The notes below the pieces were generated by a model, which worked only from the letters and a program-made list of their open reading frames with translations, made no database searches and was not told where the DNA came from. The translations under genes and the position numbers were made by a program. Below, one piece after another: positions 1 through 20,000 of a stretch of 20,000 nucleotides of DNA (position 1 is the stretch's first letter; each line of letters starts with the position of its first letter). The DNA is taken from assembly GCA_036172245.1 (NCBI GenBank), contig JAYWIR010000129.1, positions 61,850-81,849 of the forward strand. The letters are read 5' to 3'. This DNA is from Raillietiella orientalis. Lineage: Eukaryota.

Positions 1-3000
1 GTCTTCCTGGACGCTGACCTGTGTTCACGCGTCGGCAAACGGGGGAGGGTTGTGTCGACGTTGTCGGACCATTCCCGGTTAATTTTCGAGATGCGGCCTC
101 GCGACAAAGGACCGCCATCCAGGGATTGGCGTCTGCCGGGGGACTGGACGCGACTCTCAGGTGCGAAGGAACACCTTCGCGAATACCTTAGAGGCGTCAC
201 GCTCCGGAATCTCCAGGACTGGGACCTATTCAAGGAATCGGTCCGCGAGTTCTGTGAGCAGTTCCCCCTGGATCGCCTGCCCTCCGGATTCGGCGAGGGT
301 GCTCGCAACCATCAGGCCTATTTACAGGCTCGTAGGTACGAGAGAACCCCTAATGTCCGTCGCCTGGCCGAGTACCGCGCCGGGGCCGAACGCCAAGCCT
401 GGCAATCCGGGTCGGCCAGCTTGCTGGACGACCAGGGCCGGGAATGTTCGTCCCCGGCGTCGGTACGGCATCTCGTGCGGAGTTTTTATTCCTCCCTTCA
501 CGCCAGGGAGCCCCCGGATCGAAACGTTTCTCGGCGCTTGCTTCCGGATGGCACCCCGGCAATAGGGGAGGAAGAGATGGAAAGCCTCGACGAGCCTTTT
601 ACCACCGGCGAAATTCTCGCCGGTATCAAAAGGCTCAAGAGGCGTAAAGCTTCAGGGGAAGACGGCTTGCCTGCGGAGTTCTTTCAGAGCTTCGCGGAAG
701 AGCTGGCACCCCTGCTGCTTAAGTTGATCAGGCTGATCCGAGACGAAGGCGATGTTACCGCCTCGTTTCGGTCAGCCAGAGTGAGGCTCCTTCCGAAAGG
801 GGGAGACCTCAGGAATTTAAAGAACTGGCGTCCGATCACAATCGTGAATACGGACGCCACGTTGATAGCAGGGCTATGGGCTTCGCGTCTGGGGCAGGTG
901 GCAGAATCCGTAATTAGCCCGGAGCAGACTTATGCTGTTCCCGGGCGAAGTATGGATGCCAACCTCTTCTTCGCAAGCACATGGGTGCACCTGCAGAGAA
1001 GAGAGAAGAAAGGGATAGGGAAAGTCGGCAACCCCACATGGGGGCCGCCAGCCGGGCTGGGAAGGGACCCCCGGGCGGGGAAGGGGGCCCTAGCGCTCGC
1101 AGTCGATCTCCACAAGGCGTTCGACTGTGTAGACCAGGAACTTCTCTTGGAGCTCCTGGGTCGCATGGGCTTTCCACCCACCCTGATCTTCTACCTGCGC
1201 TCTTGCTGGCGGAATGCGATAATTACCGTCTTTTTCAGCGGTCAAAAGGTGTATGGCGTGCCGGTGCGGCGGGGCATAAGGCAGGGAGATAGCCTCAGCC
1301 CCCTGCTCTTCAGCACCTACTTTGAGTTGGTGCTGAGAGCGTACAGGGTGACTTTGGCTCCATTGGCGAGCTCGTGCCCCGGCACGCCCGCCGTAGCAGC
1401 GTACGCCGACGATCTTCTGCTTTTGTTGCCGATGTCCACCCCGGCAAAGGCGGTCGGAGACTTCTTCGATCTGCTCATCCGCGGGACCGGACTGCAGGTT
1501 AACAGGGCGAAGTCGTCGGTTGTGCCAATAGGTGCGGCGTGGGCAGGGCAGCAGGACTGGGTCCGTCTGGGGATCCCCACGGCGAGGTGCTTCAAGTACC
1601 TTGGTGTGCCGTTGGGGGACTACTCCCCTGCGGAAGCGTGGTCCAGCTGCCTCCAAAAAGTCCAGACGGCGATCGGCCCGTTCCTGGAAGGCGAGTTTCA
1701 CTTGCCGGAACGGGCCGCGGTTTGGAACGCCTCCGCGGCCCCCATCCTCCGCCCCTTGCTTTTTGTTTGCCCCCCCACCGTGGAATCCAAGAAGAGGACG
1801 AAGGACCTCCTCCGTATCGCCCTTTGGGGCAAGGGGAGGCCCCGAGTCCCACTGAAGGACTTGTGCGCTCCGCGTCGGGACGGCGGTCTTGGCCTCCTGA
1901 CGCTGGAGCGCGTGAGAAGCAGCGGCGGTGGCGAACCCTCGCCATCGCAGCGAAGATGTGGTGCACCCCTTGGTGCACTCCAGCCCGCCTCCTGGCCAGC
2001 CGTGTGTCCTGGTGCGATGGACTCGCGTCTTTTCTTCTCAGCCGTGGCCGGAAGATGCGAAGATGCGGCCTACTGCTCGGGCGCATGGCAACATTGGCCA
2101 AGGAGAACAGCTGGATGGTTTGCTGCCCCGCCAACTCCCCCGCCTGGCTGGAGGAAAATATTGGAACGTGGGCAGGAATTAACAAGACAAGCCACGAGAC
2201 GTGGAATCGTCTCCGATGCAGCCCCTACGCCCGCTGCACGCTGCGGAATCTCCTGGAGAGTCCAGCAAGATGCACGTGGGCAGAGACGACCTGTCTAGCT
2301 ACGGCGCTGCCCTTCCTGAAGAGGGCACTTCACAGCAGACGGACGCCAAGGTGGCAAGTCTCCTGCTGCATCGAGGGACGCGAAAAGTTAATCAGCGGCT
2401 GGACAACAGGAGAACTGGCAGACGCCACGACCCCGAGCGTCCAGCCGCGAGAACTAAGAAGATGGGGCGAGCTGCTGGCCATCCCTATGGATGTGCTGAA
2501 GTGGCCCCCGCTTCTTCAGGAATCCAGGATCCTGCCTCTTAAGTGGAAAGAGTCGGCGTTGCTGTTGTTGCATTGCGGTTTACCCTGCAACGCACGCCGC
2601 TCTCACTGGACAAGAGGAGTTGTGGATCCTGCGTGTGTCAGGTGCGAAGAGCGGGAATCGCTCTTCCACCTTATTGTGGACTGTGCTGCCCTTCGTCCCC
2701 TTTGGGAACGGTTTGGGACGATCCTCGGTCTCCCAACGGGCAGTTCCCCTAGTGCCGTTCTTCGGCCCCTCTTCGTGAAGGACGCTTTGCAGCCAGCCGC
2801 AGCCCTTGCAGCCTTGTGCTGCGTCCGAGGCATCGTGGCGGCATGGAGCGACACCAACAAGGAAGGAGTGGGTCAACACGCGAGGGATGTCTTCCCATAT
2901 GCCCAACGCTTCTTGCGAAGAGCTGCCGGATGGCCCCAACTGGGGAATATAAGGACTGACCTCGAGGGCTTCGTTCGACGGATGGGCCCTCTCCACAGCG

Positions 3001-3008
3001 AGCAGTGA
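1..3008 (+). pseudogene. E1 ORF2 (end of APE, reverse transcriptase, C-terminal zinc motif), one frameshift near 1918
   Basis: ORF 52..2298 has LSDH, KASGEDG, NWRPITIVN, DLHKAFD, GIRQGDSLSPLLF, YADD, FKYLGV, RRDGGLGL. It continues in the frame of ORF 1539..3008 (CVRCEERESLFHLIVDC). gtgagaagcagc here vs gtgaaaaagcagc in E2 shows a 1-nt deletion. Confidence 0.92.
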
Positions 3009-3220
3009 TCCCTTCCCTGCCCTCCAACCTCTTTTTGTTTGTTTCTTTTTATTTTACTTTTTGTCTTATCCCCATCCCCCTTCGCTGTCGGGGAGTGCCA
3101 CGCCGGGCTGCGTCCCGGTGTCCCGACAGGTCCTGTGTTTAGGGCCGTGGTGGGGCCTTGTACCACGCATGTAAAGTTTAATAATAAACGCCCCGGGCGT
3201 ACCCGGGTGATAACGCCGAA
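3009..3220 (+). other. E1 3' UTR: pyrimidine/T-rich tract, four predicted hairpins, AATAAA, no poly(A)
   Basis: ctgtcggg(3085)/cccgacag(3122), cgtggt(3146)/accacg(3162), gttta(3176)/taaac(3185), cccggg-cgta-cccggg (3192-3207). Confidence 0.8.
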
Positions 3221-3229
3221 GCCCTTAGC

Positions 3230-3245
3230 GAGTGGACGTGTGTTT
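3230..3245 (+). promoter_or_regulatory. Conserved element 5'-end motif GAGTGGACGTGTGTTT (candidate internal promoter)
   Basis: GGAYGTG core recurs at 8911, 11288, 15455 and 16673, each at an element start; 86 nt before the ORF1 ATG. Confidence 0.6.
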
Positions 3246-3319
3246 CCTTCGCTCCCGAGTGAGTCGACAGGAAGCGGTTTTTTGTTGTGTTGTTTAGTGC
3301 GGAACATCGTTGGTGTCCG

Positions 3320-5072
3320 ATGGCAGCGATGCCTGAGGACACCACGATGGAGGTAGGTGTGGGGGAGGCTTGCCCACCCCCACAGCCTACAGAATCAGGG
3401 GCGTCCGCCCCGGAATCGCCCTCGCCGCTAAGGGCGAGGAGCTGGAGCGCCTTGGTGGCCGCGCCGAGCGCGGAAACCATTACCGAGATGGCGGCCTACC
3501 GGGCAGCTGGGTACAAGCCCAGCTTGGTTTACCAGGTAGGCAATCTCTTTGACGGGCGAACTGCACGCGCTTTTTCGAAAGCGCTGCAGAACGCCAACGT
3601 GTTGGAAAAGGACCTTGACGGTCTATCCGTGCTAAGCGGGGGTCAGCGCGTTGAGGTTGTCTGCAAGGACATCACCTTGGCGCAAAGCTTGATAACCACC
3701 CCGCTGAACGTGGATGGACGCAAGATCCTACCAATCACGATGGACCGCTCCGTAGTGGTCCATCTGACAGGGATCACCAGCCGCATGACGCGATCTGCGT
3801 TTGATGATAAGCTGAAAAAATACGGAGAAGTTCACGCGTTATGGCCAAAGGCCACAATCTTTTATGGCTACGGTAGCCTTTTCGGAGGGCAGGCCGCCGC
3901 GCGTGTGACGGTGACGAAGGATAGTGGGATTTTCCACAAACTAGAGGTCAATGACGAAGTCGTAGACTTTTGGTACGTGGGGAAACCCCGCATTTGTGGC
4001 TACTGCAATGCAGTTAGGACACTTGCGCAAGTGGTGCCCGAACATTGTGTGCCACTTATGCGGGGAGAAGGCCACGTACTCGCCGCGTATGCCCTAAACG
4101 CCCCACTTCGGGTGCCGCCTGCTGCAAAAAGCACAGGCAAAACGCGGTAAACTGGTCGAAAGACCAAAGAGAGACTGGCCGGCAGCAGCCGCTAGCCCCT
4201 GTTCCTCCCACACAGGCGTCGGAAGAAAAAACCCTCCGAAGACGCGGGAGTCCAAGACGGCTGGCAGCTGGTCACCAAGGCCAGGAAGGGAAAAAAAGGT
4301 GCACCCCGCGGAACCCGCGAAAGCGGTAAAAAAGATAGCCGGCAAGGAGAAAAACCTGGGCCGCGCTCTAAGACCATGTGCGGGAATGTACGGTAGCACT
4401 GGAGCGCATAGCCGTTTCCGAGATTGCCACCCGGGGTGACGAGCCTTCCCTCGCCGTTTCCGCCTGCGCCCGAGGTTTCAGATGACAACCCTCTGTGCAA
4501 ACAGAGGGTGAGCCGCGCGACGCGCCTGTCGACACCGAGTACGCCGCGTTCGCAAAGGCGGCGGAGGAGCTCGCGGCCACGCTGGTGGAGCGTGAGAACC
4601 CCTCACGCAAGGCCGTGCGAAGGCCGGCTCCCGCGAAAAAGGCCCCCACAGGTGAGTCGGACCTGGGTGCCGGAAGTGCATCCTTCTCCTCGGAGGCACC
4701 CCGCAGGATGTCGGGACGCAAGTCAGGAGGCACCTCCCCTCCACCAGCGAGGAGGGGAAGCAGGAAGGTAGCGGTAGCGTGGGAATCCCGGAGTGGGAAC
4801 TCCCACGCTCGGAAGCCGTCGAGACGGCCACCTTCATGGAAGAGGGTGAGCAGGTGAGCGATGTCCTCCCTGCAGTCCCCGAGCCTGAACAGCCCGCCCC
4901 CATGGAGGAGGGCCATCAGGAAGGCGCGACCCCACCTGAGGGTGACCCGCTCGACGCGCCGTTACCCATGGAGGAGGGGGACCAGGTGCACGCAGCGCCT
5001 GACCCTCGTCCTCCACCTAGCGTTCCGCCCCAACAGGTGGCTGACGCCGCATCGCCATCTTCCCAGGAGTAA
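3320..5072 (+). pseudogene. E2 ORF1, gag-like nucleic-acid-binding protein, several frameshifts
   Basis: MAAMPED... aligns with E3 ORF1. First knuckle CGYCNAV is frameshifted at ~4015. Fragments 4495..4857 and 4779..5072 carry the tail, ending SPSSQE-TAA. Confidence 0.88.
4833..4985 (+). repeat. Three degenerate 66-nt (22 aa) PMEEG acidic repeats in the ORF1 tail
   Basis: ttcatggaagaggg (4833), cccatggaggaggg (4899), cccatggaggaggg (4965). Confidence 0.7.
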
Positions 5073-8000
5073 CAGTTGGGCTCGCCAGTCGCCGTCGTAT
5101 TCGCGCCGCCTGTTGGAACGTCAACGGGCTGCGCAACGACGGTAACATGCGAGTTACGGCCGACACCCTGCGTGAGCTCGACCTGGCCCTGCTGCAGGAG
5201 ATCCAAGTGATCACCGCGGCAGACGCCAAGGAGATCGAGACGTTCGCGGGTGGTCGGTTGCATTGGCGTTGCGGCCTCCGCAACACCTGCGGGGTCGCGT
5301 TCTTCGTGAAGCCGGCCATCGACGCTACCGTGAAGGGCGTGCGCTTCGATGACGACGTTCGGGTCGGTTAACTGATTCTCAGCTGGTCCGAATCGATCAA
5401 ACTGATCGTCACGAATGTGTACGGCTCCAGCGGTAAGCAGGGATACAGCGACCGCACCAGGCTGCTGGAATCCCTGAAGCGCGACTGGCTGGCGGACACC
5501 AACGTGCGGAAGGCTCACCTGATAGCGGGAGATTTCAATCTCCGTCTCCTAACAGGGTGAGCCAGAAACACAAGAGAACGCGATGAACGAGCTGTGCGCA
5601 GCCATGCGTGCGCGCAACTTGTCTGCGAAGAGGGGAATGGTCCGCAGCATCGACCACGTCTTCCTCCTCGCTGACCTGTGTTCACGGGTCGGCAAACGGG
5701 GGAGGGTTGCGTCGACGTTGTCGGACCATTCCCGGTTAATTTTCGAGATGCGGCCTCGTGACAAGGGACCGCCATCCAGGGATTTGCGTCTGCCGGGGGA
5801 CTGGACGCGACTCTCAGGTGCGAAGGAATACCTTCGCGAATACCTGAGAGGTGTCACGCTCCGGAATCTCCAGGACTGGGACCTTTTTAAGGAAACGGTC
5901 CGCGAGTTCTGTGAGCAGTTCCCCCTGGATCGCCTACCCCCCGGATTAGGCGAGGGTGCTCGCAACCATCGGGCCTATTTACAGGCTCGTAGGTACGAGA
6001 GAACCCCTGATGTCCGTCGCCTGGCCGAGTACCGCGCCGGGGCCGAACGCCAAGCCTGGCAATCCGGGTCGGCCAGCTTGCTGGACGACCAGGGCCGGAA
6101 ATGTTCGTCCCCGGCATCGGTACGGCATCTCGTGCGGAGTTTTTATTCCTCCCTTTACGCCAGGGAGCCCATGGATCGAAACGCATCTCGACACTTGCTT
6201 CAGGATGGCACCCCGGCAATAAGGGAGAAGGAGATGGAAAGCCTCGACGAGCCTTTTACCACCTGCGAAATTCTCGCCGGTATCAAAAGGCTCAAGAGGC
6301 GTAAAGCTACAGGGGAAGACGGCTTGCCTGCGGAGTTCTTTCAGAGCTTCGCGGAAGAGCTGGCAGCCCTGCTGCTTAGTGGATCAGGCTGATCCGAGAC
6401 GAAGGCGATGTTCCTGCCTCGTTTCAATGGCCAGATGAGGCTCCTGCCGAAAAGGGGAGGACCTCAGGGATTTAAAGAACTGGCGTCGGATCACGATCGT
6501 GAATACGGACGCCAAGTTGATTGCCGGGCTGTATGCGTCGCGTTTGGGGCAGGTGTCCAATTCCATAATTAGCCCGGAGCAGACTTATGCTGTTCCCGGG
6601 CGAAGTATGGATGCCAACCACTTCTTCGCATGCACATAGGTGCACCTGCAGAGAAGAGAGAAGAAAGGGATAGGGAAGGTCGGCAACCCCACATTGGGGC
6701 CGCCAGCCGGGCTGGGAAGGAAATCTCGGGCGGATAAGGCGGCTATAGCGCTCGCAGTCGATCTCCACAAAGCGTTAGACTGTGTAGACCAGTAACTACT
6801 CTTGGAGCTCCTGGGTCGCATGGGCATTTTACCCTTCCTGATTTCCTACCTGCGCTCTTGCTGGCGGAATGCGATAATTACCGTCTCATTCAGCGGTCAC
6901 AAGGTGCATGGCATGCCGGGGCGGCGGGGCATAAGGCAGGGCGATAGCCTCAGCTCCCTGCTCTTCAGCACCTACTTTGAGTTGGTGCTGAGAGCGTACA
7001 GGGTGACCCTCGCCCCATTGCCGAGCTTCTGCCCCGGCACGTCCGCCGTTGCAGCGTACGCTGATGATCTTCTGCTCTTGTTGCCAATGTCCTCCCCGGC
7101 TAAGGCGGTCGGAGACTTCTTCGTTCTGCTCAGCCGCGGGACCGGACTGCAGGTTAACAGGGAGAAGTCGTCGGTTGTGCCAATAGGTGTGGCTTGGGCA
7201 GGACAGCAGGACTGGTTCCGTCTAAGGATCCCCTCGGCGAGGTGCTTCAAGAACCTTGGTGTGCCGTTTGGGGACTACTCCCCTGCGGAAGCGTGGTCCA
7301 GCTGGCTCCAAAAAGTCGAGGCAGCGATCGGCCCGTTCCTGGAAGGCAAGTTTCACTTGCCGGAACGGGCCGCGGTTTGGAACACCTTCTCGGCCCCCAT
7401 CCACCGCCCTTTGTTTTTGTTCGCACCCCCACCTTGGAATCCAAGAAGAGGACGAAGGACCTCCTCCGTATCAACCTTTGTGGCAAGGGGAAGCCCCGAG
7501 TCCCACTGAAGGACTTGTGCGCTCCGCGTCGGGACGGCGGTCTTGGCCTCCTGACGCTGGAGCGCGTGAAAAAGCAGCTGCGGTGGCGAACCCTTGCCAT
7601 CGCAGCGAAGATGTGGAGCACCCCTTGGTGCACGAGGGCCCGCCTCCTGGCCAGCCGTGTGCCCCGGTGCGATGGACTCGCGTCCTTTCTTCTGAGCCGT
7701 TGCCGAAAGATGCGAGGATGCGGCTTACTCCTCAAGCGCATGGCAACATTGGCCAAGGAGAACAGCTGGATGGTTTGCTGCCCCGCCAACTCCCCCGCCT
7801 GGCTGGAGGAGAATATTGGAACTGGAGGAGAATATTGGAACGTGGGCAGTAGTTAACCAGAGAAGCCACGAGACGTGGAATCGTCTCCCATGCAGCCCCT
7901 ACGCCCGCTGCACGCTGCGAAATCTCCTGGAGAGTCCAGCAAGATGCACGTGGGCAGAGACGACCTGCCTAGCTACGGCGCTGCCCTTCCTCAGGAGGCA

Positions 8001-8681
8001 CTTCACAGCAGACGGACGCCAAGGTGGCAAGTCTCCTGCTGCATCGAGGGACGCGAAAAATTGATCAGCGGCTGGACAACAGGAGAACTAGCCGACGCCA
8101 CGACCCAGAGCGTCCAGCCGCGAGGATTATTAAGATGGGACGAGCTGCTCGCTATCCCCAGGGATGAGCTGAAGTGGCCCCCGGTGATGAAAGAATCCAG
8201 GATCCTGCCCCTTAAGTGGCAAGAGTCGGCGTTGCTTCTGTTGCACTGGGGTCTACCCTGCAACGCGCGCCGCTTCCACTGCACGAGGGGAGCTGTGGAT
8301 CCCGCGTGTGCCAGGTGCGGGGAGCGGGAGTCGCTTCCCCACCTTATTGTGGATTGTGCTGCCCTCCGACCCCTTTGGGAACGGTTTGGGACGACCCTCG
8401 GGCTACCTACAGGCAGCACCCCCAGAGACGTTCTTCGGCCCCTCTTCGTGAAGGACACACTGCAGCCAGCCGCAGCCATCGCAGCTTTTTGCTGCGTCCG
8501 AGGCATCGTGGCGGCATGGAGCGACGGCAACAACGAAGGAGTGTATCCACAGGCGAGGGATGTCATCCCGTATGCCAAACGCTTCTTGCGAAGAGCTGCC
8601 GGATGGCCCCAACTGGGGAATATGCAGACTGACCTCGAGGGCTTCGTTCGACGGATGGGCCCTCTCCACAGCGAACAGTGA
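5072..8681 (+). pseudogene. E2 ORF2 (APE + RT + Cys/His motif), multiple stops and frameshifts
   Basis: CWNVNGL (5111), LLQE, NVYG, AGDFN, SIDH, LSDH, GIRQGD, YADD, GGLGL, CARCGERESLPHLIVDC; stops at 5369, ~6637 and ~6793. Confidence 0.92.
7803..7840 (+). repeat. Perfect 19-bp tandem duplication ctggaggagaatattggaa x2
   Basis: Single copy at the homologous E1 position (~2148-2166); causes a frameshift in E2. Confidence 0.92.
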
Positions 8682-8893
8682 TCCCTTCCCTGCCCTCCAA
8701 CTTCTTTTTGTTTGTTTCTTTTTATTTTACTATTTGTCTTATCCCCATCCCCCTTCGCTGTCGGGGAGTGCCACGCCGGGCTGCTTCCCGGTGTCCCGAC
8801 AGGTCCTGTGTTTACGGCCGTGGTGGGGCCTTGTACCACGCATGTAAGGTTTATTAACAAACGCTCCGGGCGTACCCGGGTGATAACACCGAA
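8682..8893 (+). other. E2 3' UTR, near-identical to the E1 3' UTR
   Basis: Same hairpins at offset +5673; terminal hairpin tccggg-cgta-cccggg at 8865-8880; AACAAA in place of AATAAA. Confidence 0.8.
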
Positions 8894-10208
8894 TCCCCTT
8901 TGGGGAGAGAGGATGTGCTTTTCCTGCGCTCCGCCTGCGTGGCAAGGCGAGTGGTTTTCCCTTGAGTGGTTTGTGCATGCACATCGTCGGTGTCGGATGG
9001 CAGCGTTGCCAGAGGACAATGCGATGGAAGTAGGCGTGGGGGAGGCTTGTTCGCCCCCACAGCCCACTGGATCAGGGGCATCCGCCTTGGAATCGTCCCC
9101 GGCGACGCCGAGGTCATGGAGCGCCATGGTGGCTGCGACAAGCGTGGAAGCCATGGCCGAGATGGAAGCCTACAAACAAGCGGGGTATAAACCCTCGCTA
9201 GTCTACAAGGTAGGCAACCTTTTTGATGGGCGAACTGCACGCGCCTTTACGAAGGCGCTGCAGGACGCCAATATTCTCGAACAAGATCTTGACGGCCTCT
9301 CCGTCCTCAGCGGCGGGCAGCGGGTCGAGGTGGTATGCAAAGATATCACCTTGGCCCAACGCCTGATCACCGACCCGCTGATCGTTGATGGTCGGAAAAT
9401 CTTAACGGTGACGATGGACCGCTCGGTAGTGATCCATCTCACTTGGATCTCCAGTCGCATGACTAGGTCAGCGGTTGGAGATCAGTTGCGAGAGCACGCA
9501 GAAGTGCACGCGTTGTGGCCGAAGCCCACGATTTTCCAAGGCTACAATATCCTTTTAGGGGGTCAAGCTGCGGCGCGTATCACCGTAAACGAGGGTGGTG
9601 CGCTTCCCCACAAGCTGGAGGTCTGCCAAGAAGCGGTGGACCTCTGGAACGTGGGGAAACCCCAATTTTGTCGCTACTGCAATGCAGTAGGGCACCTACG
9701 AAAAAGGTGCCCGAAAATTGTGTGCCACCCATGCGGGGAAAAGGATCACGTTCGCGTGAGCCCCAAGCGCCCCACCCCGGTGCCCCCTGTCGCCAAAAAG
9801 GCGCAGGGAAAACGTGGAAAACTGGTAGAAAGACCAGTTCGCGAAAATGGCCGTTTCCAACTGCCAGCCTCCCTTCCTCCCGTACAGACGTCGGAGGAAA
9901 TAGCTCCCGTGGACGCGGGAATGGAGGAGGGTTGGCAGCTGGTTCAGGCCAGAAAAGAAAAAAAAAAGAAATTAATGCCAGAAGAAAAGTCGGAGAAGAG
10001 AACTGCCGGCAAGAAGAAAAAAGCCGCGCCGCTTTCAAAAAAAAAACAACTTCGCAAAGGCTCGGTGGCACTGGAACGCTCAGTCGTTCCGGCCGAGTCC
10101 GCACGCGGCAATGTTCGCGGAACAGCTGATGCGGACGCGATGAATACTCGCGTGGACGAGCCTATTCTATGTTTAGAGGGTGAGACGCGAGACTCGCGCG
10201 CCGACTGC

Positions 10209-10320
10209 CAGGACGCCGCGCTCCATAAAGTCGCGGAGGAGCCCGCGGCAACGGTCGCTGCTGGCGAAGACGCGGCCTTCGAGAAAGCGGCGGAGGAGCT
10301 CGCAGCAACGCTCGCCGAGC
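10209..10320 (+). repeat. Degenerate 57-nt (19 aa) tandem duplication QDAALHKVAEEPAATV / EDAAFEKAAEELAATL
   Basis: Units start at 10209 and 10266; E2 and E6 have one copy. Confidence 0.75.
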
Positions 10321-10571
10321 GCGAAACCCCGTCGCGCAAGGGCGTAAGCAGGCCAGCTACGACGAAAAAGGCCCACGCAGGTGAGTGCGACCTGGGGGCC
10401 GGAATCGCCTACTCCTCCTCGGAGGCACCCCCCAGGAAGTCGGGACGCAAGTCCCAGAAACCCAGGAGGCGCCTCCCCTCCAGCAGCGAGGAGGAGAAGC
10501 CGGAAGGCAGCGGAAGCGTGGGAATCCCGGAGGGGGAACTCCCACGCCCGGAAGCCGTCGAGTCGGCCACC

Positions 10572-10724
10572 CCCATGGAGGAGGGTGAGCAGGGGGGTGA
10601 AGGCCTCCCTGCAGTCGCGGAGCCTGAGCAGCCCGAACCCATGGAGGATGGCGAACAGGTAGGCGCGACTCCACCTGAGGGTGATCCGGCCGACGCGCCG
10701 GCACCGATGGAGAGGGAGGAACAG
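10572..10724 (+). repeat. Three degenerate 66-nt PME(E/D/R) repeats in the E3 ORF1 tail
   Basis: Units at ~10572, 10638 and 10704, same period as in E2. Confidence 0.7.
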
Positions 10725-10812
10725 GTGCCTCAGTACCTGTCCCTCCTCCCCCTCCACCTAGCGTCCCGCTTCAGCAGGAGGCGTACGCTGCATCGCCGTT
10801 TTGCCAGGACTA

Positions 10813-11277
10813 ATACCTGGGCTCGCCAGTCGCCGTCGGATTATCGCGGCCTGTTAAGATGTCAACGGGCTGCGCGACGACGGCCACAGGCGAGATACGG
10901 CCGACACCCTGCGTGGGCTCGACCTGGCGCTGCTGCAGGGGATCCACGTGATCTGTGCGGCGGATGTCCAGGAAATCGAGACCATCGCGGGGGGTCGGTT
11001 GTGCTGGCAATGCGGTTGCCGCAACACCTGCGGGGTCGCGTTCTTCGTGAAGCCGGCCATCGACGCTGCCGTAAAGGGCGTGCGGTTTGATGACGACGGT
11101 CGGATCGGCCAGCTGTTTCTCAGCTGGTCCGACTCTATCGACCTAATCGTCACAAACGTGTATGGCCGCAGCGGCAAACAGAGGTACCGCGACCGCACCA
11201 GGTTGCTGGAATCCCTGAAGCGCGACTGGCTGGCGTATACCAATGTGCGAAAGGCTCACCTGATAGCAGGAGACTTT
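10813..11277 (+). pseudogene. E3 ORF2 N-terminal APE fragment
   Basis: C*DVNGL (TGG to TAA at 10855), LLQG, CGVAFFVKP, NVYG, AGDF. Confidence 0.88.
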
Positions 11278-11350
11278 GCGGACGTACGGACGTGTTTTTT
11301 TTCGCTCTCGTCTCCGTGCTTTCATCCGCTTCATCTTGGTGTCGTGAATT

Positions 11351-13281
11351 TTGACGACGAAGTCGAGCCAACTGCAAGCCACTGAAGTTGGAGGTATAGC
11401 GTCCGGATCTGCAGTCGCGGAAGCGACGGCCGCCTCCTCTTCGTCTGCCCCGCCAATGGAGAGGAGCTTTGCTGACGTTGCTGCCACAGCAGCCGTCGAA
11501 GGGGGACCACAATACGAGTCGATGTTGCGGGCATACGTAGCCCAAGGCTATAGACCGGCTCTCCGATATAAGATGAGTGGTTTTCTTTATGCGCGCGACG
11601 GGAATCAGTTCAACGATGAACTGACCCGTGTTGGCGTGCGGCAGGAGGACCTCCTCGCCATTATGCCCGTAAAAGATATGGGATTTTTCAAGGTGCGTTG
11701 CAAAGACGCTGCACTTGTGCAACGCTTGCTGCGCATCCCGTTGTCGATTCGTGGCCAGAAATCTTCCCGGCCGTCATGGACGACTCCTTGGAGGCAGAGA
11801 TTTCCGACATCCAGTCGGAAATCTCCGACATTGATATTCGGAACGCGCAGGCGAAATTCGCCACGGTCCATGCGCTGTGGAGGGAGCGTAGCAGCCTCAA
11901 GGACTTCCCGTCCATACACAGCGGAGTCGCTGAAGTCCGGCTTACAATGCCCAATTGCCGTCTGCTGCCCACCAAACTACAGGTGAAAGACACGGTCGTT
12001 CACCTGTGGTTCGTGATCAAAGTAAGAACGTGCGAGCAATGCGGGAAGGAGGGGCATTGTTTGGATGAATGCCCCTCTAGGAAATGCCGTGATTGCAAAC
12101 TTTCCGGGCACCAATTGAAAAATTGCCCGGATCTTTTGCGAAAAAAGGCAGCCGCGGAGCTCCATTTTAAAGAACAAAGCGCGGATAAAAAGAAAAAATC
12201 CGTGAAAAACCTGAGGACCCCACGGCAGAAATTCCGTAAAAACGCGAGGCGGAATGTCGCCCCAAAGCAGAAGGAAACCTCGCACGCGAAGCCCTTCGCG
12301 CCCCCTCTCGCTACAAGAGAGTTGCAAAAGAAAGGGTGCGGGGAATCCAAGGCAATGGTAAGTCCCCTTACGCGAAATAGCTGTCCTTCCCAAGCACGCC
12401 CGGCTCTCTCGGAGTTTGGGCAACCGGCGGGGACGCCAATGGACAACGGCGGTAAGGACACTTCCAGTACCGTCAGATCCATTTCTTCACCTCCTGCAGG
12501 GGCTGCAAAGCCCGAATCGGGTAAGAAGGGTTGTGCCGTGTCGACTTCGAAAGTCGGCAAAATAAAATCCGCGTCCCAGTCCAACACCGCGAAAGCGGAG
12601 AAACATCTCACGCCGTCGCAGTCGGAGAGCAAGCTCTCGGCTAGCGCGGATGAAATGCCAACGAAGGGATTAAAAGCCTTTACGATGGCAGCGCCCATGA
12701 CGAGCGTGTCGAAGCCATCGAAAGTGCACCCGTCCAAAGACGCGGATGGCTTCAAAGATGGCAATGGAGCACAAGCTCCATTTACGGCGCCACGCGAAGT
12801 GAGAAACCGTAATGAAGTAAAGAAGACTTCAGCAAAGGTCCCTCGTGCAACTGCGCGTGAGCACGCTGAGAACGCGCGCGCCGGGAAAGCAGCCGTCACC
12901 AAAAGCGATGCCCTTGTGACGGAAAATGACAACAGGACAGCTGTCAATCCAGCAGAACCTGTCACTACTTCGCGGAAGGCCAAAACCCGATCGAACATGC
13001 GCCGGTCGGACTCCGAAATGGATGCCGTGCCGATCACCGAGACGACGACAACTCGTTCAAAAGCGTGTGCGCGTTGATCAAAACTAGGCAGCCAGGCAAC
13101 GCACGCCGCGAAGCAACGCGAAGTCTTCACGTAACCCGACAGGGTCAAGCCTGGCGTGGAGGCATTACATGCATGCAGCACGACGGAGGACGGTGGCGAC
13201 CGTCCCCTCCAGCCAGTCGTGCTGCTCGCCGTCTCCTCGCCGGATAAAGCGAGCAAAAAGCCGCCACCTTCCCAGCAGAAA
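11351..13281 (+). pseudogene. E4 ORF1, gag-like with two CCHC knuckles; frameshift ~11758, premature stops at 13075 and ~13132; start codon uncertain
   Basis: RSFADVAA and AYVAQGYRPALRYK match family A/C RSWSAxVAA and AYxAxGYxPxLxYK; CEQCGKEGHCLDEC, CRDCKLSGHQLKNC. The same frame runs on to PPPSQQ at 13261-13278. Confidence 0.82.
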
Positions 13282-14997
13282 TGCGTGGAATCGCGTCTTC
13301 TCGTCGTCTGTCCGTAACGTTTCGGAACGTGAACGGACTTTAGAACGACGAGAAGAGGCGATTAGTCGCCAACGCCCTGCGCCCCTTCGACCTCACGCTC
13401 CTGCAGGAGATTCACGTAATCTCCGACGAGCCGGCAGCCGAAATCGAGGAGCGCGCAGGCGGAACGCTACATTGGCGATGCGGCGGCGCACACACGTGCG
13501 GCGTCGCGTTCCTCGTAAGAGGAAAAATGGCGGAAGCGGTGCGTAGTGTTCGTTTCGATGACGACGGACGGATAGGCCAACTTGTCATCAAGTGGTCCGA
13601 GTCCATCGATCTCGTCGTTACGAACGTCTACGCGCCGAGTGGCTCTCGCTACCTCGAAGAAAGAGTACCTTACTTCGGTGAGGTGCAGAGCCACTGGCTC
13701 AACAACTTTGGCTTCCAAGTGGCGCCTCTCGTCGCTGGGGACTTCAACGTCCGCTGCTCTCCGACGATTGGAGCCGCCCGAGGGAGCGCGCGCTGCACGT
13801 CGAGATGTGCCCGTCCGTGCACGCCGCCAACTTGATGGTCAGCTAACCTGGAATGGAAAGATCGCTTGATCACGTTTTCCTCGATGAAAACCTGCATTGG
13901 CGTGTGGGTAGGAGAGGAAGATTGTTGACTAGGCTTTCTGACCACCACAGGTTGGAGTTTGTGATCCTTTCGCCAGGCAGGGGGCCTTTGTGGCAAAGCT
14001 GGAGGATGCAGGCGGACTGGCTCAGCCAACCGAAGGCTGAGGAGCATCTACGTGGACACCTCCGAGGCTTTGCCATTCAAGAAATTGCGGACTGGGACGA
14101 TCTCAAAAGATCTGTTCGCGAGTTCTGCCGCCAATTCCCCTTGCACCGGCTTCCACGCAGTTTCGGAGAGAGCGTTGTTCACAGTAGAGACTTTCTGCAG
14201 GCCCGCACGTTTTCGAGACGCGCGGATGTCGCGCGTCTAGCGGAGTACAAGACGAGGGCCGAGGGCCAGGTCTGGCAGTCCGGAGCAGCATGCCTGTTGG
14301 ACGACAAGGGCCAGGAATGTTCGGCCCCAGCCGAAGTACGCCGCATTGTGAGACGCTACTACTCCTCGCTCTACGCGGAATCCCCGACGGAGGATATTCT
14401 TTCTGAGATACTCCTGTCTCAGGATGCTCGTGTTGTCGGCGAGGAGCAACGCTAACGTCTCAACGAGCCCTTCGCGGCGGATGAATTTTCGTCCGCCATC
14501 GCTGGGCTGAAGAGACGAAAGGCGCCAGGCGAGGATGGGCTCCCTGCAGAGTTTTATCAGTGCTTTGCAGTGGAGCTCATTCCCTTGATGCTGAGACTCG
14601 CCACGCTGATGAGGGAATCCGGGAATGTCCCGGATTGCTTCCGCTCAGCGAAGGTGCGTCTCCTGCCGAAAGGCGGAGACTTGCGTCAACTTAACAACTG
14701 GCGTCCGATCACCTTGGTGAACTCGGACGTCAAGTTGTTTTCCAAGCTGTGGGTCGCGCGGTTAGGAAGTATCTCGGAATCTGTGGTGAGCCCGGAACAA
14801 ACCTACGCGGTTCCGGGACGATCCATGGAGGCGAACATCCTTTTCGCGCGTACATGGATGCAGCTGCAGGAAGTTGTGGCGCAGCAAACCAGGCTGCTGA
14901 GAAAGTCACTGCCGCAGGCAAGAAGAACAGGCGCCGATGGCAGGAGGGAACGCCAGGTGCCTTGGCGGTCGCGGTCGATCTTCACAAGGCGTTCGAT
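13281..14997 (+). pseudogene. E4 ORF2 (APE + partial RT), degenerate
   Basis: ATG 13281 MRGIASSRRLSVTFRNVNGL*, LLQE, NVYAP, AGDFN, SLDH, LSDH, KAPGEDG, NWRPITLVN, DLHKAFD. Confidence 0.88.
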
Positions 14998-15447
14998 TTT
15001 CACCCGGATTTCTCCGAGTCGTTTATTAAAAAAATAAACTTCGTAAACAAATTATTGATGGCTGTGGCAATGTTCCAGCCAGAAGCTAACAACCACGGCG
15101 CCTGCCAATTCACCGGTTTCTAGACCGGTACGGTCCACCAAGGCAGCAGGGGAAAGGGGAAAAACAAAAAAAATAAACGAAAAAAAACAAAACAAAGGGT
15201 GGGAGGGAACAAGAAGGGATCACTGTTGCTGCTGGGGCCGCATCATTCCTCTCAGGATGCTGGCAAGCTCTTGTTTTTTGTGAACATCCAGGTGGGGCCA
15301 TCGCGACGCCCTCCTCAGGAATTCGGAGGCGCACTGGATGGCTTTCTGATCGGTAGGTCCTCCCGTCGCCGTGCTCCAGGCGGCGACGATCCCACGAAGG
15401 CAGCACAAGGCTGCTATCGAAGACGCTGGCTTGCGACGGCGCTCTTG
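14998..15447 (-). mobile_element. X: inverted 3'-terminal fragment of a related element (ORF2 C-terminus + 3' UTR)
   Basis: Minus strand encodes PASSIAALCCLRGIVAAWS...FLRRASRWPHL...QQ*, homologous to the E1/E2 ORF2 end, followed by TGATCCCTTC, a T-tract, hairpins and aataaacgactcggagaaatccgggtgaaa. Confidence 0.9.
15220..15445 (-). pseudogene. ORF2 C-terminal ~70 codons of fragment X
   Basis: 3' part of track ORF 15220..15555; CCLRGIVAAWS motif. Confidence 0.85.
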
Positions 15448-15448
15448 A

Positions 15449-16664
15449 GAGGGTGGACGTGCTTTTGAGGTGCTCTGCGTTTTTCTCGCGAGTGTTTTCC
15501 GAGTTTTCAGGTTTGAGCGGTTGTTCCTGGGCAGGGATGCCCGAGGACGCCGCAAAGACGGCGGAGGGGGGCGAGCGAGCCTCGTCCCCCCAGCCCATGG
15601 ATGTGGGGGCCATCTCCCCCACGGAATCGTCCCCCGCCCCGGCGAGGGCTTGGAGCGCGGTGGTGGCGGCGCCTGCGCCGCCCCTCGCAGAGGAACAGCG
15701 GGCTTACATGGCCGACGGGTATAACCCGGCCTTGTTATACAAGGTAGGTGGCCTGTACTCTTCCGCGTTATTACGGTCTTTCGCGGCCGAGTTCAAGAAA
15801 TTAAAAGTCCCGGAGTACGAAGTCCTCGGACTTTCGGTTAGGAGTGGCGGGCAGCTGGTCGAGCTGAACTGCAAGTCTGCAGGGATGGCTCAGCAGCTGT
15901 TCCGCCTGCCGGTGACCGTGAACGGTCGAAGAATCTTCCCGTTCACGGCGGACAACTCCATCGTTGTCCACCTCACCGGTATTACCATGAGAATGGCTAA
16001 GACTGCCGTTCGCGAGAGTTTGGAGAAGTTCGGGACGGTCCACGCGTTGTGGGCAAAACCCAATGTACTGGGTTACACCAGGGCATTTAGTGGTTACGCC
16101 GCTGCCCGCGTGATCGTCCGAGCCGAGGGTGGGCTACCCCACAGACTGCAGTTCGGGGAGGAGGAGATCGACCTGTGGTATGTGGGGAAACCCGTATACT
16201 GCGGCTTTTGCCAGGTGTCGGGGCATTTAAAAAAGAAATGCCCCAACATCGTGTGCTTGGGCTGTGGGGAGAAGGGGCACATCAGGCGGATGTGCCCCAA
16301 CCGAAAAAGGTCCGTTCCGTCAGGCGCGAGGAAGGAAGAGACGCCGAAGGAAAAGGACCGAAGCCAACAACTGGCAGAACCCCGCCCTGCCGACCAACCC
16401 GCTACTCAGGCATCCACCAGCGAACAACCAGCTGGAGAAAGCGCCGAGAACGAGGAAGGTTGGCAAAAGGTAGAAAGGAAGAAGCCCCAGAAGAAGGAGG
16501 CAAAAAAGATAAACAAGGCGGTGCCGAAAAAGCAGAAACCGGTCGTCCGCGCTTGTACGGTGAAGATCGAACGCGTCTCGATCGCCAGAGCCGTAAAGAA
16601 AGTAACGGTAAAGGCGATCGATACCGTCGATCCTGAGCCGGTCGTGCCTGCAGTGACGTCACCG
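15449..16664 (+). mobile_element. E5: 5' part of a family C element, interrupted in ORF1 by E6
   Basis: gagggtggacgtgctttt start; ends at gcagtgacgtcaccg, whose homologue in E6 (18027-18041) continues further. Confidence 0.88.
15537..16664 (+). CDS. E5 ORF1, gag-like zinc-knuckle protein, open but 3'-truncated
   Basis: MPEDAAK..., CGFCQVSGHLKKKC and CLGCGEKGHIRRMC intact. Confidence 0.85.
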
Positions 16665-16756
16665 CGGTGAGTGGACGTGTTTTTTCGGTGCTCCGGAAAA
16701 TCGTCTGTTTTTGCTGGTGTTTGTGGGTTTTTCAGCGCGGTTGTTCCTGGGCAGAA

Positions 16757-18502
16757 ATGCCTGAGGACGCCGCTAAGGCGGTGGAGGGGGGCGAGCGAGC
16801 CTCGTCCCCCCAACCCATGGATGTGGGGGCCAGCTCCCCCACGGATTCGTCCCCCGCCCCGGCGAGGGCTTGGAGTGCGGTGGTGGCGGCGCCCGCGCCG
16901 CTTCCCACAGAGGAACAGCGGGCCTACGAGGCCCACGGATACAACCCGTCCCTACTCTATAAGGTAGGTGGGTTGTACTCGCCGGTAATGCTCCGCACGT
17001 TCGCCGCGGAATTTAAAAAGTTGAGAGTGCCCGAAGAAGAAGTTCTCGGCCTCTCCGTGCGCAGTGGCGGTCAGCTCGTCGAGCTGAACTGCAGAACTGC
17101 AGGAATGGCACAGCAATTGCTGAGATGCCCGGTGACTGTGAACGGGAGAAGGATTTTCCAGTTCACAGCCGACAAATCCATCGTCGTCCACCTCACGGGC
17201 ATAACGATGAGGATGGCGAAGAACGCCGTACGAGCAGAACTCGAGAAATACGGCACCGTCCACGCTCTGTGGGCTAAGCCCAACACCCTGGGTTATACCA
17301 GGGCGTTCAGTGGCTATGCCGCCGCGCGTGTGACGGTCCGAGAGGAAAGTGGTTTACCCCACCGACTGCAGGTCGATGATGAATACATCGACCTGTGGTA
17401 CATAGGGAAACCTAAATTTTGTGGAAATTGCGAGGCCATCGGGCACCTCAAACGGAGGTGCCCTAACATCGTGTGCCTCCGATGTGGTACCAAGGGACAC
17501 GTACGAAAGGTGTGCCCTTCTCGTTTTGCGTCCACTCCTGCTGTCAACAAGAAAACCGAGTCGCCACAGGTGCAGGACAAACAGCATCCCCCATCGGGTG
17601 AAAGCTCGCAAGCAGGCGAGAAACCGACGCCGGAGGAAGAAAAGGCGGAGGATGGCGAAGCTGTCGCCGAAAACAGCTGGAAGTTGGTGAAGAAAAAGGA
17701 GAGCAAGGGGAAAGGTACGGCCCCCAAGAAAACGGTAAAAACGGTGGCGAAAAGCGTCCGTCGTTCCACCGTAAACATCGATCGCTTTACCGCGAAGGCT
17801 TCCTCCAGCAAGCCGTCGATCGATACCGCAGCTGCGGCATCGATCGATAGAGCGGTTCCGGCCCCGTCCACCGAAATCGCTACGGTAGCGATCGATATCG
17901 CGGCACCTGTTGCCGCGATCGATACTATTGTTCCAGTTCCGTCCGCTGGAAGTGTTGTAGTGGCGAGTTGAAGCTCAGCCGCTGCTGTTCCGATCGATAG
18001 CTCGCCGGTTGCAGCTATCGATTCGGCAGTGACGTCACCGGACTCGCCAACAGGCGGCGAAGTCTGCGATGACGCGGAACGCATCTCCGATGCAACGTTC
18101 GCGCAAGCCGCGGAAGAGTTGGCTGCCTTGTTAAGGCAGCCCGTCAAGGCCGAGAAGAAGGCCGTTCGACGCCCGGCTACGGCGAAGGACCCAGAAAACA
18201 GCGAGTCCGACGCCGAAACCGGGAACTCGTCGACCGTAGGGTTGCCGAAAAGAAAAAATAAAAGTTCAACGGGAGCTCGTAGGCGTGCTGTCCCCACTCA
18301 GGTAGAGGTGGAAATGGCATCCGACAGCGAAGAGGAGTCAATGTGCGTTCCAGCGTGCGACTCTGCGCCTAAGAGCATCCTATTCCAACTGTTGACACAG
18401 TCCTCGGCCGACGGAGCACACCAAACTCCTTCCGAATCCGTCGGCGTGGACGCGGAACACCCGTTTCCTGAAAGGGAGACGGTTTCCTCCACACCACCAT
18501 AA
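16757..18502 (+). pseudogene. E6 ORF1 with one in-frame TGA at 17969-17971
   Basis: CGNCEAIGHLKRRC, CLRCGTKGHVRKVC; ORF 18029..18502 is in the same frame and has DATFAQAAEELAALL. Confidence 0.88.
17774..18025 (+). repeat. Degenerate ATCGAT-core coding minisatellite (xIDxA peptide repeats)
   Basis: Seven clusters of atcgat/gatcgat in ~250 nt: NIDR, SIDT, SIDR, AIDI, AIDT, PIDS, AIDS. Confidence 0.7.
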
Positions 18503-18510
18503 ATAAACCT

Positions 18511-20000
18511 ATGGGTGGGCTCGCCTGCTGCCGTCGCTTGCGAATTACTTGTTGGAACGTCAACGGGTTGAGCAGCGACGGCAAGAGGCGAGACGCTGTG
18601 GAGGAACGGAACAGATCACTCCTGCGGAGTGGCCTTTTTGCTGAAGCCGTCCGTCGAAAACTCACTGCGTAGTGCACGGTTCGACGGGGACGGTCGAGTT
18701 GGGCAGCTTGTTCTCAAGTGGTCCGACTCGATCGACCTCGTGGTCATGAACCTGTACGCTCCGGTGGGCAGCCACAGGGCCGAGGAACGCACTGCGTTCT
18801 TCGAATCCCTGCGGCGAGACTGGTTGGCCGAAGCAGGCGTGCGAAGGGCGCACCTCATTGCGGGCGATTTCAATCTCCGCCTGCTGGCAGGTGCGCCCAA
18901 CCGACGAGCACAGCTGGTCAACGAGTTGTGCGCAGCAATGAATGCGCGCAACTTGTTGGCCGGTGATGCCGGGAGAGATCGGAACATCGACCACATGTTC
19001 CTCGACAACCACCTGTGCACGCGGGTGGGAACTCGAGGAACGCTCCCGGCAGAGCTGTCCGACCATCCACGGCTCGTGCTCGAGTTACATCCGCGCAATA
19101 AGGGCCCTCCCCTGAAAACATGGCGCCTGCCAGGGGATTGGTTGCGCCTCGAAGGAGCGGCGGAACATCTACGCTCCTTCCTGCGAGGATTCCAGCTTCA
19201 GACGCTCGCGGACTGGGACGAAATGAAGTGCTCAGTCCGCGAGTTTTGCGACCAGTTTCCCCTGGAACGTCTTCCGCCGGGCTTCGGCGATGGGGTCAGG
19301 AACGAGCGGGCCTACCTTCAGGCCCGCCGGTATTCCAGGCGTCCCGACGTCCGTCGCTTGGCGGAATTCGAAGCTGAGGCGGAGAGGCAGGCCTGGCAGT
19401 CAGGCTCGGCCTGCTTGCTGGACCATCAGGGCCAAGAACACTCCAGCCCAGCTCAGGTAAGCCGCATCGTGCGGGAGTTTTATTCCTCCTTCTACGCGCC
19501 GTTAACACCGGAGCGCCATTTAGCGCAGCGCCTGCTGCCGGATGGCCTCCCCGCGCTCAAGGAGGAGGATCGTTTCAGGTTGGCAGAACCGTTCACGATG
19601 GTGGAGGTCGTCTCCGCCATCAGCAGGCTGAAGAATAGGAAGGCACCAGGGGAGGACGGCCTGCCCGCGGAGTTTTACCATCGCTTCGCGCCAGAGCTGG
19701 CCCCCCTGGTGCTCAGGTTAAGTACGCTGATCCGCGAACACGGCGAAGTTCCCGCCTCGTTCCGGTCAGCAAAAGTATGTCTCCTGCCGAAGTCAGGAGA
19801 CTTACGCAACATTGGCAACTGGCGTCCCATCACAGTGGTGAATGCGGACGCAAAGTGCATGCCAAGTTGTGGGCTGAGCGTTTGGGGCGGGTGGCCGCTT
19901 CCGTGATCAGTCGGGAGCAGACCTACGCTGTTCCCGGACGAAGCATGGAGTCAAACCTGCTCCTCGCCAGCACATGGTGGCAGTTGCGACAACGCGTTGC
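18511..20000 (+). pseudogene. E6 ORF2 (APE + start of RT); ~104-nt deletion near 18605 and frameshift near 19857
   Basis: MGGLACCRRLRITCWNVNGL, LQE segment missing, then NLYAP, AGDFN, NIDH, LSDH, KAPGEDG, NWRPITVVN, EQTYAVPGRS. Confidence 0.9.

Follow-up and report, generated by a model that had tools for sequence, protein, structure and literature searches.

The stretch of Raillietiella orientalis DNA analysed here (20,000 nt, referred to as the window) lies in a nest of sister LINE families which, judging from their sequences, very probably evolved a specificity for short stretches of one another's coding sequence. The window makes up the final 20 kb of contig C129, which is 81,849 nt long and stops inside the nest. 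By self-BLAST, motif scans and junction inspection we found seven L1/Tx1-like LINE pieces occupying 19,974 of the 20,000 bases (bounds are approximate), six on the plus strand and X alone on the minus strand. An earlier note had described a nearly spacer-free tiling by seven pieces, six of them co-oriented, and this description stands. Its count of at least three divergent families can be raised to four or more (A, B, X and E5/E6), with an ORF2 identity of 51–62% between families.

Architecture of the window

E1 (1..3213, plus strand) is the 3' part of a family-A LINE with the tail of the endonuclease (EN), the RT and a C-terminal zinc finger. Its A2-type 5' end is located 2.5 kb upstream of the window, and its 3' end consists of a T-rich 3' UTR, AATAAA and a terminal hairpin without poly(A). 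One 10-bp TSD copy (3214..3223, plus), which is the antisense of the host ORF2 PGFG codons, parts E1 from E2 (3224..8886, plus), a full-length family-A (A1) LINE of 5.66 kb in which both ORFs are interrupted by stops and frameshifts. Another single 10-bp copy (8887..8896, plus) separates E2 from E3 (8897..11280, plus), the 5' part of a family-A (A2) element comprising ORF1 with CCHC knuckles and an EN ending at the GDFN codons. The head-to-tail order E1>E2>E3 was thus read correctly before; the 10-nt gaps are single TSD copies, the pattern expected for repeated insertion at one site. We considered whether E0-E1-E2-E3 had arisen when an A1-A2 unit was recently duplicated in tandem and rejected this, E2 being 93.7% identical to E0 versus 94.4–94.8% to unlinked copies.

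The remaining pieces were said to interrupt each other successively. E4 (11281..14996, plus), the 5' part of a family-B element, is inserted in sense at the GDFN codons of E3, where positions 11273–11280 represent a decayed version of the family-B target. E4 ends in its own KAFD codons at the X target (14983–14996), and here X (14997..15430, minus), a family-X 3' end of 434 nt, is located in antisense. E5 (15431..16663, plus) comprises a 5' end and the start of ORF1 and terminates at the E6 target (about 16650–16663). E6 (16664..20000, plus) contains ORF1, EN and the start of the RT, lies in sense in the ORF1 of E5 and is truncated by the contig end. Interruption was confirmed for E4 in E3, X in E4 and E6 in E5. 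That E5 interrupts X is only likely, because the 14 nt with which E5 opens (15431–15444) are foreign to X: 26 other X copies run on differently. The junction also lies away from the usual E5 site.

The contig terminates within a nest, as could be expected if chimeric joins of repeats during assembly had produced the junctions. We regard this as next to inconceivable, since many contigs carry the same junction types with their TSDs, at dozens of diverged loci in all. Moreover, a contig of 3,755 nt from run X1 covers positions 11252–14996 at about 94.5% identity, beginning in E3 sequence and ending at the KAFD site, with the E3 side borderline as a bridge.

Insertion sites and host families

Each family has a fixed site of 8–15 bp, situated in a coding motif that belongs to other families, and TSDs range from 8 to 15 bp over the families. 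Family A is found in antisense at the PGFG linker codons of ORF2 (10-bp TSD), family B in sense at the endonuclease GDFN codons (8-bp TSD) and family X in antisense at the RT KAFD codons (14-bp TSD); E5 and E6 occupy sense sites within the ORF1 of kin. Complete inserts with TSDs on both sides were found for A at C4 (the 10-bp PGFG duplication), for B at C5 and for B tandems at C26 and C63.

We classified element ends with exact-match patterns, which are biased to young copies and miss sites with T at the anchored position. Among the first 100 of 103 B 5' ends listed, counted by eye, 81 are preceded by host GDFN codons and the other 19 lie in head-to-tail copies. At the 3' side, 59 of 87 B ends run into a host EN, 20 are head-to-tail and 8 belong to neither group, placing 79 at the site or in tandem. 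The 33 X 3' ends divide into 20 in antisense at KAFD, 9 head-to-tail, 1 in sense at the same motif and 3 others. For A-type hairpin ends (first 100 of 152) we counted 37 at PGFG, 22 at a site in ORF1 that the sister family K uses, 19 head-to-tail, 6 in other kin and 16 elsewhere. E5-type ends (n = 36) comprise 18 at a single site, 12 head-to-tail and 6 others. Most ends of the E6-type hairpin group are scattered, about 22 of 29 lying at unrelated sites. In the available part of a study on Tx1 elements, a family counts as target-specific if more than 20% of its flanks are of one type (PMC4494074). This share is exceeded by B (59/87), X (20/33), E5-type (18/36) and A-type ends (37 of the first 100), and the E6-type group falls short of it.

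A loose nick preference of 3–8 nt could lead to insertion all over the genome, with copies in kin DNA surviving as harmless or heterochromatic ones. We consider this unlikely, although the loosely targeted E6-type group would fit, as would the many dispersed 5'-truncated relatives (C1 included) and two off-target X-type copies (L019, L151) that retain the first three target bases and have 14-bp TSDs. Survival would not select one nucleotide and one strand in about 5.6 kb of kin sequence, the precision seen for 79 of 87 B and 29 of 33 X ends. Furthermore, a search of 27.7 kb of sequence downstream of 18 dispersed copies, picked as non-kin-flanked, gave no kin DNA, and this suggests that kin DNA is sparse outside the nests.

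The earlier note had spoken of self-nesting families that target their own kin. Nesting holds, but the targets mostly belong to sister families and rarely to the inserting family itself; the targeting of kin can be sharpened to fixed 8–15 bp sites in coding motifs of other families. Hosts of B were K in 13 cases, A in 11 and an E6-type element in one, with none of the 25 insertions in B's own GDFN codons. Likewise X was inserted in X at none of 30 loci, and each family rarely uses its own copy of the target motif. One pair is reciprocal: K sits in the ORF1 of Y, and Y at the KAFD codons of K. The endonucleases of sister families that differ in target share about 90% identity, and most of the fixed differences between them fall into short stretches following NVNGL, QETHV, W-x-C and YAP. 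We also examined the beta-hairpin region before IDH as a source of specificity; it is almost unchanged between A and K as well as between E5 and E6 and therefore unlikely to explain the target differences.

In the mechanism we propose, the endonuclease would nick the site and target-primed reverse transcription would begin at the 3' hairpin end, with specificity seated in surface loops of the endonuclease. Read-through RNA might anneal to the TSD; by eye no microhomology was seen between element 3' ends and the host upstream of the nick for A, B and X. The intact host-side junction could then be re-used, giving rise to head-to-tail arrays with the newest copy upstream. Dead kin copies in their thousands would serve as safe landing sites, and nests would in this way grow on themselves.

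Independent insertions and genomic distribution of nests

Insertion is repeated and independent according to the different hosts, the different 5' truncations and the near-identical inserts (99%) in 92%-identical hosts. E6 is young, being 99.0–99.8% identical to a copy on C10, and the E5 hosts of the two are 92.0% identical. At 10% distance, 26 host-flanked B copies form two clusters by insert and five by host; in individual pairs an insert distance of 1.0% is accompanied by a host distance of 7.7%, or one of 3.9% by 35%. At KAFD we found 5'-truncated X copies of 185, 744 and 1,202 nt, each with its own TSDs. In one of four B tandems the older copy lies upstream, contrary to the order proposed above.

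Could a few ancestral nests have multiplied through segmental duplication, through unequal exchange or as chimeric units that retrotransposed? The order E>E>B>X is seen again at C49 and partly at C26, and some loci are probably duplicates (C113/C187, C161/C427 and C150). Insert and host distances of B show a weak correlation (Mantel rho 0.38, p 0.02), so that some junctions were co-duplicated or aged together. As an account of the nests we nevertheless judge such amplification very improbable, and as their sole cause it is already contradicted: one site is common to hosts of different families, diverged hosts carry near-identical inserts, truncation lengths vary among X copies, and the copies of a tandem resemble a young unlinked copy at least as closely as they resemble each other.

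A special chromosomal domain had been suggested as the cause of nesting. Attraction to centromeric or telomeric chromatin, as for Zepp or HeT-A, would make nesting a mere consequence. In its favor, 97.9% of C129 matches these LINE families (some references derive from C129 itself), and at least 15 of the 40 ends of contigs C1–C20 lie in nests, comparable to ZeppL at contig ends in the available part of that report (PMC8226300). However, several nests occur per contig (at least three on C5, at least four on C26, and also on C13), their orientations are mixed with both strands used, TSDs are present, and the TTAGG array at the end of C13 is about 115 kb away from the nearest nest. With nucleotide precision going beyond chromatin tethering alone, we take the domain explanation to be extremely unlikely; tethering could act in addition to site targeting. 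Telomere arrays were found with the second search pattern only, on C13 and C166 (the first gave 0 matches), so most telomeres seem to be unassembled and telomere mapping is hence weak. The nests account for many breaks in this assembly and have a GC content of 58% versus 52% in the flanks.

The E6-type group and the wider superfamily, for which 2,367 3' hairpin ends were counted in the assembly, are partly dispersed. Dispersal in unique DNA had been named beforehand as speaking against targeting of kin, and for the wider superfamily it was in part observed: for 19 of the first 30 ends on C1 the sequence directly downstream is not kin, as compared with a small library.

Lineage and relation to known elements

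In the window Pfam detects the RT (RVT_1), an APE endonuclease (Exo_endo_phos), zf-RVT below cut-off and mostly weak CCHC knuckles (zf-CCHC); the best structural matches of the EN are human L1 EN. In the copy at C4 the ORF2 frame extends over 1,215 codons without interruption. The families show the features of APE-type L1-group non-LTR retrotransposons: a CCHC-bearing ORF1, an ORF2 that starts with the APE endonuclease and continues through the RT to a C-terminal zinc finger, TSDs and 5' truncation. Elements of this group usually carry a 3' poly(A) or simple-repeat tail. In contrast, the families described here have a common 5' start and a common 3' end made up of AATAAA, a hairpin (arm/loop of 11–12 nt), CCGGGTR and four nucleotides ending in AA, without poly(A). 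Folding z-scores are −0.55 (E1), −0.19 (E2) and −2.95 (X); being weak for E1 and E2, they leave the hairpin supported chiefly by its conservation at the superfamily ends. An Rfam search of the window gave no family match. The Type I ORF1 of the Tx1 clade combines an RRM with CCHC, according to the accessible part of the source (PMC5203782); in the ORF1 examined here Pfam detected CCHC and no RRM at E 0.05.

The two trees come from quick runs and contain long branches. The RT phylogeny, proposed earlier as a check, comprised 31 regions without Repbase references and gave a long-branch clade apart from Tx1-named vertebrate proteins. Only two relatives reach 68–70% identity and the next about 30%; the named best protein matches include a 'transposon TX1' protein (31%). 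With so few close relatives, the undescribed lineage suspected in the earlier note is plausible, as a divergent L1-group (Tx1-like) branch of APE-type LINEs.

HeT-A/TART/TAHRE and GilM/GilT form head-to-tail retrotransposon arrays with little spacer that extend chromosome ends in one orientation, and HeT-A/TART arrays are not known to have TSDs. The nests studied here differ by their TSDs, the use of both strands and their internal location, in a host with TTAGG arrays (C13 end, C166). HeT-A-type traits, namely uniform orientation at chromosome ends and replacement of telomerase repeats, were not found. Zepp of Coccomyxa and ZeppL of Chlamydomonas likewise form L1-type nested clusters that break assemblies and exceed their flanks in GC (PMC3446292, PMC8226300). 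As far as the available parts of these two reports go, Zepp is a single family inserted in its own copies, each chromosome has one such cluster, and ZeppL-1 does not occur elsewhere, whereas here many families insert at fixed nucleotides into mostly cross-family hosts, self-contacts are mostly TSD-separated tandems, and several nests per contig coexist with dispersed relatives. R1 arrays share the head-to-tail copies with one TSD between them from repeated insertion at one site, but the accessible text gives 28S rDNA as the R1 target (bioRxiv 10.1101/158386), compared to a site within another LINE's ORF here.

Tx1 elements, in the part of the report at hand (PMC4494074), resemble the present families: they are APE-type L1-group elements whose ORF1 carries CCHC, they prefer sites within other mobile elements, their tandem copies flank one TSD, and both orientations occur. 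Transposon-targeting examples are Tx1L in Tx1D and the crocodilian Tx1-Mar, Tx1-8_Crp, Tx1-4_AMi, Tx1-9_AMi and SINEU-3. The targets given there are DNA transposons, LTR elements, RNA genes and microsatellites; here they are coding motifs of sister LINEs, used by several families with distinct and sometimes mutual sites. A LINE network with cross-targeting was not found in the literature searched. Transposon-targeting Tx1 elements and Zepp nests are the closest known precedents.

A broader reading, possible but somewhat doubtful, is that an isolated LINE lineage radiated into eight or more sequence-specific families (A, K, B, QEI, X, Y, E5, E6), for each of which the genes of the others are the chief niche. 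Competitors would be disabled by hits in conserved endonuclease, RT or ORF1 codons, the own motif would differ from the target, and some pairs would be mutual. This would amount to a retrotransposon arms race driven by a few changes in endonuclease loops, with nests that enlarge themselves to as much as several hundred kilobases.

Havens already known for sequence-specific LINEs are rDNA, snRNA genes, microsatellites, telomeres and transposons unrelated to them. If sister LINEs each exploit a different stretch of codons in the others, this would represent a new safe haven combined with direct competition between elements. The A/K and E5/E6 endonucleases are natural pairs of closely similar enzymes with different 8–15 bp targets and many mapped sites, and with them the question of how APE-type endonucleases shift their specificity becomes directly testable.

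Element pieces and the sites at their junctions

The window (G000:C129:61850-81849), 20 kb long, reaches the end of an 81,849-nt contig; the assembly comprises 491 contigs and 210 Mb. The earlier note had claimed that seven element pieces tile it, and this was borne out by mapping them end to end: the family A pieces E1 (1-3213), E2 (3224-8886) and E3 (8897-11280), the family B piece E4 (11281-14996), the family X piece X (14997-15430, minus strand), the E5-type piece E5 (15431-16663) and E6 (16664-20000), which lies inside E5 ORF1; all pieces other than X are on the plus strand. Nine proteins were scanned against Pfam and gave matches to RT, APE endonuclease, CCHC knuckles and, below the cut-off, zf-RVT. 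The closest structures to the window endonuclease are those of human L1. All 5’ ends carry GGACGTG and then a T-rich stretch; all 3’ ends lack poly(A) and consist of AATAAA, a short hairpin and a final four bases, the last two of them AA. Genome-wide the 3’ motif occurs 2,367 times, the reversed control not once. LINE family references, some taken from this contig itself, match 97.9% of the contig. Among these matches is a distant LINE family (25–29% ORF2 identity to the main group), which shares nests, i.e. piles of LINEs inserted in one another, with the main group at G000:C129:24517-29666 and 36900-42100 and at C1:3081-7512. E2 ORF2 contains a 19-nt duplication (7803-7841), and at 17816-17940 E6 ORF1 has degenerate repeats rich in ATCGAT.

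The junctions are family-specific sites. These sites were counted by eye from matches to patterns that are biased towards young copies and miss any site where the anchored position is T. Family A is inserted antisense into the PGFG linker codons of ORF2 with a 10-bp target-site duplication (TSD): the 10 nt between E1 and E2 and between E2 and E3 are one copy each of this TSD, and a complete insert with the TSD on both sides is found on contig C4. The array extends upstream of E1 with a further family A copy, E0, whose 5’ flank is antisense host sequence. We classified the first 100 of 152 A-type hairpins: PGFG accounts for 37, head-to-tail junctions for 19, an ORF1 site that the sister family K also uses for 22, other kin sites for 6 and remaining positions for 16. 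Family B inserts lie in sense orientation at the GDFN codons of the host endonuclease and are flanked by an 8-bp TSD. Its 5’ ends (first 100 of 103) are divided into 81 at GDFN and 19 tandem, its 3’ ends (n = 87) into 59 at GDFN, 20 tandem and 8 other; complete single and double inserts after which the host sequence resumes were found on C5, C26 and C63. Family X occupies the RT KAFD codons in antisense (20 of 33, with 9 tandem, one sense and three other). Half of the 36 E5-type ends are at one kin-ORF1 site and 12 are tandem. The position of E6 in E5 ORF1 is likewise occupied on C10 and C53, and on C187 by a sister subfamily.

Independence, hosts and tandem copies

Host and insert divergence were compared for 26 host-flanked B copies (25 from 30 fetched loci, 5 tandem loci being omitted, plus E4). 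At 10% distance these form 2 insert clusters versus 5 host clusters, and pairs differ by 1.0% in the insert versus 7.7% in the host, or 3.9% versus 35%. Likewise E6 of the window and of C10 are 99.0% (5’ 1.2 kb) and 99.8% (ORF2) identical, their E5 hosts 92.0%. Truncated X copies of 185, 744 and 1,202 nt are located at KAFD, each with its own TSDs. Against independence, there is a weak correlation between host and insert distances for B (rho 0.38, p 0.02), and some loci resemble duplicates of one another. On C84 (G000:C84:118000-128300; L090, L091) three tandem copies of a 3.65-kb unit occur, each combining the 5’ part of sister family Y, inserted at KAFD, with a 3’ part of A; this is probably a duplication of a nested junction. 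At G000:C129:48019-59256 the host sequence at the junctions differs between the two halves flanking an inner antisense A copy, suggesting recombination or deletion between nests.

In raw counts, irrespective of site abundance, B sits 13 times in K, 11 times in A and once in an E6-type element, and in 0 of 25 cases in its own GDFN; the hosts of X are B, E5-like, Y and K-like elements, X itself being the host at 0 of 30 loci. At the GDFN and KAFD motifs the codons of B and X themselves are unlike their usual targets. K lands in Y ORF1 and Y in the KAFD of A and K. A within A is occasional, e.g. at C129:50757.

Of the four B tandems, all except that on C63 have an upstream copy nearer to a young unlinked copy, and E0 is nearer to the young C4 copy than E1–E3 are. 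This polarity is consistent with, and only suggestive of, re-use of the intact host-side junction. The X/E5 junction is away from the usual E5 site. It contains 14 nt that 26 other X copies lack; the same 14 nt occur at the 5’ end of E5 in two tandems and where E5 lies in other hosts. Such E5-type 5’ tags (window 15431-15444; L130, L139, L140, L146–L148) match the E5-tandem spacer, one of them including 13 nt from the hairpin of the upstream copy. The tags suggest a transcript start inside the preceding tandem unit.

Chromosomal location

Part of the wider superfamily is dispersed. Of the first 30 ends on C1, 19 are not directly followed by a kin match (with a small library), and about 22 of 29 E6-type ends are scattered. 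Judged from 200 bases per end, at least 15 of the 40 ends of contigs C1–C20 lie in nests and a single one is telomeric. One large contig terminates in (TTAGG)n, the telomere repeat typical of arthropods. On C5 nests are located at 2.3–2.6 Mb, at 3.5–3.6 Mb and at the contig end, C26 has four groups, and about 115 kb separate the TTAGG array of C13 from its nearest nest. With several nests per contig and this gap, the distribution matches neither a single cluster on each chromosome nor a telomere array. The earlier interpretation, targeting of kin or of a special chromosomal domain, is retained for kin, sharpened to family-specific sites, and is not supported for a telomere-array domain as the cause.

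Mechanism and relationship to known elements

TSDs and 5’ truncations indicate target-primed reverse transcription. Between sister endonucleases whose targets differ, identity is 89–93% (A and K) and 86–91% (E5 and E6), and most fixed differences lie in short segments following NVNGL, QETHV, W-x-C and YAP. Surface-loop variation alters specificity in this enzyme family (excerpts of PMC1950540), and about 10 bp are recognized by Tx1L and TRAS1 (excerpts of PMC1919474); we therefore infer that target specificity is encoded in endonuclease loops. Read-through RNA could also anneal to the target, as discussed for R1Bm and SART1 (PMC7265360).

ORF2 of family A (window 5066-5120; L076:2075-2170) starts without ATG and overlaps the ORF1 end, so its mode of translation may be unusual. 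Subfamilies A1 and A2, which alternate in the E0–E3 array, are about 90% identical in ORF2 and 75% in 5’ UTR and ORF1 (window 3224-5072 vs 8897-10812); for E5 and E6 (15455-16663 vs 16673-17870) the nucleotide values are 93% and 68%. Similar ORF2 with divergent 5’ UTR and ORF1 suggests ORF1 module exchange.

For an uninterrupted A ORF2 there are two close metagenome relatives, the proteins P0002 and P0016 (68–70% identity), placing the lineage in other samples; other matches are near 30%, and among the named ones are a ‘pol-like protein’ of zebrafish and a ‘transposon TX1’ protein of alligator. Quick trees gave a long-branch clade that may belong to Tx1 or to another L1 group, and both trees join P0002 to family X.

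Full-text searches of openly available literature did not turn up LINE families that target each other’s coding motifs, and Repbase entries could include an example. In the available portions of the sources, Zepp forms one cluster per chromosome (PMC3446292, PMC8226300), in contrast to several nests per contig here, an R1-type double insertion is described (10.1101/158386), and the nested LTR clusters of a centromere atlas preprint (10.64898/2026.09.17.752431) are unlike our nests in that their TSDs are mostly unshared. The mode of action resembles that of a TE-targeting Tx1 element, and the elements may or may not be members of Tx1; whereas Tx1 elements that target DNA transposons or LTR elements are described (PMC4494074), here the targets are coding motifs of sister LINEs.

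Follow-up and report, generated by a model that had tools for sequence, protein, structure and literature searches.

The window, a stretch of 20,000 nucleotides from the genome of Raillietiella orientalis, holds a nest of LINEs with an ORF1 that carries a zinc knuckle and an ORF2 comprising an APE endonuclease, a reverse transcriptase (RT) and a C-terminal zinc finger; the Pfam families Exo_endo_phos, RVT_1 and zf-CCHC matched these reading frames. On the forward strand, positions 1–3008 encode the 3´ part of ORF2 of an element referred to as E1, including the RT (RVT_1, E 1.3e-22) and the C-terminal zinc-finger region (zf-RVT, E 4e-4, below the cut-off). The frame changes once, near 1.9 kb, and closes with a TGA stop at 3006–3008. 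The 3´ UTR has a C-rich start followed by a U-rich tract (3009–3084, forward strand), and a similar tract is found in the printed family representatives. E2, of the same family, has its 3´ UTR at 8682–8886 of the forward strand, with AATAAA changed to AACAAA. A third element, X, lies on the reverse strand with its 3´ UTR at 14997–15219 (H1 at 15146–15102, H2 at 15081–15059, H3 at 15039–15021, H4 at 15021–15001 and the tail at 15000–14997). A preliminary description had proposed that the UTRs form four hairpins, H1–H4, and the motifs it named are present in E1, E2 and X. Identity is 197/205 (96%) between the UTRs of E1 and E2 and 139/228 (61%) between those of E1 and X. Because E1 and E2 are near-identical, the window contains only two independent lineages, that is, one real comparison.

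When the entire UTR was folded, the energies were no better than those of shuffled sequences (z −1.08 for E1 and −0.43 for X). Scores for the individual modules ranged from z −0.7 to −1.64, against a mean z of −0.63 in control windows, and were discarded as evidence since the controls also deviated slightly. With whole-UTR folding uninformative and one real comparison at hand, the case therefore rests on further families from the genome. In the 210-Mb assembly, DNA queries from E1 and from X each found more than 1,100 candidate places, and the feature is the tail of a radiation of L1-like LINEs that numbers more than 1,000 copies. An intact ORF2 of 1,201 amino acids (locus L131) has human L1 ORF2p as its best match among solved structures in the PDB (E 7e-45; R2, E 1e-13). 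Two protein matches to ORF2 are close, at 60–61% identity, and the remaining proteins are at 25–38%. On such similarity matches the group is called L1-like, a term that here covers both an L1 and a Tx1 affiliation. From approximately 0.99 Mb of loci, 193 distinct ends were collected by a fuzzy match to the terminal motif (2 matches in the reversed-sequence control). Those with enough upstream sequence formed 77 clusters, of which 4 to 8, depending on the test, were removed as false or interrupted. Most clusters are single decayed copies and eight have at least three members; the median identity of the ORF2 C-terminus is 33% among 51 representatives. The sample is biased in that the E1 and X queries carried 20 and 10 nt of flank, respectively, and in that 10-kb stretches were chosen from array-rich contigs.

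H1 spans 3085–3129 of the forward strand (−26.2 kcal/mol, z −2.64), with an outer stem, 3085–3092 paired with 3122–3129, enclosing an inner hairpin at 3102–3119. The inner hairpin has a 6-bp stem and the hexaloop CUGCGU (3108–3113), closed by a covarying pair, 3107–3114. H1 was located by a sequence-only anchor in which the closing pair was given zero weight. It was found in 56 of the 77 clusters, the other 21 being excluded for low score or distance. The loop consensus is C-U-G-C-G-N, with each of the first five positions kept in 48–53 of the 56, and the closing pair is U-A in 15, C-G in 15, G-C in 9, A-U in 1, a wobble in 6 and unpaired in 10. Genome-wide, the H1 pattern had 1,253 matches (control 2). 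Among the first 100 of these the closing pair is 53 times U-A, 26 times C-G, 15 times G-C and twice U.G, with 4 mismatches; it is thus formed in 96/100, where approximately 58 are expected from the margins (a hand count, and the copies are not independent). A sequence-only alignment of 29 rows, picked from lineages having an outer stem, shows pairing in 85.7% of cells and 31 double changes, compared to 12 in shuffles. The inner stem is paired in 91% of cells with double changes at 4/6 pairs, and the outer stem in 82% with changes that are chiefly one-sided. A null model based on an ORF2 tree of 49 tips places the closing pair at the top of 300 pairs, with a two-set E of 0.005 (0.0051) and an unrestricted all-pairs E of 0.20–0.26; the remaining five inner-stem pairs are without significant covariation in the same test. 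G.U outnumbers A.C in H1 (38 vs 18 and 27 vs 11). RNAalifold, which had been suggested as a check, retained only 4 pairs, all in the inner stem. H1 of the preliminary description, with its inner ccgg stem and its outer stem (ctgtc/gacag versus ctgcc/ggcag), is confirmed. The outer pair said to change from U-A to C-G is CG in 20, UA in 2 and UG in 2 of the 29 rows, all three states occurring within the E clade.

H2 is the best-covarying hairpin of the tail. In the conserved register, 3150–3156 pairs with 3160–3166 around a 3-nt loop (3150–3166, forward strand), with one G.A mismatch in the E clade. The anchor was a GGRAC/GTYCC core downstream of H1, and four outer positions lie outside it. These are paired in 145/232 cells (58 of 69 representatives used), compared to 88 ± 7 after arm swapping and 72–92 when the arms were slid. 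In 25 rows with a 3-nt loop, from which some close E-clade relatives were omitted, two pairs have 12 double changes each and four or five pair types. Restricted to the 19 rows that are also represented in the tree, these pairs gave two-set E values of 0.0013 and 0.0044 and unrestricted values of 0.043 and 0.14. By parsimony they rest on approximately 1–2 events each, and covarying pairs in general on approximately 1–4 double-change events. The ratio of G.U to A.C (21 vs 11) is not significant. The hairpin as such had been correctly recognised, but in other registers: the pairing gtggt/accac is shifted by 3 nt relative to the conserved one in E1, and X has TGGCTG/CAGCCA rather than gtggt/gccac, so both earlier registers were rejected. 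An E-clade H-type pseudoknot in which GGCC at 3143–3146 pairs with 3154–3157, crossing H2, is formally possible and is not claimed here. Within 3143–3166, the 21 representatives inspected had zero compensatory changes for it, and at least five (F36, F38, F43, F62 and F74) weaken or break the pairing.

The third hairpin, proposed as gttta/taaac overlapping AATAAA (3176–3189, forward strand), folds at 0 kcal/mol in E1, and E2 carries AACAAA. A stem of at least 6 bp is formed in 19/76 representatives, mainly of X-like lineages, against approximately 5 on average in shuffles. H3 is clade-restricted and weak, real only in some lineages other than E1, and was rejected as a general element because it fails to fold in E1 and is found in a minority of representatives. 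AATAAA itself (3183–3188, forward strand) is nearly invariant, each position being kept in 69–72 of 72 representatives across families. The terminal hairpin H4 (3189–3209, forward strand; core CCCGGG/CCCGGG at 3192–3207) is marked by its fold, by conservation and by 1,280 exact motif copies in the genome against 0 in the control. Its core, CCCGG/CCGGG, is nearly invariant and the loop takes more than 20 forms. In the predicted folds the stem is extended by C-G and G.U pairs around one bulged base, which is C in 59 representatives, U in 11 and A in 2. Double changes number 1 among 72 representatives × 5 pairs, and two singletons were counted by hand among 100 listed genome matches. The conservation of H4 is thus borne out and compensatory change almost absent; the pattern would fit a stem recognised by sequence and shape, invariant pairs being no proof of pairing. 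Searched for in metagenomes, the H4 motif was matched once, in a sequence without LINE similarity.

The elements end 4 nt after H4 without an A tail. In E1 the true 3´ end is the NNAA tail at 3210–3213 (forward strand), as identified by junction analysis, and the following 11 nt, up to the 5´ end of E2 (3214–3224, forward strand), are a target-site duplication that repeats the antisense target in ORF2 close to codon 307. The right edge at 3220 given in the preliminary description had therefore to be moved, as its last 7 nt belong to the duplication. The 11-mer or a close variant, with antisense ORF2 before it, also occurs at the 5´ junctions of the full-length copies L048, L095, L094, L102 and L104. 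NNAA follows 1,194 of the 1,280 exact terminal motifs, a pattern that excludes the E and X variants, and five or more A's follow 3 of them. Among the fetched ends, the last A is at +4 in 122/184, including all 39 E1-family and all 29 X-family copies, and at +5 in 50/184. In the +5 families F04, F05 and F06 the fifth base belongs to the target, since it is present at the 5´ junction too. Seventeen duplications of 10–16 bp were found around inserts of 78–5,945 nt, so that target-site duplication and 5´ truncation are both present, as in APE-type LINEs; one further candidate was removed as a chance match inside ORF2. Duplication and tail share no A in 10/17, one in 5/17 and two in 2/17. Relaxed poly(A)-primed retrotransposition of the mammalian L1 type was rejected on the counts of long A runs (3/1,280) and of duplications sharing no A (10/17).

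Several observations concern short copies. In one family on contig C1, 3/11 copies (L167, L169 and L175) are inserts of 196–222 nt, almost purely 3´ UTR, with duplications of their own, and point either to a favoured site of truncation or to a non-autonomous element in the making. L107 and L163 are tail-only pieces with H1, H2 and H4 and without an ORF, directly behind another element's 3´ end. A SINE sharing the tail, which had been suggested as a search target, was not found among 182 ends examined (<0.5% of the genome). An ORF2 C-terminus lies upstream of 172 of these ends; the remaining 10 resemble short truncation products or ends that have diverged, and a tRNA head is absent from them.

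Taken together, two hairpins covary (H1 and H2), one is invariant (H4) and one is weak (H3), so that four hairpins with compensatory changes was an overstatement; in the larger set, tree-aware tests recovered covariation in H1 and H2. The covariation of H1 and H2, the G.U excess in H1 and the fixed, tail-less end support the view that the tail is a conserved sense-strand, cis-acting RNA structure, as the comparison of sequences suggests. The epithet "undescribed" applies to its sequence: a covariance-model search of 2990–3240 against Rfam found nothing up to E 10, one of the whole window found one unrelated chance match only, and the literature searched (with Repbase and Dfam outside its scope) yielded no recognisable description of this tail. 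It does not apply to its kind, as 3´ hairpins with compensatory changes are reported from the L1 clade (PMC3472496).

Our favoured reading, to which we assign a probability of approximately 60%, is that the UTR acts as a stringent-type template-recognition element of the L1-like radiation. It is supported because H1 and H2 covary, AATAAA and H4 are kept, and the end is fixed without an A tail. The RNA would be processed via AATAAA, approximately 25 nt upstream of the end, and the folded tail would be bound by ORF2p through the H1 loop sequence and/or the H4 stem, by analogy with ZfL2. H4 could then serve as a ruler by which the nicked target 3´-OH comes to lie on the template 6 nt beyond the core stem, such that poly(A), if any, is left uncopied and A:T pairing with the primer is unnecessary. 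Several results speak against template recognition. The best H1 pair has an unrestricted E of 0.20–0.26 and H4, the proposed ruler, is without covariation; in addition, whole-UTR energies are unremarkable, RNAalifold supports only the 4 H1 pairs, and no partner SINE was found in the 182 ends.

The same conserved parts could act in 3´-end formation instead, with H4 and the AATAAA spacing fixing cleavage, H3 gating AATAAA in some lineages and RT starting at the first A's of the tail. AATAAA is indeed conserved as strongly as H4, lies at a fixed distance from the end, and can pair upstream in the 19/76 representatives mentioned for H3. We nevertheless regard this as unlikely: it leaves the conserved H1 loop, 65–150 nt upstream, unexplained, and does not account for poly(A)-primed RT copying almost exactly two A's at targets that are mostly without a T run.

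The insertion sites bear on the remaining explanations. Of 184 ends, 107 run into a LINE ORF, 37 into another element's head and 40 elsewhere. The recurrent site of the E clade is ORF2 codon 307 (34 copies) and that of the X clade codon 582–583 (22 copies), both in antisense; other lineages recur at codons 66, 74–75, 104, 165, 281, 364, 498 and 1080. X itself interrupts, in antisense, the RT motif AVDLHKAFD of its host element (14971–14996, forward strand; codon 582–583 of the reference ORF2). Each lineage targets a codon-exact position of its own within the ORF2 of relatives, with ten recurrent sites and mostly in antisense, as seen in the window at 3214–3224, 11260–11280 and 14971–14996 and in loci L001–L149; this targeting is probably a greater surprise than the hairpins. 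The short target sequence between head-to-tail neighbours also stands in front of full-length copies, and the head-to-tail arrays are therefore best read as repeated insertion into a regenerated duplication, E1 before E2 being one case. The dispersed copies L157 and L184, of different families, have a common non-LINE sequence downstream, which suggests another repeat serving as target. An element-encoded guide after the tail was ruled out as a fixed DNA feature, as the junction bases track the target variant (L069, L070 and L087).

Read-through of the RNA into the downstream target duplication, which would anneal to the nicked strand with the hairpins in a supporting part, is familiar from R1-type elements. 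Cleavage 10–30 nt after AATAAA, the textbook range, could leave several duplication bases on the RNA, and the off-site insertions L060, L154 and L145 retain the first 4–6 bases of the usual target. Endonuclease specificity alone predicts the same pattern, however, and the covariation of H1 and H2 is left without a cause, so that we hold read-through to be quite improbable. Least probable, and very unlikely in our estimate, is selection of the hairpins for RNA stability, export or ORF1p packaging, with TTTATT of H3 perhaps acting as an antisense poly(A) signal that stops host-LINE transcripts. The mapped ORF2 insertions are mostly antisense, and the H3 arm TTTATT of X reads as AATAAA on the host strand at 15033–15038, shortly inside the insert, where host transcripts could end. 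Yet TTTATT arises by chance in U-rich tracts, and the fixed distance from H4 to the junction is unexplained. 3´-end processing, read-through annealing and RNA stability are not mutually exclusive.

Under template recognition, target choice would reside in the endonuclease, where we place it because the sequence past the tail follows the target. One tentative extension, which we think somewhat unlikely to hold as a whole, is that the tail is a portable module of approximately 130 nt. It would let ORF2p begin reverse transcription at a point measured from H4, with no need for primer and template to pair, and would thereby have uncoupled the RNA end from the target. Endonucleases could then have diversified to ten or more codon-exact targets in the ORF2 of relatives while all lineages kept the tail, maybe sharing it in trans.

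L2-clade tails end in short tandem repeats, whereas the tail described here ends in four unrepeated bases. Those of UnaL2, ZfL2-1 and ZfL2-2 are described as having a terminal stem-loop of conserved stem, variable loop and bulge (PMC4176376, PMC1636434), which is also the fold predicted for H4. The ORF2 protein of ZfL2 is reported to bind the 3´ stem-loop, its stem in a general and its loop in a specific manner (PMC4176376), and the bulged stem of UnaL2 to be required (PMC1636434). These elements belong to another clade, and their function was shown by assay (PMC4176376, PMC1636434). As in stringent LINEs, a 3´ stem-loop is kept by compensatory change, here in H1 and H2; by this analogy the tail would work like theirs. 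From monocots, an L1-clade hairpin whose stem changes are compensatory has been reported (Ohshima 2012, PMC3472496), and the same source counts 9/233 flowering-plant and 5/15 green-algal L1 families without a 3´ repeat. Maize LINE1-1_ZM (monocot group 1a) and Chlamydomonas L1-1_CR are likewise L1-like with a conserved 3´ end, and in the monocot group, as here, the stem varies with compensatory changes and the loop bases are conserved (PMC3472496). As described there, these have one hairpin in approximately 45–80 nt, a stretch also found in SINEs, and L1-1_CR has a poly(A) end. The tail here, compared by description, has three supported or conserved hairpins over approximately 130 nt, is without poly(A), and had no partner SINE in our search. 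Stem-loops at the 3´ end have been argued for even in human L1 (PMC5135761).

Nesting and site specificity also have parallels. L1-1_CR, marked as stringent in PMC3472496, is the nested ZeppL of Chlamydomonas (ZeppL-1_cRei; PMC8226300), and Zepp and ZeppL-1_cRei are described as L1-type LINEs that likewise insert into existing copies to form nested clusters (PMC3446292, PMC8226300). A single centromeric cluster on each chromosome is a defining trait of Zepp/ZeppL. The present radiation differs in having many lineages, each with its own codon-exact site, and in that copies are also dispersed along large contigs. In the Tx1 clade, Tx1, Tx1-Mar and Keno are also APE-type elements with sequence-specific targets, some inside other transposons; the targets reported are DNA transposons, LTR elements, snRNA genes and microsatellites (PMC4494074), compared to ORF2 of sister LINEs here. 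SART1Bm of the R1 clade is also a site-specific APE LINE with an accurate RT start at the UTR end, but is reported to end in poly(A) and to need a long A tail for accuracy, whereas the genomic copies here are without one (PMC7265360).

The principle is thus known from other LINEs, and the R. orientalis tail is an unusually well-supported multi-hairpin version of it. Stringent recognition in the L1 group has so far rested on few sequence-only examples. The radiation offers dozens of natural tail variants, a base-exact junction without a tail and many target specificities, a test set for how, in the absence of poly(A), an L1-like ORF2p may choose its template and where to start. Should the ruler model be true, a short tail with interchangeable endonucleases would be of interest for the design of tools for site-specific insertion; should it prove wrong, one more LINE tail has been well documented.

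In every lineage, full-length elements begin with a short variable leader followed by a common GGACGTG and T-rich motif (66 heads; in the window at 3225–3260, 8898–8930, 11278–11310, 15450–15480 and 16660–16690), which is likely an internal promoter or start motif. ORF2 carries, at 990–1080 of the window, a variable, basic, Gly/Pro-rich insertion directly before the RT motif DLHKAFD, where the alignment to human L1 shows a gap. The UTR is longer in F05 and F06 (L151, L097 and relatives; approximately 320–340 nt), the U-tract being preceded by an additional block in which a further hairpin may form. Finally, at L167/L168 (G000:C1:2364900-2365250), a UTR-only copy interrupts, in antisense, the 3´ UTR of a different family between its H1 and H2.

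Follow-up and report, generated by a model that had tools for sequence, protein, structure and literature searches.

A shortened APE-type endonuclease in three families of nested L1-type LINEs and the probable loss of its beta-hairpin

The endonucleases (ENs) of LINEs are built around a catalytic core from which a beta-hairpin protrudes. According to Maita et al. 2007 (PMC1919474), every LINE EN with a determined structure conserves this hairpin, which is probably common to LINE ENs in general, and the published work on L1, TRAS1 and R1Bm treats it as a general element that is required for activity and shapes the cut site (PMC1919474, PMC1950540). In human L1-EN, the loop is reported to place P197 and H198 into the minor groove (Miller et al. 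2021, PMC8565326) and to wall the cleft for the cut strand on one side, an arrangement shared with APE1 and DNase I (PMC8565326). T192 and S202 anchor the loop, and good conservation across the metal-dependent phosphohydrolases is described for both (Repanas et al. 2007, PMC1950540); T192, D205 and H230 are described as hydrogen-bonded in human L1-EN (PMC1950540). The locus analysed here raises the question whether a natural LINE EN can dispense with this hairpin and, if so, whether such an enzyme still cuts DNA and what directs it to a target.

The nested elements and their endonuclease copies

The window (the whole stretch of DNA analysed, 20 kb) contains 54-65% G+C per kb, and its plus strand is filled with coding sequence of non-LTR retrotransposons. 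Decayed L1-type LINEs form a stack on this one strand; they represent at least three related families, namely A (E1-E3), B (E4) and C (E5-E6), with 64-69% DNA identity between families in ORF2. In self-comparison, E1, E2 and E3 are head-to-tail units of family A spaced by about 5.66 kb (positions 1-4297 match 5658-9965 with 87% identity, and 4541-5535 match 10270-11276 with 83% identity), and on the same plus strand E4 starts at 11277, E5 at about 15450 and E6 at about 16669. The 5' end of E4 (family B, 11277) interrupts E3 (family A) inside the GDF motif of the EN, and that of E6 (~16669) interrupts E5 within ORF1. The terminal motif GGACGTG followed by a T-run is present at all five visible 5' ends (3234, 8911, 11288, 15455 and 16673), compared with 0.71 matches expected, and none of 200 shuffles reaches five. 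The self-comparison and the 5' junctions confirm the setting assumed in the sequence-only reading, that of self-nested elements of several families. The 5' junctions in the window fall at unrelated places, namely a GDF codon of the EN, the ORF1 tail and the ORF2 C-terminus. The 3' junctions at which a nick site could be read are almost missing from the window; the sole clear one belongs to a reversed fragment that ends in AAAA beside the KAFD codons of the E4 reverse transcriptase (RT). At the family A 3' ends, a TGTAAA...AATAAAC region directly abuts the next element with no A-run, and the poly(A) or simple-repeat tail of the L1 type is missing from them.

The assignment of these elements to the L1 type is based on both ORFs. 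The ORF1-like frames encode CCHC zinc knuckles, and the ORF2-like frames encode an Exo_endo_phos EN, an RVT_1 RT and a weak terminal zf-RVT (Pfam), with an ORF2 length of about 1,185 residues when summed over the reading frames. The L1-type ORF2 layout of EN and RT is present (Exo_endo_phos matches and an RVT_1 match of 80 bits), and the Cys/His end is suggestive, the zf-RVT match of 20.5 bits being below the cut-off of 27.5. Of the solved chains, human L1 ORF2p lies nearest to the RT (E = 3.6e-41, compared with 5.3e-14 to 1e-9 for R2-type proteins), and the nearest database proteins to the window ORF2 are EN and RT proteins with a zf-RVT. The CCHC-knuckle ORF1 found in plant and Tx1-type L1 is present as well, with zf-CCHC matches of 21.0 and 22.4 bits in the ORF1s of family C and a match of 18.5 bits, below the cut-off, in that of family A. 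The possibility that ORF2 contains a further nuclease domain that might act as a substitute was considered and rejected, Pfam showing the EN, the RT and the weak zf-RVT only.

Four of the elements in the window carry EN copies (E2, E3, E4 and E6), all of them broken pseudogenes, and there is no intact copy within the window. The EN of E2 (family A, 5105..5801, plus strand), which was the copy chosen for modelling, is interrupted by a TAA codon at 5369-5371 and, near 5545-5553, by a +1 frameshift, and is otherwise complete; in translation, its motifs start at 5528 (GDFN, Asp at 5531), 5649 (IDH, Asp at 5652) and 5721 (SDH). In the EN of E4 (family B, 13281..14017, plus strand), NVNGL is followed by a stop (13341-13343), the frame shifts between about 13763 and 13790, and a TAA codon lies at 13844-13846; its translated motifs start at 13737 (GDFN, Asp at 13740), 13865 (LDH, Asp at 13868) and 13937 (SDH). 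E6 (family C) has an EN remnant at 18550..19099 of the plus strand, identified in translations and by a Pfam Exo_endo_phos match of 28.6 bits. Its frame is open from 18572 to 19906, with the N-terminal NVNGL motif in a different frame, and includes GDFN at 18863-18874 (Asp at 18866), NIDH at 18983-18994 (Asp at 18989) and LSDH at 19055-19066, the equivalent of human L1 S228-D229-H230, with the His located 25 codons past the NIDH Asp. The EN of E3 (family A, 10858..11276, plus strand) has a stop and ends inside GDF, where the 5' end of E4 (family B) cuts it off, and from E1 (family A), which is cut by the window start, only the C-terminal end of the EN remains (1..100, plus strand), from just past IDH through SDH. 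The read-through translation of E2 matches Exo_endo_phos with 44.3 bits (cut-off 24.5) over positions 3-225 of the 225 in the profile, and the separate EN fragments of E6, E4 and E2 reach 28.2-28.6 bits, with 28.2 bits for the N-terminal part of E4.

The positions equivalent to L1 N14, E43, Y115, D145, N147, D205, D229 and H230 are all present in E2 and E4. The catalytic Glu (LLQEI), kept in these two copies, is replaced by Gly in E3 and is lost from E6, where the DNA alignment has a 104-column gap at about 18595/18596. The view that the catalytic N, E, Y, D, N, D and H are retained in all three families accordingly stands for families A and B as represented by E2 and E4, and fails for E6 with respect to the Glu. 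The stretch missing from E6 is present, as a loose end at 18596, in contigs of run X1, the one public DNA run with a match to the window (0.23 of the sampled window words; no RNA run was listed), so that the 104-nt deletion is private to the E6 copy.

The short Asp-to-Asp segment

The distance between the GDFN and NIDH Asp codons in E6 is 123 nt, or 41 codons. The corresponding distance is 121 nt in E2 (40 codons and one extra base, the +1 frameshift) and 128 nt in E4 (about 42-43 codons, across the frameshift and the TAA), and the next interval, from Asp to the His of SDH, is 75 nt or 25 codons in E6, E2 and E4 alike. The coordinates and the count of 41 residues put forward for E6 in the sequence-only reading are thus correct, as are the equally short segments it reported for E2 and E4 and the spacing of 25 up to SDH. 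Its human numbering (D145, N147, T192, S202, D205 and H230), together with Y115, was reproduced by aligning P0157, a vertebrate-like relative, to 8uw3_A. With merely 121-128 nt between the Asp codons, there is no frame in which a hairpin could be hidden. In E6, the short segment (18866..18991, plus strand) consists of one helix and a 9-residue linker and contains no hairpin.

The comparison with relatives was made on a pool of 160 proteins from two database searches with the window ORF2 which, with the E6 translation added, comprised 161 sequences. The filter required GD-x-N and then DH 55-150 residues further on; 113 of the 161 passed, E6 among them, so that short forms were admissible. In the resulting 112 L1-like comparators, which were chosen by likeness to the window ORF2 (one of the searches contributed the best 150 of 10,167 proteins with E <=0.001, the RT start dominating), the Asp-to-Asp distance is 47-74 residues with a median of 63; it is 55 or less in five and below 47 in none. 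The Asp, Asp and His occupy the same alignment columns in 112/112, and the Asp-to-His distance is 22-30 with a median of 25 (n=112). Whether the short spacing is common among L1-like relatives had been posed as a check on the sequence-only reading, and among these comparators it is not. LINE clades beyond the ORF2-like comparators were covered through the literature only.

The Asp-to-Asp segment of the comparators also contains recurrent motifs, D-x-aromatic-R in 95 of the 112, a later T/S-aromatic in 93 and both in 82. A motif scan found neither in the segments of E6 and E2, and the segment of E4, judged by eye from its translation, is alike in this respect; the absence of the D-x-W/Y-R...T-W/F segment, as originally claimed, therefore holds. 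E6 has a D-A-G-R where relatives show D-x-W-R, and nothing similar is seen in families A and B. On sequence grounds, D-A-G-R is possibly a vestige of D-x-W-R, in which case its Asp would lie 8 residues from the catalytic Asp, compared with 23-44 (median 26) for the D-x-aromatic-R of the comparators.

Given that every copy contains stops or frameshifts, in two copies inside the Asp-to-Asp segment itself, and that E6 has its private 104-nt deletion elsewhere in the EN, the short segment might be ascribed to independent deletions in dead copies or to an artefact of alignment or frame. This explanation appears very improbable considering that the segment has the same boundaries and a near-equal length (121, 123 and 128 nt) in the three families, and that the short form is also found in further contigs among those listed for run X1. 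A shared segment below the comparator minimum of 47, in families with no more than 64-69% DNA identity, points to something other than chance or copy-specific decay.

Predicted fold and comparison with known endonucleases

The E2 read-through (P0162), with X at the stop and one frame step, was folded by AlphaFold2 from an alignment of 76 rows, mostly hairpin-bearing relatives, and the resulting model has a mean pLDDT of 89.9 and a pTM of 0.88. Its relevant elements are a strand at 136-143 that ends in G-D, a loop, a helix at 154-167, a strand or bridge of three residues at 169-171, a coil at 172-182 (pLDDT about 77) and a strand at 183-188 that starts with the catalytic Asp. A typical relative folded likewise as a control (P0121, pLDDT 92.3) contains strands at 136-142, 177-179, 193-195, 198-200 and 203-208 and helices at 165-174 and 180-184; its hairpin consists of the strands 193-195 and 198-200 and is accompanied by the short helix 180-184, where the E2 model has the coil 172-182. 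An equivalent hairpin built from other residues, the outcome that would have spoken against the sequence-only reading, is not predicted in the E2 model when compared with this control. With no substitute hairpin in the model, an uncommon spacing and purifying selection on the domain, as detailed below, the description of the EN as minimal is supported.

Apart from the hairpin, the model shows the intact four-layer alpha/beta sandwich of L1-EN and APE1. Human L1-EN entries are its best Foldseek matches (7n8k_B, E = 1.2e-13, TM 0.76-0.77), and VIA aligns 203 residues to 1vyb_A with Z = 23.9 and an rmsd of 2.2 A (model 1-216, chain 10-238). The VIA Z-scores are 23.4-24.2 for human L1-EN entries, 23.1 for archaeal ExoIII homologues and 22.3 for APE1, values so close that the fold alone does not separate a LINE EN from AP endonucleases. 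In sequence, phmmer aligns the E2 read-through weakly to 1VYB (E = 0.08), with query 5-158 on chain 14-160 and query 174-216 on 196-238, leaving 15 query residues against 35 in 1VYB; the E6 fragment produced only weak ExoIII matches in the PDB, in its N-terminal part. When the alignment of the comparators is combined with that of P0157 to 8uw3_A, the missing stretch of about 16-20 residues corresponds roughly to human L1-EN 186-203. It comprises the short helix after the L-x-D strand, betaB6 with the conserved T192, the loop of the hairpin and, with S202, the beginning of betaB5. In addition, the loop after GDFN is about 3 residues shorter than in human L1.

Human L1-EN (1VYB, 7N8K, 7N8S and 9HDR) is thus the best structural match and has the same catalytic positions and the same 25-residue D205-H230 spacing, but the identity is about 20%, D145 and D205 are 60 residues apart compared with 40-43 here, and betaB6 with T192, the loop 193-202 and S202 have no counterpart in the window families. 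An L1-type EN with the protruding hairpin loop removed has been engineered: in the human L3G variant, the loop is replaced by three glycines (PMC1950540). Both strands and T192 are kept in L3G (PMC1950540), whereas the form in the window occurs naturally, has in addition lost an entire strand and was maintained by selection. The TRAS1 (1WDU) and R1Bm (2EI9) ENs, compared here by their published descriptions, have the same APE-type catalytic core and are set apart, by the same descriptions, by a beta-hairpin that contributes to sequence-specific cleavage (PMC1919474, PMC1950540). A natural shortening of the same hairpin has been reported in plant RTE ENs (PMC6007223). There, the hairpin is two residues shorter, and the authors consider that this may have altered the cleavage preference (PMC6007223); in the window families, the loss is about 16-20 residues.

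Searches for the same short EN among proteins yielded 0 matches in 2898 candidates with the E6 fragment, among longer proteins, and 0 in 680 with the E2 read-through, among proteins of near length. It was likewise not detected in any of 80 candidate stretches in a viral scan or in 271 in a scan of prokaryote genomes. A metagenome scan gave a single locus (L001), which was rejected as a chance match because the contig is bacterial and its opposite strand carries a protease-like gene. The search with ORF2 identified one close relative (P0003, 73% identity), which covers the RT only. In the portions of the literature covered by the search, with subscription papers and Repbase outside it, no report of a natural hairpin-less LINE EN was found.

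The closest parallel to the arrangement of the locus comes from the Zepp and Zepp-like (ZeppL) clusters of green algae, in which L1-type LINEs pile up in their own copies (PMC3446292, PMC8226300, PMC11005252). The defining feature of these clusters, growth through insertion into own copies, is found in the window, where B lies inside the EN of A, E6 inside the ORF1 of E5, and the A copies head to tail. Zepp is reported to have 61% GC (PMC3446292, PMC8226300, PMC11005252), compared with the 54-65% per kb of the window. Zepp arrays are described as consisting mostly of 5'-truncated 3' ends (PMC8226300), whereas 5 of 5 visible 5' ends in the window are full-length and share a motif. This parallel has a bearing on how new the short segment is. 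It could be a normal, catalogued trait of an algal or protist L1 clade, such as Zepp or Zepp-like elements, on which nobody has remarked, so that the description alone would be new. The nested same-family clusters and the GC of about 60% fit the published Zepp clusters (PMC3446292, PMC8226300), and the near absence of the family from protein databases, where P0003 with its RT alone represents it, means that the comparator set is devoid of true sisters. Nevertheless, none of the 112 comparators comes close to the short form, the relevant papers that name betaB6 and the R1Bm paper (PMC1919474) treat the hairpin as general to LINE ENs, and in plant RTEs a shortening by two residues was deemed worth reporting (PMC6007223). 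An established clade trait therefore is a possibility to be taken seriously, albeit a rather doubtful one.

Selection, activity and target choice

The ratio of nonsynonymous to synonymous differences between the families was calculated by the Nei-Gojobori method, with synonymous sites near saturation, so that the ratios are upper bounds. The pN/pS is 0.45 for the N-terminal part of the EN (three family pairs, 82-85 codons; Fisher p 1e-5 to 3e-8), 0.41-0.49 for the C-terminal part (52-83 codons; Fisher p 1e-4 to 4e-8) and 0.39-0.43 for the linker and RT start. The EN is under purifying selection between families that is as strong as that on the RT start. The Asp-to-Asp segment taken alone shows no significant constraint (pN/pS 0.63, p 0.13, 33 codons); within it, the helix is well kept between A and C, and the linker of 8-9 residues that occupies the place of the hairpin varies. 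Among the run X1 contigs listed, the short form continues from 18963-18966 in one family A-like contig and in one of another type, and no letters are inserted or deleted between 18596 and 19400. The shared short segment, the selection and the run X1 contigs jointly indicate that the short form arose before the three families separated and was passed on by lineages that were replicating. That the short form was held by selection while the families diverged further implies that the EN domain was in use.

The reading that, on balance, seems probable is that of a natural, selected L1-type EN which lacks the hairpin, is active and relies on a non-hairpin element to engage its target. The common ancestor of families A, B and C would already have possessed an APE-type EN reduced by about 16-20 residues. 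What is left would be the full catalytic core (N, E, Y, D-N, D and S-D-H) in a sandwich like that of L1-EN, with one edge strand fewer in the model. Most likely, such an EN still hydrolyses a phosphodiester bond and thereby starts target-primed reverse transcription. Cleavage would then proceed in the absence of the element that L1-EN, APE1 and DNase I insert into the minor groove to widen it, and that supplies half of the cleft for the cut strand in these enzymes. With this element missing, ordinary duplex DNA should be bound weakly, and the choice of the site might come from elsewhere, namely from DNA that is already distorted, nicked or single-stranded, from other parts of ORF2p or from ORF1p, or from chromatin.

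The mutants of the human enzyme make an inactive or barely active EN a live alternative because loop deletion in them is reported to abolish retrotransposition (PMC1950540). L3G was described as having 0% retrotransposition and 10% plasmid nicking (PMC1950540, Table 1), and T192V as an unstable protein with 5% retrotransposition (PMC1950540). Under this alternative, the elements would make no nick of their own and would enter at breaks or nicks that already exist, at replication intermediates or at chromosome ends within their own arrays, and the domain would be structural in ORF2p. Apart from the loss of retrotransposition in the loop-deleted and T192V human L1-EN (PMC1950540), this would agree with the head-to-tail and nested same-strand copies, which resemble arrays formed by end addition, and with the lack of significant constraint on the hairpin region itself. 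However, E2 and E4 keep the catalytic N, E, Y, D, N, D and SDH, the EN as a whole is constrained like the RT start, and conservation of all catalytic residues in three families would be surprising for a purely structural role. A dead or nearly dead EN thus appears unlikely.

A further elaboration of the hairpin-less, active EN concerns the nesting. The sequence-only reading had suggested that an altered specificity, guided by structure, chromatin or a partner, might account for it. Having shed the DNA-reading hairpin, the lineage might have come to choose its targets through pairing with its own copies or through their chromatin marks, and so have built self-nested, possibly centromeric arrays. 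As a reading of the sequence, this connection between the deletion and insertion into own copies is speculative and improbable as it stands.

If the hairpin-less EN, which stayed under selection while the three families separated, works, it would be the smallest working form of this enzyme and a test case for shifting target choice off the nuclease. If target choice has been handed elsewhere, the EN could be a ready-made minimal nuclease scaffold for retargeting, one that cuts only the DNA presented to it. Should the EN be dead instead, these families would represent a natural case of endonuclease-independent LINE insertion. Finally, if the elements are relatives of the centromeric Zepp-like LINEs of green algae, the short EN could be relevant to the way in which LINEs of this sort locate the arrays they have built.

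Coding regions of the elements

The ORF2 endonuclease (EN) of E6, a family C copy, has lost about 104 nt (window 18595/18596), and with them the region of the catalytic Glu, through a deletion private to this copy; the missing sequence is present in three contigs of run X1, a public DNA run that holds part of the window sequence. The top database match, P0002, is a 1555-residue gene model that consists of four tandem partial reverse transcriptase (RT) repeats, all from an L1-like element that is unrelated. This protein is an artefact of gene prediction and not an EN-bearing relative. Within family A, pN/pS varies by region, being 0.22 in the N-terminal part of EN and 0.65 in the linker and RT. 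The C-terminal halves of ORF1 (4150-4960, 9700-10750, 12100-13080, 16400-16640 and 17700-18500, all on the plus strand) are long, low-complexity tails, either charged or rich in Ala, Pro and Ser, that are strongly divergent between families; conservation in ORF1 is confined to its N-terminal half and zinc knuckles.

The family A array and element 3' ends

Family A units are arranged head to tail on the plus strand (1-11276), recur about every 5657 nt and are 83-87% identical. The unit-to-unit junction is homologous between units, and the array is compatible either with repeated precise insertion or with tandem duplication of one unit. The 3' UTRs of this family (3009-3233 and 8682-8910, plus strand; about 220 nt) are T-rich at their start and include both a TGTAAA...AATAAAC region and a CCCGGGTGATAA stretch; they lack a poly(A) tail and are joined straight to the 5' end of the next element. 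TGTAA is the usual polyadenylation signal in green algae. The only clear 3' junction within the window is that of a fragment in reverse orientation (about 15001-15420, minus strand) from a further related family, the fourth, which comprises the last ~65 ORF2 codons and a 3' UTR alignable with that of family A; the fragment terminates in AAAA, directly abutting the KAFD codons of the RT of E4, the family B element.

A common 5'-terminal motif

Each of the five element 5' ends visible in the window, which represent three families, bears the terminal motif GGACGTG followed by a T-run (3234-3245, 8911-8922, 11288-11299, 15455-15466 and 16673-16684, plus strand); chance alone would give 0.71 matches. 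This common motif suggests that transcription starts at a defined site and that these elements inserted at full length rather than as 5'-truncated copies.
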